A DNA stretch of 64,000 nucleotides from an uncultured Clostridia bacterium. Lineage in GTDB: Bacteria; Bacillota; Clostridia; Tissierellales; Gottschalkiaceae. The stretch spans positions 11,796-75,795 of the forward strand of contig CAZBAL010000006.1 of NCBI GenBank assembly GCA_964489735.1, in the 5' to 3' direction. Below are positions 1 through 64,000 of the stretch, in pieces (the stretch's first letter is position 1; every line of letters starts with the position of its first letter). Position numbers and translations under genes: made by a program. Below the pieces are notes generated by a model, which searched no databases, had not been told where the DNA came from, and saw only the letters and a program-made list of their open reading frames with translations.

Positions 1-490
1 CATCTAAAATAATAATTTCCGGATTTTTCACTATAGCTCTGGCAATCATAATTCTCTGCTGCTGTCCTCCACTGAGTTCATAGAATGGCTTTTTTATATA
101 TTCTCCCATTCCCATCTTTTCAATCGCGGTTACAGCTCTTTCCTTGTGCTTCTTTCTGGGAATTTTAATGAATCCGAACTCATCATATAGCCCCAAAGTC
201 ACAAGTTCAAGACAAGTTACAGGAAAACCTATCTTGCCCACTGTATTTACTTGAGGTACATACCCAATCTTAGCATACGACTTCATTTCATCTATAGATT
301 CACCAAGCACCTTAATACTTCCAAATTCTCTTTTCAATTCATTTAATATGAGCTTAATCAGTGTCGATTTTCCACAACCATTCTTCCCCTTTATCACCGC
401 AAAATCACCATGTTCAATCGATAAGTCCAGATCATCAATTATTCTTTCTCCATTATACCCGAACGACAAGCTCTCTATCTCAATAACATT
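1..490 (-). CDS. Metal (Zn/Mn) ABC transporter ATP-binding protein, 3' end runs off the window
   Basis: Not in the ORF track. Manual translation gives NVIEIESLSFGYNGERIIDDLDLSIEHGDFAVIKGKNGCGKSTLIK (Walker A) and later LSGGQQSRIMIARAIVKNPEIIILD (ABC signature, Walker B). Lies directly after the adcA-like gene. Start codon is ambiguous (see findings). Confidence 0.88.
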
Positions 491-500
491 TAATTCATCA

Positions 501-1808
501 CTACCTTAATGACTGGTAAATATTTTCTAAATTCATTTTCATAAGACCAATATAATCTTGCTTCTTCTGCTTTTGTTCCTCTGCTACAAACTCCATTGTA
601 GATAGAGGTGCTATTTCCGCTCCGACCTCTGATGCAATCGTTTCTGCACCTTTTTTAGAGCCGCCATATTCATAAAAAATCGTCTTTATATCATTTTCCC
701 TGCAATATTCAATAGTTTCCTGCACAGTCTTCAAATTTGGATCTTCCATTGATGTTAAGCCTTGTAACGGATGCTGTTCCAATTTGAAGTCCCTGCAAAT
801 GTATCCATATGCCTCATGAGGGACTACAAAATGCTTCTTCTCAGTCTTTGCAAATTTTTCTTCATATTCACTTTGAATTTCTTCTAATTCCTTTTTGTGC
901 TTCTCACAGTTTTCTTTAAAAAATTTTTCATTTTCCGGACTAAGTTCTATCAATGAGTTAGTTATTTCATCTAAGTACCTCTGAGCATTTATTAGCGAAA
1001 TCCAGGAGTGAGGATCATATGTCACAAGTTTCCCTTCTTTTTCTTCTGATTTTATTAATTTCATCTCTTCTGGCTCTAATATATTGTCTTCTCCATCAAC
1101 AAATAAATATGAAAGTGATTTTCCAGACTCTCTATCAGCAAAAACCAGCCAGTCACCTTCCTCAGGAATTTCAAAGTATATCAGTCCATGGTCATGCCCC
1201 ATCTCCAAGCTATAGCTCTTTTTATTTTCAACATTGAAAGTCTCTTTTTGTTTTACATTCTGTGAATCCTTGCCCATTATTTCATGACCTATCTTACTCA
1301 GTTCTTCTTCACCTTCAGAACCTTCCAACTTGTAAAATCCAACCTTCAAAGTTTTTTCGTGAGTGTGCCCAAAATCTAGTGAATATTTCTCTTTAGATAG
1401 ATTCATTTTTCCAGAATATTTAAAACTTCCCTCTGCTGCAGAGCTGCCAACTTCTATAAGTTCTGCCGACTCACTTAAATCTTTAAATTTCAGATTATTT
1501 GCGCTGTCTTTTATTTTTTCTATCCATGGTTCCACACCTGCTCCATTAACTATCATTAAATCAGCATCATTAACTTCTTTAATGTCTTTTGCAGATGGCT
1601 CCCAATGGTGAGCCTCCTTATCTTCCGGCATAAATGATATTAAATTTATCTTGTCCTCACCTATCTTATTGGTTAAATCATAAATAGGATAAAAAGAAGC
1701 ATAGACAGTTGGTTTTGTAGAATGCTTATTGCCAGAATTTCCACATCCTACAATAAATAAAACTGTAAAAACACCAATCAATGTAATAATATTTCTTAAT
1801 CTATTCAA
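501..1808 (-). CDS. Zinc ABC transporter substrate-binding lipoprotein (AdcA/ZnuA, cluster A-I) with a ~140-aa internal insert
   Basis: Lipobox LFIVGC; metal-ligand motifs EAHHWEP, DPHSW, PHEAY, TME; next to ZinT and ABC ATPase genes. Confidence 0.9.
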   Translation of the reverse strand: MNRLRNIITLIGVFTVLFIVGCGNSGNKHSTKPTVYASFYPIYDLTNKIGEDKINLISFMPEDKEAHHWEPSAKDIKEVNDADLMIVNGAGVEPWIEKIKDSANNLKFKDLSESAELIEVGSSAAEGSFKYSGKMNLSKEKYSLDFGHTHEKTLKVGFYKLEGSEGEEELSKIGHEIMGKDSQNVKQKETFNVENKKSYSLEMGHDHGLIYFEIPEEGDWLVFADRESGKSLSYLFVDGEDNILEPEEMKLIKSEEKEGKLVTYDPHSWISLINAQRYLDEITNSLIELSPENEKFFKENCEKHKKELEEIQSEYEEKFAKTEKKHFVVPHEAYGYICRDFKLEQHPLQGLTSMEDPNLKTVQETIEYCRENDIKTIFYEYGGSKKGAETIASEVGAEIAPLSTMEFVAEEQKQKKQDYIGLMKMNLENIYQSLR

Positions 1809-1842
1809 TATACTGACACCTCTAACAATATTTTTAATAAAT

Positions 1843-1884
1843 AAAGCTCATTTCTGTTATTTTAATTAACATCGATGAGCTTTT
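1843..1884 (-). terminator. Inverted repeat (AAAGCTCAT...ATGAGCTTT) between zinT and adcA; terminator or mRNA-stabilising hairpin
   Basis: 9-bp arms around a partly paired loop, just downstream of the zinT stop. Confidence 0.45.
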
Positions 1885-1914
1885 CACAATATTTCACAAT
1901 ATTCAACAATAAAG

Positions 1915-2613
1915 CTATTCTGTAATCTCCTGAATGAACTGCTCTGTTGTAGAATTTGGATCAACCATTGTTGGGAACCAGTCTTCCTTTGCTAGAAGCT
2001 CTTCAGGCTCTTCATTTCCATATCTGAAGTGGAAATGCTTAAGTCCATCTTCGCCATGAGCTGGCATCATTAGGAAATATTTGTACTTGGCATCTGGGTC
2101 CTTTGCAGCAAAAATGCTCCATTCAAGATCATGTTTCCCAAATTTAGTGACTTCTTTGCCTTTGTACTCATATTCTGCCGATTCGATCTCATTAGCTCCT
2201 TCTGACTTGAAACCATCATAAAGAGTTATTTTTTCACCATCAACTGACATGCCATCAAAATCTACTTTTCTTTTAGCAACAAGCTTATCTTTTTCTTCCT
2301 GTGCCGTAGTTCCTTCCTTTTGAGCTAATGTTTCAAAAGCAGATTGAATCTCTTCCTTCTCAAGATATGCACCCATATTGTTCCAGTCACCACTCCATGA
2401 GCTTAAGGATTCCTGTTCTTTAGATGTGCCACTATCTTCTCCCTCTTTGCTATCGTCGGAAACCTCAGCTTCTTTTAATTCTTTTTTATCATCTGTTGTT
2501 TCCACTTTTGCAGTATCTTCAGTAGGCTTGCCATTTTCATTATTGTCACCACATCCGACCAGTGCTGTACTCATCATCACTCCTGCTAACGTAATAGTAA
2601 GTAATCTTTTCAT
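1915..2613 (-). CDS. ZinT-family zinc-binding lipoprotein
   Basis: Lipobox TALVGC, acidic linker, then ZinT-like motifs LSSWSGDW, YEYKG, YKYFLMMPAH, HFHFRYG, WFPT. Confidence 0.82.
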   Translation of the reverse strand: MKRLLTITLAGVMMSTALVGCGDNNENGKPTEDTAKVETTDDKKELKEAEVSDDSKEGEDSGTSKEQESLSSWSGDWNNMGAYLEKEEIQSAFETLAQKEGTTAQEEKDKLVAKRKVDFDGMSVDGEKITLYDGFKSEGANEIESAEYEYKGKEVTKFGKHDLEWSIFAAKDPDAKYKYFLMMPAHGEDGLKHFHFRYGNEEPEELLAKEDWFPTMVDPNSTTEQFIQEITE

Positions 2614-2628
2614 TTGATAACCTCCGCT

Positions 2629-2643
2629 TGATAATAATTTTCA
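2629..2643. promoter_or_regulatory. Fur-family (probably Zur-like) 7-1-7 operator
   Basis: TGATAAT-A-ATTTTCA, one mismatch to TGATAAT-N-ATTATCA, just upstream of the zinT RBS; a weaker second copy TGACAAT-A-GATATCA at 2674-2688. Confidence 0.6.
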
Positions 2644-2708
2644 CTTTCATATTGTATCAGTCATTATTCTAAATGACAATAGATATCAAATAACACGGTG
2701 GAATTTTG

Positions 2709-2743
2709 TAAAAAAATCCCCCGGGAAATTTCCCAGGGGATCA
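2709..2743 (-). terminator. Rho-independent terminator of the moeA-mobB-fdh operon
   Basis: ATCCCC-C-GGGAAA/TTTCCC-A-GGGGAT GC-rich hairpin followed by a T7 run on the minus strand. Confidence 0.85.
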
Positions 2744-2755
2744 TTAAATCTTATA

Positions 2756-5497
2756 TTAGTTTTCATTTACTTGAATATGAAGATATGCATCATGCATAGC
2801 TTTAAGAGCTTCTTTTTCAGATTCAACCTTCTCTATCTTAACTGCTGAAATTTTATATTCTGCCGTCTTAGTAATAGGGTCAAAAGCTGAGTTAGTCAAG
2901 TCATTAACCGGAGACTCTTTGTAGTGGAACGTCATAAACATCATTCCTTTTTTAAGTCTGTCAGTTATTTTAATTCTAGTTACAATGCTACCTCTTCTAG
3001 AAGTCACTCTTATGAATGAGTCCTCAGTTAAACCATAAGCCTTCGCATCTTCAGGGTTAATCTCAGCAAGTTCATGAGGTCTTATACCATCAAGCGATTT
3101 GGACTCTCTAGTCATAACATTGTAGTGATAAAGCATTCTACCTGTTGTAAGCAGCATTGGATAGTCATCGCAAACAAGCTCTGCCGGTTCCTCATACTCT
3201 ACAGGTATCATTATACCTTTACCTATTGAGAATGTTCCTTTGTGCAGGAATTTAGTTCCTGGATGGTCTGTAGATGGACATGGCCACTGTAGACCTTCTT
3301 TCTCAATTCTTTCATATGTTATACCTCTATATGAAGCGATACATTCTCTCATTTCCTCAAATATATCTTCAGCCACTTTATAGTCAAATCCAGGTGCACC
3401 CATTTCATTAGCAAGATCACAAAGTATTTTCCAGTCAAGTCTAGCTTCTCCTGGCGGCTCAGCAGCCTTTCTTACTCTCTGAACTCTTCTCTCAGTATTT
3501 GTAAATGTACCGTCTTTCTCCGCATAACAAGTAGCTGGTAGAACAACATCAGCATATTTAGATGTTTCGGACATTATTATATTCTGAGTTACTAGAAAAT
3601 CTAAGTTCATAAGCGCTTTCTTAACATGGTTAGCATCCGGGTCAGTTAAAACAGGGTCCTCTCCCATTACTATCATAGCTCTGATACCATCGCCAGCATA
3701 TGCTGAGTCAAGCATCTCAGGAATTCTAAGTCCTGGATTAGTGTTAAGCTTAACTCCCCATCTCTCTTCGTACTCTTCAATTACTTCCGGATCATAAGCC
3801 TGTCTATATCCAGGGAAGTAGTTTGGAAGAGCCGCCATATCACAAGCACCCTGAACATTATTCTGACCTCTAAGAGGATTAACTCCAGAACACTCTTTTC
3901 CTAAGTGACCTGTTAACATAGCCAAGTTAGCTAGGTTCATAACATTGGCTGTACCAGTTGTATGCTCAGTAATTCCCAGAGTATAGAAAATACCAGCCTT
4001 ATCAGTAGTAGCATAAAGTCTAGCTACTTTATAAAGTGTTTCAACTGGAACCTCTGTTAACTCTGAAGTGTATTCAGGAGTGTATTTCTTAACAACTTCT
4101 GCAACTTCTTCAAAGTCAGCAACTCTCTCTTTTATAAATTCTTTATCATGTAAATCTTCTTTTATTATTATATGCATCAATCCATTGATCAATGCAGCAT
4201 CAGTACCTGATTTTAGAGGAACATGAATAGTTGCGAAATCCGCAATCTCAGTTCTTCTAGGGTCAATAACAATAAGCTCAGCACCTTTCATTGCTGCTTG
4301 CTTCATCTTATTCCCAATGATAGGGTGTGCTTCTGTTGTATTAGAACCTATTATAAATAATACATCATTATCGGCAACCTCATCTATAGAGTTTGTCATT
4401 GCTCCACTTCCAAATGTAGCTGCAAGACCTGCAACTGTAGGAGCATGTCAGGTTCTCGCACAGTGGTCAACGTTGTTCGTTTGAAGTGCAACTCTCATGA
4501 ACTTCTGGAACACGAAGTTGTCTTCATTGACACATCTAGCCGAGCTCAGCCCTGCTATTGCATCTCCACCATGCTTTTCTTTTATTTCCATTAATCTACT
4601 TGCAACGTATGCTATTGCTTCCTCCCATGAAGCTCTTTCAAATACACCATTTCTCTTTATTAGAGGGTATTTCAGTCTCTCTTCACTGTTGATCATGTCA
4701 ATGTGGAATCTTCCCTTAACACACATAGATTTCTTATTTACAACTGCATTTTCATATGGTGTAACCCCGATTACTTTTCCGTCCTTCACATTGAGGTCAA
4801 ACTGACAGCCTGTTCCACAGAAAGGACAAGTAGTAGTAACCTTTTTAACTTCCCAAGGTCTAGTTCCCACAAGATGTTTGTTAAGTATTGCTCCCGTTGG
4901 ACATTCTGAAATACACTGTCCACAGAATCTACACATGTCAGTGTTCAAATCTAAGTCGAATCCTGTGGCAACTTTAGCTTTTATACCTCTTCCAATGAAG
5001 TCAATTGCAGTAGTTCCTTGAACTTCTCTACATACATTTACACATTTACCACAAAGAATACATTTGTTCTGATCTCTAATCATAACCGGATTAGATGTGT
5101 CTAATTCATATGTATCCTTATTTTTCTTATATGGAGAACGACTTATTCCGTATCTGTAACAGTATTCCTGTAATTTACATGTTCCAACTTTATTACAAGT
5201 CAGACAGTCTTCTGGGTGATTCGCCCAGATAAGCTCAAGTAAATCTTTTCTAACTTTAACTACTCTAGGTGATTCAGTTTCTATCTCCATTCCTTCTTGA
5301 ACATTTTCTGAACAAGATGCTGCAAGCCTATCTCTACCTTTAACCTCTACAACACAGATTCTACAACCTGAAAATTTCTTATAAAAATCACTGTAGCAAA
5401 AGTTCGGTATATCAATACCTACACTCTGTGCAGCCTTCATAATAGTAGTGTCTTCTGTAGCCTGGACATCTATCCCGTTAATCTTTAAATTAACCAT
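2756..5497 (-). CDS. fdhA: Selenocysteine-containing formate dehydrogenase alpha subunit (N-terminal 2Fe-2S/4Fe-4S NuoG-like module plus Mo/W-bisPGD domain), 913 aa
   Basis: ORFs 4448-5497 and 2756-4399 are in frame and joined by TGA (4448-4450) in [30 protein letters not shown], the FDH active-site motif. Also CPFCGTGC, RGQNNVQGACD, and an fdhF-type SECIS. Confidence 0.95.
4403..4447 (-). promoter_or_regulatory. Bacterial SECIS element
   Basis: After UGA: CAUGCUCCUAC-AGUUGCA-GGUCU-UGCAGCU-ACAUUUGGAAGUGGAGC. The apical stem-loop closely resembles the E. coli fdhF SECIS (GGUUGCAGGUCUGCACC). Confidence 0.88.
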
Positions 5498-5503
5498 AAA
5501 ACC

Positions 5504-5998
5504 CTACCTTTCTCTAATCAATTTGTTTTTAATAAATTCTGCTAATGCAACTATTTGATTTGTGTTGAAAACAGGTACCCCTTCATCGGACTCATTTAAA
5601 TCATCTGAAACTATGCCGAATATATTTTTCCTGTCATCAATTCTAGGTTTCCCTAGCTCTTTTCTGAAAACTTCAATCTTTGGAAAGTCTTCATTTTTGT
5701 AGCCCTCAACTATTATTAAATCCACCCCTGTAATGCAATCTATAATTTCTCTTAGGCCTTTATTTTTTTTTAATTTTTTTATTACTATATAATCTTCATC
5801 TGAAGAAAGTGTAACAGATGATGCTCCTGATTTCAGGTGTATTGTACTATCTTTATTCTCTCCAATATCAAAGCTGCCTTTATGGTGCTTTACCGTAGAG
5901 ATTTCTAAACCAATGTCAGTGTAGTACTTTAAGAGCTGTTCTATTATCGTTGTCTTACCTGAATCAGAATACCCAGATACAAGAACAACTGGTATCAT
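5504..5998 (-). CDS. mobB: Molybdopterin-guanine dinucleotide biosynthesis protein B
   Basis: VSGYSDSGKTT P-loop, VKHH, DLIIVEGYK, PKIEV. Confidence 0.92.
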   Translation of the reverse strand: MIPVVLVSGYSDSGKTTIIEQLLKYYTDIGLEISTVKHHKGSFDIGENKDSTIHLKSGASSVTLSSDEDYIVIKKLKKNKGLREIIDCITGVDLIIVEGYKNEDFPKIEVFRKELGKPRIDDRKNIFGIVSDDLNESDEGVPVFNTNQIVALAEFIKNKLIRER

Positions 5999-7224
5999 CC
6001 TATCTCTCTCCCTTCAAGAAGTATTATCTCAACAACTTCACCTGCTTTAAGTCCATTACTAGGTGGCATAACATCTATAAGACAGTTACAAACTGTCATA
6101 GACTGTAAAGCACTAGACTTCTGATTTCTCATAATAGAAACCTTGTTTAAATCACCATCTATTTCAAAATAACCTCTTATCAGTCTTCTTCTTGGTGACT
6201 TCTTATTGAAATCTGTCTGCAGAATTGCTTTAACTTTTTTGCTGTCAGTGATTCTAAATCCTCTTATCTTCTTGATAACCGGTGTGACAATATAATCAAA
6301 GCTGATAAATGCAGCTCCAGGATTCCCCGATAAACCTATCAGAAGCTTATTCTTGTAGAAGGCTGAGAGCATTGGAGTTCCAGGTTTCATATCTACTCTT
6401 TTGAACAGTACCTCTGCATCCAATTTCTTATACACATCATATATAAAGTCATAGTCTCCAACCGAAGCTCCACCGGTTGTAATCACCATGTCTACATCAT
6501 CGATATTCTGCTTTATTCCATCTGCAATTTTTAATATATCATCGGTTGCTATACCTAGATTTACAGGAGTGCAACCAAACTTTCTCAATATTGAAGCTAT
6601 AGTAAAGTAGTTGCTATTGTAAATCTGACCGGGTTCTAACTTATCACCTAAAGAGACTATCTCTTTTCCGGTGTTTAATATGCCAATAGTCGGCTTCTTG
6701 AAAACTTTCACCTTTGTTTCTCCAAGACTAGCTAAAACTCCAATAATACCTGGATTTATCAGTTCGCCTTTTTCAGCAATCATATCTCCTAATGCAATAT
6801 CTTCACCAATTTGGACCACATTAGCATCTTTATTCAGTTTATACGGAATATATACAAAACCATCTTCCTCTAAAATATCCTCTTTCTTGATAACTGAATC
6901 ATATCCATCTGGAACCGGTGCTCCTGTCATTATTTTAATAGCGGTATCTTCTTCATAACCATCCTCATGCAAACTTCCCGCTCCAATGTATCCATGGATT
7001 TTGAATTTCTTAGGAGCTTCCTCTATTGATTCTGTTTCTTCATAGTTAATAGCGAAACCGTCTAGTGCGGATCTTCTGAAATTAGGTATATTAGTTTTAG
7101 ATACATAGTCTTCTGCAAGTATCCTGTCAAGCGCATCCTCTAAATAGACCTCTTCTGTTCCACAATCTGATATTCTATTTAAAAGAACAGTTCTTGCATC
7201 TTCTGCACTAATATTTTTTATCAA
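5995..7224 (-). CDS. moeA: Molybdopterin molybdo/tungstotransferase MoeA
   Basis: PNFRRSALDGFA, IMTGAPVPDG, NSN, TTGGASVGDYD, MKPGTP, LSGNPGA. Confidence 0.95.
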   Translation of the reverse strand: MIKNISAEDARTVLLNRISDCGTEEVYLEDALDRILAEDYVSKTNIPNFRRSALDGFAINYEETESIEEAPKKFKIHGYIGAGSLHEDGYEEDTAIKIMTGAPVPDGYDSVIKKEDILEEDGFVYIPYKLNKDANVVQIGEDIALGDMIAEKGELINPGIIGVLASLGETKVKVFKKPTIGILNTGKEIVSLGDKLEPGQIYNSNYFTIASILRKFGCTPVNLGIATDDILKIADGIKQNIDDVDMVITTGGASVGDYDFIYDVYKKLDAEVLFKRVDMKPGTPMLSAFYKNKLLIGLSGNPGAAFISFDYIVTPVIKKIRGFRITDSKKVKAILQTDFNKKSPRRRLIRGYFEIDGDLNKVSIMRNQKSSALQSMTVCNCLIDVMPPSNGLKAGEVVEIILLEGREIG

Positions 7225-7297
7225 TATCCCACCTCCTCTTTCGCAATTTCATACATAACTCTTTCAACCAGTGTAAAATATTATTACCAATTCCTGC

Positions 7298-7615
7298 ATT
7301 TTTTTAAAGTATATCGAATATTCTGCGTTATCTCATTGTAGACAGAGTATTCGAATATCTATATTCTTTACAAAGTATATAGACAAGAGTTTTTCATTTT
7401 CTTTCCAAAGTATATCGGTAGTTATACTTCGCTTTCTTTGTAAAGTATATCGTGTACCAACAAATCTCATACCTATACTAAGTGTTGTAAAGATACGCAC
7501 TTTCTATACATAGTATAACCTTATATATAGTCTCTATCTTTCTGTAAGATATCGAATCGCATAGCTTACTTTCTATTCTATTAAGTATAGAGCATTTCTA
7601 TATATAATAGAATCG
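7298..7615. repeat. Degenerate repeat-spacer mini-array; core TTCTTT-NN-AAAGTATATCG with a 35-bp period
   Basis: Near-identical 19-mers at 7364-7382, 7399-7417 and 7434-7452, separated by two unique 16-nt spacers; degenerate copies near 7298, 7344, 7485, 7502, 7540, 7576. Confidence 0.75.
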
Positions 7616-7811
7616 TTATACTCGGCTAAGTGTATGATATGCAGTTATTGATATTTTTGTCATACTGGAAAAACCAGCGTTATACTCATATATACAGTGC
7701 TATTCGCACATTAGTTATACAGTCTATACTTTTTAATTATACTATAGATATTACTGAATGTATATTAATTAATTATTTAACAGAGATTTAATATAAAATA
7801 ATTTTACTTAT

Positions 7812-7845
7812 AAAAAAACAGAGCTGATACAAATTATCAGCTCTG
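7812..7845 (-). terminator. Rho-independent terminator downstream of the XRE pseudogene
   Basis: Perfect 11-bp stem CAGAGCTGATA-caaat-TATCAGCTCTG followed by T7 on the minus strand. Confidence 0.85.
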
Positions 7846-8014
7846 AAAACATCTTCTCTATAAAATTATTTTTTTAAGTATTAGATCCCCCAAATATAAT
7901 AGAACGCCATAGACCCATTATATAACAAGTTGAATTTATATAGAGTGACATTCAATTTTTGTCATTGACAGATTTAGGCAATAATTGGTTTAATTGTATT
8001 AAACCACTATTCTA

Positions 8015-9522
8015 TCACTCAAATACAACTACATTTTTTGAAATCTGCTCTTCTAAAAACATAATAGTATCCTCTCTGGAGTATTTTTTATTAAAGTACT
8101 TAACTCTTTGATTTATAGTTTCCCATAATGCCATAGAAATTCTGTGTTCATTTGTAATAAACATCATGTGTGGATCTTTTAAACTAAAAAAAGCTGTCTT
8201 ATCAAGGTCTTTGCTGAGAATAGCGTATTCATCAACATCTCTATCTTCTACTAAGACAAGGCTATAATTTTCATTAGTTCTCAACAAGTGGATCATATTC
8301 TCCAAATGAATTTTCAATAAAGTTCTAGTATATGATATATTTATGCCAAATAAAGTACTGAACTCTGGTAAATTTATATCATTTCTGAATTTTATGATTT
8401 TAGATACAGGAATCACTTCTGTAAACTTATGTGTCCTAAGTAATCTATTGAAATTATCAGTCAACACATTATATACAAAGTCAAATTCTCTTGGCAATCT
8501 CGATTCAATAGACTTTTTTACTTCTTTAGGCATGGTGAATATCGCTGGAAAAAGATTATAAAGAACTGAGTCATTCTCTTTTTTCAGCAGTTCAATATAG
8601 TCCATCCAAAGTGATTCTTTATCTAAATAACTGTACTTGTTAAACGCCGGCAAACAAAGCTTTTTATAGCTATCGAACTCATTTGCCAGAGTATTTATAG
8701 CTTTTCCATCATTTATATAAATAGTCAATGCCCCTTCACCTTCCTCACCAACAGAATTAGAAGTGACAGCTGAAATTCCAGGAGCTACAAATAAAGTTCT
8801 TCTAATTGTACTGTCTTTTAGTTTTGGATAATAATATGAGTCAATTCTACCTGTCATATAAACAGGAATCCATTTTTGAACCGCTGCATTCATCTCTGTA
8901 ATCCTCTTTCAACACCATGTATAATATTGATTCTGCACCCTTTTTTCAATATCTTTGTCAGAAGACCAACTAAAGCTTTTGTGAATTCAAAATCACTGAA
9001 CCAACTCATATTCTCATCACTGAACAACAGTAATGTAATCACTTTATCTGATTCTGCTACACTTGTTAGAAATCTCAAATATGCCTCTTATTTACCATCA
9101 TTTCCATAATAGAATGTTGTATCTGACATGTTCGTACTCAGTTCTTCTGTGCTGTGTTCACAATCCATTATATTATTATCAGATGGAAGATTTGCACCCT
9201 CAACTAACCAATTGTATATAATTTCATTCAATAACTGATTTTCAGTTTTTCTATTTATTCCGTCTTCCAGCAATAAATTAATAAAATCATTTTTCAATTT
9301 CTCATCTTTCTCTATCATCTTTGCAAAATAACTGGACATAGGCAATAAGAAAGTCGGATTTTTGGGAAGTTTTCTTTTTCCCGTTCTCAAACGCGATAGA
9401 TAAGATGGATCTACAGAAATCGCATTTGATAGAGTGCTGTTTTTTATCTTTGTTATTTCCATCAAAGCATTCAATTTTTTAGAAAACAAAATACCCCTCC
9501 AATTCTCAGTTCCATTATTCAA
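8015..9522 (-). pseudogene. XRE-family HTH transcriptional regulator with a large C-terminal domain (~500 aa), interrupted by an in-frame TAA and a 1-bp frameshift
   Basis: HTH KLNALMEITKIKNSTLSNAISVDPSYLSRLRTGKR. TAA at 9088-9090 is followed in frame by EAYLRFLTS. A frame change at ~8893 (GGA TTA CAG AG|ATG AAT GCA) joins to ORF 8015-8893. Confidence 0.8.
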
Positions 9523-9589
9523 ATTATCACATATATGCTATAACCACTATATCATATATAATATGCTCTTGAATACATTGACAATCTGA

Positions 9590-11638
9590 TTAATTGAATT
9601 CCAATCTGTCAGTATCAACCAAGAGCCTCTCAATTTTATTTCTTAAATTCATATTTTCACTATTTTCTAATAGTGGATCATCAGACACAATATCATTTAC
9701 AAGTATCTGTACCTCTGATAGGATTTTCATATCCCTTGGCAGTTTAGATACTCTCAGCTCTGGAATTCCATGTTGTCTGAATCCAAAGAATTCACCAGGT
9801 CCTCTCAGCTCTAGATCTTTTTCTGAGATTATAAATCCATCATTTGTCTGCTCAAGTATCTTTATTCTTTCTTTCGATATTTCACTTTTCCCATCTGAAA
9901 GTAAAATGCAGTAAGACTGATATTTTCCTCTACCAACTCTCCCTCGTAATTGGTGAAGCTGTGCTAACCCAAAGCACTCAGCATTTTCAATAACCATAAT
10001 ATTAGAATTGGGTACATCCACACCCACTTCGATTACAGTAGTAGAAACAAGTATATCTATTTCTCTTTCTTTAAATAGTTCCATTACAGTATCCTTATCG
10101 GCTGCCTTCATCTGTCCATGAAGAAGTCCTATTTTTAAATCTTGAAATTTCTCATTCAGTTCTTGATATACAGATTCTGCAGATTTCAAATCCAGCACTT
10201 CTGAATCTTCTACCATCGGGCACACTACATAAGCCTGCCTACCTTCTAAAACCTGTTTTTTTACAAACTGGTAAACATCAGCTCTGGATCTATAGGTCCT
10301 TCCGTATGTCTTTATTTCTTTTCGCCCAGGTGGCAGTTCATCAACTATAGTAATGTCTAAGTCGCCATAGACAATAAGTGCTAGAGTTCTAGGTATTGGT
10401 GTAGCAGTCATTACCAATATATCAGGATTTATACCTTTATTTGATAATCTAGCTCTCTGATTTACACCAAATCTGTGCTGTTCATCTGTAATTACAAGTC
10501 CTAATTTTTCAAACTCTATATAATCCTCTATAAGAGCGTGGGTTCCTACAACTACATCAATTTGGCCAGATTTTATTTTTTCTAAAACTTCTCTTTTCTC
10601 TCTTGCTTTCATATTGCTCACGAGAAGCCCAACTTCAATATTGAACTTTTCCAAAAGTGTACTCAAACTTCTATAATGTTGTCTTGCTAATATTTCTGTC
10701 GGAGCCATCATAGCACTTTGAAAACCTGATTTGTAAGACTTTAAAAGAGCAAATGCAGCTATTACTGTTTTTCCTGAACCAACATCACCTTGAACCAGTC
10801 TGTTCATTTGCCTATCTGCTTCCATATCTTTTTCTATTTCTTTTATAGCCTTATATTGTGCACCTGTCAGTTTAAAAGGCAGAGCTTCCTGGAACTTCTC
10901 CTCTAATTGAATACTTGGAAATCTAGTAAAGGAAACATCACTATTCCTTCTGTTTTTAAGCATAATCAGACCCATCTGCAATACTAAAAGTTCATCAAAT
11001 GCAATTGTATTTCTAGACTTTAAATAATCATCTCTTCCATCAGGAAAATGAAGATGTTCAATAGCTTTTGAAATTGAGAAGAGATCGTATTTATCTCTTA
11101 TATACTCGGGCAAGTCATCAATTTCTTTTGTATACTTTATAGCTTCCCTTACAAACTTTATCATTTCGTTATTTGAAAGCCCTTTGGTCAATCCGTATAT
11201 GGGCTCCACTTTTCCTATATTGCTATTATCTAGATTCTTAGCAATCATAGGTGAATTAAACTCTTTTATTATGCCATTCACTTTGACTTTTCCAGAAATA
11301 TATACCCTGTCATCTTCCTTGAACTGGTTCAACCTATAATTCTGATTGAAAAAAGTAATATAGGCATTTTCTGTACCATCAGAAACCAGAACTTTTACAA
11401 TGCTCATATTTCTTCTCGGTCTATATATTGTCGGTCTTCCTTTTACAGTAACCTGAAGACTTATCAGTTCTCCGTCTTTAGCATCTTTTATAGTTCCTGT
11501 TCTTCTTCGGTCTTCATAATTTACAGGAAAATAGTATATAAGGTCCTCTACAGTATTAACTTCAAGATTAGATAACAGTTTTTTCTTTTTATCTCCGATT
11601 CCTTTAAGAGTATCAACTTTTAAATCCAAATCACTCAA
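9590..11638 (-). CDS. recG: ATP-dependent DNA helicase RecG
   Basis: QGDVGSGKT, DEQHRFGV, MTATPIPRT, QLRGRVGRG, DLELRGPGE. Confidence 0.98.
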   Translation of the reverse strand: MSDLDLKVDTLKGIGDKKKKLLSNLEVNTVEDLIYYFPVNYEDRRRTGTIKDAKDGELISLQVTVKGRPTIYRPRRNMSIVKVLVSDGTENAYITFFNQNYRLNQFKEDDRVYISGKVKVNGIIKEFNSPMIAKNLDNSNIGKVEPIYGLTKGLSNNEMIKFVREAIKYTKEIDDLPEYIRDKYDLFSISKAIEHLHFPDGRDDYLKSRNTIAFDELLVLQMGLIMLKNRRNSDVSFTRFPSIQLEEKFQEALPFKLTGAQYKAIKEIEKDMEADRQMNRLVQGDVGSGKTVIAAFALLKSYKSGFQSAMMAPTEILARQHYRSLSTLLEKFNIEVGLLVSNMKAREKREVLEKIKSGQIDVVVGTHALIEDYIEFEKLGLVITDEQHRFGVNQRARLSNKGINPDILVMTATPIPRTLALIVYGDLDITIVDELPPGRKEIKTYGRTYRSRADVYQFVKKQVLEGRQAYVVCPMVEDSEVLDLKSAESVYQELNEKFQDLKIGLLHGQMKAADKDTVMELFKEREIDILVSTTVIEVGVDVPNSNIMVIENAECFGLAQLHQLRGRVGRGKYQSYCILLSDGKSEISKERIKILEQTNDGFIISEKDLELRGPGEFFGFRQHGIPELRVSKLPRDMKILSEVQILVNDIVSDDPLLENSENMNLRNKIERLLVDTDRLEFN

Positions 11639-11652
11639 AAAATCACCTCAAT

Positions 11653-11682
11653 AAGAAAAACTCAGTATAATCAACTGAGTTT
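11653..11682 (-). terminator. Terminator-like hairpin after fakA
   Basis: AAACTCAGT-ataatca-ACTGAGTTT followed by a T-rich tract on the minus strand. Confidence 0.6.
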
Positions 11683-11690
11683 CTCACATA

Positions 11691-13385
11691 TTATTCGGCA
11701 GCAATCAAATAGTGATATAGTGGCTGTCCACCATAAATCAGTTCTATATCTGCATCTGAATATAATTCTTCAATTTTAGCTGCTAGTTTTTCAGCATCTT
11801 CTTCTGAAACATCCTCACCATATATTATAGTGATCATATCAATACCTTCATCATATAGATGTGCTACAAGTTCCTCAGTAACACCTTCAACCTCACTTCC
11901 AGTACATACTATTTCTTTACCTAATAATCCTATTATTTCACCTTTTGAAATAGACTTGCCATTTAGAACCGTATCTTTTACTGAGAAAGTTATTTGACCT
12001 GTTTTCACTTCCTCATATGCGCTTGACATATTCATCACATTCTCTTCTAAACTGGAGTCCGGATCGAAATCAATCATAGCCGCAATTCCCTCTGGTATCG
12101 TTTTAGTTGGTATTACTTCAACATTCTTTTCAGACACATCTTTGACTTGGTTCGCTGCTAATATTATATTGCTATTGTTAGGCAGAATAATGATGTTATC
12201 AGTATTCATACTTTCAACTGCTTTTAGAATATCTTCTGTACTTGGGTTCATTGTCTGTCCCCCTGAAATAACTGTATTCACACCTAATTGATCGAATACA
12301 TCTTTAAGTCCTTCACCTGATGATATGCTTATTACACCTATGTTTATAGGCTCAGAGTTTAACCCTTCATCATTTAAATTAAGCGAATCGCTATTTAGAG
12401 AATCTGAATTGTCATTGATGTTATCCAGCTCAGCTAGTTCGGTCTGATTAAATGATGTATGACTGTGCTGATATCTCATATTATCTATCTTTATATTTAT
12501 AAGTCCTCCAAGAGTTACTGCTCTTTTTAAAACCTCTCCCGGGTCATTAGTGTGGATATGAACTTTTATTATTCCTTCATCTCCTATTACAAGCATAGAA
12601 TCTCCCAGATTTTCAATCTCATCTCTAAAGCTCTCTGGATTCGCATTTGTATCGTTAATAATAAATTCTGTACAGTATCCAAACTCTATATTCGGATCGT
12701 AAGAGTCAGCTGTATCAAACATTATTACAGGTTCCTCTCTGATGAATTTGCTGCTATCAGTTGATTCACCAGTCAAGGCCGAGTACATACCATCTAGTAT
12801 GACCATATAACCTTTTCCACCAGCATCTACGACTCCTGCCTCTTTAAGTGCTGGCAGCATCTCTGGAGTTCTATCCAATGTCTCGTTACCAGCATCGATT
12901 ACATGTTTCATAAAAGAGATAATATCAGTCTCTTTTCTTTCTATATCATGAGCTGCATCACTGCATCCTCTGGCCACAGTTAGAATAGTTCCCTCTGTCG
13001 GTTTCATTACAGCTCTGTAAGCCGTCTCTGTTGCCTCCCTTAATGCTTTAGAGAACACTGGGACCGTTATTTCATCCGAATCAGAAATAATTTTTGACAT
13101 ACCTCTGATAAGCTGAGATAGAATAACTCCTGAGTTTCCTCTCGCACCCATTAAAGAACCTCTAGAGACAATATCCGTAATTTCTTTTATATCATTTTTA
13201 TTATTTTCTAACAAATCTTTTACTGCTGATTTCATAGTAAGAGACATATTTGTTCCTGTATCTCCATCTGGAACCGGAAATACATTCAGTGCATTTAACA
13301 TGTCTTTTTCATTTTCTAATGCGTTGGATGCATTTAAAAACATCTCTTTCAGCATAAACCCATCTATATTTGTAACCAAAACCAA
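11691..13385 (-). CDS. fakA: DAK2-domain fatty acid kinase subunit FakA (YloV)
   Basis: LNVFPVPDGDTGTNM, GARGNSGVILSQ, GVVDAGG, FGYCTEF, KVHIHT, GGQPLY. Confidence 0.93.
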   Translation of the reverse strand: MVLVTNIDGFMLKEMFLNASNALENEKDMLNALNVFPVPDGDTGTNMSLTMKSAVKDLLENNKNDIKEITDIVSRGSLMGARGNSGVILSQLIRGMSKIISDSDEITVPVFSKALREATETAYRAVMKPTEGTILTVARGCSDAAHDIERKETDIISFMKHVIDAGNETLDRTPEMLPALKEAGVVDAGGKGYMVILDGMYSALTGESTDSSKFIREEPVIMFDTADSYDPNIEFGYCTEFIINDTNANPESFRDEIENLGDSMLVIGDEGIIKVHIHTNDPGEVLKRAVTLGGLINIKIDNMRYQHSHTSFNQTELAELDNINDNSDSLNSDSLNLNDEGLNSEPINIGVISISSGEGLKDVFDQLGVNTVISGGQTMNPSTEDILKAVESMNTDNIIILPNNSNIILAANQVKDVSEKNVEVIPTKTIPEGIAAMIDFDPDSSLEENVMNMSSAYEEVKTGQITFSVKDTVLNGKSISKGEIIGLLGKEIVCTGSEVEGVTEELVAHLYDEGIDMITIIYGEDVSEEDAEKLAAKIEELYSDADIELIYGGQPLYHYLIAAE

Positions 13386-13402
13386 TTTCCTCCTAAAGCT
13401 AG

Positions 13403-13759
13403 CTATTTTTGCACTCTAACTCCTTGAATATTTACATTTATTTTTTCAACAAGCATTCCTGTTGCATCTTCTACTGCATATTTTACTTTTTCTATAACAT
13501 TTTGTGCAACAGTCTGTATGCTTGTACCATACTGCACAATTATATAAAGATCTATAGTGATTCCATGTTCTTCAGTAGTAATTTTTACTCCCTTTGTCAG
13601 GTTCTCTAATAATAGAAGTTTTGAAAGTCCATCACTAGCTCCTTTGCTAGCCATACCTACCAATCCGTAGCATTCCATAGCGGCAAGTCCAGCGATAGTT
13701 GCTAGAACATTGTCCTCTATAATTATATTTCCATATTCATTATTTATTTTAGCCGGCAT
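13403..13759 (-). CDS. Asp23/Gls24 family protein (YloU)
   Basis: IAGLAAMECYGLVGM...IDLYIIVQYG...NVNIQGV; conserved position between rpmB and yloV. Confidence 0.9.
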   Translation of the reverse strand: MPAKINNEYGNIIIEDNVLATIAGLAAMECYGLVGMASKGASDGLSKLLLLENLTKGVKITTEEHGITIDLYIIVQYGTSIQTVAQNVIEKVKYAVEDATGMLVEKINVNIQGVRVQK

Positions 13760-13884
13760 ATTACCATCTCCTAAAACTTAAATTTCTCTTATAATCTTTC
13801 TCAAAAACTACATTAAGCTGATTAAAACAATGATTCCATTAATAGTATTTTTAATAGTAAGATTTGTAAATAGTCATATACTTA

Positions 13885-13913
13885 ATTTTATCATATGTTT
13901 TGTATAATGTCAT
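13885..13913 (-). promoter_or_regulatory. Sigma-A promoter for yloU-fakA
   Basis: ATGACA-17 nt-TAAAAT with extended TG. Confidence 0.55.
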
Positions 13914-13940
13914 TCATAGCTTATTATTTTAAAAATATGC

Positions 13941-13969
13941 TTGAACAGTTGTTAATGCTATGATATAAT
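13941..13969 (+). promoter_or_regulatory. Sigma-A promoter for rpmB
   Basis: TTGAAC-17 nt-TATAAT with extended TG. Confidence 0.75.
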
Positions 13970-14011
13970 CAGTTGTAATGTATTTTTTTATGTAGCAGGA
14001 GGTGTAGTTTA

Positions 14012-14203
14012 ATGGCTAAAGAGTGTGTTGTTTGTGGAAAAGGAACAGTAACAGGAAACCAAGTTACTTTCTCTCATCGTAGCAGCAGAAGAACATGGAA
14101 ACCTAATTTACGTAGAGTAAAAGCGGTTATTGAAGGATCTCCAAAAACTGTAAATGTATGTACTAGATGTTTAAGATCTGGAAAAATAGAAAGAGCAATA
14201 TAA
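14012..14203 (+). CDS. rpmB: 50S ribosomal protein L28
   Basis: MAKECVVCGKG...GNQVTFSHRSSRRTWKPNL...VCTRCLRSGK. Confidence 0.98.
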   Translation: MAKECVVCGKGTVTGNQVTFSHRSSRRTWKPNLRRVKAVIEGSPKTVNVCTRCLRSGKIERAI

Positions 14204-14205
14204 TA

Positions 14206-14230
14206 GGCTTCCCTATAGGAAGCCCTTTTA
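14206..14230 (+). terminator. Terminator of rpmB (probably bidirectional with thiN)
   Basis: GGCTTCC-ctata-GGAAGCC followed by CTTTTT. Confidence 0.8.
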
Positions 14231-14248
14231 TTTGCTCTTTTTTATTTT

Positions 14249-14923
14249 TCAGTCTATAGATCTTATAACTAAAATGGAACCTGATTTGACCTCAATATGA
14301 CCAACTTCTGATATAAGCTCGTTACTGATGCCTATTACGGAGTCAACCTCCAAATCAAGAGAGTCCGTATCATACTTGAATCCTCTCAAAGACAGTCCCT
14401 GGACTTTTCCTCCAGTTGGGAGTACCGAAATATATTTATAACGCTTATCATTTTTTATCTCTATTTTACTTTCTGTATACATTATTTCATTTTTTCCATC
14501 TACTATTTTAGCTCTTAAGCCCGCACTATAAATTTTCTTTAGTAAAATTATATTACCTATTGTATGATCAAGCCTAGATCCTGTAGCCCCTAAAAGCACA
14601 ATATCTTTGAAGCCTTGTTCAATGGCGTAAATTACAGCTAGCTCTGTATCTGTTTCATCTTTTTCACAATTAGCTTTTATTATTTCTATTCCGCTATCTG
14701 AATACTTTTTTGAAAGCTCGTATCCCAATGAGTCCAAGTCTCCTATGATAATATCCGGTTTTAAATCTGATTCAGTTAGTTTCTTTGTACCACTGTCTAC
14801 AGCAATAATAAAATCTCTATCACTATATCTTTCAATAACAGATCTTTCAGAATTTCCACCTGAAACTATTAAAGCGCTTTTCATATTTTTTTTATTCTTG
14901 TTTCTTTCCATAGATTTATCCAA
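14249..14923 (-). CDS. thiN: Thiamine diphosphokinase
   Basis: AVDSG, GDLDS, EKDETDTELA, GATGSRLDHTIGN, GISNE; the real start may be the ATG at 14884. Confidence 0.93.
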   Translation of the reverse strand: MDKSMERNKNKKNMKSALIVSGGNSERSVIERYSDRDFIIAVDSGTKKLTESDLKPDIIIGDLDSLGYELSKKYSDSGIEIIKANCEKDETDTELAVIYAIEQGFKDIVLLGATGSRLDHTIGNIILLKKIYSAGLRAKIVDGKNEIMYTESKIEIKNDKRYKYISVLPTGGKVQGLSLRGFKYDTDSLDLEVDSVIGISNELISEVGHIEVKSGSILVIRSID

Positions 14924-15569
14924 TTATTTCCATAAACTTATCTATTTCTATATTTATATCTTCATTTTTATAAACTGCTGAACCTGCAACCAGTACATCA
15001 GCTCCTAGATCGACCAGTTCTTTAGCATTATCCAAAGTAACTCCACCGTCTACCTCTATCTCAAAATCCAATCCTCTTTCCTCTCTAAGTTCAGATAAAA
15101 CAGCAATTTTTTCTTTAACTTGAGGAATAAAAGACTGACCACCATATCCTGGATTTACCGCCATAATAAGAACTAAATCCAGATCTTCTAATATATATTC
15201 TATGCTTGATACCGGTGTAGCCGGATTTAATGACACTCCCGCTTTAACTCCTAAGTTTTTTATCTGCTGAATATTCCTATGCAGATGAGGGCACACTTCC
15301 TGATGTATAGTTATAATATCAGCACCGGAATTCGCAAATTCTTCCACATAGTATTCCGGTTTTACCATCATAAGATGTACATCAAAGACTTTATCAGTAT
15401 ATTTTCTGATTGCTCTAACGACTGGAGCTCCAATAGTCAAGTTTGGAACGAACCTGCCATCCATAACATCTATATGCACATATTCTGCATTACTTTTATC
15501 TAGTCTCTCTATTTCATATCCCAATTTACTAAAATCCGATGATAGTATTGATGGAGATAGTTTTGCCAT
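14916..15569 (-). CDS. rpe: Ribulose-phosphate 3-epimerase
   Basis: SPSILS, HIDVMDGRFVPN, DVHLM, MAVNPGYGGQ, EVDGG. Confidence 0.98.
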   Translation of the reverse strand: MAKLSPSILSSDFSKLGYEIERLDKSNAEYVHIDVMDGRFVPNLTIGAPVVRAIRKYTDKVFDVHLMMVKPEYYVEEFANSGADIITIHQEVCPHLHRNIQQIKNLGVKAGVSLNPATPVSSIEYILEDLDLVLIMAVNPGYGGQSFIPQVKEKIAVLSELREERGLDFEIEVDGGVTLDNAKELVDLGADVLVAGSAVYKNEDINIEIDKFMEIIG

Positions 15570-16456
15570 TAATAGTTCCTCCTCTGTGATAGTTCTTCTA
15601 GTAAACGTAAATAATTTTCATATCTCTCTTCACTTATTATTCCCTGTTCAACCCTGGACTTTACTGCACATCCAGGTTCTTTACTGTGTCTACATCCTGT
15701 AAATTTACATTCAGCAGAATACTTTTCTATTTCTCTAAAGTAATCCGAAAGATTATCTTCATCCAAAAATTCTAATTCCAATGAACTGAATCCTGGAGTG
15801 TCAAACACATAACCACCAAAGTCCAGACTAAAAAGTTCAGTATGTCTTGTAGTATGCTTTCCTCTTTCAGTTTTTTTGCTCACAGAACCAGTCTCCAGCT
15901 CAAAATCCGGCTGTATATTATTTATAAGAGTAGATTTTCCTACTCCAGAAGGTCCCGCGAGTGCAGTTGTCTTATCTTTGAGTATCTCTTTCAGCTCTTC
16001 AAGTCCTTCTGACTCTTCTGCACTAGTCAGCAGTACTCTATATCCTGCTTTTTCATATATAGTTTTAAGCTCTTCATTTTTTTCTTTTTTCCCCAGATCA
16101 GCTTTATTAAAACAGATTACAGTTTCTATTTGCTGCTCTTCTGACTGAATTAAAAATTTATCTAAGAGCCATAGGTTTGGCTTAGGCTTTTTAACTGCAA
16201 AAACGATTACTTTCTGATCAATATTTGACACTGCAGGTCTTAGCAGTTGATTTTTTCTTTCAAATATCTCTTCAACATATCCTTCTTTATCAGCTTCATC
16301 GCTTACTCTGAGTTTGACATTATCACCAACAAGAGGGGTTTTTCCCTCTAATCTGAAAACCCCTCTCGCTCTTGTTTGATATATTCCATCAGAGGTTTTT
16401 ACATAGTAAAAACCTCCAACACCTTTTATTATTTTTCCCTCTAATATCCTATCCAT
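15569..16456 (-). CDS. rsgA: Ribosome small subunit-dependent GTPase A
   Basis: NKAD, GPSGVGKS, GKHTTR, DTPGF, CKFTGCRHSKEPGC. Confidence 0.97.
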   Translation of the reverse strand: MDRILEGKIIKGVGGFYYVKTSDGIYQTRARGVFRLEGKTPLVGDNVKLRVSDEADKEGYVEEIFERKNQLLRPAVSNIDQKVIVFAVKKPKPNLWLLDKFLIQSEEQQIETVICFNKADLGKKEKNEELKTIYEKAGYRVLLTSAEESEGLEELKEILKDKTTALAGPSGVGKSTLINNIQPDFELETGSVSKKTERGKHTTRHTELFSLDFGGYVFDTPGFSSLELEFLDEDNLSDYFREIEKYSAECKFTGCRHSKEPGCAVKSRVEQGIISEERYENYLRLLEELSQRRNY

Positions 16457-16457
16457 C

Positions 16458-18473
16458 TTAAAAATCCTTACTTGTTGAAGATTGAGGGATGTTATCTACA
16501 TAAAGCTCATAGAAAACTTTTCCTGTGTCTTTATCTGGAAAAGATACAGATACAGAACCACTTGATGCATCGTAACCGCTTTGCGTATATACAGTAGATC
16601 TGCTTCCATTTTTAATCTTATATACTACAATATCTACTGGCTTCTTTGTGATTCCATTTGCACTTATTGATACGGTCTGTTCACTGCCCGTACTAGTTTC
16701 TTCTTTCTCTTCAGGACCACTGCTTATAACCATACTTATAGCAGTCCACTGCTCTACAGAACTTCCCGAAGCTACTCCTTGAGAAATTACTGTTCCTTTT
16801 TTCTTATCACTCACTTCATATCCTACTTGACCAATGGAAAGGTGCGCTGTATTCAACTGTGCACTAGCTTGGTCGAATGAAAGTCCAACTAAATTTGGTA
16901 CAGTGGAATATACAACTTCCTTACCTTTACTGATTACAAGTCCTACTTCAGAATTTCTTGCTACTTCTGTATCAGGCTGTGGATCTTGTGAAATAATAAG
17001 ACCAGCTTCAACTTCATCACTGAACTCCTCAGTTTGAGGCCCTAATGCCAATCCATTATCTCTCAGAGCAACTCTAGCCCCTTCCAAATCAAGTCCTACA
17101 ACCGATGGCACTACTACTGGCTGTGACCCCTTACTTGATATTACTTTTACTGCTGAACCTTGTTCAAGTTTACTTCCTGCAGCCGTTTCCTGCTTAAGAA
17201 TTCTACCCGCTGCCTGCTCATCACTGAACTCTTCACCAACAACTTCTACATTCAGTCCCTCTGGACTCAGTATTTTCTCAGCCTCTTCAATCGTAAGACC
17301 TACAACTGATGGCACGGCTACTTCTTTCTTAAACATATCTCCACTGCTTGCAAAATAAAGTCCTGCAGCAATCGTCACTGTAATAAAAGCTAAAAGTACC
17401 GGAAGGAACATTCCTTTTTTATCCGACTTTTTCTCTTCTTTTTCCTTGAGTCTGGCCAGTCTTCTTTCTTCTTTTTCTTTTAGCTTAGCTTGCTTTTCTG
17501 CCTCAGCTTTTTCAAGCTTTTCTTTTCTAGCCTGTTCTTTACTTCTTTCTTTTACTATCTTGTTTCTTTCTTTTATCATCTCATCACTGATTGGTGGAAG
17601 CATCTGTGTCCTAGCTTCCATCTCATCAACAGCCTTAATGGATGATGCTAATTTTCCTGTAGCTTTATATGATTTAAGATCAGCCAGTATTGATCTGGCA
17701 TCCTGGTATCTTTCTATCTGCTCTTTTTTCATAGCCTTTGTTATTATATATTCCAGTTCTCTAGGAATATCCTGATTTATTTCTCTTGGAGCTGCAGCTT
17801 CTTCCTGGATATGCATTATCGCAACAGAAATAGGACTGTCGCCATCGAAAGGAACTTTCCCTGTCGCCATTTCATACATAACAACTCCAAGTGAGTAGAT
17901 ATCAGATCTCTTATCTACTAACCCACCTCTTGCCTGTTCAGGAGACAAGTAATGAGCTGAACCTAAAACACCACCGTTATTGGTCATAGTAACACTGCTG
18001 GTTGCTCTAGCTATTCCAAAATCCGTAACTTTTACTCTTCCATCATCTGTGACCATTATATTATGAGGCTTTATATCTCTATGAACTATACCGTTTTTAT
18101 GAGCATCTTCTAACGCCTCACCAATTGCAATTGCAGTTTCCACAGTCTCTTTTGTATCTAAATGACCATATATTTTTATTATATCTTTTAAAGTTTTTCC
18201 TTTTATATACTCCATTACAATGTAGTTTTTTCCTTCTTCTTCACCTACATCATATACACTTACTATATTCGGATGTGTCAGAGATGCTGCTGACTGAGCC
18301 TCTCTCTGAAATTTATTCAATACATCTTCATCATTTTTAAATTGATCTCTCAGCACTTTTATCGCAACATATCTGTCTAGCAGTCTGCACTTTGCTTTAT
18401 AAACTTCAGCCATGCCTCCGCCGCCGATTTTTTCAATTACTTCATACCTGTTACCCAGTACTTTTCCAATCAT
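16458..18473 (-). CDS. pknB: Stk1/PrkC-family PASTA-domain Ser/Thr protein kinase
   Basis: GGGGMAEVY, VAIK, HRDIKPHN, DFG, GSAHYLSPEQ, TM segment, three PASTA repeats; ATG at 18473 follows an AGGTGG RBS. Confidence 0.96.
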   Translation of the reverse strand: MIGKVLGNRYEVIEKIGGGGMAEVYKAKCRLLDRYVAIKVLRDQFKNDEDVLNKFQREAQSAASLTHPNIVSVYDVGEEEGKNYIVMEYIKGKTLKDIIKIYGHLDTKETVETAIAIGEALEDAHKNGIVHRDIKPHNIMVTDDGRVKVTDFGIARATSSVTMTNNGGVLGSAHYLSPEQARGGLVDKRSDIYSLGVVMYEMATGKVPFDGDSPISVAIMHIQEEAAAPREINQDIPRELEYIITKAMKKEQIERYQDARSILADLKSYKATGKLASSIKAVDEMEARTQMLPPISDEMIKERNKIVKERSKEQARKEKLEKAEAEKQAKLKEKEERRLARLKEKEEKKSDKKGMFLPVLLAFITVTIAAGLYFASSGDMFKKEVAVPSVVGLTIEEAEKILSPEGLNVEVVGEEFSDEQAAGRILKQETAAGSKLEQGSAVKVISSKGSQPVVVPSVVGLDLEGARVALRDNGLALGPQTEEFSDEVEAGLIISQDPQPDTEVARNSEVGLVISKGKEVVYSTVPNLVGLSFDQASAQLNTAHLSIGQVGYEVSDKKKGTVISQGVASGSSVEQWTAISMVISSGPEEKEETSTGSEQTVSISANGITKKPVDIVVYKIKNGSRSTVYTQSGYDASSGSVSVSFPDKDTGKVFYELYVDNIPQSSTSKDF

Positions 18474-18486
18474 AAATTCCACCTGC

Positions 18487-19230
18487 CTAGCTTATTTTAG
18501 TAATTAGAACAGTTATGTTATCAGGTCCGCCTAATTCGTTAACCTCGTCTATCATTTCTGTACATAGTTTATCCATACTACTGTTATTTTCAGATTTATC
18601 TATTTTTTCACATATATAGCTGTCTTGAAGAACTCCATGTAATCCATCTGTAGACATTAAAATGTAATCCCCTTTTTCAACATCTAGACTTTTTATTTCA
18701 ACATCTACCTCTTCAGCAGTTCCAACAGCTCTAGTTATCAAGTTTCTCTGTGGATGAACTTTTGCCTCATCTTCCGTAATGCTGCCTGAGCTCAATAGTG
18801 CTTCCACAAGAGAATGGTCCTTTGTGACTTTTATTAGGTCTTTGCCATTATGTATGTAAGCTCTACTATCACCTACATGACCAACAAAAGCTTCATTGTC
18901 TTTTATAAGAAGTACTACTATTGTAGTTCCCATACTGCCTTCTTCTTCATCTTCTTCTGCAGCCTTAAATATCTTCTCATTTGCCGCATTTATTGACTCT
19001 CGTAAAAACTGAGGAATATGCATTTTTTCCGATATAAGCTTGTCATAATTGCTATGATAAAACTCAGATATCACGGAAACAGCCAAATTGCTCGCAAAAT
19101 GTCCATTTCTATGTCCACCCATACCATCTGCAACAATATATATTGGAATTTCATTGTCTTCATAATAATATAGAGCATCCTGATTTTCATCTCTAGCTGC
19201 GCCTACATCTGAACACGCACACATAATCAT
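18487..19230 (-). CDS. stp: PP2C-family Ser/Thr phosphatase (Stp1/PrpC)
   Basis: DVGAARDENQD, VADGMGGH, GHVGDSRAY, STDGL, GGPDNIT. Confidence 0.95.
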   Translation of the reverse strand: MIMCACSDVGAARDENQDALYYYEDNEIPIYIVADGMGGHRNGHFASNLAVSVISEFYHSNYDKLISEKMHIPQFLRESINAANEKIFKAAEEDEEEGSMGTTIVVLLIKDNEAFVGHVGDSRAYIHNGKDLIKVTKDHSLVEALLSSGSITEDEAKVHPQRNLITRAVGTAEEVDVEIKSLDVEKGDYILMSTDGLHGVLQDSYICEKIDKSENNSSMDKLCTEMIDEVNELGGPDNITVLITKIS

Positions 19231-19242
19231 TTAATCACCTCT

Positions 19243-20283
19243 TTACAAAGTCTTGTTTCCTTCAATATAATCTATTCTCAACTGTCCACAGGCTGCATCT
19301 ATGTCAGAACCTAATTCTCTTCTAATAGTTGCATTCACGCCAAGATTCTTGACAGTTTCTTTAAAAATCTCAATAGAATTTTTACTTGACTTCTTTTCAC
19401 CATACTCCCTTACCTCATTTAGCGGTATGAGATTTACATGGCAATTAAGATCAGAACATATCTCAGCTAATTTTTTAGCATGAGATTTGCTGTCATTTAT
19501 TCCATCTATCAGAGTGTATTCGAAAGTAATTCTTCTACCTGTCATATCAAAGTAGTACTTGCAAGCTTTGACTACTTCAGCAATGCTGTACTTTTTGCTT
19601 ACTGGCATAATTTCCATACGCTCATCATCAAATGGATTATGTAATGAAATAGCCAGATTAACAGGTATTTTCAAGTCAGCAAGTTCATAGATTTTATCAG
19701 CTAATCCGCAAGTCGATAGAGTAATATTCCTATAGCTAATATTCTGTCCATCCTTGCTGTTTATAATATTTAAAAAATTAACTACATTGTCAAAATTATC
19801 AAGTGGCTCCCCACTACCCATGAGCACTATATTGGTGATATTTTCATTCATATCTTTTTTAATAGCGTATATTTGACTCAGTATCTCAGAAGTCTCGAGA
19901 TTTCTTACGAGTCCTCTTTTAGTAGATGCACAAAAAGAACAAGCCATTCTGCATCCTACTTGAGTTGAAAGACAGACAGAATTTCCATGTTTATACTTCA
20001 TAAAGACCGATTCTATAATATTCCCATCTTCTAGCTTGAAAAGGTACTTCACTGTATCATCAATATTGGATTCCAGTTTCTTCGCTATCTCAATTCTTCC
20101 TATTTTGTAGTTCAGTTTCAGCTTCTCTCTTAGAGGTTTCGATAAATTAGTAATTTCATCAAAATCTTCTACAAGATTTTTGTGAACCGCCTGATAAATC
20201 TGTGAGGCTCTAAATTTCTTTTCCCCTATGTCAACTACAGTTGAAACAAGCTGGTCTATATTAAGTGATTTTATATCTGTCAT
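19243..20283 (-). CDS. rlmN: Dual-specificity 23S rRNA/tRNA methyltransferase RlmN
   Basis: CLSTQVGCRMACSFC, MGSGEPL, IDAACGQL. Confidence 0.97.
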   Translation of the reverse strand: MTDIKSLNIDQLVSTVVDIGEKKFRASQIYQAVHKNLVEDFDEITNLSKPLREKLKLNYKIGRIEIAKKLESNIDDTVKYLFKLEDGNIIESVFMKYKHGNSVCLSTQVGCRMACSFCASTKRGLVRNLETSEILSQIYAIKKDMNENITNIVLMGSGEPLDNFDNVVNFLNIINSKDGQNISYRNITLSTCGLADKIYELADLKIPVNLAISLHNPFDDERMEIMPVSKKYSIAEVVKACKYYFDMTGRRITFEYTLIDGINDSKSHAKKLAEICSDLNCHVNLIPLNEVREYGEKKSSKNSIEIFKETVKNLGVNATIRRELGSDIDAACGQLRIDYIEGNKTL

Positions 20284-20325
20284 TTTGTCCTCCTAATCTA
20301 TAATTATATCATATTTCTCTCTCTT

Positions 20326-21657
20326 TTAGTACTTTTTAAGCTTAGCAATAAAAAAACCGTTAGTGTCATGTTTATTAGGAAATAGCTGCACATAACCTCT
20401 ATCTGCTTCTTCACTTATTTTACTCTTTTTTAAATACTTGCCAAAACCTTCAAGTCTAAATTCTCTGTTTTCCGAAAGAAAGTTTTCAATTATATCTATA
20501 TTTTCTCTTCTATTTACAGTACAAGTGCTGTATATGATTACTCCACCTTTTTTAATATACTTAGCAGCATTTTCAAGTATTTTTCTCTGAATAACCGGGA
20601 ACTCCTTCATTTCATCTTCAGTTCTGTAAAGCTTTATCTCTGGCTTATTTCTGATAAGTCCTAATGCAGAGCAGGGAACATCGGCAACACAGATATCCCA
20701 TTTTTCAACATCCTCCACTTGAAAAACGGTAGCATCTGATATCTTTGTATCTATGATCTTGACACCTAATCTTTCTGCCTTTGCTTCAATATCTCTAAGC
20801 TTATGTTCATAAACATCCCTGGCTTCTAGGTATCCCTCGTTATTCATTATAGATGCTAAATGCACTGTTTTTCCACCCGGTGCAGAACATATATCCAACA
20901 CCTTTTCTCCCGGTACCACACCCGAAGAATCTCCTACTAACGTTGAGGAAACATCCTGTACATCAATGTATCCATCTTTATATATATAACTATCCAGAAG
21001 CCCTCCAGGATTGTTCACTCTATACGAATGATCTGAGTATTCAGAGACTTCAATATCATATCCTTCTTTTATTAACATAGATATAAGCTCTTCTCGAGTA
21101 GTTTTTATTGAATTCACTCTTATATTCATGAAGTGTTTACCTGCATTTGCTATACATATTTCCTCAGTAAAATCCGGACCATAATCTTCTATCCACATTC
21201 TAATCAGCCAGTCAGGATAGGAGTATCTAACAGCTAAATATTTAACAATGTCTGATTTATCTGGGTATCCAATATTATCCTTGTTTCTGGATATATTTCT
21301 CAGAACCCCATTTACAAAGGATTTTGCGCCTATATTTGAGTATTTCCCAACCAGATTAACAGCTTCATTTACTGCTGCTGAATCAGGAATTCTATCAAGA
21401 CTTACTATTTGATGTATTGCCATTTTCAAAATTATTTTGACTTCAGGATCAATCTTTCTAATCTTTATTTTAGAATATTTAGAGATAATCCACTCATAAT
21501 AAATATAGTTTTCTATTGTTCCATATAAGAGTTCTCTTAAAAACCCTCTATCCCTGCTATCCATACCTTGACTGTATTTATTTGCAACTAAATTTGAATA
21601 TGCTTTTTTTGTTTCTATTTCCATAATTGCTCTATAGGCCTGTTCTCTTACGTTCAA
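20326..21657 (-). CDS. rsmB: 16S rRNA m5C967 methyltransferase RsmB (Sun)
   Basis: NusB-like N-terminus, DICSAPGGKT, DVPCSALG, YSTCT, GFFIAKL; TTG at 21657 follows a GAGGAG RBS. Confidence 0.95.
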   Translation of the reverse strand: MNVREQAYRAIMEIETKKAYSNLVANKYSQGMDSRDRGFLRELLYGTIENYIYYEWIISKYSKIKIRKIDPEVKIILKMAIHQIVSLDRIPDSAAVNEAVNLVGKYSNIGAKSFVNGVLRNISRNKDNIGYPDKSDIVKYLAVRYSYPDWLIRMWIEDYGPDFTEEICIANAGKHFMNIRVNSIKTTREELISMLIKEGYDIEVSEYSDHSYRVNNPGGLLDSYIYKDGYIDVQDVSSTLVGDSSGVVPGEKVLDICSAPGGKTVHLASIMNNEGYLEARDVYEHKLRDIEAKAERLGVKIIDTKISDATVFQVEDVEKWDICVADVPCSALGLIRNKPEIKLYRTEDEMKEFPVIQRKILENAAKYIKKGGVIIYSTCTVNRRENIDIIENFLSENREFRLEGFGKYLKKSKISEEADRGYVQLFPNKHDTNGFFIAKLKKY

Positions 21658-21676
21658 AAAATCACTCCTCAAGTCA

Positions 21677-21730
21677 AAAAAATTTGAGACAATATGCTCT
21701 TATATTCAATTCAAAAGCAAATTGTCTCAA
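21677..21730 (-). terminator. Large-loop inverted repeat between yugP and rsmB
   Basis: TTGAGACAAT ... ATTGTCTCAA 10-bp arms, 27-nt loop, T-run downstream on the minus strand. Confidence 0.45.
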
Positions 21731-21740
21731 TAATAAAAAA

Positions 21741-22439
21741 TTAATTTCTTCTTCTACTTCCCATCAACCTAATCAGCTGACCTAAAGAAGCCAATGCCGC
21801 TGCAACATAAGTCAGTGCCGCTGCATTCAATACCTGTTTTACTGGTTTTATCTCATCCGGAGACACTATGCCTCTCTCTAATTCCACCACAGCTCTCTTA
21901 CTGGCATCGAACTCTACCGGTAGAGTTATCAGCTGAAAGAATGTTGTCACTGCAAAGAGCAGTATTCCAATATTCACCAATCCTGGTAAACCCATTACAA
22001 ATCCCAACAGCAATATCGGGAGCAATGCTTTTGAACTCAGTGATACAATAGGAAATATTGTGTTTCTTATTGCAAGAGGTGCATAGCTCGTGCTGTGCTG
22101 AACCGCATGACCAACTTCATGGGCCGCAACTCCAATAGATGCTAATGACTGTCCATTATATACTTCATTAGAAAGTCTCAACACTCTTCTGCCTGGATCA
22201 TAATGATCTGTAAGTGTACCACTCACCACTTCAATCGGAATATTTCCTAAGCCATATCTGTTGAGAATCATTCTAGCTGCTTCTGCACCCGTTATACCTT
22301 TTTTGGAATAAACTGAGCTATACTTTCTGTAAGTCGACTTTATCTTATTCTGTGCATAGAAAGACAGAGCCATAGCAATTATTATTATCAGCCAGCCTAA
22401 ACCAGACCCACCACCATAGTATCCATAACTACCATACAT
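21741..22439 (-). CDS. Membrane zinc metallopeptidase (YugP family)
   Basis: LTDHYDP, AAHEVGHAVQH (HExxH), TLPVEFDASKRA, AAALTYVAA. Confidence 0.9.
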   Translation of the reverse strand: MYGSYGYYGGGSGLGWLIIIIAMALSFYAQNKIKSTYRKYSSVYSKKGITGAEAARMILNRYGLGNIPIEVVSGTLTDHYDPGRRVLRLSNEVYNGQSLASIGVAAHEVGHAVQHSTSYAPLAIRNTIFPIVSLSSKALLPILLLGFVMGLPGLVNIGILLFAVTTFFQLITLPVEFDASKRAVVELERGIVSPDEIKPVKQVLNAAALTYVAAALASLGQLIRLMGSRRRN

Positions 22440-22455
22440 GGACTTCACTCCTCTA

Positions 22456-23385
22456 CTATACTAACTTGATTTTTTCAATTGTATTGCCTCGAAGATATTC
22501 CTCTACAGTCATCCATCTTTTCCCTTCAAACTGTATCTCTTCAAGAATTATAATACCGCTTCCCGTTGCTATTTCGATTCCATTATCTGTTATTTCAACT
22601 ATCATACCTGGCTCATCGTTTACTTCTTTATTTTCAACCCTGGCTTTTCTCACCTTTACCGTCTTACCATCATAGTCAAAGAATGAACCTGGCCACGGCT
22701 GAGTCCCTCTAATCAGATTGTTTATCTCATTTGCAGACTTGTTCCAGTCAATCTTGCCTAAGCTTTTATCCATCATATGAGCATAAGATGACTGAGAATC
22801 ATCCTGAGGTTCCCCTTCCGTTTTTCCTGCCCTTTCGATATCTTCCAATGTTCGAATTAGGAGCTCAGAGCCTCTTTCCATTAATATATCATGAAGCTCA
22901 CCAGCCGTCATATCATCAGATATTTCAACCTCATCCTTAGACACCATATCCCCTGTGTCCAAGCCTACATCCATTTTCATTATCGTATTTCCTGAAACCT
23001 TCTCTCCATCTATTACGACTCTATTAATAGGAGCTGCTCCTCTGTACTTAGGAAGTAAAGATGCATGTAAATTTAAACAGCCATATTTCGGGTAATTCAG
23101 AATCTCCTCAGAAAGTATCTGTCCATATGCAATTACAACTATTACATCCGGATCTGCATTTTTTATTCTCTCTATACTTTCATCAGAGTTAACGTCTGAT
23201 GGCTGATAGACATCTAAATCCAATTCCACAGCTTTCTGTTTCACTGGTGTAAACTGAACTTTTTTGCCTCTACCTCTTCTCTTGTCTTCCTGAGTAATGA
23301 CTAAAGAAATATTATGCCCCTTATTGTGCAGCTCTTCTAATGAGGGAACAGAAAAGTCCGGTGTTCCCATAAATACAATATTCAA
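22456..23385 (-). CDS. fmt: Methionyl-tRNA formyltransferase
   Basis: FMGTPDFSV, AYGQIL, NLHASLLPKYRGAAPI, LDTGD; TTG at 23385 follows GAGGAGG. Confidence 0.97.
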   Translation of the reverse strand: MNIVFMGTPDFSVPSLEELHNKGHNISLVITQEDKRRGRGKKVQFTPVKQKAVELDLDVYQPSDVNSDESIERIKNADPDVIVVIAYGQILSEEILNYPKYGCLNLHASLLPKYRGAAPINRVVIDGEKVSGNTIMKMDVGLDTGDMVSKDEVEISDDMTAGELHDILMERGSELLIRTLEDIERAGKTEGEPQDDSQSSYAHMMDKSLGKIDWNKSANEINNLIRGTQPWPGSFFDYDGKTVKVRKARVENKEVNDEPGMIVEITDNGIEIATGSGIIILEEIQFEGKRWMTVEEYLRGNTIEKIKLV

Positions 23386-23386
23386 T

Positions 23387-23833
23387 TTACTCCTCCTCAA
23401 TAAGCTTGTCTATATAGAGTACTCCATCAAGGTGATCTATCTCGTGACAGAAAACCCTAGCAAGTAACCCTTCTACTTCCATCTCATTTCTTCTTCCATC
23501 TATATCGGTATATTCAACTGTAAGCTTCTGAGGTCTTGATACAGTACCGCTCTCACCTGGAACACTTAAACAGCCTTCAGTATCAAGCTCTTCACCTTCC
23601 TCAGATGTTATAACAGGATTAATCCCAACTATAGGTCCATCTCCTATATCAATTACTATGATTCTTTTCAGTATACCTACTTGAGGAGCTGCCAAACCAA
23701 CTCCTTCTGCATGCGACATAGTTTCAAGCATATCTTCAACCAATACTTGTATTCTGTCATCTATCTTTTCAATCTCTCTGCATTTTTTCCTTAAAATAGG
23801 ATCTCCTTCAACCCTGATCTGTCTTATCGCCAT
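23387..23833 (-). CDS. def: Peptide deformylase
   Basis: GVGLAAPQVG, EGCLS, HEIDHLDG. Confidence 0.98.
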   Translation of the reverse strand: MAIRQIRVEGDPILRKKCREIEKIDDRIQVLVEDMLETMSHAEGVGLAAPQVGILKRIIVIDIGDGPIVGINPVITSEEGEELDTEGCLSVPGESGTVSRPQKLTVEYTDIDGRRNEMEVEGLLARVFCHEIDHLDGVLYIDKLIEEE

Positions 23834-23936
23834 ATTTCATACCACCTTACTGATTTTCCTCTAATATTATACTTTCAATTATTTTAAAACTTAAATTTAA
23901 TAATTTAATAATTTTAGACATTAACATCCTAATTTA

Positions 23937-26426
23937 TTATAATACGGTTCTAGGATTCACGTCTACACTTACTATTATATCAGAATTCTGTTCAGCTTTT
24001 TCAACTAAGCAGTATTTCCTTACAATATCTTTTATAAAATCTAATTCATCTTTATCTGTTTTTATTAAGATTTTCCATCTATATCTATCTTTAATCTTGT
24101 ATATTGAAGCCATATTCGGTCCTAATATATGTGTATTCTTAATGATGAAGTTCTTACTCTTTTCTTCATAGATTGCTCTATGAATTCTGTGAACTTCCTC
24201 ATATACCCTATTCTCATCTCTGCCGTAAACTGTGATGTCTATCAGCTCAGAAAAAGGCGGATATCCATATGCTTTTCTAATTTTTATCTCATCAGTGTAA
24301 AATGATTTATAATCTGAATTCATCGATGAGCGAATTGCATAGTTGTCAGGATTATAAGTCTGTATCACTACATCACTATCTTTTCCTGCTCTTCCGGCTC
24401 TTCCAGACACTTGAGTAATAAGCTGGAAAGTTCTTTCTGCTGAAGAATAGTCCGGAATATTCAGAGATATATCCGCCATAATGATTCCAACAAGAGTCAC
24501 ATCAGGAAAATCAAATCCTTTGCTGACCATCTGAGTTCCTATAAGTATATCTATTCTCTTATCCTTCATCATACTGTATATTCTCTCATAACTTCCCTTT
24601 TGGGACATAGTATCCGCATCCATTCTGGCAACTCTAGCCCCTGGAAAATATTTTCTCGCCTCAATCTCAACTTTTTGAGTTCCTATACCCATATATCTTA
24701 TATATTTTGAATCACATTCCGGACATTTTTCAGGCACCTTTTTTGTCTGACCGCAATAGTGACATACCATAATATTCTCTCTCATATGAAAGTTCATAGA
24801 AATATCGCACGAGTCACATCTTATCGTGTAACCACACTCTCTGCAGCTCACTGCCTTAGAAAAACCTCTGCTATTTAGAAATAGTATAGTCTGTTCTCCC
24901 TTCTTGAGTCTGTCATTTATGTTGTTGTAAAGATCATAACTGAATATAGTTTTATTTCCATTTAACAGTTCTTCTCTCATATCAACAATTCTGACTTCAG
25001 GCATCTTAATATTCATAACTCTTTTGTGGAGTTCGATCAGCTTATAATCCTGTTTTTCAGATCTAAAGTAAGACTTAATTGAAGGAGTAGCTGAACCAAG
25101 CACCAGCTTAGCATTTTTCTCATAATTAAGTGAAATAAGCTTTTCAGCAACTTCAATAGATTCGTATTTAGGATTCATCTCTGACTTATATGAAGTTTCA
25201 TGTTCTTCGTCTATAATAATAATTCCCAGATTTTCAAAAGGCATAAATAAAGCTGATCTTGTTCCAACAACAATTTGAACCTTTCCTTCTCTGATCTTTC
25301 TCCACTGATCATATCTCTCACCAAAAGATAGATTACTATGATATATTGCCACTCTATTTTTAAACCTTCCAGCAAATCTTTCAACAGTTTGAGGTGTAAG
25401 TGCTATCTCAGGAACTAGAACAATTGCATCTTGTCCTTTATTTATTACTTCCTCTATGAGCTGAAGATAGACTTCAGTTTTTCCACTTCCAGTGACACCT
25501 TTGAGCAGATATATTTTTTCGTCTCCACAAGTTATCCTGTTAAAAGCGCTCCTCTGCTCATCATTTAACTCATGCTTAGAGTATTTTTTAATATCTTCAT
25601 CTATAACTTTTCTCTCATACTCTTCTTCTTTTATTTTTATTATACCTTTATTTTCAAGCCCTTTTAGTGTCTGACTGCTTGTATTAAACTTTTCTAAAAG
25701 ATCCTTATATTCGAATCTCAGGAACTCATCATCTCTGCCTAAAGTCTTGACTTCATTTAAGTACCTGAGTATTTCAATCTGTTTAGTTGCTCTGTTTCCA
25801 ACGACCTCAATAGCATTATCATAGTCATCATAATTTAGATATACATATTTTCTATATGCAATATTTACTGACTGTTTATAAACTTCATCAATAAATATAT
25901 CTTCACTATTGACCAGTTTATTGATTTCTCTTTTCAGTTGTGATTTTTCATAAAATTTACTGAACTTTTTAATAAATCTATCTAGTGACATTCTCTTTCT
26001 ACTGTTCATATAATCAACAATCTCATCACCCAGTGATTCTGAATAACTGATCTCTTTTTTCAATATGATATATTTCTCCGATTTCGTACTTAGACCAGAT
26101 GGGATAATAGTTCTTATAGCATCAACGAATTTGCACAGATATCTTTCTCTCATCCAGAAAACTAAACTTATCTGTTTTTGTGTAAGCACTGGATTTTTAT
26201 CTAATAAGAATTGTACTTCTTTGATATTCATATTTCTTTCATCCGAACTCAGCTCTTCAGTGATTCCAAGTACTATTCCATCTATCATATTATCTCCTCT
26301 GCCAAATGGCACCAGAACTCGCATACCTACCTGAATTTCACTCTCCATAAATTCAGGAATTGAATAAGTAAAAGGCTTATCCAGCTTGACATGAGGAATA
26401 TCAACTATTATATTAGCATAAAGCAT
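23937..26426 (-). CDS. priA: Primosomal protein N' (PriA helicase)
   Basis: GVTGSGKTEVY, DEEHE, Cys-rich CRECG..CDSCD..CHYCG..CPECD, GTQMVSKGFDF, QVSGRAGR. Confidence 0.97.
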   Translation of the reverse strand: MLYANIIVDIPHVKLDKPFTYSIPEFMESEIQVGMRVLVPFGRGDNMIDGIVLGITEELSSDERNMNIKEVQFLLDKNPVLTQKQISLVFWMRERYLCKFVDAIRTIIPSGLSTKSEKYIILKKEISYSESLGDEIVDYMNSRKRMSLDRFIKKFSKFYEKSQLKREINKLVNSEDIFIDEVYKQSVNIAYRKYVYLNYDDYDNAIEVVGNRATKQIEILRYLNEVKTLGRDDEFLRFEYKDLLEKFNTSSQTLKGLENKGIIKIKEEEYERKVIDEDIKKYSKHELNDEQRSAFNRITCGDEKIYLLKGVTGSGKTEVYLQLIEEVINKGQDAIVLVPEIALTPQTVERFAGRFKNRVAIYHSNLSFGERYDQWRKIREGKVQIVVGTRSALFMPFENLGIIIIDEEHETSYKSEMNPKYESIEVAEKLISLNYEKNAKLVLGSATPSIKSYFRSEKQDYKLIELHKRVMNIKMPEVRIVDMREELLNGNKTIFSYDLYNNINDRLKKGEQTILFLNSRGFSKAVSCRECGYTIRCDSCDISMNFHMRENIMVCHYCGQTKKVPEKCPECDSKYIRYMGIGTQKVEIEARKYFPGARVARMDADTMSQKGSYERIYSMMKDKRIDILIGTQMVSKGFDFPDVTLVGIIMADISLNIPDYSSAERTFQLITQVSGRAGRAGKDSDVVIQTYNPDNYAIRSSMNSDYKSFYTDEIKIRKAYGYPPFSELIDITVYGRDENRVYEEVHRIHRAIYEEKSKNFIIKNTHILGPNMASIYKIKDRYRWKILIKTDKDELDFIKDIVRKYCLVEKAEQNSDIIVSVDVNPRTVL

Positions 26427-26575
26427 CTATATCATCCTTCAGTAAATATACATATTCAGTATTTGTCTACCTCTTATGACCAATATCACAAGTGTTCGAC
26501 AGTATCCTATCAAGATCAAAAAATATAATTCTAAAATATCCTGCGAAATCTAGTCTATTATCAGTAAAAAAATAG

Positions 26576-26595
26576 AGAGCTTAAAATTAAGCTCT
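26576..26595 (-). terminator. Hairpin overlapping the coaBC stop
   Basis: AGAGCTTA/TAAGCTCT arms followed by a T7 run on the minus strand. Confidence 0.45.
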
Positions 26596-27891
26596 TTTTA
26601 TCTCCATGACCTTGTCTATAATAATATCTGCAAGTTCTCTTTTAGTCATCTTATTAATTTCATATATCCTGCCATCATTGAAAATAATTTCAGCAGCATT
26701 GTAATCAGAACCAAAACCCGTTTCCTTTCCGGATATGTCATTTGCAACTATGAAATCCAAGTTCTTTGAAACTATTTTCTTCTTGGCATTTTCCACTAGA
26801 TTCTCACTCTCTGCAGCAAACCCAACCAGTATCTGATCTTTCTTTTTTTCTCCTAAAGCCTTTGCAATATCAACAGTTCTCTGGAATTCGAGGCTCAGAT
26901 TGTCATCTGCTTTTTTTATCTTCTGATTGGAATAGTTCATAGGTTTATAATCAAGTGGTGCTGCAGCTTTAATCACAATATCCAAACTATCAAATACTTC
27001 ATCTATTGCATTTAGCATTTCATCCGTAGTTTCAATTTCAACAACTTCTATACCAGATGGCTTTTCCAGCCTCGTAGGTCCTGTAACTAAAATGACATCG
27101 GCTCCTCTATCTCTTGCTGCTTTAGCAATCTCATACCCCATCTTACCACTTGAATTGTTAGTGATATATCTTACAGGGTCTAGTCTTGCAATAGTTGGTC
27201 CCGCTGTGACAAGAAGTTTCATCCCTGACATATCTGTGTCCCGAAGTTCAACTGGAATCCGACTCATTTCTACGTTAGAATCATTTGCCTCACCATTAGA
27301 CTGTTCTTCTGACTGATTCAAATATATGGACTTATTTGAATTTTTTTCTCCACTTAATAAGCTTAAAACAAAATCTACGATCCTCTGTGGATCTTCAAGT
27401 TTGCCTTCTCCTACATCTCCACAGGCAAGTCTTCCAGATGCAGGTGAAATAAAATAGTATCCCAGTTCAGATAACTTGGAAACATTCTCTTTAAATATAG
27501 GATTGTTGTACATATTCGTATTCATAGCAGGTGCAAATACAACCGGTGCTAATGTTGCCATAACTGTGGTGCTCAGCATATCATCTGCAATGCCATTGGC
27601 AATTTTTCCTATTATATTCGCAGTAGCTGGTGCAATCAAAAAAAGGTCTGCAGCTTTTGCTATTGATATATGCTCCACATCCCATGATGGAATATCTCCA
27701 AACATATCTGTGACTACAAAGTTCTGCGACATAGTCTGGAATGTAAGAGGAGCTACAAACTTTTCAGCAGCTTCTGTCATTATCACTTTGACATCTGCAC
27801 CCTGTTTTACTAATCTGCTCACAATATCAGGAGCCTTATATGCTGCTATGCCTCCCGTTACTCCTAACACTATATTCTTAACTTTTAACAA
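26587..27891 (-). CDS. coaBC: Bifunctional phosphopantothenoylcysteine decarboxylase/ligase CoaBC
   Basis: LGVTGGIAAYK, APATAN, PAMNTNM, LACGDVGEG, TAGPT..DPVRYITNNSSGKMG, VGFAAE. Confidence 0.97.
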   Translation of the reverse strand: MLKVKNIVLGVTGGIAAYKAPDIVSRLVKQGADVKVIMTEAAEKFVAPLTFQTMSQNFVVTDMFGDIPSWDVEHISIAKAADLFLIAPATANIIGKIANGIADDMLSTTVMATLAPVVFAPAMNTNMYNNPIFKENVSKLSELGYYFISPASGRLACGDVGEGKLEDPQRIVDFVLSLLSGEKNSNKSIYLNQSEEQSNGEANDSNVEMSRIPVELRDTDMSGMKLLVTAGPTIARLDPVRYITNNSSGKMGYEIAKAARDRGADVILVTGPTRLEKPSGIEVVEIETTDEMLNAIDEVFDSLDIVIKAAAPLDYKPMNYSNQKIKKADDNLSLEFQRTVDIAKALGEKKKDQILVGFAAESENLVENAKKKIVSKNLDFIVANDISGKETGFGSDYNAAEIIFNDGRIYEINKMTKRELADIIIDKVMEIKRA

Positions 27892-27924
27892 TCTCCACAC
27901 CTCATCTGCTCTAAATAAATATTA

Positions 27925-28230
27925 TTATTCTTCAACTGCCGAGTCTTCAGAGCTCTCCTCAGATTCCACTGATTCAGACATTGCAGCTTCAACGTTTTCT
28001 GAAAGTTCTTCTTCATCTTCTAAAAGAGTTCTGTCAATCTTATGAAATTCTAATAAGTTTTCTTTGTACTCTCTAATAGCTATTGATATTGCACCTTCCT
28101 CTTCCGATTCTTTTTCAACAAGAGGTGTTGAGCCTTCTAATATCTGTCTGGCTCTCTTAGATATAACAGTGACTAAACTGTACTTGCTATCAATATTTTC
28201 TAATAATTCATTATTGGATAAATTCTTCAT
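27925..28230 (-). CDS. rpoZ: RNA polymerase omega subunit with an acidic C-terminal tail
   Basis: SKYSLVTVISKRARQI; gmk-rpoZ-coaBC synteny. Confidence 0.9.
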   Translation of the reverse strand: MKNLSNNELLENIDSKYSLVTVISKRARQILEGSTPLVEKESEEEGAISIAIREYKENLLEFHKIDRTLLEDEEELSENVEAAMSESVESEESSEDSAVEE

Positions 28231-28241
28231 TCTTCTTCCTC

Positions 28242-28844
28242 CTATAAACCCTCAATCAAATTCTTCTGTCTGTGGACTCTGCATTTTTCAGCTTCTATTA
28301 TTGCTTCCATTTTAGAAACTGCGCTATCAACCTCATCATTTAAGACTGCATAGTCATATTTAAATGCATAGCCAATCTCATCATATGCGCTTTCAAATCT
28401 CCTGATCATAGATTCTCTAGTCTCAGTTCCTCTGAGTTCCAATCTGCTCTTAAGTTCTTCCATAGATGGAGGGAGTATAAACACAAATACACCATCTTTG
28501 TAAATCTCTTTAACTTTCAAAGCTCCCTGAATATCAATCTCCAAAAGTACATCTTTACCCTGCTCAAGTTTTTCAAGTACCTTAGTCTTTGGAGTACCAT
28601 AATAGTTACCATAGACTTCGGCATGCTCTAAGAACTCATTTTCTGAAAGCATCTCTTTAAATTCTTCTCTCTTTAAAAAATAGTAATTTACACCGTCAAC
28701 CTCACCAGGTCTAGGATCTCTTGTTGTTGCAGATATCGAAAGTTCGATACTCTTGTTTTTTTCTAGTAAACCTTTGCATATAGTTCCTTTTCCTGCCCCT
28801 GAAGGTCCAGAAACTACTAATAATAAGCCTTTAGTGCTCATCAA
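28242..28844 (-). CDS. gmk: Guanylate kinase
   Basis: SGPSGAGKGT, SATTRDPRPGEVDGVNYYF, YGNYYGT, LEIDIQGA. Confidence 0.98.
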   Translation of the reverse strand: MMSTKGLLLVVSGPSGAGKGTICKGLLEKNKSIELSISATTRDPRPGEVDGVNYYFLKREEFKEMLSENEFLEHAEVYGNYYGTPKTKVLEKLEQGKDVLLEIDIQGALKVKEIYKDGVFVFILPPSMEELKSRLELRGTETRESMIRRFESAYDEIGYAFKYDYAVLNDEVDSAVSKMEAIIEAEKCRVHRQKNLIEGL

Positions 28845-28855
28845 CCCATTCCTCC

Positions 28856-29119
28856 TTATTCAGTATCTGAAACACAATCTTTATTATCTAATCTATTAGA
28901 TACTGTTTCCGGCTGAACCGCCGACAGTATAATATGATCACTATCAGTAATTACTACAGCCCTCGTTCTTCTGCCATAAGTTGCATCTATGAGCATTCCT
29001 CTGTCCCTAGCTTCTTGAATAATTCTCTTTATTGGTGCTGATTCCGGACTTACAATAGCCACTATCCTATTAGCTGATACCATGTTTCCAAAACCAATAT
29101 TAATTAATCTTATAGCCAT
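28856..29119 (-). CDS. remA: DUF370 family regulator RemA (YlzA)
   Basis: [28 protein letters not shown]...[11 protein letters not shown]. Confidence 0.93.
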
Positions 29120-29139
29120 ATGAACACCTCCTGAACTAT

Positions 29140-30018
29140 CTATTCAATATTCTGTATCTGTTCTCTTATCTCTTCAATTTTTGTTTTTATTTCAACTACT
29201 CTATTTAAAATCTCTGTATTTCCTGCTTTTGAACCGATGGTATTTGTCTCTCTATTCATTTCTTGAACAATAAAGTCAAGTTTTTTACCTATGCTTCCTT
29301 CACTTGCCGCCGTATGTCTGAAGAGGCCAATATGACTGTTAAGTCTTACAATTTCCTCATCTACATTAGATTTGTCAGCAAAATAAGCAATCTCATTTTC
29401 AAGCTTGTTACTATCGACTGCTCCTCTATCTTCCAAGATTTCTGCTATTCTCTTACTGAGCTTCTCTCTATACTCAGTAACCATCTCGTCCTTATACCTT
29501 TCTATTTCGGTAATCATATTTTCAATGGAAGAAAGCTTAGACTCCATATTCCCAGCTAGGACTTCACCTTCTCTACTCCTAGCAGCATCTAGCTTATCAA
29601 GGGAAGTATTCAAAGCCTCTCTGCAAATATTCCAGATTTCTTCCTGGTCATATTCTTTTTTGACCGGCTTAAGTACATCAGGAAAATCTAAAAATCTATC
29701 CATCGTGATATCTGAATAAATACCGATTTTTCTTCCCAAATCTTCTACTGCTTTTAAATATGCATGTGCAAGTTTTTCATCTACCTGTACTTCAACATCA
29801 TCCTGACCAAATTCATCTATGTTGATATACACTTCAATTCTTCCTCTATCAACTTTAGATTTAATATTAGATTTAACTTGTTCTTCCAAATAGGAGATAT
29901 GTCTAGGTATTCTAGTGACAATGTCACAGTATCTGTGATTAACAGTTTTTATCTCTACACTTATGGTTATTGAACCTTCTGTATGCTCCCCTATACCATA
30001 TCCAGTCATGCTCTTCAA
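29140..30018 (-). CDS. YicC/YloC family endoribonuclease
   Basis: [53 protein letters not shown]. Confidence 0.95.
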
Positions 30019-30368
30019 TATTATAAGCCCCTCTCAATTATTCTGCATTTAATCTTCGGCTTACTCTCCGATTTGTTACATTCATACATGAATATATATT
30101 TTCATAAAGTATATTCTATTATAACATATAGATGCCTATTCTTTTAGGGAAATCTCGCTTTTTCTTTAAATTTCGCCGATTTTTGTAGGAATACAGATAG
30201 AATCATGTACTCACAGATATTACAGAAAATCATGATTTAACAAAACCAATTTATCTGTTCATGCTCTCCAAAAGTCCATTATATTAAGACATTGCCTAAT
30301 AATTCTCATAAAACAGTCTAAATGCTACAGATGGAATCTATGTTATAATATTCATGGAAGGTGATAAT

Positions 30369-32141
30369 ATGGCATTTGACGGAATAGTTCTCAATGCAGT
30401 TGAGAATGAACTTGAAGAAAAACTTATTGGTACTAAAATAGATAGAGTTAATCAGCCTGAAAAGGATGAGCTCATAATAAATATACGTGGAAAAGGTGAG
30501 AATTATAAGCTGCTGCTATCAGCTAGCAGCAATAATCCAAGAGCTCACCTAACAACAATGACGAAACCTAACCCCATGAGTCCTCCAATGTTCTGTATGC
30601 TTTTAAGAAAGCACTTACAGGGAGGAATAATAACTGATATCAGACAGATTGAAATGGAGAGAATCCTGGTCATTGAAATTGAATCAATGGATGAACTTGG
30701 ATATAAATCAAAGAAAGATCTTGTCATTGAAATAATGAGCAAACACAGCAATATAATTCTTGTCAGAAAAGATGATTCACAGATTCTTGATTCAATAAAA
30801 AGAATACCTGCATCTACTTCCTCAGTGAGACAGGTACTTCCGGGACTCAAATATGAATACCCACCATCACAGGATAAAGTTAATCCTTTGGCATATGAGT
30901 TTAGTCTTTTACCAGACACTTTGAAATTGACAGACAGAAATTTAAAACTATTTAAATTCCTATACTTCACTTTCTTAGGTATGAGTCCACTCATAGCTCG
31001 TGAAATAGCATTTAGAGCAAATTTAGACTCGGATAAATTTATATATGATCTAGATGAAGCCGATATAAATAATCTCTCTAATACCCTGTCTGAATTCTAT
31101 TCACATATAAAAAATGATGTATTCAGCCCGACTATAGTGAGAGATCCTGACACTTCAGAAGTAACTGCATTTTCTGCAGTTGAACTCCATCAGTTCACAG
31201 GATTTCAGGTTGAGAAGATTGACTCTATATCAAGTCTACTAGAGAAGTTTTTCACGGAAAGAGATAATCAGGACAGAATAAAGCAGAAATCATCTGACCT
31301 TAGAAAATCAATTTCCACGAAGCTTGAAAGATTAATGAACAAAACGGCAAAACAAGAACTTGAGCTTAGAGAATCCAAAGACAGAGAAAAGTATAGAATC
31401 AAAGGAGAACTGTTAACTGCTAATTTATATAAAGTAGGTAAAGGTGATAGAGAGATTATTGTAGACAATTTTTACAGTGAAGATTTTGAAAAGATGTCGA
31501 TTAGTCTTGACCCCAAACTTTCACCAGCAGATAATGCACAGAAATATTTCAAAAGGTATAATAAACTGAAGCATGCAGACAATCTCCTGACTACTCAGAT
31601 TGAACAATCTAGAGAAGAGATTGAGTACCTAGATAATATTATTTTCTCCATAGACAATTCAACTGAAATTACAGAAATAGATGAGATTAGAGAGGAGCTT
31701 ATTAAGGAAAACTATCTGAAAAGTTACCACCTTAAGAATAGAAAACAAAAACAAGAATCATCAAAACCCCATCATTATGAATCTTCTGATGGATTTGATA
31801 TATATGTCGGAAAGAACAACAAACAGAACGACTATCTAACACTGAGATTTGCTAATAGAGATGATTACTGGTTTCATACTAAAGATATACCCGGCTCTCA
31901 TGTAATAATTAAATCTGATGGTAGAGAAATAACTGAAACAGCAATTAAGGAGGCGGCTCTCCTAGCTTCATATTACAGTAAAGGAAAAATGTCTTCGAAT
32001 GTAGCGGTCGACTACACTGAGAAAAAGAATGTAAGAAAACCTAGCGGTGCAAAACCAGGAATGGTTATATATGAAAATAATAGCACCATTTATATTACTC
32101 CAGAAAGGTCAGAAGTAATCAAAATAAAAAAAGTCTGTTAG
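30369..32141 (+). CDS. rqcH: Ribosome quality control protein RqcH (NFACT/FbpA)
   Basis: MAFDG, PPMFCMLLRKHL, EIMSKHSNIIL, VGKNNKQND, WFHTKDIPGSHV, VDYT..KNVRKP.GAKPG.V.Y. Confidence 0.96.
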   Translation: MAFDGIVLNAVENELEEKLIGTKIDRVNQPEKDELIINIRGKGENYKLLLSASSNNPRAHLTTMTKPNPMSPPMFCMLLRKHLQGGIITDIRQIEMERILVIEIESMDELGYKSKKDLVIEIMSKHSNIILVRKDDSQILDSIKRIPASTSSVRQVLPGLKYEYPPSQDKVNPLAYEFSLLPDTLKLTDRNLKLFKFLYFTFLGMSPLIAREIAFRANLDSDKFIYDLDEADINNLSNTLSEFYSHIKNDVFSPTIVRDPDTSEVTAFSAVELHQFTGFQVEKIDSISSLLEKFFTERDNQDRIKQKSSDLRKSISTKLERLMNKTAKQELELRESKDREKYRIKGELLTANLYKVGKGDREIIVDNFYSEDFEKMSISLDPKLSPADNAQKYFKRYNKLKHADNLLTTQIEQSREEIEYLDNIIFSIDNSTEITEIDEIREELIKENYLKSYHLKNRKQKQESSKPHHYESSDGFDIYVGKNNKQNDYLTLRFANRDDYWFHTKDIPGSHVIIKSDGREITETAIKEAALLASYYSKGKMSSNVAVDYTEKKNVRKPSGAKPGMVIYENNSTIYITPERSEVIKIKKVC

Positions 32142-32186
32142 TCAAAATAAACTTTCAAATCATGATTCTTTGTGAAATAAACACAT

Positions 32187-32224
32187 TATATAGAGGTTAT
32201 AGTGAATACTATAACCTCTATATA
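32187..32224. terminator. Perfect 17-bp-stem hairpin between the convergent rqcH and SLH pseudogene (bidirectional terminator)
   Basis: TATATAGAGGTTATAGT-gaat-ACTATAACCTCTATATA. Confidence 0.75.
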
Positions 32225-32280
32225 TATTACTATGAAGTTCAATAAAAATTCAGTATCTTTGTGTGAAATAACCTTTTCAT

Positions 32281-34279
32281 TTACTCAATCCACTTTAAAT
32301 CAACTGTATTATCAAAGCAGTGGAATTTTATATCTGCTATACCTGCTGCATCTTCTATATCAATATCAGGTCCTAATATTTTTTAATACTTCCTGGTATT
32401 CTAACTTCTCCGTTTAAGTTGCACTCTTTAAACGATAATTCACCAATTTTCTTCAACTTGGAACCACCTTCGAATCTAAGCGTATTTAATGGTGTCTTTT
32501 TAAAGGCATAAACAGCAATAGTTTCTACCGATGATGGTATGTTTACTTCTTCCAAGCCACTTTCACCAAATGACAGTGGACCAACAACAATAAGAGAGTT
32601 TGGTAAATCTATTGTCTTGAGAGACTCACAATTAGCAAACGCTCTCTCTTTAATATTTACGACATGATTTGGAATTTCTACTTCCTCAAGTGAAGCACAA
32701 TTACTAAAAGTATAACTTGGTATCACTGTAATAGGACTTAGAATTTTTGCACTGCTTAAGTTTTGACAAGATCTAAAAACTCCATCTTCCATTAGTTCGA
32801 CAGAATTCGGAACCGTTATAGATTTCAATCCAGATCCAAAAAACGCATGCGATTTTATTTCCTTCACCGAATTAGGAATGACAATCTCTGAAAGTGCAGA
32901 GCAAGCCGAAAAAGCAAATCGATCTATCGATGTTACTGAGCTAGGTATCACTACTGTTTTCAATAAAGGGCTTCCAGAAAAAGCATTTTCTCCAATGGAT
33001 GTTACTGAATTTGGAATATTAACTTTCAATAATGACATACATCCTCTAAAACTATGAGGAGCAATTGATTTTAATGAGCCAGGTAGTACGACTTCTGTCA
33101 ACTCAGTAGAACCAAAAGACCATTCCCCGATAGTTTCAGGAGAGTAACTATCAATAAATACAACTTCTTCCAAAGTAGACCCATAAAACCCAGAATTCCC
33201 TATATGACACTCTTGCGGAATGTATACTTTTTTCAAAGTAGTGCTGTTTTTGAAAGCATCTTTGCCCAGTTCTTTTACTCTTATGCCTTCAATATATCTA
33301 GGAAGTGCTAGTGTCGCCATAGAACTGTTAGAAGACTTTATTCTTACACTCATATCGTCTATTTTTTCCCATTCATAATCAGCTACTATTACTTTAACTT
33401 TCTTTTTTGCCCTTTTACCATCTGTAGTTTTGAAAACTACAGTAACTTGGTACTCTCCTTCAACTGTAGAATTAACATAGTCGTCCTCTATGTATATATC
33501 GCTTACAGCATTTCCGTTCTCATCCGTTGCTGTAACACCTTCCAGTATATGACTATTCAGTTTATCTCTACCTGCTGAACCATCTGTTATTTCACTATCA
33601 TTTAGTTGAACTCCATATGCTTCAGGCAAGTTCTTTACATTAACATCTGTCGTTTCATAGGTTCTTTCATTATATGGTATTGTAAGACTGTATAATATTT
33701 TGGCTAGCTCTGCTCTGCTTATATCATTTTCAGACTTGAACACCCTCCAGGGTAACCATTAATAGCTCCCATAGAAACCAGCTTTTCAATTGAGCCTTTC
33801 GCCCAATGGCCTTCTATATCTGTCAATGATGCAGTATTTCCCAAGTCATTATACTTATTTGTATTATCCAGAGCAGCAAATATCAACTTAGATGCCTCTG
33901 CTCTTTTTATATTGTTTCCTGGCTTAAAACTTCCATCAGCATATCCGTCGATTATTCCTGCAGAAGATAGATCCGTAATATATGGTTCACTCCACATTTC
34001 TGAGTTCACATCAGTGTAAGTTTTTACTATTCCCTTCGACTTTATAAGCATGTCAAAATATGCACTGACCATCTTTGCTGCTTCTTCTCTTTTTATCGGA
34101 TTATCTGGTCTAAATGTTTCATCAGGATATCCATTTATTACTTTCTCTTCTACCAGCTTTTCTATAGCTGGCTTAGCCCAGTGCTCTCCTATATCAGTAA
34201 GTGTTACTGCGGATGCAATGCTCGAACTTATTATGACCGTACCCAATGCTAATTATATTATTTTTTTACTCTTTCCCAT
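32281..34279 (-). pseudogene. Surface protein with 3 SLH domains, an Ig-like domain and BspA/TpLRR leucine-rich repeats, disrupted
   Basis: RBS AGGGGAG and ATG at 34279; MGKSKKII*LALGTVII has an in-frame TAA at 34253-34255 inside the signal peptide; 1-bp frameshift at ~33745 in the third SLH (GYPG|VFKSENDISRAE); probable A-run frameshift at ~32378; LRR units of the IPNSVTSIGENAF type. Confidence 0.85.
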
Positions 34280-34611
34280 TTTAATCTCCCCTTTTATGGT
34301 ATTGTTTTAATTAATAAGTTTCTATACTTACTTTTCATAGTTGGGATCCCCCAGTCCACAACTATTGTACAGCCTTAGACTGTATTTACATAATTTGTCT
34401 TGAAACTGAATTAACAGTATTTCAAGCTATCAATTTATATACCCAACACATACTATACCAATCTAATTTTATTATATTAAAAAAATATAAGTAAATGATT
34501 ATTCCTCTATATGTGTTGCAACCCTGCCTTTAGTATACATGAAAAAATTAAAATGAAAAATATGCAAAAGTATATAATTTCTCCTAAAAATCTCTACAAA
34601 AGTATATATTA

Positions 34612-34688
34612 TAAAAAAAAGACATATTGCCTTTTGTACTTTGAAATGCCATTTGTAATAATGACAACTCATAAGGTCAATATGTCTT
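34612..34688 (-). terminator. Large-loop terminator-like hairpin after pyrR
   Basis: AAGACATATTG-CCTT ... AAGGTCAATATGTCTT arms, ~40-nt loop, followed by a long T-run on the minus strand. Confidence 0.6.
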
Positions 34689-35213
34689 CTAATCAAATTT
34701 TTCTTCTATTAAAACTTTATTATCTTCGCCTTCAATAATTACTTTTATTCGTTCGTTTCTCGAAGTTGGGACATTTTTCCCTACAAAATCAGGTCTTATT
34801 GGAAATTCTCTGTGACCTCTATCTATTAAAACTGCAAGTTGAACTTTTTTAGGCCTTCCATTATTGACTATAGCATCTAATGCGGCTCTAACAGTTCTTC
34901 CAGTGAACAATACATCATCTATCAATATGATAATTTTATCTTCTATATTGAAATCAAATTTGTATTTCTCGATTTTATCTCTGTCCACATCATCCCTATA
35001 AGCACTTATATCAATATACTCAACCTGCATATCCTTTCCCTCTATGGATGATATTCTTTCACCAAGTTTTTCTGCAAAAGGTATCCCTTTACTTCTGACA
35101 CCCACAAGTATGAGATCTGAAGTACCTTGATTCTTTTCCAGTATTTCGTGAGATAGTCTGGTTATTGCTCTTTCTATCGCATTATGGTCCATAATTAGTG
35201 CTTTTGTTCCCAA
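34689..35213 (-). CDS. pyrR: Pyrimidine operon regulator / uracil phosphoribosyltransferase PyrR
   Basis: AIERAITRLSHEILE, YRDD, IILIDDVLFTGRTVRAALDA, LIDRGHREFPIRPDFVGKNVPT; TTG at 35213 follows an AAGGTGA RBS, so the ORF-track start is too long. Confidence 0.95.
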   Translation of the reverse strand: MGTKALIMDHNAIERAITRLSHEILEKNQGTSDLILVGVRSKGIPFAEKLGERISSIEGKDMQVEYIDISAYRDDVDRDKIEKYKFDFNIEDKIIILIDDVLFTGRTVRAALDAIVNNGRPKKVQLAVLIDRGHREFPIRPDFVGKNVPTSRNERIKVIIEGEDNKVLIEEKFD

Positions 35214-35307
35214 TTTACTCACCTTCTTCAATCTAGTTTGCAAACAATATACATGGCTATATTCTACATTTATAAGTCCAATCAAATGAACACCATCGAA
35301 CTTCTTA

Positions 35308-36210
35308 TTATTCCAGTATATTGACAATTCTCTTAAAATAATCCGGCATTTCAGTACTGAACTCCATATACTCACCTGTTCTTGGATGATCAAACCCTAT
35401 TGTCTCAGCATGCAAAAGCTGTCCATCCAGCTTAAATTTCTGTTTTCTGATTCCATACACAGGGTCTCCAACAATTGGATGCTTAATATAGTTCATATGA
35501 ACTCTTATCTGATGAGTTCGACCAGTCTCGAGTCTAGCTTCAACCAGAGAATAGTCTTTAAATCTCTTAAGAACCTTAAAGTGCGTGACAGCTCTTCTAC
35601 CACCGTCAACCACAGCCATCTTTTTTCTATCAGATGTACTTCTTGATATGGGAAGGTCAATTTTTCCCGACTCCTCCTTGATTATCCCTTCTACAAGAGC
35701 AATATATTTTCTAAGTACAGTATGCTCTTCTATCTGTTTAGCAAGATTAATATGTGCAAAATCAGATTTTGCTACAATCAGTAATCCTGAAGTATCTTTA
35801 TCCAGTCTATGAACTATTCCTGGTCTTATTTCATCATCATTAACAGTTGAAAGACTATCCATATGGAATAGAAGCGCATTTACCAAAGTTCCAGACCAAT
35901 TACCTTCTCCTGGATGAACTACCATCCCCTGAGGCTTAAATACAACTGCAAGATCTTCATCTTCATAAACTATATCAAGTTCAATATCTTCAGGTCCAAT
36001 AACTATTTTCTTTTCATCTTCTAACTCGACTTCTATCTCGTCTCCTGATTTTATTATATGATTAGGTTTTATATTCTTACCATTTACTGAAACCTTCAGT
36101 GCTTTAATAAGCTTTTGAGCTTTCGATCTTGATAGGTTATCAACAGAGTCTGCTAGAAACGAATCTATTCTAACTCCATCATATTCAGATTTTAACAATA
36201 CCTTTTTCAT
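35308..36210 (-). CDS. rluD: RluA/RluD family 23S rRNA pseudouridine synthase
   Basis: S4 domain, GIVHRLDKDTSG, LETGRTHQIRVH, QLLHA. Confidence 0.93.
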   Translation of the reverse strand: MKKVLLKSEYDGVRIDSFLADSVDNLSRSKAQKLIKALKVSVNGKNIKPNHIIKSGDEIEVELEDEKKIVIGPEDIELDIVYEDEDLAVVFKPQGMVVHPGEGNWSGTLVNALLFHMDSLSTVNDDEIRPGIVHRLDKDTSGLLIVAKSDFAHINLAKQIEEHTVLRKYIALVEGIIKEESGKIDLPISRSTSDRKKMAVVDGGRRAVTHFKVLKRFKDYSLVEARLETGRTHQIRVHMNYIKHPIVGDPVYGIRKQKFKLDGQLLHAETIGFDHPRTGEYMEFSTEMPDYFKRIVNILE

Positions 36211-36662
36211 TAAAACTCCTCTTTTCCCATAAGAACAACATATGATAAAATAATAGTTCCAACCACGACCGAAATATCAGCTATATTGAAAACTGGAAAG
36301 TCATAAAACTCTCCAAACTTCACATCAATAAAATCAATAACATAACCATGTAAAACTCTATCTATAAGATTACCAATTGCTCCACCTACTATTAAATTAA
36401 GCGAATACAGAGTCAGTCTCGAAGTCTTTTTTATTACCTTCTTAGAGTATACAGTAATACCAATAATTATAATTGTAGTTATCAAAATGAAGAAAAATCT
36501 CTGGTTTTGAAGAATACCAAAAGCAGCACCTGCATTTTCCACATATGATAAGTTCAAAAACTTTCCAATAAGGTGTATACTCTCTTTGCCTTTTAAAGTA
36601 TTAACCGCAATATATTTAGTTATTTGGTCTATTATGACTATTAAAATAAACACTAAGTTCAT
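36210..36662 (-). CDS. lspA: Lipoprotein signal peptidase II
   Basis: DQITK, NAGAAFG, GGAIGNLIDR, VIDFI, FPVFNIAD. Confidence 0.97.
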   Translation of the reverse strand: MNLVFILIVIIDQITKYIAVNTLKGKESIHLIGKFLNLSYVENAGAAFGILQNQRFFFILITTIIIIGITVYSKKVIKKTSRLTLYSLNLIVGGAIGNLIDRVLHGYVIDFIDVKFGEFYDFPVFNIADISVVVGTIILSYVVLMGKEEF

Positions 36663-36675
36663 ATAATATACCCCA

Positions 36676-37122
36676 CTATTTATTAGATAAATTCTGCTGT
36701 ACGATTTTTACAATATCAGCTATATAGTCCCCTATTATAGGAATCGAAATCATACTTTGTAAAACGTATAGAACCAAGGCTGCCAAAATCGTGAACCCAA
36801 TAACAGTTCCAAAACCTTTTGCCATACCCATAAGGAAATTGATGAAAAAAAGTCTTTTCTTATTGTTTACTAAATCGAGATATTCCTGAAGCCTATTTCT
36901 TTCCATCTTTTCTGCTATATCATTGAGCTTGTCCGCGAGAATATACATGTCCGTTTTTTCATTATCCATTGACTCCAGAATTTCATCTACCTTCTCGATT
37001 CTCTTTTCAATTCTCTTTCTTTCACCTTCGTTTTCCTGAATTCTATCTTCTATTTTATTGTATTCTCTTCTGTACCCATCATGTTTGGATCTGATTCTAT
37101 CACGTACTTTTGTCTTCATCAA
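36676..37122 (-). CDS. DUF5665-like membrane protein with an N-terminal coiled coil
   Basis: LQEYLDLVNNKKRLFFINFLMGMAKGFGTVIGFTIL...IPIIGDYIADIVKIVQ; charged heptad N-terminus. Confidence 0.7.
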   Translation of the reverse strand: MMKTKVRDRIRSKHDGYRREYNKIEDRIQENEGERKRIEKRIEKVDEILESMDNEKTDMYILADKLNDIAEKMERNRLQEYLDLVNNKKRLFFINFLMGMAKGFGTVIGFTILAALVLYVLQSMISIPIIGDYIADIVKIVQQNLSNK

Positions 37123-37168
37123 TTTTGATCACCAACCTCATGTTTGTTAAAAACTACATTTAATTCTA

Positions 37169-37972
37169 TTATTTTAGCTTTTTAACTCTATATCTGAGTT
37201 TTCCTTTTTTGCTCATTCCCAGATAATCATCCACTTTAGCCCTTCCAAAACCTCTAACTGACACTAAACTGCCTATCTCTACCTTTGTATTTTTAGATTT
37301 TATTGGTCTAAAATCCAATTTCACTCTGTCTGACTCAACTAAAGCACTTGATTTTGACCTGGATAAATTGTATATCTCAGAAATAACATTGTCTAATCTA
37401 TCAGAAGATACAGTGATGATTTTCTCCTCAAATTCACTTTCAGGTAAAACTATATCAGAGAAGTCTATTTCTCTGACCGACACTGTTTCCTTTCCTATTT
37501 TATCCAGATTTGCAACGAGATATCCAAGTATATCTGTGTGAATCATTACGTATGCCCTATCATCAAATGATAGAATATCTCCAATTTTTTCTCTCACGAT
37601 TCCTTTACCGAGTATAGATCCCAAATAGTCACTATGTGATGACCTGTTGAACTTGAAGTTTCCCTTTATTTCTATTGCAGTTACAGGTTTTTCTTCGATG
37701 TTCTCGTATTCCAAATAATCCGGATACATTATAATACTCTTTCTTTCTGCATCCTCATATCCACCTTCAAATGTATACGATATTCCATCTATTCTGTTAA
37801 GTATTGATTCTGATAATTTCCTCTGATATGGATTTAAAAAGTCAGTAAACTCAACAGAATAATTTTTCAGACTGATAGATATCTTATCTATCAGTCTATT
37901 CATCGCATCTATCTGTTCCTGATCGGTTATATGATTAGTGAGTAGTTCTTTATCTAAATACATTTTTATCAA
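37169..37972 (-). CDS. ylmH: YlmH/Sll1252 family S4-domain RNA-binding protein
   Basis: TDFLNP, GGYEDAERK, HSDYLGSILG.GI.REKIGDI, S.RLD, SVRGFGR. Confidence 0.9.
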   Translation of the reverse strand: MIKMYLDKELLTNHITDQEQIDAMNRLIDKISISLKNYSVEFTDFLNPYQRKLSESILNRIDGISYTFEGGYEDAERKSIIMYPDYLEYENIEEKPVTAIEIKGNFKFNRSSHSDYLGSILGKGIVREKIGDILSFDDRAYVMIHTDILGYLVANLDKIGKETVSVREIDFSDIVLPESEFEEKIITVSSDRLDNVISEIYNLSRSKSSALVESDRVKLDFRPIKSKNTKVEIGSLVSVRGFGRAKVDDYLGMSKKGKLRYRVKKLK

Positions 37973-37974
37973 TC

Positions 37975-38235
37975 CTAAAGTCTGCTTAAAACAATGCTTC
38001 TAATAATATTAATAATAATTATTGCTACCAGTGGAGAAAAGTCAATTGCGCCAGTACTGATTCCCAAGCTGTTCATTAATTTTCTGACTGGGTGTAGGAT
38101 AGGCTCTGTAAATCCATAAAGTATTTCTGTAAATGTATTAGGTCTTTGAAACATAAAGCTTGCAAAGCTTCTTATTATTATTGCCCATACAAGTATATTA
38201 GTAAATATCATAAAAGCGCTCTTAAAAATTACCAT
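37975..38235 (-). CDS. ylmG: YggT/YlmG family membrane protein
   Basis: FTEPILHPVRK...IDFSPLVA. Confidence 0.9.
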   Translation of the reverse strand: MVIFKSAFMIFTNILVWAIIIRSFASFMFQRPNTFTEILYGFTEPILHPVRKLMNSLGISTGAIDFSPLVAIIIINIIRSIVLSRL

Positions 38236-38268
38236 ATTATTGCTCCAAATCTATATAGTCTTATAATC

Positions 38269-38306
38269 AGATATAAGAGTATCTGACGATACTCTTATAT
38301 CTTTTT
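38269..38306 (+). terminator. Perfect 15-bp-stem hairpin between sepF and ylmG, with its T-run on the + (antisense) strand
   Basis: AGATATAAGAGTATC-tgac-GATACTCTTATATCT then TTTT. Confidence 0.5.
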
Positions 38307-38385
38307 ATATATTTATTACATTTTAATAGTTTGCAAATCGATACAATCTCAGACTTAGCTATAATATCATGCTATCAGTCTAAAA

Positions 38386-38883
38386 TTATTGTTTTTGCCA
38401 ACGAAAGATTCCTCTGCTAGAGATCTCTTCCGAAAGTTTTTTAGAATCAACTTGTACATTGCTAGGAGCCATTACAAAAATATCTTTCGCTACTTTCTGC
38501 ATGCTTCCATCAAGCGAATATACTGCACCACTTAAGCAGTGAAAAACATTCGACTTAAGTTCATGCTCTAATCCCAGCATATTTATTACTATGATCTTAC
38601 CTGCTCTCAACTCATCAATCATAGTTGTAACCTCATCATAAGCTTCAGGCTCATAAATCATAACTTTAACATTTTTCGAGCTGCTGCTAGCTTGTCTAGA
38701 AGCTCTGATATTTATTACTTTATCATCAGTTCTATCTAATCTAATGTCATCATAAGAGCTGTCTACCGAACTCTCTCTTTCATCTTCAGTTACTGCTTCA
38801 CTCTCATATTCATAGAAATCCTCTTCATCATCCAGCTCTCCAAAACCAATAAACTCCTTAAATCTATCTAATACTCCTGACAT
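38386..38883 (-). CDS. sepF: Cell division protein SepF
   Basis: EPEAYDEV..MIDEL..GKIIVINM, LSGAVYSLDGSMQKV..DIFVMAPSNV. Confidence 0.92.
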   Translation of the reverse strand: MSGVLDRFKEFIGFGELDDEEDFYEYESEAVTEDERESSVDSSYDDIRLDRTDDKVINIRASRQASSSSKNVKVMIYEPEAYDEVTTMIDELRAGKIIVINMLGLEHELKSNVFHCLSGAVYSLDGSMQKVAKDIFVMAPSNVQVDSKKLSEEISSRGIFRWQKQ

Positions 38884-38902
38884 CTCTCTTCCTCCTCATT
38901 TA

Positions 38903-39613
38903 TTAAAACGTTTTAGAATAATCTCTAGCTCCAAAAATTGCTGTGCCAACTCTAATCATATTAGAGCCTTCCTCCAAAGCAATTTTATAGTCATTAGTCA
39001 TACCCATAGATAAGTATTTCATATCTACATTTTTAATATCAAGTCCAGCTATTTCATCATATAAGCTTTTAAGCTTTTTGAATACTGGTCTCGTATCCTC
39101 TGGATCTTCTTCATGAGGAGCCATAGTCATAAGACCTCTGACTCTGATATGATCCATATCTTCTATTTTTCTAAGAAAATCTACAACTTCTTCAGGAGAG
39201 AAGCCTCCTTTGGTCTCTTCTCCAGACACATTGACCTGTATCAACACATCCATTACTGAATTCGCACTTTTTGCCCTTCTATTTATCTCTTTGGCTAAGC
39301 TCATTCTATCTAATGAATGAATCATTTTTACTTTGTCAATTAAAAATCTAACCTTATTGGTCTGGAGGCCTCCAATCATATGCATATTGTAGTCGCCCTC
39401 AAGAGAATCCATTTTTCGCTCTATTTCCTGAACTCTGTTCTCACCTAAGTCTTTTGCTCCAAGTGAAATAGCTTCATTTGCAACATCAATGTCAACTGTT
39501 TTAGATACAGCTATAAGTGTTATATCTTCTCTTTTTCTTCCCTGTTTTGAAACAATCTTTTCGATTTCATCATTAATTCTATCCAGATTTTCTTTTAAAT
39601 CTATATTGGACAT
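38903..39613 (-). CDS. yggS: YggS/YlmE PLP homeostasis protein
   Basis: LIAVSKT, GENRVQE, HMIGGLQTNKV, QVNVSGEETKGG, GLMTMAP, LSMGMTNDY, VRVGTAIFG. Confidence 0.96.
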   Translation of the reverse strand: MSNIDLKENLDRINDEIEKIVSKQGRKREDITLIAVSKTVDIDVANEAISLGAKDLGENRVQEIERKMDSLEGDYNMHMIGGLQTNKVRFLIDKVKMIHSLDRMSLAKEINRRAKSANSVMDVLIQVNVSGEETKGGFSPEEVVDFLRKIEDMDHIRVRGLMTMAPHEEDPEDTRPVFKKLKSLYDEIAGLDIKNVDMKYLSMGMTNDYKIALEEGSNMIRVGTAIFGARDYSKTF

Positions 39614-39640
39614 TACAACAACTCCTTCTTTATTTTATGC

Positions 39641-40945
39641 TTAGTTAATTATATTGTTCTCTTTAGCTAAAGAACCATACCTTAACACTTCATCATAAGT
39701 TTTTAGAGTACGAACATCCTTTACTTTACCATCAATTGTAGCTCTTACCAATTCTGTCTCTTCTTTTTTAACTATCGCATAGTCTTTATCTCTGTAAATA
39801 ATATTCACAGGACAAAATCTTACTATGCCGCTTATATCCTTCACAAATACACCTACTGTATTGCCTTCTCTAGTTACGATCGAAGTACTAGGAACCTTAA
39901 GTCCGTAATATGTATCTTTTTCGACTTTAGCTTTAACATACCTCAAATCTAATACTTCATGTAATCTCTGATCGAATTTAAGAAGCAAAAGCATTTCTCT
40001 GTCATTCTCCTTCGTATCGACCAGTTTGCCAGATAAGTTAATATTCGTACTCGGTATTGTAAAGTTAACCGTATTTTTCGTATCTAAATATCGTTTATAG
40101 TCGATATTGGCTTTGACTAAAGCATACCAAGATGTATTGTCTACAAACCTGATAGACTTGTATCTCGTATTTAGATTTTCTTTACGCTTTGATTTTTCAT
40201 ACGAACTCGCTAAACTATTGAATTTATCAAAATCAATTTTTTCTATATTTTTCAATGACAGTTCTTTCTCAAAATCATCGGTTTTACTTGAGAACAGACC
40301 TGAAACTTCCGCTTTATAACTCTTGTTCCCCAATCCGGAATCTTTCAATATCCTATCTCTATTCTTCTCTAGTGAATTTATTTTTTCTTCAAAAAAAGCA
40401 ATGCTATTGTCACTATGTTCCAATATGTCTTTTTTGACTTTGTCAGCTTTTGAAGTTTGATCTTCTCCTAATGCAGCTTTAAGTTTTTTAATATATGCAT
40501 CGATATCTTCTTCTGATCTCTCATCAGTACCAATATAGTATTTATAATTTTCAAAGAGATCATTATATAAATCAATCTTTTCCGACAGTGTTTTTAATTC
40601 ATTCTTCTGTTCATCATTAGGTAAAATCCTAGCAGTTGCAAACACTTCTCCTTTTGCAACTTTTTCGCCATCTTTGAATTTAAATTTGAGATTTTCGCTG
40701 CTCACTTTTTGAACATGTTCATCCATGACAATGAAAGCATCTGCAAATTCTTCATCCCTATAACTCTCTTCCACTACGGTAACCGTAGGCAAGTTAGATG
40801 ATACAACAGAAACAATTCCCTTTATAATAACAAAGAAAAAAATTAAAGCAAGAGAAGCTAAAAAAACGATTCTTCTTTTGACAAATATAGCTTTTGGTTT
40901 TGACTTTCTTCTCTTTCTCGCGGTTCGTCTTGAATTTTCTTCCAC
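39641..40945 (-). CDS. HlyD/membrane-fusion-like single-pass membrane protein of unknown function
   Basis: Basic N-terminus plus TM, barrel-sandwich-like DGEKVAKGE and YKAEVSGLFS segments flanking a coiled coil, GLKVPSTSIV. Confidence 0.65.
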   Translation of the reverse strand: MEENSRRTARKRRKSKPKAIFVKRRIVFLASLALIFFFVIIKGIVSVVSSNLPTVTVVEESYRDEEFADAFIVMDEHVQKVSSENLKFKFKDGEKVAKGEVFATARILPNDEQKNELKTLSEKIDLYNDLFENYKYYIGTDERSEEDIDAYIKKLKAALGEDQTSKADKVKKDILEHSDNSIAFFEEKINSLEKNRDRILKDSGLGNKSYKAEVSGLFSSKTDDFEKELSLKNIEKIDFDKFNSLASSYEKSKRKENLNTRYKSIRFVDNTSWYALVKANIDYKRYLDTKNTVNFTIPSTNINLSGKLVDTKENDREMLLLLKFDQRLHEVLDLRYVKAKVEKDTYYGLKVPSTSIVTREGNTVGVFVKDISGIVRFCPVNIIYRDKDYAIVKKEETELVRATIDGKVKDVRTLKTYDEVLRYGSLAKENNIIN

Positions 40946-41071
40946 GACGAATCACCTCATAGCTATATTATGTGATTTGATTGTAATACACTTAAGTATT
41001 ATTATATCATAAATATTAATTTAGTATACATAATATTAATACAATCTAGAGATATGAATTGCATAATAATT

Positions 41072-42094
41072 CTACCAGTTTACATCGTTTTCATCTAAAA
41101 TTTCTTCCATCTCAAACTTCTTGCTTCTCGTCATTAATCGTTCAAGTGCCTCCTGAACGTTCCCGTCATTAAATATTACATTATATAGTTCATTCGTAAT
41201 GGGCATATCAACATCATATTTTTTTGAAAGTTCATAAGCAGCCTCTGTGGTTTTCATACCTTCAACTACCATTCCAATTTCTTCCGATGCCTTTTGTGAT
41301 GTCAATCCCTGCCCCATAAGTATACCTGCTCTTCTATTTCTACTGTGCATACTAGTACAAGTAACTATCAAGTCTCCCATACCAGCCAGTCCGGAAAATG
41401 TCGGTCCAGATGCACCTATCTTAAGACCTAACTTTGTGATTTCAATGAATCCTCTGCTCATCAAAGCAGCTTTAGTATTATCCTGATATCCGAAACCATC
41501 TGAAATTCCAGCAGCCAATGCTATTATGTTCTTTAAAGCACCTGATATCTCAACCCCAATTAAGTCTGGGTTTGTATATACCCTGAATCTTTTTGTCATA
41601 AAAACGTCCTGAATTTTTTCAGCTACGTCTCTTTTTTCAGCTGAAGCAACAATCGCTGTAGGCATATCCAGTCCAACCTCTTCAGCATGGGATGGGCCTG
41701 AAAGTATTCCGTAACTGCAGTTAGGCAGTTCCTGCTCTACTATTTCTGAAATTCTGTAAAGGGTTCCTATCTCAAGCCCTTTTGATACATTGACAACAAT
41801 ACTGCCACTCTTAACTTTATCTTTTATCTTTTTGAATACAGATCTGCAAGATTGAGTTGGAACTGCAGAAACAATAAAATCTGTATCTTCAAAAATATCT
41901 AAAGAGTCAGTACACACTAAGTTTTCAGGCAGATCCACACCAGGTAAATATTTCTTGTTCTCCCTGCTATCATTTATAAGCTTAACTTGTTCTTTGTCTC
42001 TAAGCCACATCTTAACATTGTATCCTTTATTTGCTAAAAGACGTGCGAGGGCTGTTCCCCAGCTACCTCCACCTAATACAACTACATTATCCAT
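41072..42094 (-). CDS. gpsA: NAD(P)H-dependent glycerol-3-phosphate dehydrogenase
   Basis: GGGSWGTALA, SKGLE, SGPSHAEEV, ALKNIIA, GLAGMGDLIVTC.S.HSRNR, VVEG. Confidence 0.98.
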   Translation of the reverse strand: MDNVVVLGGGSWGTALARLLANKGYNVKMWLRDKEQVKLINDSRENKKYLPGVDLPENLVCTDSLDIFEDTDFIVSAVPTQSCRSVFKKIKDKVKSGSIVVNVSKGLEIGTLYRISEIVEQELPNCSYGILSGPSHAEEVGLDMPTAIVASAEKRDVAEKIQDVFMTKRFRVYTNPDLIGVEISGALKNIIALAAGISDGFGYQDNTKAALMSRGFIEITKLGLKIGASGPTFSGLAGMGDLIVTCTSMHSRNRRAGILMGQGLTSQKASEEIGMVVEGMKTTEAAYELSKKYDVDMPITNELYNVIFNDGNVQEALERLMTRSKKFEMEEILDENDVNW

Positions 42095-42104
42095 AACCTA
42101 ACCC

Positions 42105-42710
42105 CTAATCCATTTTTTTCGTAAATTTATTTTCCTCTCCAGCTAATAACCTTCTAATATTTTCTCTATGTCTATAGAGCATCATAGCAAATATTAGAAA
42201 AGACATTATTACAAGATTTATCCCACGTTCCTTATAGTAAAAAACAGTGTTAAAAATAAACCAAAGTCCTGTTGATGTAAGTGCTCCAAGTGAAACATAC
42301 TTTGTTCTGGCTATTATCAGAAGTCCTATTATAATAGCTGCAAGGGTAGAAACAGGTGTAATCATAAGAGCTACGCCTATACTTGTAGCTACACCTTTTC
42401 CGCCCTTGAATTTGAGAAACACCGGCCAGTTATGTCCTATTACGACAAAAAGACCAGCAGCCATTCCACCAATATCACCTGCGAGTTTATAGCCTATCAG
42501 AACTGCAATCGTACCCTTTAATAAGTCCAAAAGAAGAGTGGCTATAGCAATTTTTTTACCAAATACTCTAAGTGCATTCGTAGTTCCCGCATTATGACTG
42601 CCATGTTCCCTTATGTCTTTTTTTGTAATCAACCTTCCTAAAATGTATGATGTCTGAAAGTTACCCAACAGGTATGCTATGACAATACTAAATAATAATT
42701 CCCTGCTCAT
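42105..42710 (-). CDS. plsY: Glycerol-3-phosphate acyltransferase PlsY
   Basis: AYLLGN, DIREHGSHNAGTTN, DLLKG, GHNWP, FKGGKGVAT, HRENI.RL..GEE. Confidence 0.97.
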   Translation of the reverse strand: MSRELLFSIVIAYLLGNFQTSYILGRLITKKDIREHGSHNAGTTNALRVFGKKIAIATLLLDLLKGTIAVLIGYKLAGDIGGMAAGLFVVIGHNWPVFLKFKGGKGVATSIGVALMITPVSTLAAIIIGLLIIARTKYVSLGALTSTGLWFIFNTVFYYKERGINLVIMSFLIFAMMLYRHRENIRRLLAGEENKFTKKMD

Positions 42711-42711
42711 A

Positions 42712-44031
42712 TTACCCCTCTTTCTTTTCGCTTAAGCTGAACTGAATAGGGGTTCCAATATATTCAAACGATTCTCTTATTTTATTTTCAAGGTATCTTT
42801 CATAAGAAAAATGAGATAATTCCTTGTCATTTACAAACAACACAAATTTTGGTGGTCTTACACCAACCTGAGTTGTGTAAAAAATCTTGAGTCTCTTGCC
42901 TTTATCACTAGGCGGCTGATTCATAAGAATAGCTCTGCCTATAATATCATTCAATACACCCGTGCTTATTCTCAAGTTATAATTTTCGTATACCATTTTT
43001 ATGTTCTCAAGCACTTTATCTACTCTTTTTCCAGTTTCAACAGAAATAAAGATTATTGGAGCATAAGACATGAAAGCTAACTCTCTTCTTATTTCTCTCT
43101 CAAACTCCAGATAAGTCTTATCACCTTTATCTACTAGATCCCATTTGTTTACAATTATGACAGATGCTTTTCCATTATTATGAGCATGACCCGCAATTTT
43201 TGCATCCTGTTCTGTAATACCGGTTGTAGCATCAATCATAATAAGACATACATCCGCTCTTTCAATAGCTGTAAGAGTTCTTATTACACTATATCTTTCA
43301 ATATCTTCGAAGACTTTTTTCTGTCTTCTAAGTCCAGCAGTGTCTATGAATAAAAACTTATCATCTTCTGTTTCGTAATAAGTGTCTATAGCATCTCTGG
43401 TTGTTCCAGCAATATCGCTAACTATTACTCTATCTTCTCCTAATATTCTGTTTATAATAGATGACTTTCCAACATTTGGCTTTCCAATAACAGCCACTTT
43501 TATTACATCATCATCATATTCAGTATCCTTATCAGTTGGGAAATATCTTACAACTTCATCTAAAAGATCTCCCAAACCAAGTCCCTGCCCAGCAGAAATT
43601 GCTACAACATTGTCCATTCCAAGTTCATAGAACTCATACATTGCATCTTCCCTGCTGAAATCATCGATTTTATTGCAAGCAATGATAACTTTTTTATTAG
43701 ATCTTCGCAGCATCTGAGCTATTTCCTTATCTGCCGGAGTTATGCCCTGCTTTCCATCGACAACAAAAATTATTACATCTCCAGTTTCAATAGCTATCTC
43801 AGCCTGTCTTCTCATCTGAGAAAGTATTATATCCTCAGTATCCGGCTCAATTCCACCAGTATCTATTATGGTAAAATATTTATTAGTCCATTCTGCCTCA
43901 GCATATATTCTATCCCTTGTAACACCTGGAGTATCCTCAACTATTGATATCCTGCTTCCTGCTAATTTATTAAATAGTGTAGATTTACCTACATTTGGTC
44001 TGCCGACTATTGCAACTACAGGTCTCGACAT
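42712..44031 (-). CDS. der: Ribosome biogenesis GTPase Der (EngA)
   Basis: Two G domains ([18 protein letters not shown]), DTGG, DTAG, KH-like C-terminus; MSRPVVAIV start at 44031. Confidence 0.98.
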
Positions 44032-44099
44032 AAAACCACCCCTTTTATCATATTCCAATCCAGCAACAACTAATATCACTGCAACTCGAATTATTTATT

Positions 44100-45428
44100 T
44101 TATTTATTGAAAAGACTTACAAACTTCTGACCGTCTACTTCCTCTGCAATCACTTTAGTTCCTAATTTATTGCTGAGCTCTTCTAACGTCATATCATCTA
44201 AAAAAACATCTTCATCACTTTTTAACATAGCCTTTGTGATTAGTACTGCATCTCCTAGATCTCTCTCTTTTAACTGCTCATATAAGTCTGTACCTGTGAT
44301 AAGGCCAGCAACTGTTATGTTCTCTCCAAAGAAATTGTTTTTGATCATCACCACATCAATTTGAATATTTGGATATTTTGATTGAATCATCTTCGCAAAT
44401 ACACGCATATGACTTGCAGCCAGCTTTCCAGTAGCAATGGTGTATTTGCCGACCACTTTCTCATCATATTCCAAGAGGTCAAGAGCTCTTACAATCTCTT
44501 CCTCAAAGGATCTGACTAAGCCCACTCCATTTTCCAACTGAGGATAACCTTCATAATACTCTTCATCAGGTATCTCTTTGTCAGCAACTAAATAGAATTC
44601 ATCCGAAATAAATGAAAACTTGGTTCCCAGCTTTTTCATATAATCCTTCTGTAATTCCTCAACAAGCTCTACCATTTCACTAGCTGTTTCCTTGTTATAG
44701 ATATCCAGATCAAACAGGTTCTCCCTAAACTTTGTAACTCCTACTGGTACAATAGCAACACTTTCAATTGAAGGATATAATGATGCCAAATCACTCAAAG
44801 TTCTCCTTAGTTCTTCACCATCATTAATACAAGGAACTGCAACTATTTGAGCATTCATCGACAAGTTTACATCTGCAAACTTCTTTAGAATATCAAATAC
44901 TTTTCCAGCATTTTTGTTTCCAAGCATCTTTACCCTGAGTTCAGGATTCGTAGTGTGAACTGATATGTTTATAGGACTGATTCTGTATTTTATAATCCTA
45001 TCTATTTCTTCGTCTGATAGATTTGTAAGAGTTATAAAATTTCCTTGGAGGAACGAAAGTCTAGAATCATCATCCTTAAAATACAAAGTCTTTCTCATTC
45101 CTTTAGGTAGCTGATCAATAAAGCAGAATATACACTTATTTCTACAGTTTTTTGCTTTATCAATTAGAGGATTAGTAAAACTTATTCCTAACCCTTCATC
45201 AAAACCCTTCTCTATCTCGAGCTCCCAGATCTCTCCATCAGCTTTCTGTATTTCCATTTCTATATAATCATCGGTTATTAAGTATTTATATTCAATAATA
45301 TCATTAACTTTCTGTCCGTTTATACTCAGGAGTATGTCACCAGGCTCTATCTCAAGCTCTTCACCAATGCTCCCAGACTCGACTTCTTCAATGATATTAA
45401 TATTCTCTTCGTAGTTTTTTAGCTCCAT
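44100..45428 (-). CDS. PDZ plus radical-SAM-like DUF512 Fe-S protein
   Basis: N-terminal PDZ-like GSIGEELEIEPGDILL; CRNKCIFC (CxxxCxxC); YFKDDDSRLSFLQGNFITLTN; QLENGVG. Confidence 0.88.
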   Translation of the reverse strand: MELKNYEENINIIEEVESGSIGEELEIEPGDILLSINGQKVNDIIEYKYLITDDYIEMEIQKADGEIWELEIEKGFDEGLGISFTNPLIDKAKNCRNKCIFCFIDQLPKGMRKTLYFKDDDSRLSFLQGNFITLTNLSDEEIDRIIKYRISPINISVHTTNPELRVKMLGNKNAGKVFDILKKFADVNLSMNAQIVAVPCINDGEELRRTLSDLASLYPSIESVAIVPVGVTKFRENLFDLDIYNKETASEMVELVEELQKDYMKKLGTKFSFISDEFYLVADKEIPDEEYYEGYPQLENGVGLVRSFEEEIVRALDLLEYDEKVVGKYTIATGKLAASHMRVFAKMIQSKYPNIQIDVVMIKNNFFGENITVAGLITGTDLYEQLKERDLGDAVLITKAMLKSDEDVFLDDMTLEELSNKLGTKVIAEEVDGQKFVSLFNK

Positions 45429-45572
45429 AATTATCCCTTCTAAACATTGCTTATTCCTATTAATTATACCTTATAAATGTTGTTAATTCAATGCTTATAA
45501 CCTACTATAATATAAATACAGAGCCAGTAGAAAGCTAGTAAAAACTTTCCTAATGGCTCCTCATTTAATATA

Positions 45573-47777
45573 TTATTCTATTTCATGATGGTTTTCTTCA
45601 TCAGTTCTTCTTTCGGATAGATTTTCTAGTAGTGCAAAATCTATCTTTCTAGTTGAAGGAACTGCTGAAACCACCTTAATTCTCATTCTGTCACCTAGCT
45701 TTATAATCTTTCTAGTATTTTCACCTACAAGCTGATGCATTTCATCGTTGTAATGATAGTAGTCATAGTCTATAGAATGAATTGGAATAAATCCTTCAAT
45801 TGTGTTTTCCAGCTCTACAAACAGACCACTGCTTATAACAGAAGAAACAACTCCTACGAACTCCTGCCCAATTCTATCAGCCATGTACTCAGCTTTTTTA
45901 AGATCATCAGATTCTCGCTCTGCATCATCAGCTCTTCTTTCTGCTAGTGATGTGCTCTGAGCAACTGATGGCAGCAGTCTTTCATAGTGTTTTAACTGCT
46001 CAGAATCTAATCTACTATTTAAGAACTCTCTGAGTATTCTGTGTATCTGCAAATCAGGATATCTTCTAATTGGCGAAGTAAAGTGACTATAATATTCAGA
46101 AGCTAAACCAAAGTGACCCTCTTCTACTACCGAATATTTTGCTTTCTTTAAGGATCTCAACATGATTCTGCTGATAATTGGCTCTTCTTTTTTGCCCTTA
46201 ATGTCATTTAACAGCTCTTGAAGATGTCTAGGTTCTATACCATCAGCACCTGATCTCAATTTGTATCCCATAGTGTTCAGGAATTTCTTGAATGATTCTA
46301 TTTTCTCTTCGTCTGGCTCCTCATGAATTCTATAAAGGAAAGGAGTCTCTGTCCAGAAAATATTTTCTGCAACCGTTTCATTAGTAACTATCATAAACTC
46401 TTCTATGAGCCTGTTACCAACTCTTCTTTCAAGTTCCTTTATCTCAATAGGCTTACCGTTTTCATCGACATTTATCTGTGACTCAGGGAAATCAAAGCCT
46501 ATGCTTCCTCTTTTTATTCTCTTTTCATTCAATATTTCTGCCAGATGCTGCATATATTTCAGATCATCAGCTATTCCAAGTTCTTCAAATTTCTTTTTAG
46601 CTTCTGGAGCATCATTTTCCAAGAAATCAGATACATCATCATAAATCAGTCTAGCTGATGATTTGATAACCGACTCATAAATTCTATGGTTTACTACTTT
46701 CCCATATTTATCTATTTCCATAAACACCGACATAGCTAATCTATCCACGTCTGGCATCAAACTACAAACACCATTGGAAAGCTTCTCAGGCAGCATAGGA
46801 ATAACTCTATCAGGAAAATAAACCGATGTTCCTCTGTCTAGAGCTTCCTCATCAAGTGCCGTACCTTCTCTTACATAGAAAGATACGTCAGCTATATGGA
46901 CTCCTAATTCATAATTTCCATTGTCCATTTTCTTAATAGAAACGGCATCATCAAAATCTCTTGCATCTGCACCATCTATAGTAAATGTCACTTCATCTCT
47001 AAGATCTTCTCTTCTAGCTATTTCCTCAGGTCTAATATCTTCAGAAATTGCATTCGCTTCTTTAATCACTTCATCAGGGAATACATAAGGTAGTCCATAT
47101 TTTTTAATAATAGCAAGTACATCTACACCTTTTTCATCTTCGAATCCTAAAACATCAAGAATTTTTCCTTCTGGACTCTTCTCGCCATCTCCCCATTTTG
47201 TTATCTGAACCTCAACTAGCTGTCCAGTCTTTGCATCCATGCTATCTTGCAATAATACGAATACATCTGAAGATATCTTGTTTTCTAAGGGCACTACAAA
47301 TCCGAACTTCTGACTCTTTTGATATGTTCCTATCAGTTTATTGTTCGCTCTTGTCAAGATTTTTACAACTTCTCCAGTTCTTCTTTCATTTTCATCAGCA
47401 ATATAGTCTGGTTCATCCTGAACAATTCTAACGGCAACTCTGTCACCATGAAGAGCACCTTTCAATCCTCCAGGTCTTATGAACACATCCTCTTGTTCTT
47501 CCTGAGTTGATTCATCAGGAATCAGAAATGCAAAACCTTTAGGATTACCCTGTACCCTTCCTTCAATAAGCCCTAATCTTCTAGCAGTTCCTAATCTATC
47601 TTTATTAGTTCTGAAGAGATAACCTTCATCTTCCATCTTATTTATTATTCTTTTGAATTCATTTCTCTGATCACTAGGGATTTCAAATGCTTTTAATAGC
47701 TCATCCATTGTTCCCATTTTATTATTAGTGTCATCAAGATATTCATATATTTTATCTCTAATATTCATTCTCATCAC
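45573..47777 (-). CDS. rnr: Ribonuclease R
   Basis: Cold-shock domains (GNPKGFAF), RNB motif TIDGADARDFDDA, YSHFTSPIRRYPDL, C-terminal S1. Confidence 0.97.
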   Translation of the reverse strand: MMRMNIRDKIYEYLDDTNNKMGTMDELLKAFEIPSDQRNEFKRIINKMEDEGYLFRTNKDRLGTARRLGLIEGRVQGNPKGFAFLIPDESTQEEQEDVFIRPGGLKGALHGDRVAVRIVQDEPDYIADENERRTGEVVKILTRANNKLIGTYQKSQKFGFVVPLENKISSDVFVLLQDSMDAKTGQLVEVQITKWGDGEKSPEGKILDVLGFEDEKGVDVLAIIKKYGLPYVFPDEVIKEANAISEDIRPEEIARREDLRDEVTFTIDGADARDFDDAVSIKKMDNGNYELGVHIADVSFYVREGTALDEEALDRGTSVYFPDRVIPMLPEKLSNGVCSLMPDVDRLAMSVFMEIDKYGKVVNHRIYESVIKSSARLIYDDVSDFLENDAPEAKKKFEELGIADDLKYMQHLAEILNEKRIKRGSIGFDFPESQINVDENGKPIEIKELERRVGNRLIEEFMIVTNETVAENIFWTETPFLYRIHEEPDEEKIESFKKFLNTMGYKLRSGADGIEPRHLQELLNDIKGKKEEPIISRIMLRSLKKAKYSVVEEGHFGLASEYYSHFTSPIRRYPDLQIHRILREFLNSRLDSEQLKHYERLLPSVAQSTSLAERRADDAERESDDLKKAEYMADRIGQEFVGVVSSVISSGLFVELENTIEGFIPIHSIDYDYYHYNDEMHQLVGENTRKIIKLGDRMRIKVVSAVPSTRKIDFALLENLSERRTDEENHHEIE

Positions 47778-47837
47778 CCTTCTAAATTATAGGTTCTTTA
47801 ATCTATTATACCCATAATTTATCCACTTATTGTTAAA

Positions 47838-47870
47838 AACAAAAAAAGAGCAGATTAATTTCTGCCCTTT
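47838..47870 (-). terminator. Terminator after ddl
   Basis: Minus strand AAAGGGCAGA-aattaa-TCTGCTCTTT followed by TTTTGTTTT. Confidence 0.65.
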
Positions 47871-47937
47871 CAAACAAACATATTTTTTCTTCTGTCTTGC
47901 ATTCTTATTTTGTAATCTATTCAAAAACGAATAAAAT

Positions 47938-49113
47938 CTACATTTTTCCTGCTTTTGAATTGTTTCCGAAGCTAACCTTATCAAAAAGGTCAACATCATA
48001 TGAATACATATTTTCATTCTTTTCTGCCTGAACTGCAAAAGCTATATCGATTAACTCATCTATAAGCGCAGTGAAATTAATTCCCATAGGCTCCCACAGA
48101 TAATAAGCAAACGATCCAGGCTGTGTGTTTATCTCATTTATATAAACATTGTTATCTTGATCCATAAGGAAATCTATTCTTGCATTACCTTTACAGTCTA
48201 TAGCCATGAATGATTTTTTTGCAAGGTCCTGAATCTCTTCAGTTTTGCCTTCCGGAAGGTCAGCTGGAACATTTCTTCCACCAGTTTTTGTCCCTTTAGC
48301 ATTTGAATGAACATATTTGTCTTCATAAGTTAAAAGATCTGTCCATCCCAGCGGCTCCTCGCAAAGTGAAGCTTTAACTTTATTGTTATAACCCATTACT
48401 GCACAGTTGATCTCTCTTGGACTTTCCAGAGCCTGTTCAACTATTATCTTTCTGTCGTATCTTATTGCGATCTCAATTGACTCGATAAGTTCTTCTCTAT
48501 TTCTAGCTTTTGAAATACCTACAGATGACCCTAAGTTAGAAGGTTTAACAAATACAGGGTAGCCTATCTCCGCCTCAACCTTGTCTAATACCGTATCGCT
48601 TTCAGTTTCCCAAGCCGTTCTGAAGAACCAGTTGTATTTAACTATAGGTAAATTGTATGATTTGTAAACATCTTTCATAAGGATCTTATCCATACCCACA
48701 GAAGAACCAAGAACTCCTGCACTTACGTATGGTATGTTCATCATTTCAAATACACCTTGTACAGTACCGTCCTCTCCATTAGTACCATGAAGAGCTATGA
48801 AAACTGCATCTATATCCTGTTCAAACTTCTTACTGAAAAATCCACCCATTTTATCAGGATGACCAAAAATTCTTTTTTCATCATAAGTTGCTGTTACTAC
48901 TATTTCTCTTAAGTTATCAAGTTTTTTATTTTTGAAATTATCAAAATCTCTCAGTTCATCTCCTGTGAACCACTTTCCATCTTTATCTATAAAGATAGGA
49001 ATAATATTATATTTTGATTTATCCATGTTTTCCATTGCTTGCATACCAGTGATAACGGAAACTTCGTGTTCAACACTTCTACCACCAAATACAACTGCTA
49101 TATTCTTCTTCAT
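47938..49113 (-). CDS. ddl: D-alanine--D-alanine ligase family protein
   Basis: FGGRSVEHEVS, LHGTNGEDG, MDKI, VKPSNLGSSVGI, YEDKY, ARIDF, NEINTQPGS. Confidence 0.9.
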   Translation of the reverse strand: MKKNIAVVFGGRSVEHEVSVITGMQAMENMDKSKYNIIPIFIDKDGKWFTGDELRDFDNFKNKKLDNLREIVVTATYDEKRIFGHPDKMGGFFSKKFEQDIDAVFIALHGTNGEDGTVQGVFEMMNIPYVSAGVLGSSVGMDKILMKDVYKSYNLPIVKYNWFFRTAWETESDTVLDKVEAEIGYPVFVKPSNLGSSVGISKARNREELIESIEIAIRYDRKIIVEQALESPREINCAVMGYNNKVKASLCEEPLGWTDLLTYEDKYVHSNAKGTKTGGRNVPADLPEGKTEEIQDLAKKSFMAIDCKGNARIDFLMDQDNNVYINEINTQPGSFAYYLWEPMGINFTALIDELIDIAFAVQAEKNENMYSYDVDLFDKVSFGNNSKAGKM

Positions 49114-49155
49114 AAAAATACTCTCCCTTTCCGTATTAGTCTGTATATTATTATA

Positions 49156-50805
49156 CTACTTATTGTAGTTATCTGGTAAATCATTTTCAAAAAGAACAAC
49201 ATCTTTAGGCTTTGTCAGATTCTGAAGAACTTGAGTTGCCTGATCTAGACTCTTGACAACGAAGATTGACGCAGCATCGAATCCAACTTCCTCTATACCT
49301 TCTTTTATCGGAATAGCTCTGTCCTCTCCTACAAGGATGGCAAAATCTGCAGTTCTTGCGATATTTCTCCCAAATTCCTTATTCTCTTCATATTCTGAAT
49401 CACCTAGTTCAATCATTCCTGGAGTTATTACGATTTTTCTTCCTTCTTCAAACTTTGAAAGAACATCTAATGCAGCCTTAGCGCCATCCGGGTTTGAATT
49501 AAATGCATCATCTATTATTATTATACCTGTTCCTGGATTTATTAACTGCAGTCTATGAGGAACCGGTTCAACTTTTGCTATTCCTCTGGCAATCTCTTCA
49601 AGTGACATGCCTAGTGCAATACCAGCAGATGCTCCTGCTAAAAGATTGAGTATATTATGCTCTCCTAAAAGCTGAGATTTACATTTCACTTCATTCCCAT
49701 CTCTTGTTCCCAGAACAAACTCAGAACCTGTAGGCATAACTTTTATATCTCTAGCATATACATCTGCTTCTTCTCTAGTATCTATTCCATATATTATCTT
49801 TTTAAACTTCTCTGTCTTATCAGCTAAATCCCTGACATATGGATTGTCATAGTTAAATATAGCTATCCCATCTTCAGGCAGAGCGTCTATTATTTCATAT
49901 TTTGTTTTCTTAATATTCTCAATATTCTTAAACGTTTCTAAGTGAGCAGGACCAACTGAAGTTATAATACCAATCTTATGTCCTACAAGCTCAGACATCT
50001 CTTTTATATCACCAATATTTCTAGCACCCATCTCAGCAACAAATACTTCATAAGATTCATCAAGCTGATTATTTATTACTATACTAACTCCCATTGGAGT
50101 ATTATAACTCTCAGGTGTTTTTAAAGTCTTAAACTTCTCTTCCAAAATAGTTGCAGTCAAAAACTTTGTACTGGTCTTTCCATAACTGCCAGTAATACCC
50201 ACTATATTTAAATCTTTCATTCCTTTGATTTTGTTCTGAGCCTGTACGAAAAACTTTTTATTAATACTGTTTTCTATAGGTACAGATATGTTGTTTGATA
50301 GCTTCAATATTAAAGGCTGTAATACGAACTGAATCGTAGATATAATGTATGAACTAGATACAGCAATTTTTATAAGACTGGTGCTGCTTCTAGAAACAAC
50401 TGTGCTCAATATTGAAACTATTAAAACTATCAATATATTTACAACAGCATGTATTGCTATAAGTCTCTTGACTCTTTTAGTATAAACAAGATCTACCTTA
50501 GCTTTCTCTCTCTTTTCAGATGCAGAATAAACCATAAATGCACACCATGCAACTATAGCGACAAAGCCGATCTTCTGAACATTTACAATCATAGAAATAA
50601 TCATAGATAAAATAGCTGCTAAAGAACCTATTTTTACTTTATTTGAGTAAGCTCTATGATTAAATTCTTTTATCCATTTACTGAAATTATTATTTCTGTA
50701 ACCTTCCAGCTGAAGCATATGTATTAAGAATCTGCTTCTTAGTGTCAGAGCTAGAATCAATACAAACATAGAAATCACAGCAAGTGGAAAAAATACTGTT
50801 ATCAT
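49156..50805 (-). CDS. murF: MurF-type Mur ligase with an N-terminal multi-TM domain
   Basis: 4-5 hydrophobic N-terminal helices, GITGSYGKTSTK, SYNTPMG, VAEMGAR, DDAFNSNPDG, LFENDLPD. Confidence 0.8.
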   Translation of the reverse strand: MITVFFPLAVISMFVLILALTLRSRFLIHMLQLEGYRNNNFSKWIKEFNHRAYSNKVKIGSLAAILSMIISMIVNVQKIGFVAIVAWCAFMVYSASEKREKAKVDLVYTKRVKRLIAIHAVVNILIVLIVSILSTVVSRSSTSLIKIAVSSSYIISTIQFVLQPLILKLSNNISVPIENSINKKFFVQAQNKIKGMKDLNIVGITGSYGKTSTKFLTATILEEKFKTLKTPESYNTPMGVSIVINNQLDESYEVFVAEMGARNIGDIKEMSELVGHKIGIITSVGPAHLETFKNIENIKKTKYEIIDALPEDGIAIFNYDNPYVRDLADKTEKFKKIIYGIDTREEADVYARDIKVMPTGSEFVLGTRDGNEVKCKSQLLGEHNILNLLAGASAGIALGMSLEEIARGIAKVEPVPHRLQLINPGTGIIIIDDAFNSNPDGAKAALDVLSKFEEGRKIVITPGMIELGDSEYEENKEFGRNIARTADFAILVGEDRAIPIKEGIEEVGFDAASIFVVKSLDQATQVLQNLTKPKDVVLFENDLPDNYNK

Positions 50806-50870
50806 AAAAAAACCTCCTATTTAAAATCAGTCTAATCTAAGTATTAGCTGAGAACTCATAAAATATGCTA

Positions 50871-51635
50871 CTATTTTATATTAAAAAAACTTTTGAGAAC
50901 CGCACTGAACTGCGCGTACTGATCAACATATGAAAAATGACCCGCATTCTCCAAGACTACCAATCCGCTGTTCTCAATCTCTTTTTCCATTATTTCTGCC
51001 ATATATACAGGTGTAGCAGTATCATCTCTACCCCAGATTAATAGCGTATTTGCCTTAATATCTTTCAGCAATGGTCTTAAATCCTCATTTACAGTCTTGA
51101 CAAGTATTTTTCTCATCATATCATTAGCATCCTGATAGTCTTGAGATCCAAATTTCGTATAGAATTTTTTTAGTCTCTTTTCCTTATCTATCCAGAAGAA
51201 AGCAAGATTATAGATCTTTCTAAGAGCCTTAAAAGAATAAACTTTGAAATAGTATTTCGGCCCTCTTTTAGGAATTATACCCGCTGCATCTATCAAAACA
51301 ATCTTGTCTATAAGCTCCGGATATTTGCTGGACAGGATTATAGATATCCTTCCTCCAAATGAATGACCAACTAAAATAAGCTTTTTAAATCCCATTTTGT
51401 CAATGAACTTCTTAATATAATCCGCATATTCATAAACTCCCCAGGGCTCACCCGGCTCATCGCTTTCACCAAATCCAGGAAAGTCTATAGTCCAAACCTT
51501 ATAATCATTCTTCAATATATTGTGAACCGGCATCATTGCAGGAATATTAGCCGCCCAACCATGCATAACTAAAATATCCTGTCCTTCACCTTCACATATG
51601 TAGTTCATTTCTACACCATCTATATTTATACGCAT
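50871..51635 (-). CDS. Alpha/beta-fold hydrolase (esterase-like)
   Basis: HGW oxyanion motif, DFPGFG, GHSFGG nucleophile elbow, WGRDD, AGHF. Confidence 0.92.
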   Translation of the reverse strand: MRINIDGVEMNYICEGEGQDILVMHGWAANIPAMMPVHNILKNDYKVWTIDFPGFGESDEPGEPWGVYEYADYIKKFIDKMGFKKLILVGHSFGGRISIILSSKYPELIDKIVLIDAAGIIPKRGPKYYFKVYSFKALRKIYNLAFFWIDKEKRLKKFYTKFGSQDYQDANDMMRKILVKTVNEDLRPLLKDIKANTLLIWGRDDTATPVYMAEIMEKEIENSGLVVLENAGHFSYVDQYAQFSAVLKSFFNIK

Positions 51636-51700
51636 AATACCATCCTAACCAACTGAATTTTGCCTCATATATACCTATTATATCGTATTCTTCGCAAAAT

Positions 51701-51723
51701 AAAAGCGATTCATTAAGAATCGC
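51701..51723 (-). terminator. Terminator after secG
   Basis: GCGATTC-attaa-GAATCGC then TTTT on the minus strand. Confidence 0.65.
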
Positions 51724-51733
51724 ATTAAATACA

Positions 51734-51967
51734 CTATTTTATTACTAATGAAGCAACTATTGCAACTACTATAACTAGTGCACAAGCTATTACTATTTTG
51801 TCTGAGATAGCCTCATAGCTTCTTCCCTGACTTTTACTCCATTCACTATCAGTCATTCCTCCACCAATACTTCCAGAAAGACCGCCTGTTTTATCTTCTT
51901 GCATAAGTACATTTATTATTAAGATTACACTTGCTATAATCACTATTACCATCAAAGCTGTAGACAA
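51734..51967 (-). CDS. secG: Preprotein translocase subunit SecG
   Basis: Two TMs around VLMQEDKTGGLSGSIGGG; eno-secG-rnr neighbourhood. Confidence 0.93.
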   Translation of the reverse strand: MSTALMVIVIIASVILIINVLMQEDKTGGLSGSIGGGMTDSEWSKSQGRSYEAISDKIVIACALVIVVAIVASLVIK

Positions 51968-52005
51968 CTACATCCACCTCCAAATATAAGTATCAAATAT
52001 CATTA

Positions 52006-52034
52006 ATTATATCACATAATGTCATTATGTACAA
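52006..52034 (-). promoter_or_regulatory. Sigma-A promoter for secG, overlapped by a perfect palindrome
   Basis: TTGTAC-17 nt-TATAAT with extended TG; ACATAATG-T-CATTATGT at 52014-52030. Confidence 0.65.
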
Positions 52035-52171
52035 TTATTTCGAGTATTAGAGAAAAAATATTACTGTTTTTTAAAAACATTATTCAGAAAAGAGTTATAA
52101 TATATATATTAGGACGCTTTTTACATAATTCACTCTTTTTTATAATCACATATAAAAAGGAGCTGTTTATT

Positions 52172-54655
52172 ATGAGCACAGAACAAATGGGAATGTTCAC
52201 AGGCAATTACTCATCAAAGGATAAAATCTCTACCATTCATATTGTTTATGAAAACAAAAGAGTCAATATGAGTATAGAGGAAATATTTGATTCTAGAAAA
52301 TACGATATCTTTACTGGTGTAACCTATTCCATTACACCAGAGTTCATGAACAAATACCTATCAAATTTCAACCATAGTCAAATAGTAGTAGGCATATTTG
52401 ATGAAAAAAGTAAATTCGAAGCAAATCAGATGGCAAAAAACATCCAGTCCCAATTTTCAAGAGATATTTCTCTAGAAGCTGTCAATCTTTTTCAGGGGTT
52501 ATCAACAAATATAAAAAACAAGCTAGACAAAAAAATTATGGAGGTTAAAGTTCCTACTTCATATGTAATTCATTCAAAATTCTATTTGATGGAAAATGAT
52601 GATGGAGACAATAGAATAGTAATAGGTTCAGCTAATCTATCTAATCAAGCTTTTAGTGATAAGGTCCCACAATTTGAAAACATCATTATTTTAGACAACA
52701 ATTCTTTGTATGGTCTTTATAAAGACTATTTCAATGATGAAATAAAACCAATACTCAGTGAATACTTCCCTAAAGAACTTCTTAAAATCAATGCTCGAGA
52801 AATAAAGAAAATTACAAAAGAAGAAGAAGTTAATATAGACAAAGTTTTTGCTCTTACAAACGATGATGTTGAAAGAATTAGATCAAAAGCGCCTTTGGAT
52901 ACTATAGATAATTTAAGAGAAAAGGTTGCAATCGGTTTAGTTCCTAAAACTGTTTATAATGAAATGAAAAATATTGATAGTGATAAAGGCAATATTGATA
53001 GTGCGGAAAAAGAAAAAAGTGAGATAAAAAATATTGCTTATGAATTAATAAAAGAATCTATAAATCCTCGTCTAAAGAAACCCAATCTTAAAAAAACTAT
53101 TGATGTACCGAAATTTGTGCGTAGAAAAATTCAAATAATTTCATCCAGTAAGCAAGATGAGAGTCTTGTAAGAAAAGAGTTATACAGTAAATCGGGCGAA
53201 AGAAATCTTGACTCTAATAAAACAGGACTTTTTATCCCAATGAAGTCAGATAAAAACAGTTTGCAGATGTTTGGAGAGATAGCATCTGATGATGAAATTA
53301 AGAAATCTCTAGAAGTTTTAAACCAATTTATGGAAACCTATAGCGACTTCGTTTATAAGTATGAGGATGGTTATGGCCAAAGAATAATGGAGGCTGTAAT
53401 CTACGTTTTTTCTTCTCCATTTATTTATGAATTAAAACAAATGTTAGAGTTGCCCGAAAGCAGACTAGACATACCTCAATTCTTATTTATTGGTGGAACT
53501 GCAGGCTCAGGTAAATCTTCATTGCTAAAAGTCCTCACAAAGATGGTCGGCGTTGATGATAAACCGTACTGGAGATTCGATTCTCTTTACGAAGGCCATA
53601 ATGATAAATCAAACAAAGTCAATATCTTGAGGAATTGGATGACAGAAGAAAATGTAAATCCAATAATGGTAGATGAAATCAATCCCTGGTTCTTTACAAA
53701 TAATCACTATGGCACCGATTTAATAAAAACAATTGCTAACAATAATGTTAACAATGTCAATGCATTCCCAGTACTAATTGGAACAACTAACTCTGATGGA
53801 TATTCACTGCCTGCAGAAGGAAGAAGGAGAAGTTACTTTCTAAAAATTGATAAAATATTCGATTCTGATCATAAAAAAGATTCTCAAATTGTATATCAGG
53901 ATATCTATAATAAAATTGATAATAAGTTGTTTTTAGATTTTGTGTATAGAATGTCTAAAAGAATAGAAAACAAGGATATATATAACTGGAATCATTTTTC
54001 AGAATCTTGTGGTCTAATAGATTTTTTATACCAATCTAGGGAAATATTTAAAGAATACTACAAAGAATCAAATATACCTTTACCAAGGTATTTCCCAATG
54101 GATAGGTATAGTGATGACAGTGAAAGTGCTCAAGAAAAGTGGAGAAAGCTATATAAAAGTTCATCAAAAATACACTTTACATTTGACGAAAATTCTTATC
54201 ATCTGTTCTTTAAACTTTCAACAATAGATGAAAATTCGTTTCAGATATATGGTGGTAAAAAATTGTCGCAAATATATGCAGATTCTATACCACAGAAAAT
54301 ATTAATAGGTTCATCCCAAGGAGTTACAGATATTGAGCTTGATACAGACAAATTTTTCGAATGGATAGGAGAAAGCAACCCCTACAAGGATTATTACAAA
54401 AAGAAACTCCTAGATACTTACTTAGAAGATAAATCTAAAATCGAGGAAAGTAAAGCAGAAATAATAATAGATCTTGAGAAATTAACCGATGATGAATCCT
54501 TAAGAAAAAGAATTTATGAAGCTATTCCTTCAAGTGTTATTAATGAAACGGATGAGCAAACTGTACATTTAAATAAAGTCGAATTCTGTAAATGGCAGAA
54601 CATTCCTTACAAAAACTCACTCTTTAATAGAGTATTTGGAAATTCTAAAAAGTAA
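52172..54655 (+). CDS. PLD-family (single HKD) nuclease fused to an AAA+ ATPase, 827 aa; candidate stand-alone defence/restriction protein
   Basis: AAGGAG RBS before ATG 52172; HSKFYLME...IGSANLS (aa 134 onward); Walker A GGTAGSGKS (aa 441); Walker B IMVDEIN (aa ~501); sensor GTTN (aa 537); RRR arginine-finger region (aa 551). Confidence 0.8.
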   Translation: MSTEQMGMFTGNYSSKDKISTIHIVYENKRVNMSIEEIFDSRKYDIFTGVTYSITPEFMNKYLSNFNHSQIVVGIFDEKSKFEANQMAKNIQSQFSRDISLEAVNLFQGLSTNIKNKLDKKIMEVKVPTSYVIHSKFYLMENDDGDNRIVIGSANLSNQAFSDKVPQFENIIILDNNSLYGLYKDYFNDEIKPILSEYFPKELLKINAREIKKITKEEEVNIDKVFALTNDDVERIRSKAPLDTIDNLREKVAIGLVPKTVYNEMKNIDSDKGNIDSAEKEKSEIKNIAYELIKESINPRLKKPNLKKTIDVPKFVRRKIQIISSSKQDESLVRKELYSKSGERNLDSNKTGLFIPMKSDKNSLQMFGEIASDDEIKKSLEVLNQFMETYSDFVYKYEDGYGQRIMEAVIYVFSSPFIYELKQMLELPESRLDIPQFLFIGGTAGSGKSSLLKVLTKMVGVDDKPYWRFDSLYEGHNDKSNKVNILRNWMTEENVNPIMVDEINPWFFTNNHYGTDLIKTIANNNVNNVNAFPVLIGTTNSDGYSLPAEGRRRSYFLKIDKIFDSDHKKDSQIVYQDIYNKIDNKLFLDFVYRMSKRIENKDIYNWNHFSESCGLIDFLYQSREIFKEYYKESNIPLPRYFPMDRYSDDSESAQEKWRKLYKSSSKIHFTFDENSYHLFFKLSTIDENSFQIYGGKKLSQIYADSIPQKILIGSSQGVTDIELDTDKFFEWIGESNPYKDYYKKKLLDTYLEDKSKIEESKAEIIIDLEKLTDDESLRKRIYEAIPSSVINETDEQTVHLNKVEFCKWQNIPYKNSLFNRVFGNSKK

Positions 54656-54732
54656 AAGAAAACCATAATATTCAATTTGATTATTTATAACATCTTAAAA
54701 TCTTAGTAAAAATATCAATATTTTAATCAATA

Positions 54733-54790
54733 TTAAAAAACCTCGAAATCCCATAGTGAACTGATTTAGTTCCATACTGGATTCCGAGGT
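54733..54790. terminator. Long imperfect hairpin between the convergent PLD-AAA gene and eno (terminator)
   Basis: AACCTCG-AAATCC...GGATT-CCGAGGTT arms with an inner AACT/AGTT pair; T6 on the minus strand and T-rich on the plus strand. Confidence 0.7.
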
Positions 54791-54831
54791 TCTTTCTATC
54801 TCAACAATCGTTCTCTAAAATTACTGAGTAA

Positions 54832-56190
<1,359 letters not shown>

Positions 56191-56209
56191 TTAAATAGCC
56201 ATTAATAAA

Positions 56210-57748
56210 CTACTTTACTAATAAGCTTTTTCCCGTCATTTCTTTTGGAACTTCCAGATCCATCATATCAAGTAGAGTTGGTGCAATGTCGCTGAGCCTT
56301 CCATCTTCTCTCAGTTTTTTGCACTTCTGCCCTAAAACAATACACGGAACGGGATTTGTAGTATGTGCTGTCATCGTAGCTCCAGTGATATAATCACTCA
56401 TCTCTTCAGCATTCCCATGATCAGCAGTTATTATAGCTTTACCTGAAACTTTATTTATAGCTTTTACAACTTTACCTAAACATCTATCAACTGTCTCAAT
56501 TGCTTTTATTGTAGCTTGAAGATTGCCAGTATGACCAACCATATCCGGATTAGCGAAGTTTAAAATAATAATATCATATTCCTTAGCTTCAATCTTCTCA
56601 ATAACAGCATCCATTACTTTCTCTGCACTCATCTCCGGCTGCAGGTCATAGGTTGCAACATTAGGAGAAGGAATTAGAATTCTATCTTCATTTTCATTAG
56701 GAGTCTCCACGCCTCCATTGAAAAAGAAAGTAACATGCGCATACTTTTCAGTCTCAGCGATTCTAAGTTGCTTCAATCCTCTATTGCTTATATATTCACC
56801 AAGTGTATTTGTTAATTCCTCTGACTTAAAGGCAATTTCCATATTTTCTATGGTTGCAGCATACTCTGTCATACCTACAAAAAATACTTCTACTTCCTTT
56901 TTTCTGTCAAACTCGTGAAAATCATCATCCACTATCGACCTCGTAATTTCACGGGCTCTGTCAGGTCTGAAGTTTATAAATACTACAGAGTCATCATCCT
57001 CAATAGTAGCGATTGGTTCATCATTATCATCTACCATTACTATAGGCTTCACAAATTCATCAGTAATTTCTTCATCATAAGAATCCTGAATAGCCTGAAC
57101 AGGATCATTTGCCTTTTTTCCTTCTCCAAGAACTAAAAGATTATATGCCTGCTCAACTCTATCCCATCTGTTGTCCCTATCCATAGCATAATATCTTCCA
57201 ACAATAGATGCAATCTCTCCATTGTCTATATCTACCAATCTGTGAACACCATTTTTTACATATTCTTTTGCACTAGTTGGCGGGACATCTCTTCCATCTA
57301 GAAAAAGATGCAGGTATACCTTATCTATACCATTTTTCTTTGCCATTTCAACGAGTGCGAATAGATGATCTTCATGGCTATGAACACCACCCGGTGAATA
57401 TAACCCCATTAAATGAAGCTTGGAGTCATTTTCTTTACAATTTTTCATTGCTTCGAGTAGAGTTTCATTTTCAAAGAAATCTCCATCTTCTATTGACTTG
57501 GTAATTCTCGTCAGATCCTGATATACAATTCTTCCAGCACCAATATTTGTATGACCAACTTCCGAATTACCCATCTGACCAGTTGGCAATCCAACGTCCA
57601 GTCCGCATGCCATAATATCTACATTAGGATAATTGTCCATATAGCTGTCAAAATTGGGCTTATGTGCGAGCTCTATGGCATTTCCAGGAAATCTGGTGCC
57701 ATCGCCCCATCCATCTAAAATTAATAGTGCAACTAGCTTTTTAGACAT
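56210..57748 (-). CDS. gpmI: 2,3-bisphosphoglycerate-independent phosphoglycerate mutase
   Basis: LLILDGWG, GQMGNSEVGH, GGVHSH, DGRD, AETEKYAHVTFF, DMVGHTG, TADHGNAE. Confidence 0.98.
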   Translation of the reverse strand: MSKKLVALLILDGWGDGTRFPGNAIELAHKPNFDSYMDNYPNVDIMACGLDVGLPTGQMGNSEVGHTNIGAGRIVYQDLTRITKSIEDGDFFENETLLEAMKNCKENDSKLHLMGLYSPGGVHSHEDHLFALVEMAKKNGIDKVYLHLFLDGRDVPPTSAKEYVKNGVHRLVDIDNGEIASIVGRYYAMDRDNRWDRVEQAYNLLVLGEGKKANDPVQAIQDSYDEEITDEFVKPIVMVDDNDEPIATIEDDDSVVFINFRPDRAREITRSIVDDDFHEFDRKKEVEVFFVGMTEYAATIENMEIAFKSEELTNTLGEYISNRGLKQLRIAETEKYAHVTFFFNGGVETPNENEDRILIPSPNVATYDLQPEMSAEKVMDAVIEKIEAKEYDIIILNFANPDMVGHTGNLQATIKAIETVDRCLGKVVKAINKVSGKAIITADHGNAEEMSDYITGATMTAHTTNPVPCIVLGQKCKKLREDGRLSDIAPTLLDMMDLEVPKEMTGKSLLVK

Positions 57749-57779
57749 TTTTTCACTTCCCTTTTGTAAGCTGAAAATA

Positions 57780-58529
57780 TTAGTAGTTAATTAGAGCGCT
57801 GAAATCATCTTTTTTCAGACTTGCTCCTCCAACTAATGCTCCATCAATATCAGACTGGTCCATAAGTTCCTTAATATTGTCAGGCTTAACGCTTCCGCCA
57901 TACTGAATTCTCATTTTATCAGCAGAATCTCCATATTCTTCTCTTACAACTTCTCTAATATGCTTAATAATATCATTTGCTTGTTCAGAAGTAGCAGTCT
58001 TTCCTGTTCCAATAGCCCAAATAGGTTCATAGGCTACCACAAGGTTTTCTATCTGTTCAGATGAAAGCCCTTCGATTCCTTTTTCTATTTGAGACTTTAT
58101 TTTTGATTCAGCTTTGCCTTCTTCTCTTTCTTCAAGAGTCTCTCCACAGCACATTATTGGAGAAATTCCTGTTTCAAATGCTTTTTTTACTTTCTTGTTT
58201 ACAGTTTCATCTGTCTCACCGTAATACTCTCTTCTCTCAGAGTGACCAATTATTACATAATCAACTCCAATATCCTTTAGCATTTCAGCTGAAACTTCAC
58301 CAGTATATGCACCTGATTCTTCCCAGTGCATATTTTGAGCTCCAATCTTTAATTCTGTTCCATCTACAACTTTTTTAACTTCAGTTAAAGATGTAAAAGG
58401 TACACATATCAGTGCTTCTACATTTTCATTAGTTATATCTAGAAGACTTTTTGCAAAATCTACAGATTCTGAAACAGTCTTGTTCATCTTCCAATTTCCT
58501 GCTATTATCGGTTTTCTCAATAAATTCAT
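57780..58529 (-). CDS. tpiA: Triosephosphate isomerase
   Basis: [36 protein letters not shown]. Confidence 0.99.
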
Positions 58530-58537
58530 CTCCTAAA

Positions 58538-59725
58538 TTATTTTTCTTCAATTGCATCTATACCAGGTAGAATTTTCCCTTCAAAGAACTCAAGTGAAGC
58601 TCCTCCACCTGTAGATATATGACTCATCTTATCATCAAATCCAAACTGCTCAACAGCTGCTGCTGAATCTCCACCACCTACTATAGTCATACCATCGCAC
58701 TCAGCCATAGCTTCAGCAACACCTATAGTTCCTTTAGCAAAATTCGACATTTCGAACACACCCATAGGTCCGTTCCACACAACCGTTTTTGCATTCTTTA
58801 TTTCATCAGCAAAAACTTTAATAGTCTCAGGTCCTATATCAAGTCCCATCATATCCTCTGGCATTTGATCAGAAGCAACTACTTTGATTTCTGTGTCATT
58901 ACTAAACTCTTTTCCTACAACTGAATCTATAGGAATTAGCATCTTAACATTTTTCGCTTCGGCTTTTTCCATAAGAGATTTTGCCAGTTCTATTTTATCT
59001 TCTTCAAGTAAAGACTTTCCTACTTCATATCCTTTGGCCTTAAGGAATGTAAATGCCATTCCACCACCAATTATAAGAGAGTCAACTTTTTCCATAAGAC
59101 TTTCAATTACCTCAATCTTATCAGACACTTTAGCTCCACCTAGAATCGCAACAAAAGGTCTCTCCGGATTAGACATAGCTTTACCCATGAAATCAATTTC
59201 CTTTTTAACTAAATACCCCATTCCTGATGGAAGTATCTTGCTAACACCTACATTAGATGCATGCGCTCTATGAGCTGTTCCAAATGCATCATTCACATAA
59301 AGATCCCCAAGTGATGCAAGTTCTGCTGCAAACTCCTCGCCGTTTTTCTCTTCTTCTTTTCTGTATCTAGTGTTTTGAAGAAGAACTATATCTCCTTCTT
59401 TCATCTCTGATACAGCTTTTTTTGCATTTTCACCAACAACATTGTCATCAGCTGCAAACACTACTTCTTTCCCTACTAATTCACTGAATTTTTTAGCCAC
59501 TGGTTCAAGTGAAAATTCTGGTTTTGGCTCTCCCTTTGGTCTACCTAAGTGAGACATAACTATTGCCATTCCACCGTTATCTATAATGTATTTAATAGTT
59601 GGAATTGCTGACTTAATTCTAGTGTCATCAGTGATGTTCTTGTTCTCATCCATAGGCACATTAAAGTCGCATCTAACTAGTACTTTTTTTCCTTTAACAT
59701 TTAAATCTTCTATGCTTTTTTTCAT
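58538..59725 (-). CDS. pgk: Phosphoglycerate kinase
   Basis: [52 protein letters not shown]. Confidence 0.99.
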
Positions 59726-59771
59726 ACCGTTCCTCCTATTTTGTAGATATGTATTGTAAACATCCCTTTAT

Positions 59772-59800
59772 AAACAAATAGAGCCGGCACATGCCGACTC
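59772..59800 (-). terminator. Hairpin between gap and pgk
   Basis: Minus strand GAGUCGGC-augu-GCCGGCUC followed by UAUUUGUUU. Confidence 0.6.
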
Positions 59801-59814
59801 TAAAATTTTATTAA

Positions 59815-60825
59815 TTAAACTCCTTTAGAAGCCACATAGTCAACTAAGTCAACAACTCTTTCTGAGTAACCCCACTCATTGTCATACCATGATACAACTT
59901 TAACCATATCATCTATAACCATTGTTGAAAGTCCATCAACGATTGATGATCTGTTGTCTTTTTTGTAATCAATTGATACTAGAGGCTCATCTGAGAATCC
60001 TAGAATTCCTTTCATTGCTCCTTCTGAAGCTTCTTTAAGCGCTGCATTAACTTCTTCAGCTGTTACTTCTTTCTCTACCTGGAAAGTAACATCTACAACA
60101 GAAACTGTTGGAGTTGGAACTCTCATTGCGAATCCATTTAGTTTTCCTTCTAGTTCAGGAATAACAAGTGCAACTGCTTTAGCTGCTCCTGTAGTTGTTG
60201 GTATTATAGATTCAGCTGCTGCTCTAGCTCTTCTTAAGTCACTATGACTTCCATCTAATATTCTTTGGTCATTAGTATACGCGTGAACAGTAGTCATAAG
60301 ACCTTTTTTGATACCAAATTTATCAAGTACCACTTTAGCAACTGGTGCTAGACAGTTTGTTGTACATGATGCATTTGATAAAATGTGATCAGTGTCTGGG
60401 TTGTAATCTTCATGGTTAACACCCATAACTATAGTTCTATGACACTCTTTAGCTGGTGCAGTCATTATAGCTTTTTTAGCTCCTGCAGTAATGTGCTTTC
60501 CAAGTCCTTCAAGGTCTTTGAATGCTCCTGTAGAGTCTATCGCAATTTCCACTCCAAATTCTTTCCATGGAATTTCTTCTGGGTTTCTATGACTAACTAC
60601 TTTTATTTCTTTTCCATCGATAACGATAGCGTCATCAGTTGCTTTAACTTCACCATCATATATTCCATAAAGTGAATCATATTTGAAAAGATGTGCAAAC
60701 ATCTTAGTATCTCCTGATCCAACGTTGATAGCAACTACTTCAAATCCTAGTGAATCTCTTTCTAGTGATGCTCTTAAAACATCTCTACCAATTCTACCAA
60801 AACCGCTTATACCTACTTTTACCAT
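59815..60825 (-). CDS. gap: Type I glyceraldehyde-3-phosphate dehydrogenase
   Basis: [47 protein letters not shown]. Confidence 0.99.
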
Positions 60826-60963
60826 TAAATCAACCTCCCAAAATTTAAGTTCATAACTTATAACAAAAAATAATAAGTACTTCTATATATTTACCCATCT
60901 GGCTGTAAATAACTCAGATGGTTACTTAATAAATCCAAGAGAATAAAAATATCTCTATAATTG

Positions 60964-60992
60964 ATTATAGCTCAAAAGTTGCTAATTATCAA
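60964..60992 (-). promoter_or_regulatory. Sigma-A promoter of the gap operon
   Basis: TTGATA-17 nt-TATAAT, ~135 bp upstream of the gap ATG. Confidence 0.7.
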
Positions 60993-61042
60993 TCAGATGA
61001 TATGTAAATATAGAATTTCTTAGAATCAATATAAAGAATGAT

Positions 61043-61079
61043 AAAATCCTCAGAATTGAAAAGTGGTCAATTCTGAGGA
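61043..61079 (-). terminator. Terminator of the dockerin surface-protein gene
   Basis: Perfect 13-bp stem TCCTCAGAATTGA-aaagtgg-TCAATTCTGAGGA, TTTT on the minus strand. Confidence 0.8.
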
Positions 61080-61107
61080 CTTTCATTAAATAAAAATTGA
61101 AACTGTA

Positions 61108-63999
61108 CTATTTTGCAACAACTCTATACAATATGGTGGAGTCTAAAGCGTTGATAAGTTTATCATTATTTAAATCGTATTTTTTTGTTTCTTCGCTGTA
61201 CTCTGTACCTAGTTTAATAGTTCTTTGCATTACCAGTACATCTTGCATATTTACATTGCCATCTTCATTTAAATCATATTTTGATAGATCTACGTTAGAT
61301 TCAATAACAGTAATTTTTCTTGTTCTTTCAGTTTTATTACCAACAGAATCCTCTGCAATATAAGTTAAAGTATATTCTCCAACCACATCTGTATTTACTG
61401 TACCTTCTACTGTCAGTTTTGGTTCTGGTGCACCTTCATAATCATCAGTAACCATAACACCCTCTAGAGGATTAAATGATGATCCTTTTATAACTTCAAC
61501 AGGGTTGAGGTTATAAATTATAGGTGGCGTGTTATCTAATGGTAAAGAAGTAATTGCTCCATTAACCTTTCTGATCATCTGCTCAACTTCTATATCAGCC
61601 GTATTTGATTGATTAACTAAATCATTGGCTTCATCAAGTATATTTCTACCTTTATCAACATTCTCAGTTTTAGGTAACTTCGGATCTATTAAACGGTTGT
61701 ATAGTTTTTCTATAGATTCAATAAGCATTTGATCTAGTCTTTCTCTTTTAATCTTCTCTTCATCTATATTTTTCTTAGGAATTTCATCAACCTTCTGTCT
61801 GAACTCATTAACTATAGCTCTCATTTCAGTTTTAACTTCAGTAGTATTAGGTTTTTCATTAGTATATATATCAAATTTCTTTAAATATTCATCTATAAGC
61901 AACTCTACTTTTTGTAGGTTTTCATCATCATAAAAATCTTTTATAGGATACTTTTCAATATCTTCTTTACATTGTTGTCTAAAATCTTCTATGCTCATAT
62001 TGTTTATCATAATATTTTCAAAATCAAACACAGGATAATCATTGTTTATATGATAATTATCTTTAACAAAACTAGCCCCTAACTGATCAATGAAATCTTG
62101 TGATTTCATATGAACCATGGATTTAGGCAATACATTTGATAATCCATTCCCTGTTTCAAGGGTATCTTCCAAGTAATATGAGCTCAAATAGGTTTGATCT
62201 TTGTTCGCTATACCTAAATATCCAAAGTTGTCGTTTAGATTGAGACTTTTTCTAAGATTACCAACTGTGTACGTATTCTCTAAAGAGGAGCCCACTCTTT
62301 CCATTCTACCAGCCAGAGTTCCTATTGCACTGATATCTATAAAAGAACCTAATGAAACAACGTCTCCTGTAGAGTAAGCATCTACTATCTTCTTGTCTGA
62401 GAATCCAGCAATACCACCAGTCCAGTAATACCCTACAACTCTACCTCTATTAGCAACTTTTGAGAGGTTACCTCTTGATATTCCTACAACTCCACCGACA
62501 GTAACTTCATCAGCAGCACTAACAAAAGGCCCCTGATATATATTTCCAGTATTTCTTGAACTATCTATGGAACTTCCACTGTCTATACTACCAGCAATTC
62601 CACCAGTGAATCCTTGTTTTGTATCTATATTGCCTATATTTTCTGCATTTGATATTTTTGTGAATTCAGCTTTACCAACTACTCCACCAATAGATGTTTT
62701 TCTGCTGGTTTTAATGCTTACATACGATTTCACATTTGATATATCCGCATAGAGAGTTTTTCCCGCAACTCCTCCTATATCACTACCGCCTTTATCTAAA
62801 TTAATTTCTCCTTCAACTGAAACATTCTTTATTACTGCTGGACTATTCGAAGATCCTTTTACAATTGCAAATAGGCCTGCATGATTTTCTGTTGATTCAT
62901 TAATTACTATATTAGAAATTCTTTTGTTATGTCCATCAAAAGTCCCTTCAAAAGGCTTTAGATTTCCAATTGGAATAAATGGTAAATTTTCTCCTTGGAA
63001 GTTGTTCTTATCATTTCTAAATCTAACATCTGTGATCAGATTTATAGTCTTACCTTTGAAAGTTTCATTCCCATATTTTTCATCATTTAAATTCAAAATT
63101 TTAGATAATCCTGCTAATTCTTGATGATTCTTAATAGTAAACTCTGTTGCATCTGGATTTTCATCATACCATTTAGTATCTGCAAAGTTTAACCATGTTT
63201 GTGTCTGTATATGCTTTTTAATAGAAACTATTACACTATTCTCACCATCTTCAAATTTACTACTTTTCACTTGATAAAATGGTTCGTTTTTTGCATCATA
63301 TTCTTTTTCAGTTCCTGTGAGTTTTTCTTCAAGATATCTAACACTCGCATTACCTGGTGAAATTGTTTTTACCACTTTCAGCTTGTTACCATCATATACT
63401 TTATCACCAGTAAATATTTGTTGATCTTTAACATCTACAAATTCACCGTCTTGTAATGCTCTACCTGTTCTTAGTATGGACAGCGAGTAATCAGAATCTT
63501 TCTCAGGTAATACTATATTATAACCATTAGGTTCTCTTGCAATCATAGATATATTTAAGTTTTTATCCGCTAAAACAAGATTTCCTTCTATCTTCGCTCC
63601 ATTTACTGTAAAGTAGTCAACTTCTAAACTAGGATTTGGTTTTATATCTAATATTACTGCACTACCATAAGCCAATGAACCTGAATTGGTTGATATAATC
63701 TCTGCATTTTCAGGATTCTCAATGGTTACATTTACTTTATTAGTGTCAGAATCGTACTTCAAGACTGGATAGTCATTTGATTTTTGCTTAAAGAAAGCTA
63801 GTTCCCTATTAAGGTTCGTAACCAGTTCTTGAGACTTCATCTGTGCTTCACTATAAGGATAGCAATCAATTATTACACCTGCATCTGAATAATACTGAGA
63901 AACACCTTTTCTGCCTCGGTTATCATCCCTTTCTTCCCAATAGCAGTTTTCCACATATGAAGTGTACTCATTTGTTATCTTTGCTATATCAGCTGCAGC
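61108..63999 (-). CDS. Large secreted/surface protein (5' end outside the window): GLUG-type beta-helix, helical-bundle spacers, Ig-like domain, C-terminal dockerin
   Basis: The frame stays open to the window edge (AAADIAKITNEYTSYVENC...). GLUG-like units IGGVAG/IGGVVG/TGGIAG; Ig-like DNTPPII...GEYTLTYIAEDSVGN; duplicated Ca-binding loops DLNEDGNVNMQD and DLNNDKLINALD (61108-61278). Confidence 0.85.
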   Translation of the reverse strand, partial: AAADIAKITNEYTSYVENCYWEERDDNRGRKGVSQYYSDAGVIIDCYPYSEAQMKSQELVTNLNRELAFFKQKSNDYPVLKYDSDTNKVNVTIENPENAEIISTNSGSLAYGSAVILDIKPNPSLEVDYFTVNGAKIEGNLVLADKNLNISMIAREPNGYNIVLPEKDSDYSLSILRTGRALQDGEFVDVKDQQIFTGDKVYDGNKLKVVKTISPGNASVRYLEEKLTGTEKEYDAKNEPFYQVKSSKFEDGENSVIVSIKKHIQTQTWLNFADTKWYDENPDATEFTIKNHQELAGLSKILNLNDEKYGNETFKGKTINLITDVRFRNDKNNFQGENLPFIPIGNLKPFEGTFDGHNKRISNIVINESTENHAGLFAIVKGSSNSPAVIKNVSVEGEINLDKGGSDIGGVAGKTLYADISNVKSYVSIKTSRKTSIGGVVGKAEFTKISNAENIGNIDTKQGFTGGIAGSIDSGSSIDSSRNTGNIYQGPFVSAADEVTVGGVVGISRGNLSKVANRGRVVGYYWTGGIAGFSDKKIVDAYSTGDVVSLGSFIDISAIGTLAGRMERVGSSLENTYTVGNLRKSLNLNDNFGYLGIANKDQTYLSSYYLEDTLETGNGLSNVLPKSMVHMKSQDFIDQLGASFVKDNYHINNDYPVFDFENIMINNMSIEDFRQQCKEDIEKYPIKDFYDDENLQKVELLIDEYLKKFDIYTNEKPNTTEVKTEMRAIVNEFRQKVDEIPKKNIDEEKIKRERLDQMLIESIEKLYNRLIDPKLPKTENVDKGRNILDEANDLVNQSNTADIEVEQMIRKVNGAITSLPLDNTPPIIYNLNPVEVIKGSSFNPLEGVMVTDDYEGAPEPKLTVEGTVNTDVVGEYTLTYIAEDSVGNKTERTRKITVIESNVDLSKYDLNEDGNVNMQDVLVMQRTIKLGTEYSEETKKYDLNNDKLINALDSTILYRVVAK

Positions 64000-64000
64000 T

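Follow-up and report, generated by a model that had tools for sequence, protein, structure and literature searches.

The repeats spaced 35 bp apart upstream of moeA, in a 64,000-nt stretch of DNA from an uncultured Clostridia bacterium (hereafter the window), are probably ModE-box-type operators of the molybdate/tungstate regulon of this lineage, amplified from a single copy, box e, in the leader of a moeA-mobB-fdhA operon that encodes a selenocysteine (Sec) formate dehydrogenase. The sites match an operator defined on other loci, are conserved over the spacers between them, form a cluster unique in the genome and lie between moeA and the only conserved promoter. They are assigned to the ModE type because the half-site, and the 24-bp CG-to-CG span of the full operator, equal those of the E. 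coli ModE consensus ATCGnTATATA-N6-TATATAnCGAT (PMC545781).

Architecture of the moeA leader and its repeats

G000 denotes the window's own genome and G001-G005 five other genomes of the family, of which G001-G003 belong to the same genus as G000; among named organisms, assemblies of Andreesenia angusta come closest, and one of these is G001. S1, S2 and P0005 are contigs of relatives whose MoeA proteins share 89%, 68% and 68% identity with that of the window, respectively. The promoter-like site (Table 1) marks the start of a moeA leader of ~510 nt that contains no credible ORF, and the promoter block, ATATACATT-N13-TAGTATAAT, is kept in G001, G003/P0004 and S1. The Sec formate dehydrogenase gene has an in-frame TGA at 4448-4450, and the gene order moeA-mobB-fdhA is also found in relatives. 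The promoter scan called only two other hexamer pairs near the array, at 7308-7336 and 7280-7308. A weak proximal promoter-like pair, TTTAAA-17-AATAAT, overlaps box e, and its hexamers are not kept in S1. The 35-bp unit was also considered as a promoter module and rejected, as inspection by eye found no usable hexamer spacing in b, c or d; the short ORF that follows box e is not kept in S1, S2, G001 or P0005, and the idea that it encodes a conserved leader peptide was dropped as well.

Table 1. Features of the moeA leader and its surroundings, from the upstream gene towards the end of the operon (positions in the window)
Feature	Positions	Strand	Basis and remarks
recG	9590-11638	-	
XRE-like pseudogene	8015-9522	-	TAA at 9088-9090, frameshift near 8893
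Terminator	7819-7845	-	
Promoter-like site TATACA, 17-nt spacer, TATAAT	7736-7764	-	promoter scan, 10/12 matches
Inverted box half-site CGTTATACTCAT	7678-7689	+	matrix scan, 13.6 bits
Inverted box half-site CGTTATACTCGG	7614-7625	+	matrix scan, 12.1 bits; aligns with S1 GGTGAGTATAACG
Weak half-site CTCTATACTTAA	7581-7592	-	10.2 bits; inside 39-nt imperfect palindrome 7575-7613
Decayed copy CGATATCTTACAG	7542-7554	-	sequence read, alignment to S1; 1-nt core deletion
Half-site GGTTATACTATG	7509-7520	-	matrix scan, 11.9 bits
Indel-bearing remnant	about 7486-7497		by eye
Operator b	7429-7452	.	right half GTATATCG perfect (half-site 7441-7452, 15.4 bits)
Operator c	7394-7417	.	right half perfect (half-site 7406-7417, 16.0 bits, the leader's best); left half 4/8
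Operator d, CTATATTCTTTACAAAGTATATAG	7359-7382	.	nearly full 24-bp palindrome; within 26-nt palindrome 7358-7383
Decayed copy CGAATACTCTGT	7341-7352	-	sequence read; 1-nt deletion; fills the lattice position between d and e
Box e, TTCGATATACTTTAAAAAAATGCAGGAATT	7289-7318	-	half-site 7305-7316, 15.4 bits
moeA	5995-7224	-	ORF lists, Pfam
mobB	5504-5998	-	ORF lists, Pfam
fdhA, Sec formate dehydrogenase alpha subunit	2756-5497	-	ORF lists, Pfam

On the + strand, the repeats have the form TTCTTTNNAAAGTATAT(C/A)G and read TTCTTTACAAAGTATATAG (7364-7382), TTCTTTCCAAAGTATATCG (7399-7417) and TTCTTTGTAAAGTATATCG (7434-7452), with start-to-start distances of 35 and 35 bp. The first copy ends in TAG, compared to TCG in the others, and in the sense of transcription the repeats read CGATATACTTTNNAAAGAA. 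Analysis of self-similarity by offset revealed 27 scoring windows at offset 35, compared to a maximum of 13 in 30 shuffles. The sequence AAGTATATCG occurs 10 times genome-wide (1.97 Mb, both strands), and three of these occurrences fall within the 586-bp leader stretch.

For the comparison of identity, each repeat unit was divided into a site of 21 nt and a spacer of 14 nt. The sites are identical at 14-18 of 21 positions, whereas the spacers are identical at 2-5 of 14, which is the chance level for their composition; this difference in conservation gave Fisher p values of 0.0003-0.006 in five of the six unit pairs. The ~21-nt sites seem to have been held constant while the 14-nt stretches between them drifted to random, with selection apparently visible on the site alone. 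Tandem Repeats Finder reported nothing for 6800-8100 at a minimum score of 30, because only part of each unit is conserved, and the array does not have the whole units, alike head to tail, of a slippage-type tandem repeat (VNTR).

Relative to the moeA start codon, the forward copies form a lattice of ~35-bp steps, at -92, -128 (decayed), -158, -193, -228, -296, -330 (decayed) and -368. The four best copies, lettered b, c, d and e in the direction of transcription, are all near-consensus and stand at -228, -193, -158 and -92, respectively. As 35 bp amounts to 3.3 helical turns, adjacent sites would lie on different faces of the helix.

Much of what the earlier note had read from the sequence is borne out by these data, namely the three near-identical repeats exactly 35 bp apart, their unrelated spacers of fixed length, an origin other than slippage, and a position between a terminator and moeA (start at 7224, minus strand) where no credible ORF lies. 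The degenerate flanking copies that it described are indeed present on both sides, but the one at 7305-7316 is strong (15.4 bits) rather than decayed. Its pseudo-palindrome TWCTTT-NN-AAAGWA corresponds to the centre of the 24-bp palindromic operator described below.

Operator model and its distribution

The operator is a 24-bp palindrome, CGnTATAC-N8-GTATAnCG, of which the 19-mer repeat represents the right three-quarters: an inner left TTC (ideally TAC), the centre TTTNNAAA and the intact right half GTATATCG. Operator d matches 11 of the 14 specified positions. The right halves of b, c and e are perfect, compared to left halves that match at two, four and one of eight positions, respectively, with the inner TTC alone retained in b. 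The half-site reads CGATATACT in b, c and e and CTATATACT in d, all scoring 12.3-16.0 bits.

A 12-nt half-site matrix, trained on 14 boxes of which none came from the moeA leader or contig C35, gave eight matches of >=8 bits in 7225-7810, six of them of >=12 bits, compared to none with the reversed matrix. The number expected in this interval is 0.34 from the genome density and 0.48 on average from mononucleotide shuffles, while dinucleotide shuffles gave a mean of 0.91 and a maximum of 5 (n=300). The moeA leader is the densest half-site cluster of the genome, the next-best 586-bp stretch having four. For the full box, the family (f1) has 15 boxes with <=1 mismatch, compared to 0 for the reversed control pattern, and in the rest of the order the pattern does not exceed background. 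Boxes with two mismatches, which are at control level (8 versus 8), were used only together with a supporting gene context or a conserved site; the three-mismatch pattern fell below its reversed control, and hits with 0-1 mismatch (plus context) were used.

A perfect 24-bp box precedes a ModA-type SBP_bac_11 (TIGR01256) gene of G000 (C7:53898). Full boxes with at most one or two mismatches precede ModA/TupA-type SBP_bac_11 genes in G000, G001, G003, G005, G004 (two mismatches) and G465, the last of which lies outside the family. In addition, G005 has three full boxes in a ~1-kb non-coding stretch before a xanthine-dehydrogenase-type FAD subunit, and boxes precede such subunits outside the family as well, in G449 and G439. 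The scan of the genome for further copies, which the earlier note had proposed, brought up not only the ModA-type gene but also strong matches upstream of fdhA2, fdhD and a second moeA; the fdhD box is matched in G001. The first 21 nt of the box e block recur exactly upstream of the second Sec-fdhA (C35:5557), and this fdhA2 copy, which runs the other way, is not conserved in G001. The genome's only copy of the Moco/Tuco riboswitch (C3:8783-8894) has a box half-site ~60 nt before its promoter, and the gene behind it, read by eye, presumably encodes an aldehyde:ferredoxin oxidoreductase-like enzyme. Like Mo-boxes, the sites are found at Mo/W uptake, cofactor and enzyme genes, both in G000 and in its relatives. 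BLAST found no second copy of the moeA leader in its own genome, and a multi-copy mobile element (MITE) is ruled out by this single copy.

The box is also present before a different class of genes. In G001, both perfect boxes and three of the five one-mismatch boxes are tandem sites, in pairs 39 bp apart, before genes for secreted or LRR surface proteins without a known link to Mo or W, and the G000 homologues of these genes also carry box matches. The variable position is A (CGA...) in the leader and surface-protein boxes, compared to C, G or T in the transporter boxes; one half of the G001 modA box reads CTATATAC, as in the surface-protein boxes. Given these sites, the regulon or the regulator may be broader than Mo/W.

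Relatives and history of the array

The closest relative, S1, was recovered through a MoeA protein look-up in three separate SRA assemblies, and a metagenome scan for closer strains returned distant MoeA relatives alone. A BLAST search of the leader against 40 relatives gave matches confined to the promoter block and box e of G001, and because these two alone were matched, the ~420 bp between them are considered lineage-specific. In G001 and G003, recG is followed by the promoter block and a short leader with a single CGATATAYTT box, with neither an XRE gene nor an array. In S1, the XRE gene occupies the corresponding position, and the promoter and first 190 nt of the leader are shared with G000; the S1 leader has two strong boxes (-205 and -100) and one weak box (-135), without the 35-bp triplet. 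The decayed copy at 7542-7554 is the positional counterpart of the S1 box at -205, and the half-site at 7678-7689 corresponds to GAGTATAACG or GAGTATAGCG in the leaders of S1 and G003. In S2, three ATCGATATACTTT boxes in direct orientation lie at -205, -151 and -55. Altogether, the moeA leaders of the relatives contain one to three boxes each.

The box e block lies 92-158 nt before the moeA start in G000, S1, S2, P0005 and G001, within flanks that cannot be aligned. Box e thus seems to be the ancestral copy, a phylogenetic footprint across five lineages. The array is most likely a lineage-specific, local and stepwise amplification of box e in steps of ~35 bp, as suggested by the absence from S1, at 89% MoeA identity, of the 35-bp triplet seen in G000, although the direction of change between these two, gain or loss, depends on a difficult alignment of repeats. 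The triplet at 7364, 7399 and 7434 would be the most recent or the best-kept part of this amplification. Several boxes per control region, as in G000, are also found in the G005 xdh region (three full boxes within about 650 bp), the G001 pairs and the S2 moeA leader. However, the spacings in these multi-box regions of relatives are 39, 54, 96, 222 and 399 bp, and none has a 35-35 triplet or eight matches per 400 bp.

Candidate regulator and proposed mechanism

The genome encodes a ModE-family regulator, a 118-aa homologue of the ModE N-domain (C7:9592-9942) located directly upstream of modA-modB on a contig other than that of the window. It matches TIGR00637 with an E value of 4e-19 and 68 bits, below the curated cut-off of 98.5 bits. 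Among PDB entries, it matches 1b9m and 1o7l, both of E. coli ModE, as well as 2ijl, an N-only protein. The 118-aa protein lacks a Mop sensor domain; a distinct gene, on C12, codes for a 68-aa Mop/TOBE protein. Orthologues of this ModE-N protein precede modA in G001, G003 and G005, with a box between the two genes, and each genome within the genus has one ModE-N homologue. The search found no alternative candidate regulator for the boxes.

Judging from homology and position, we propose that the 118-aa N-domain-only protein is the binder. At each position, a ModE-like dimer would bind a strong half-site together with a weak one, and neighbouring dimers, 35 bp apart from centre to centre and separated by 11-bp gaps, would cooperate. 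Their occupancy would most likely block or loop out transcription through the leader, which is proposed because the boxes sit downstream of the only conserved promoter, and the outcome would be a coupling of moeA-mobB-fdhA expression to the Mo/W status of the cell. Repression of modA by ModE, in which the operator covers the start site, offers an analogy for such blocking. Alternatively, the boxes could activate transcription from an unrecognised promoter or from the weak proximal one overlapping box e, and the sign that we give to the leader boxes is a guess. Several features speak against the ModE reading: b, c and e each offer a single good half-site, the 35-bp spacing turns neighbouring sites to different faces of the helix, the ModE-N protein stays below the curated score and has no sensor domain, the fdhA2 copy of box e is inverted and not kept in G001, and the best G001 boxes precede surface or secreted proteins.

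A bolder version, which we rate as a long shot, treats the copies as a single operator lattice, on which sensor-less ModE-N, perhaps together with the 68-aa Mop protein in trans, would build a cooperative roadblock or loop, or which would act as a decoy that sets the threshold of the regulon. If true, the former would place a tungsten/selenium formate dehydrogenase operon under a steep Mo-versus-W switch, and the latter would belong to a regulon that also reaches secreted and surface proteins of unknown function.

Alternative explanations

The most serious rival of the ModE-type reading, although we consider it unlikely, is that the sites are operators of another dimeric transcription factor recognising CGATATACT-N6-AGTATATCG, the regulon of which comprises Mo/W genes plus surface proteins, with ModE-N not being the binder. 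Such a factor would account for the best boxes of G001 standing in tandem before secreted or LRR surface proteins, for the matches at their G000 homologues, for the different base preference at the variable position and for the ModE-N score below the cut-off. However, the box has the same geometry as the ModE consensus, modA genes that adjoin modE-N have boxes right beside them in G001, G003 and G005, and the CTATATAC half is shared between the G001 modA box and the surface-protein boxes; moreover, one ModE-N homologue was found in each genome of the genus, and no other candidate regulator came up. Somewhat less plausible still is functionless debris, in which an old 35-bp tandem duplication is decaying and the conservation of the 19-21-mers reflects chance or short-tract gene conversion. 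The lack of the triplet in S1 and the clear decay of several flanking copies, with indels, are consistent with debris, but conservation within the units is sharply bimodal although neutral decay should affect all positions alike, the part that is kept corresponds exactly to the operator as derived from further loci and genomes, and box e is kept across five lineages. A tract of 19-21 nt is at or below the usual length for homologous conversion. Look-alikes of the Spo0A box, the SinR site (GTTCTYT), sigma-H and LexA, also considered, fit only some of the copies, and none explains the 24-bp palindromes.

An RNA-level element in the leader, be it sites for an RNA-binding regulator, a structured leader or a precursor of small RNAs, appears improbable. 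The strong copies share one orientation downstream of a conserved promoter, and the predicted fold of the leader RNA is more stable than that of shuffled sequences (z = -2.6 for 7290-7470 and -3.1 for 7225-7730), but this signal is that of the DNA palindromes themselves, a CTTT-NN-AAAG hairpin is impossible because its loop would be 2 nt, and the predicted leader hairpins are not kept in S1. The same box is inverted at 7614, at 7678 and before fdhA2, and it forms perfect palindromes before transporter genes. In 6900-8200, Rfam at E<=10 gave only noise matches, to models of miRNAs and snoRNAs, and none to the Moco riboswitch (RF01055). The processing of the leader into small RNAs, one suggestion of the earlier note, finds no support here, the copies occurring in both orientations and, at other loci, upstream of promoters. 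Its other suggestion, a phased multi-operator array for the neighbouring XRE protein, survives in its first half, an operator array being the best reading, and fails in the second. That the sites serve the adjacent XRE-like regulator and were orphaned when it became a pseudogene is very improbable: the gene directly adjoins the array, and gene and enlarged leader are both confined to the G000/S1 lineage, but the box predates the gene, being present in the moeA leaders of G001, G003, S2 and P0005, and in G001, G003 and S2 the gene immediately before the leader is recG (the P0005 contig shows 201 nt upstream). The XRE family has no match at E<=1e-10 in G001-G005, and the box matches operators at molybdate-transporter genes in genomes without this family; an intact XRE paralogue in G000 (C43) has no array, and at 29 loci of homologues across the class the motif occurs at 0.025 per kb, compared to 0.040 per kb for the genome overall. 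The motif is therefore absent beside intact homologues, which is what the earlier note had named as refuting its reading. Nor is a decay of the array along with its neighbour supported, the XRE gene being broken while the sites are intact and four copies remain near-consensus between randomised spacers. A small array belonging to a mobile element, CRISPR-like or of the iteron type, would explain the repeat-spacer form with its fixed period, but we assign this reading a negligible probability. The repeats of 19-21 nt and spacers of 14-16 nt are far below CRISPR sizes (about 23-50 and 26-72 nt), and the true CRISPR of the genome, located next to Cas1 on C5, repeats an unrelated 33-nt sequence every 67 bp. 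The array resembles nothing among 72,556 plasmid and 50,697 phage records, and recG, the XRE-like pseudogene and moeA flank it, with no rep or cas gene nearby; the absence of cas genes, already remarked on before, holds for about 5 kb on either side (ORFs listed for 1-11000). The search of the spacers against phages, plasmids and the genome itself, advised in the earlier note, gave no meaningful matches; one exact 16-mer match (C13:38843) is a coincidence with a terminator stem beside a tRNA. The array has the make-up of neither a CRISPR array nor plasmid or phage iterons.

Significance

For annotation, the ModE-type reading would remove the mini-CRISPR, small-RNA array and orphan XRE operator readings and assign a 590-bp "empty" stretch to a defined regulon. 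CGnTATAC-N8-GTATAnCG could serve as a usable Mo/W operator model for purine-fermenting anaerobes of the Tissierellia type, in which, by homology, ModE appears to be represented by two proteins, a DNA binder consisting of the N-domain alone and a free Mop protein; our literature search found no experimental work on a split ModE/Mop in these anaerobes. The leader may also provide an evolutionary example of a binding site multiplied in ~35-bp steps within one leader, and its relatives with one to three copies a natural series for relating operator number to metal response. It opens no long-standing question, as the kind of element, ModE-type transcription-factor sites, is already well known.

Comparison with known systems

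ModE-type boxes at Mo/W genes are textbook knowledge, and E. coli ModE binds the full palindrome. The E. coli operators (modA, moaA and dmsA) and the moeA-leader boxes share the CGnTATA core, the 24-bp CG-to-CG inverted repeat of the operator model, nearly complete in copy d, has the E. coli geometry, and both kinds of box occur at genes for molybdate uptake, Moco synthesis and molybdoenzymes. However, the moeA leader contains at least eight sites, most of which offer one good half-site, point the same way and follow a ~35-bp lattice, compared to one palindrome per promoter in E. coli; its inner hexamer is TATAC(T) instead of TATATA, and Mop/TOBE sensor domains are missing from the candidate regulator. 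Short, Mop-less ModE proteins, encoded beside modABC, have been predicted by comparative genomics, for example in Desulfovibrio (PMC545781), and the consensus predicted there, CGGTCACG-N14-CGTGACCG (PMC545781), differs greatly from the moeA-leader operator. The Mo-boxes of Rhodobacter capsulatus (MopA/MopB) resemble the present sites in combining a winged-helix regulator of the ModE family with AT-rich palindromes at Mo-dependent genes. An array of Mo-boxes is not described in the literature that we searched. Similar to the E. coli moaA region, which has a ModE site and a Moco riboswitch, the moeA leader is a long regulatory leader of a Moco operon, presumably Mo-dependent, whereas it has no riboswitch and owes its length to repeated putative operators of the protein-binding type instead. 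What is unusual here is the number and regular spacing of sites within one transcribed leader, together with a visible history of amplification.

Predicted box-type operators at other loci

Beyond the moeA leader, matches to the box, the predicted ModE-type palindromic operator, also occur at genes for secreted and surface proteins. In G001, a genome of the same genus, perfect 24-bp boxes form tandem pairs, 39 bp apart and in one case (L099) 26 bp apart, which lie upstream of paralogous secreted proteins that have no match in Pfam and of one LRR/InlB-repeat surface protein. The homologues of these genes in G000, the genome of the window itself, carry box matches as well (C22:1078-1168 and C30:12501). 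A candidate operator is common to surface-protein genes and Mo/W genes.

A 21-nt sequence, TTCGATATACTTTAAAAAAAT, identical to the first 21 nt of box e of the window's moeA leader (7289-7318), is found in opposite orientation at G000:C35:5557-5577 (locus L005, 1499-1519), where it precedes a second selenocysteine fdhA by 120-140 nt. The orthologous region of G001 lacks this copy, which we therefore regard as a recent gain. The second fdhA has an in-frame stop (…NNIDHCARL-stop), as does that of the window (…NNVDHCART-U…), where two ORFs represent a single formate dehydrogenase alpha subunit with the TGA read through.

A further long multi-operator control region within the family is predicted in the more distant genome G005 (L089, 1416-2400), where an AT-rich, non-coding stretch of ~1 kb upstream of a xanthine-dehydrogenase-type FAD subunit contains three full boxes, at 1501, 1723 and 2122. 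The window itself has at 7575-7613 an imperfect (77%) 39-nt palindrome, ATTCTATTAAGTATAGAGCATTTCTATATATAATAGAAT, composed of two facing box-like halves with their CG ends inward, an arrangement opposite to that of the predicted operator.

Coordinates of features at the loci compared
Feature	Location	Strand	Remarks
Tandem boxes	G001 L085 1129-1191; L092 1462-1524; L099 1475-1524
fdhA, formate dehydrogenase alpha subunit	window 2756-5497	minus	in-frame TGA at 4448-4450
XRE-like gene, pseudogene	window 8015-9522	minus	weak HTH_60 match; family ~500 aa
Moco/Tuco riboswitch	G000:C3:8783-8894 (L127 1501-1612)	minus	RF01055, 54 bits

XRE-like gene and CRISPR

The XRE-like gene of the window is a pseudogene: its coding sequence shifts frame near 8893 and is interrupted by the stop codon TAA at 9088-9090. 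The sister contig S1 retains the gene at the same position, and an intact paralogue of 505 aa is present at G000:C43:10204-11718; the family is patchy, occurring in 41 of the 399 genomes sampled within the class. The real CRISPR of G000, unrelated to the moeA-leader array, lies at a contig end (C5:1-1553, locus L116), where a Cas1 gene (284 bits) adjoins a repeat of ~33 nt with a period of 67 bp.

Moco/Tuco riboswitch locus

The sole Moco/Tuco riboswitch of G000 precedes a gene that, on inspection by eye, resembles an aldehyde:ferredoxin oxidoreductase. A box half-site, CGTTATACTGCA, is located ~60 nt upstream of the TTTACA-17-TATAAT promoter of this gene. This arrangement, with a box half-site upstream of a promoter and a riboswitch, recalls that of E. 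coli moaA.

What the first reader, a model, noticed from the sequence alone, without database searches (positions are those of the whole stretch)
52172..54655. Stand-alone PLD-nuclease / AAA+ ATPase fusion inserted antisense into the eno-secG core locus: candidate new single-gene defence system
Seen in sequence: an 827-aa ORF with one HKD-type motif (HSKFYLME...IGSANLS...FEN), a ~250-aa helical linker, then Walker A GGTAGSGKS, Walker B IMVDEIN, sensor LIGTTN and AEGRRRSY, and a ~270-aa unknown C-terminus. It is one of the few + strand genes, splits the normally adjacent eno and secG, and looks more AT-rich than its neighbours in spot counts. Established knowledge: single-HKD PLD domains (Nuc, BfiI/NgoFVII-type, DrmC) are nucleases that must dimerise, and DEIN/GTxN/RRR motifs are those of McrB-like and SF3-like AAA+ ring motors. 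Inference: ring assembly could build composite nuclease sites, giving an NTP-gated nuclease. There is no methyltransferase, McrC or specificity gene nearby, so it is not a classical R-M or McrBC system and would have to sense modified DNA or a phage product. I do not recognise it as a named system.
Basis: partly seen in the sequence, partly recalled or inferred. Interest (0 to 1): 0.8.

Follow-up and report, generated by a model that had tools for sequence, protein, structure and literature searches.

The report
Stand-alone AgaP-like PLD nuclease–ring ATPase gene
This lone accessory gene fuses a restriction-enzyme-type DNA-cutting (PLD) domain to a virus-type ring-helicase ATPase and ends in a probable membrane anchor. 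It is an Argonaute-free bacterial relative of AgaP, a haloarchaeal anti-plasmid and anti-virus nuclease, so it is most likely a one-protein weapon against incoming DNA, though nobody has tested that.

Summary
Window 52172-54655 (+) encodes an intact 827-aa protein with an invariant single HKD/PLD nuclease motif and an AAA+ ATPase whose Walker A, Walker B, sensor-1 and arginine residues are also invariant. By fold the ATPase is SF3-helicase-like (poxvirus D5/E5, Cch, large T antigen) and not McrB-like. The 250-aa C-terminal region has no significant structural relative.

The gene sits alone at a recurrent insertion site between secG and eno. That site is empty in three relatives and holds a P-type ATPase cassette in two congeners.

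The family is small (841 clusters at 50% identity among 1.84 billion proteins), patchy, and has no conserved partner gene. PADLOC-DB v2 has no model for it.

- It is a full-length homologue (hhalign 99.4%, E 5e-21) of Argonaute-adjacent haloarchaeal AgaP-type proteins. AgaP's PLD centre has been shown experimentally to restrict plasmids, but the AgaP paper does not mention its ATPase half. This genome has no Argonaute.
- Family members across phyla end in a basic-aromatic tail resembling the MinD membrane-targeting sequence.

Best reading (confidence 0.55): a stand-alone, ATP-driven, probably membrane-tethered nuclease against foreign DNA. The scan has noted the same kind of fusion before in other genomes.

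The parts
52172..54655 (+). Complete ORF, 827 aa plus stop: PLD nuclease, helical linker, SF3-like ATPase, C-terminal domain, basic amphipathic tail
   Evidence: homologues align from this start; AF2 model mean pLDDT 81.9
52156..52162 (+). Ribosome-binding site AAAGGAG, 9 nt before the ATG at 52172
   Evidence: read directly in the sequence
52019..52171 (+). In-frame upstream extension used by the public 878-aa gene call; probably not translated. It lies in the divergent secG / PLD-gene promoter region
   Evidence: P0002 is 878 aa; homologue N-termini match the 827-aa form
52229..52771 (+). PLD (single-HKD) nuclease domain, residues about 20-200
   Evidence: PLDc_2 E 2.7e-7 and RE_NgoFVII E 3.9e-7, both above cut-off; Foldseek top hits R.NgoAVII 4rct and SauUSI 7clg; NucT by profile
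52571..52636 (+). Catalytic motif H134-S-K136-(x)4-E141 ... G152-S153-A-N155 (HSKFYLMENDDGDNRIVIGSAN)
   Evidence: H134, K136, G152, S153 and N155 invariant in 32 homologues
52772..53161 (+). Long helical linker, residues about 201-330
   Evidence: AF2 secondary structure: helices 201-216, 230-253, 260-295, 312-325
53162..53464 (+). Beta-hairpin plus two-helix pre-ATPase module, residues about 331-431, a possible collar or oligomerisation module; invariant R334, G352, G368, Y401, R404, E407
   Evidence: the function is inferred
53465..53851 (+). SF3-like AAA+ ATPase core, residues about 432-560: Walker A GGTAGSGKS (441-449), Walker B IMVDEI (498-503), sensor-1 GTTN (537-540), R552/R553
   Evidence: invariant residues; Foldseek hits MPXV E5, VACV D5, Cch, SV40/JCV large T antigen, SaPI5 primase-helicase; phage primase-helicases and VapE in BFVD
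53852..54613 (+). Conserved C-terminal region, residues 561-814: helical lid plus small alpha/beta modules. The 'IELDxxxFFxWIxxxNPY' unit is repeated once more in the long subfamily, which includes this protein
   Evidence: AF2 pLDDT 87.8; no significant PDB fold match, best E 0.07, with weak winged-helix-type hits; alignment
54614..54652 (+). C-terminal basic amphipathic tail NSLFNRVFGNSKK, residues 815-827: candidate MinD-type membrane-targeting helix
   Evidence: tail motif in 47% of family members versus 3.5% of interior windows and 7.1% of this genome's C-termini; conserved in Firmicutes, Fusobacteriota, Campylobacterota, Acidobacteria and haloarchaea; E. coli MinD MTS is KGFLKRLFGG (PMC5471200)
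54739..54791 (.). Strong hairpin between the gene's stop and the eno stop. It acts as the eno terminator (U6 tail on the - strand) and as a weaker terminator for the PLD gene
   Evidence: RNA fold -30.9 kcal/mol, z -6.2 on the - strand; -20.8 kcal/mol, z -4.5 on the + strand
51734..51967 (-). secG, left flank of the insertion site
54832..56136 (-). eno, right flank of the insertion site

Best explanation
The gene encodes a stand-alone, Argonaute-independent member of the AgaP-like PLD-nuclease / SF3-like-ATPase family (Pfam PLDc_2 plus PF27394 'Aq_aa27'). It most likely acts as an ATP-driven nuclease against incoming foreign DNA such as phage, plasmid or transforming DNA.

**Proposed mechanism (shown and inferred steps marked)**
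1. The N-terminal single-HKD PLD domain is the nuclease. The motif is shown to be intact and invariant. Activity is inferred from Nuc, BfiI, NgoAVII, SauUSI and AgaP.
2. A single HKD must pair with a second copy to form an active site (established for this superfamily). Cleavage therefore requires oligomerisation.
3. The SF3-like AAA+ domain assembles into a ring and uses ATP to load on or translocate along DNA. The fold and invariant catalytic residues are shown. Ring formation and translocation are inferred. Assembly would bring PLD domains together and so gate cleavage.
4. The C-terminal basic amphipathic tail tethers the enzyme to the inner face of the membrane. The pattern and its conservation are shown. 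Membrane binding is inferred from its likeness to the MinD membrane-targeting sequence.
5. Tethering would bias the enzyme towards DNA that enters through the envelope. This would give spatial self/non-self discrimination and would explain why no methyltransferase or Argonaute guide is needed.

In the haloarchaeal branch, and possibly some bacterial branches, the same enzyme is instead coupled to a pAgo.
For: - Catalytic residues of both enzymatic halves are invariant across homologues sharing 29-67% identity with the window protein.
- The PLD domain matches restriction-enzyme PLD domains by Pfam and by fold: R.NgoAVII and SauUSI.
- The ATPase fold matches SF3 ring helicases best.
- Full-length homology to an Ago-adjacent AgaP-type protein: hhalign 99.35%, E 5.4e-21, 580 columns. 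Piwi adjacency was confirmed in Natrinema and Haloferax.
- AgaP's PLD catalytic residues are required for its toxicity and for plasmid restriction (PMC11442185).
- The distribution is accessory and patchy: 0/3 congeners, 0/2 same-family genomes, and 249 of 185,579 GTDB species.
- The insertion site is variable: empty in three relatives and holding different cargo in two.
- The gene occurs on megaplasmids.
- There is no conserved partner gene across more than 20 independent contexts.
- Defence neighbours include one Cas9 and one type III R-M in the close subfamily, and type I R-M, pAgo-type and MADS in distant members.
- The membrane-tail motif is conserved across phyla.
- There is a precedent for a membrane-bound nuclease cutting phage DNA during injection: SNIPE (bioRxiv 10.1101/2025.11.03.685801).
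Against: - No experiment exists on this protein or on any stand-alone member.
- Most neighbourhoods of the close subfamily are housekeeping.
- The gene is vertically stable within some clades, such as five Limosilactobacillus species and the Anaerococcus group.
- PADLOC-DB v2 has no matching model.
- Identity to AgaP-type proteins is only about 23%, and AgaP works with an Argonaute that this genome lacks.
- AgaP alone was toxic, so a stand-alone form needs a restraint that has not been identified.
- No SF3 Pfam family reaches its threshold (VapE-like 16.9 bits against a cut-off of 25; 2 of 32 members), so the SF3 label rests on fold and motif order.
- The hydrophobic moment of the tail is not clearly higher than that of interior segments (0.52 against 0.48). 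Membrane binding is unproven.
Confidence: 0.55

Rival explanations
1. It is a DNA-processing protein that serves mobile elements. The PLD nickase/nuclease plus SF3 helicase would be used by large plasmids or phages for replication initiation, DNA transfer, degradation of host or competitor DNA, or exclusion. The chromosomal copies would be remnants or domesticated cargo.
For: - SF3 helicases are almost exclusively replication proteins of viruses, plasmids and islands; the fold hits are D5/E5, Cch, SaPI Rep and PriRep1.
- Family members sit on megaplasmids, in Arcobacter directly beside parA/parB/rep.
- Members also sit on 100-380 kb AT-rich, ORFan-rich contigs carrying ThyA, DHFR, RNR, TnpB and tail/lysin-like genes, in one case next to a TraG/VirD4-like gene.
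- Gemella and Leptotrichia chromosomal copies pair with those contigs in the tree.
Against: - In the window and in more than 20 chromosomal contexts the gene is alone. There is no integrase, rep gene, relaxase, terminal repeat or target duplication, and the genome holds a single copy.
- The plasmids that carry it have their own replication genes.
- No relatives were found in GenBank phages or IMG/VR.
- The characterised relative AgaP acts in immunity.
Confidence: 0.2
2. It is a selfish toxic or addiction-type nuclease gene. It would persist because losing or deregulating it harms the cell, and it would offer no real benefit against invaders.
For: - AgaP expressed without its Argonaute is toxic, and the toxicity depends on the PLD catalytic residues (PMC11442185).
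- The gene is a lone, horizontally moving unit at variable sites.
Against: - No antitoxin-like small neighbour is conserved.
- The ATPase, the C-terminal domain and the tail are all strongly conserved, which a simple toxin would not need.
- The gene is stably inherited within several genera.
Confidence: 0.1
3. It is an accessory DNA-repair or DNA-uptake enzyme. One option is a Tdp1-like phosphodiesterase coupled to a motor that clears protein-DNA adducts or blocked ends. Another is a membrane-proximal nuclease that processes transforming DNA.
For: - There are weak Tyr-DNA_phospho (Tdp1) Pfam hits: E 9e-4 for the window protein, matched in 10 of 32 members with a best E of 2e-6.
- The only PDB sequence-profile hit is NucT.
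- The putative membrane tail would place the enzyme at the envelope.
Against: - Only about 0.1% of species carry it and it is missing from congeners, which is unlike a repair or competence function.
- The PLD domain scores better against restriction-enzyme PLD families than against Tdp1.
- Tdp1 has two HKN motifs in one chain; this protein has one HKD.
Confidence: 0.1

Closest known systems
AgaP, the PLD partner of long-A pAgo in the haloarchaeal APAP system (Cheng et al., mLife 2024, PMC11442185)
   Same: - Ago-adjacent haloarchaeal PLD proteins are homologous over nearly the full length, covering PLD, linker, P-loop ATPase and C-terminal region: hhalign 99.35%, E 5.4e-21, query residues 46-735.
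- They share the N-terminal HKD nuclease.
- The Natrinema zhouii protein also has Walker A/B and sensor motifs and a similar tail, RGFLQRLGFR.
   Different: - Identity is only about 23%.
- The window gene is stand-alone, and the 99.3%-complete genome has no Piwi/pAgo.
- HxK and GSxN are 18 residues apart here, not the roughly 50-residue split described for N. pellirubrum AgaP.
- The paper does not mention an ATPase (0 occurrences of ATPase, Walker or P-loop).
- I compared against an Ago-adjacent Natrinema zhouii protein, not the N. pellirubrum AgaP sequence itself.
SauUSI (type IV ATP-dependent restriction enzyme of Staphylococcus aureus, PDB 7clg)
   Same: - It is a single polypeptide with an N-terminal PLD nuclease, then an NTP-driven DNA motor, then a C-terminal domain.
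- No methyltransferase is needed.
- Its PLD domain is among the top fold hits.
   Different: - The SauUSI motor is an SF2 helicase; here it is an SF3-like AAA+ ring ATPase.
- No modification-reader fold was detected in the C-terminal region.
- There is no sequence-level similarity outside the PLD motif.
R.NgoAVII / CglI and NgoFVII-type PLD restriction endonucleases
   Same: - The best Pfam and fold matches of the nuclease domain are RE_NgoFVII (28/32 members) and 4rct (top Foldseek hit).
- From my own knowledge, NgoAVII/CglI also need an ATPase for cleavage.
   Different: - From my own knowledge, those are multi-gene R-M systems with a methyltransferase, a separate N-protein ATPase and a B3-like DNA-binding domain.
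- None of these is present here.
SF3 replicative helicases (poxvirus D5/E5, SV40/JCV large T antigen, SaPI/PICI primase-helicases, SCCmec Cch)
   Same: - The ATPase fold matches.
- The motif order matches: Walker A, Walker B, sensor-1 T-T-N, then an arginine pair.
   Different: - There is no primase or origin-binding domain; a PLD nuclease sits at the N-terminus instead.
- No SF3 Pfam family reaches its threshold.
- A canonical B' beta-hairpin is not evident in the model.
[quoted passage not shown]
   Same: - The link is conceptual only: a nuclease held at the membrane, with self/non-self discrimination by location.
   Different: - It is an unrelated protein.
- Membrane association of the window protein is only inferred from its tail.

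Membership tests
PLD superfamily single-HKD nucleases (Nuc/BfiI/NgoFVII type) | HxK(x)4D/E ... GSxN catalytic motif | tested here: met
   The motif reads H134-S-K136-FYLM-E141 ... G152-S153-A-N155. H, K, G, S and N are invariant in 32 homologues.
PLD superfamily single-HKD nucleases (Nuc/BfiI/NgoFVII type) | Score above curated family thresholds | tested here: met
   PLDc_2 scores 30.9 bits against a cut-off of 27, and RE_NgoFVII scores 30.0 against 23.8. They hit 32/32 and 28/32 members.
PLD superfamily single-HKD nucleases (Nuc/BfiI/NgoFVII type) | PLD fold | tested here: met
   Foldseek hits R.NgoAVII 4rct (E 1.5e-4, prob 1.00) and SauUSI 7clg (E 5.1e-4, prob 1.00).
PLD superfamily single-HKD nucleases (Nuc/BfiI/NgoFVII type) | Dimerisation to form one active site; nuclease activity | not testable with these tools
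   Only monomer prediction was available, and no biochemistry can be done here.
SF3 helicases | Walker A, Walker B, motif C (sensor-1 Asn after S/T) and a downstream arginine finger, in this order | tested here: met
   The residues are GGTAGSGKS 441-449, D501/E502, T539/N540 and R552/R553, all invariant.
SF3 helicases | Fold closest to SF3 ATPase domains | tested here: met
   MPXV E5, VACV D5, Cch and SV40/JCV large T antigen are the top ATPase hits (prob 0.95-1.00). BFVD hits are dominated by primase/SF3 helicases and VapE, with E down to 1.5e-6. Other AAA+ proteins (RFC, ORC, proteasome) follow at only slightly weaker E-values.
SF3 helicases | Match to an SF3 sequence family (VapE-like, D5, etc.) above threshold | tested here: not met
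   VapE-like_dom scores 16.9 bits against a cut-off of 25 and matches only 2 of 32 members. The remaining hits are generic P-loop or AAA families.
SF3 helicases | B' DNA-binding beta-hairpin; hexamer; helicase activity | tested here: inconclusive
   The model shows helices, not a hairpin, between Walker B and sensor-1. Oligomer state and activity are not testable here.
McrB-type AAA+ (McrBC) | McrB/AAA_5-type GTPase domain with a McrC partner | tested here: not met
   There is no AAA_5 or McrB family hit, no McrB among the fold hits, no McrC-like neighbour and no conserved partner.
AgaP / APAP (pAgo-associated PLD proteins) | Homology to Ago-adjacent PLD proteins | tested here: met
   hhalign of the family profile against the Natrinema zhouii Piwi-adjacent protein gives prob 99.35%, E 5.4e-21 and 580 columns. 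A second Piwi-adjacent homologue is in Haloferax.
AgaP / APAP (pAgo-associated PLD proteins) | Operon with a long-A pAgo | tested here: not met
   The neighbours are secG and eno. There is no Piwi or pAgo anywhere in the 99.3%-complete genome, and the positive controls worked.
AgaP / APAP (pAgo-associated PLD proteins) | Split catalytic motif, HxK and GSxN about 50 residues apart (as described for N. pellirubrum AgaP) | tested here: not met
   The spacing here is 18 residues (H134 to G152). The Ago-adjacent N. zhouii and Haloferax proteins also show the canonical short spacing.
Pfam PF27394 (Aq_aa27) | Hit to the family model | tested here: met
   The precomputed annotation lists PF27394 for the window's own protein (P0002) and for nearly all homologues. 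The model is absent from the local Pfam copy, so I could not re-score it.
SauUSI-type type IV restriction enzymes | PLD plus SF2 helicase plus modification-reading target-recognition domain | tested here: not met
   The PLD is shared, but the motor is SF3-like, not SF2. The C-terminal region has no significant fold match.
MinD-type C-terminal membrane-targeting sequence | Short terminal basic amphipathic helix with the pattern hydrophobic-hydrophobic-x-x-hydrophobic-hydrophobic-G, as in KGFLKRLFGG | tested here: met
   The window tail is SLFNRVFGNSKK. Homologue tails include KKGFWARLFG, GFFGRLFGK, GGFLSRLFGD and RGFLQRLGFR. The motif occurs in 47% of members, against 3.5% of interior windows and 7.1% of the genome's C-termini. 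The MinD sequence is from PMC5471200.
MinD-type C-terminal membrane-targeting sequence | Actual membrane binding | not testable with these tools
   This needs localisation or liposome-binding experiments.

The most novel reading that the evidence does not exclude
The whole AgaP-like family, including the published AgaP whose ATPase half and tail its authors do not mention, would be a new class of membrane-tethered, ATP-driven ring nucleases. A hexameric SF3-type motor anchored by a MinD-like amphipathic helix would capture DNA as it crosses the membrane and activate paired PLD sites to destroy it. Self would be told from non-self by location, not by modification or guide. Argonaute coupling in some lineages would be a secondary add-on.
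Probability: 0.2. Interest if true: 0.8.

Novelty: new variant of a known kind. Interest (0 to 1): 0.6.

Why it matters
**If the reading holds**
- This would be a compact one-gene immune enzyme that combines three parts not previously described together: a metal-independent PLD nuclease, a virus-type SF3 ring motor, and a membrane anchor.
- It would add a second example, after SNIPE, of defence by spatial discrimination of incoming DNA.

**What it would do for AgaP**
- It would reinterpret AgaP, the only studied relative, as an ATPase-nuclease and not a plain PLD protein.
- That makes AgaP's unexplained toxicity and its coupling to Argonaute directly testable with Walker-motif and tail mutants.

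**Practical relevance**
- The close subfamily lives in host-associated Firmicutes and Fusobacteriota: Peptoniphilus, Anaerococcus, Gemella, Limosilactobacillus, Sneathia and Leptotrichia.
- It may be one of the barriers to DNA uptake or phage infection in such bacteria.

**If the reading is wrong**
- The protein is still an uncharacterised, well-conserved family with a clear set of testable residues.

Tried and rejected
- **McrB-like ATPase.** Rejected. There is no AAA_5/McrB family or fold hit and no McrC.
- **Known defence system.** PADLOC-DB v2 gives only a ZacB hit over the PLD motif, in all 32 members. No PDB relative is found by sequence, and only NucT is found weakly by profile.
- **Phage origin.** No hit in 50,697 GenBank phage records or in IMG/VR.
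- **Transposon or integrative element.** There are no terminal inverted or direct repeats beyond chance-level AT-rich matches. There is no integrase or tRNA. The genome holds a single copy.
- **Foreign codon usage.** Rejected. GC3 and synonymous codon usage are ordinary.
- **Conserved partner gene.** None was found across more than 20 independent contexts.
- **C-terminal domain identity.** A separate AF2 model (pLDDT 87.8) found no significant PDB fold (best E 0.07).
- **PF27394.** It could not be scored locally because it is absent from the held Pfam copy. A literature search for 'aq_aa27' returned only noise.
- **Literature.** Searches for PLD plus SF3 helicase fusions found nothing relevant. 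No follow-up on AgaP's ATPase was found.
- **Within-genome MinD control for the tail.** The genome has no MinD above cut-off. The one protein with a very similar tail (RKKSFLKRFFK) is a YwqE/CpsB-type tyrosine phosphatase, not MinD.
- **Hydrophobic-moment test of the tail.** Not discriminating: 0.52 against 0.48.
- **Which distant bacterial loci carry the pAgo-type neighbours.** Not resolved. tblastn with haloarchaeal Piwi proteins found nothing, and a genome search was ambiguous.


Full report
**1. Observation**

Window 52172-54655 (+) holds an intact 827-aa ORF. A good ribosome-binding site (AAAGGAG, 52156-52162) precedes it. A strong hairpin at 54739-54791 follows it and also serves as the eno terminator. 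The public gene call of 878 aa from 52019 (P0002) is probably over-extended, because all homologues align from the 52172 start.

In an alignment of 32 homologues sharing 29-67% identity with the window protein, these residues are invariant:
- PLD residues H134, K136, G152, S153, N155 and E169
- Walker A G441, G442, S446, G447, K448
- Walker B D501/E502
- sensor-1 T539/N540
- R552/R553

Both enzymatic halves are therefore under strong constraint.

**2. Domain identity**

*Nuclease.* PLDc_2 and RE_NgoFVII score above Pfam's curated thresholds and hit 32/32 and 28/32 family members. An AlphaFold2 model built on the alignment has mean pLDDT 81.9. Foldseek against the PDB puts the PLD domains of R.NgoAVII (4rct) and SauUSI (7clg) at the top.

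*ATPase.* The best ATPase matches are monkeypox E5 and vaccinia D5, SCCmec Cch, SV40/JCV large T antigen, PriRep1 and the SaPI5 primase-helicase. The viral structure library returns phage primase-helicases, VapE and 'superfamily III helicase' proteins, with E down to 1.5e-6. With the motif order Walker A, Walker B, T-T-N, R-R, the ATPase is SF3-like and not McrB-like.

At the sequence level no SF3 family reaches its threshold (VapE-like 16.9 bits against a cut-off of 25; 2 of 32 members). The label therefore rests on fold and motifs.

*Linker and C-terminal region.* Residues 201-330 are long helices. Residues 331-431 form a beta-hairpin plus a helical module with its own invariant residues. 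The C-terminal region (561-814) folds confidently on its own (pLDDT 87.8). It has no significant structural relative: the best Foldseek E is 0.07, and only weak winged-helix-type hits appear.

**3. Genomic setting**

The gene is one of two real + strand genes among about 44 large ORFs in the window. The other is RqcH.

It sits between secG and eno. These two genes are directly adjacent in G002, G004 and G005. In congeners G001 and G003 the same junction holds a different + strand cargo, a DUF6110 protein plus a P-type ATPase. The junction is therefore a recurrent insertion site.

No repeats, integrase or tRNA mark an element.

GC is 0.297, about the 1st percentile of long ORFs. GC3 and synonymous codon usage are ordinary, so the AT-richness is driven by amino-acid composition.

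**4. Family and distribution**

| Measure | Result |
|---|---|
| Hits in the word-indexed search | 153 |
| Clusters at 50% identity among 1.84 billion proteins, E up to 1e-3 | 841 |
| Of those, at E up to 1e-30 | 177 |
| GTDB species representatives carrying a relative | 249 of 185,579 |
| Congeners with a match | 0 of 3 |
| Other same-family genomes with a match | 0 of 2 |

Most members are 660-850 aa and match over the full length.

The close subfamily is in Peptoniphilaceae, Lactobacillaceae, Carnobacteriaceae, Enterococcus, Gemella and Macrococcus. It also occurs in the Fusobacteriota genera Leptotrichia and Sneathia. The nearest relative is in Peptoniphilus olsenii, at 67-69% identity.

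A maximum-likelihood tree broadly follows families but mixes genera within Peptoniphilaceae. It pairs the Gemella and Leptotrichia copies with copies on 197-297 kb AT-rich contigs.

The family also occurs on megaplasmids of Limosilactobacillus, Ligilactobacillus, Arcobacter, Athalassotoga and several haloarchaea. It was not found in GenBank phages or IMG/VR.

**5. Neighbourhoods**

Across 35 loci there is no conserved neighbour outside close relatives. That gives more than 20 independent contexts, so the gene is truly stand-alone.

*Close subfamily.* I scanned 130 neighbours (±3 genes) from 22 contexts. The clear defence genes among them were one Cas9, one type III R-M enzyme/methylase and one RmrA. 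A few MADS, HEC-05 and ParE matches were weaker or generic. The aggregated output does not say which contexts these lie in. Most neighbours were metabolic or housekeeping.

*Distant homologues.* An independent sample of 21 distant chromosomal homologues (Dehalococcoidia, Acidobacteria, the L. reuteri group) gave many more defence hits. These included type I R-M subunits, two pAgo-type proteins, MADS components and PD-T4-6.

Defence association is therefore weak for the window's own subfamily and clearer for the wider family.

**6. Link to AgaP**

Earlier notes of this scan reported similar PLD-SF3 fusions in other genomes, and two of them pointed to AgaP. I tested this lead.

- The plasmid homologue in Natrinema zhouii (701 aa) lies 15 nt downstream of a Piwi-domain protein.
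- A Haloferax alexandrinus homologue is also Piwi-adjacent.
- hhalign of my family profile against the Natrinema protein gives 99.35% probability and E 5.4e-21. The alignment covers 580 columns, spanning PLD, linker, ATPase and C-terminal region.
- The Natrinema protein has Walker A (GGNDSGKG), Walker B (VVDDVD) and sensor-1 (FTSN) motifs.

Cheng et al. (PMC11442185) showed three things about N. pellirubrum AgaP:
- It is toxic when expressed alone, and the toxicity depends on its PLD catalytic residues.
- Together with pAgo it restricts plasmid DNA through the AgaP catalytic centre.
- It enhances immunity to a single-stranded DNA virus.

The paper contains no mention of an ATPase, Walker motif or P-loop. 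I found no later paper on this.

The window's genome is 99.3% complete and has no Piwi/pAgo, with positive controls working. Here the enzyme must work without Argonaute. Stand-alone members also exist in Halapricum and Arcobacter.

**7. A conserved C-terminal tail**

Nearly all members end in a short basic-aromatic motif, often after a variable low-complexity linker:

| Source | Tail |
|---|---|
| Window protein | NSLFNRVFGNSKK |
| Limosilactobacillus (chromosome and plasmid) | KKGFWARLFG |
| 297-kb contig | GFFGRLFGK |
| Gemella | GFFQRLFGKNK |
| Halapricum | GGFLSRLFGD |
| Natrinema | RGFLQRLGFR |
| Arcobacter | LGFFKKIFY |
| Acidobacteria | KSFWARLLGR |
| Dehalococcoidia | RRWWKPW |

A strict form of the motif occurs in 47% of 212 members. 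It occurs in 3.5% of interior windows and in 7.1% of all C-termini in this genome.

The E. coli MinD membrane-targeting sequence is KGFLKRLFGG (PMC5471200). I therefore propose that the tail is a membrane-targeting amphipathic helix. This is inference. A simple hydrophobic-moment score did not separate the tails from interior segments, and a partner-binding peptide remains possible.

**8. Mechanism proposed**

*Shown:*
- an intact, conserved single-HKD nuclease
- an intact, conserved SF3-like ATPase
- a conserved C-terminal domain and tail
- stand-alone, accessory status
- homology to an experimentally validated immune nuclease

*Inferred:*
- The ATPase forms a ring on DNA.
- Oligomerisation pairs the single-HKD domains into active sites, as all single-HKD nucleases require.
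- ATP binding or hydrolysis gates or drives cleavage.
- The tail holds the enzyme at the membrane, so that DNA entering the cell is the preferred substrate.

The last point would explain the absence of a methyltransferase or guide. It has a precedent in SNIPE. I put the defence reading at 0.55 and the membrane-tether sub-claim at about even odds.

*Rivals:*
- a mobile-element replication, transfer or competition protein (0.2)
- a selfish toxic nuclease (0.1)
- an accessory repair or DNA-uptake enzyme (0.1)

**9. Novelty and score**

The family already exists as a Pfam entry of unknown function, and it has one studied distant member, AgaP. The scan has flagged the same kind of fusion in other genomes.

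Not described in anything I could search:
- the SF3-like motor as a family-wide feature, including in AgaP-type proteins
- the Argonaute-free stand-alone form in Firmicutes
- the conserved MinD-like tail

I rate it a new variant of a known kind, with interest 0.6.

**10. Limits**
- No oligomer modelling was possible.
- The PF27394 model was not held locally.
- Neighbourhood scans were aggregated, so defence genes could not be assigned to individual contexts.
- AgaP homology was tested on an Ago-adjacent N. zhouii protein, not on the published N. pellirubrum sequence.

Noticed in passing
window 51968-54831; L010:6635-9052; L005:1-1049: The secG-eno intergenic junction is a recurrent cargo site in this genus. 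It holds the PLD-ATPase gene here and a DUF6110 protein plus a 707-aa P-type ATPase in two congeners. It is empty in one congener and in two other genera of the family. No recombinase or repeats explain how the cargo gets in.
   Followed up: partly
L018 (297-kb contig) and L019 (197-kb contig); about 50 related 773-808-aa homologues on contigs of up to 381 kb: These are very AT-rich (about 24% GC), ORFan-rich large contigs. They carry ThyA, DHFR, RNR, TnpB, an NlpC/P60 tail-lysin-like gene and a TraG/VirD4-like gene next to the PLD-ATPase homologue. They are probably huge phages or phage-plasmids. Their copies pair with the Gemella and Leptotrichia chromosomal copies in the tree. They are absent from IMG/VR and GenBank phages.
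   Followed up: partly
window 52019-52171: The public protein record for this gene (878 aa) starts 51 codons upstream of the start supported by the ribosome-binding site and by homologues. The extra hydrophobic N-terminus is probably an annotation artefact.
   Followed up: yes
L079, L080, L091, L094, L098 (Dehalococcoidia/Chloroflexota loci), gene just downstream of the homologue: The distant Dehalococcoidia homologues (about 671-677 aa) are each followed on the same strand by an ORF of about 410-414 aa. This could be a lineage-specific partner gene. Its identity was not examined.
   Followed up: no
L071:5891-9013 and L075:5889-9011: In the Limosilactobacillus reuteri / Companilactobacillus group, the 755-aa homologue lies directly downstream of a 1041-aa ORF. 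The neighbour scan of this set returned type I R-M HsdR/HsdM/HsdS hits, which suggests a defence-island setting.
   Followed up: partly
L103:7818-9923 and L105:5872-7989: The Ago-adjacent PLD proteins of Natrinema zhouii and Haloferax alexandrinus have the canonical short HxK-to-GSxN spacing (HSKLYLIENRDGTHTLILGSPN; HTKLYIVENQDGSRTLICGSAN). They do not show the roughly 50-residue split motif reported for N. pellirubrum AgaP. Either AgaP-type proteins differ in this respect or that alignment deserves a second look.
   Followed up: partly
G000 contig C10:44793-45563 (L101:521-1291, - strand): A 257-aa YwqE/CpsB-type tyrosine phosphatase in the same genome ends in RKKSFLKRFFK. This tail is very like the MinD membrane-targeting sequence and the tails of the PLD-ATPase family.
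   Followed up: partly
window 32373-33743 and 61108-63954: These are a BspA-type leucine-rich-repeat protein (455 aa) and a 947-aa surface protein with an Ig-like domain and a dockerin type I domain. Both are cell-surface proteins unrelated to the finding.
   Followed up: no
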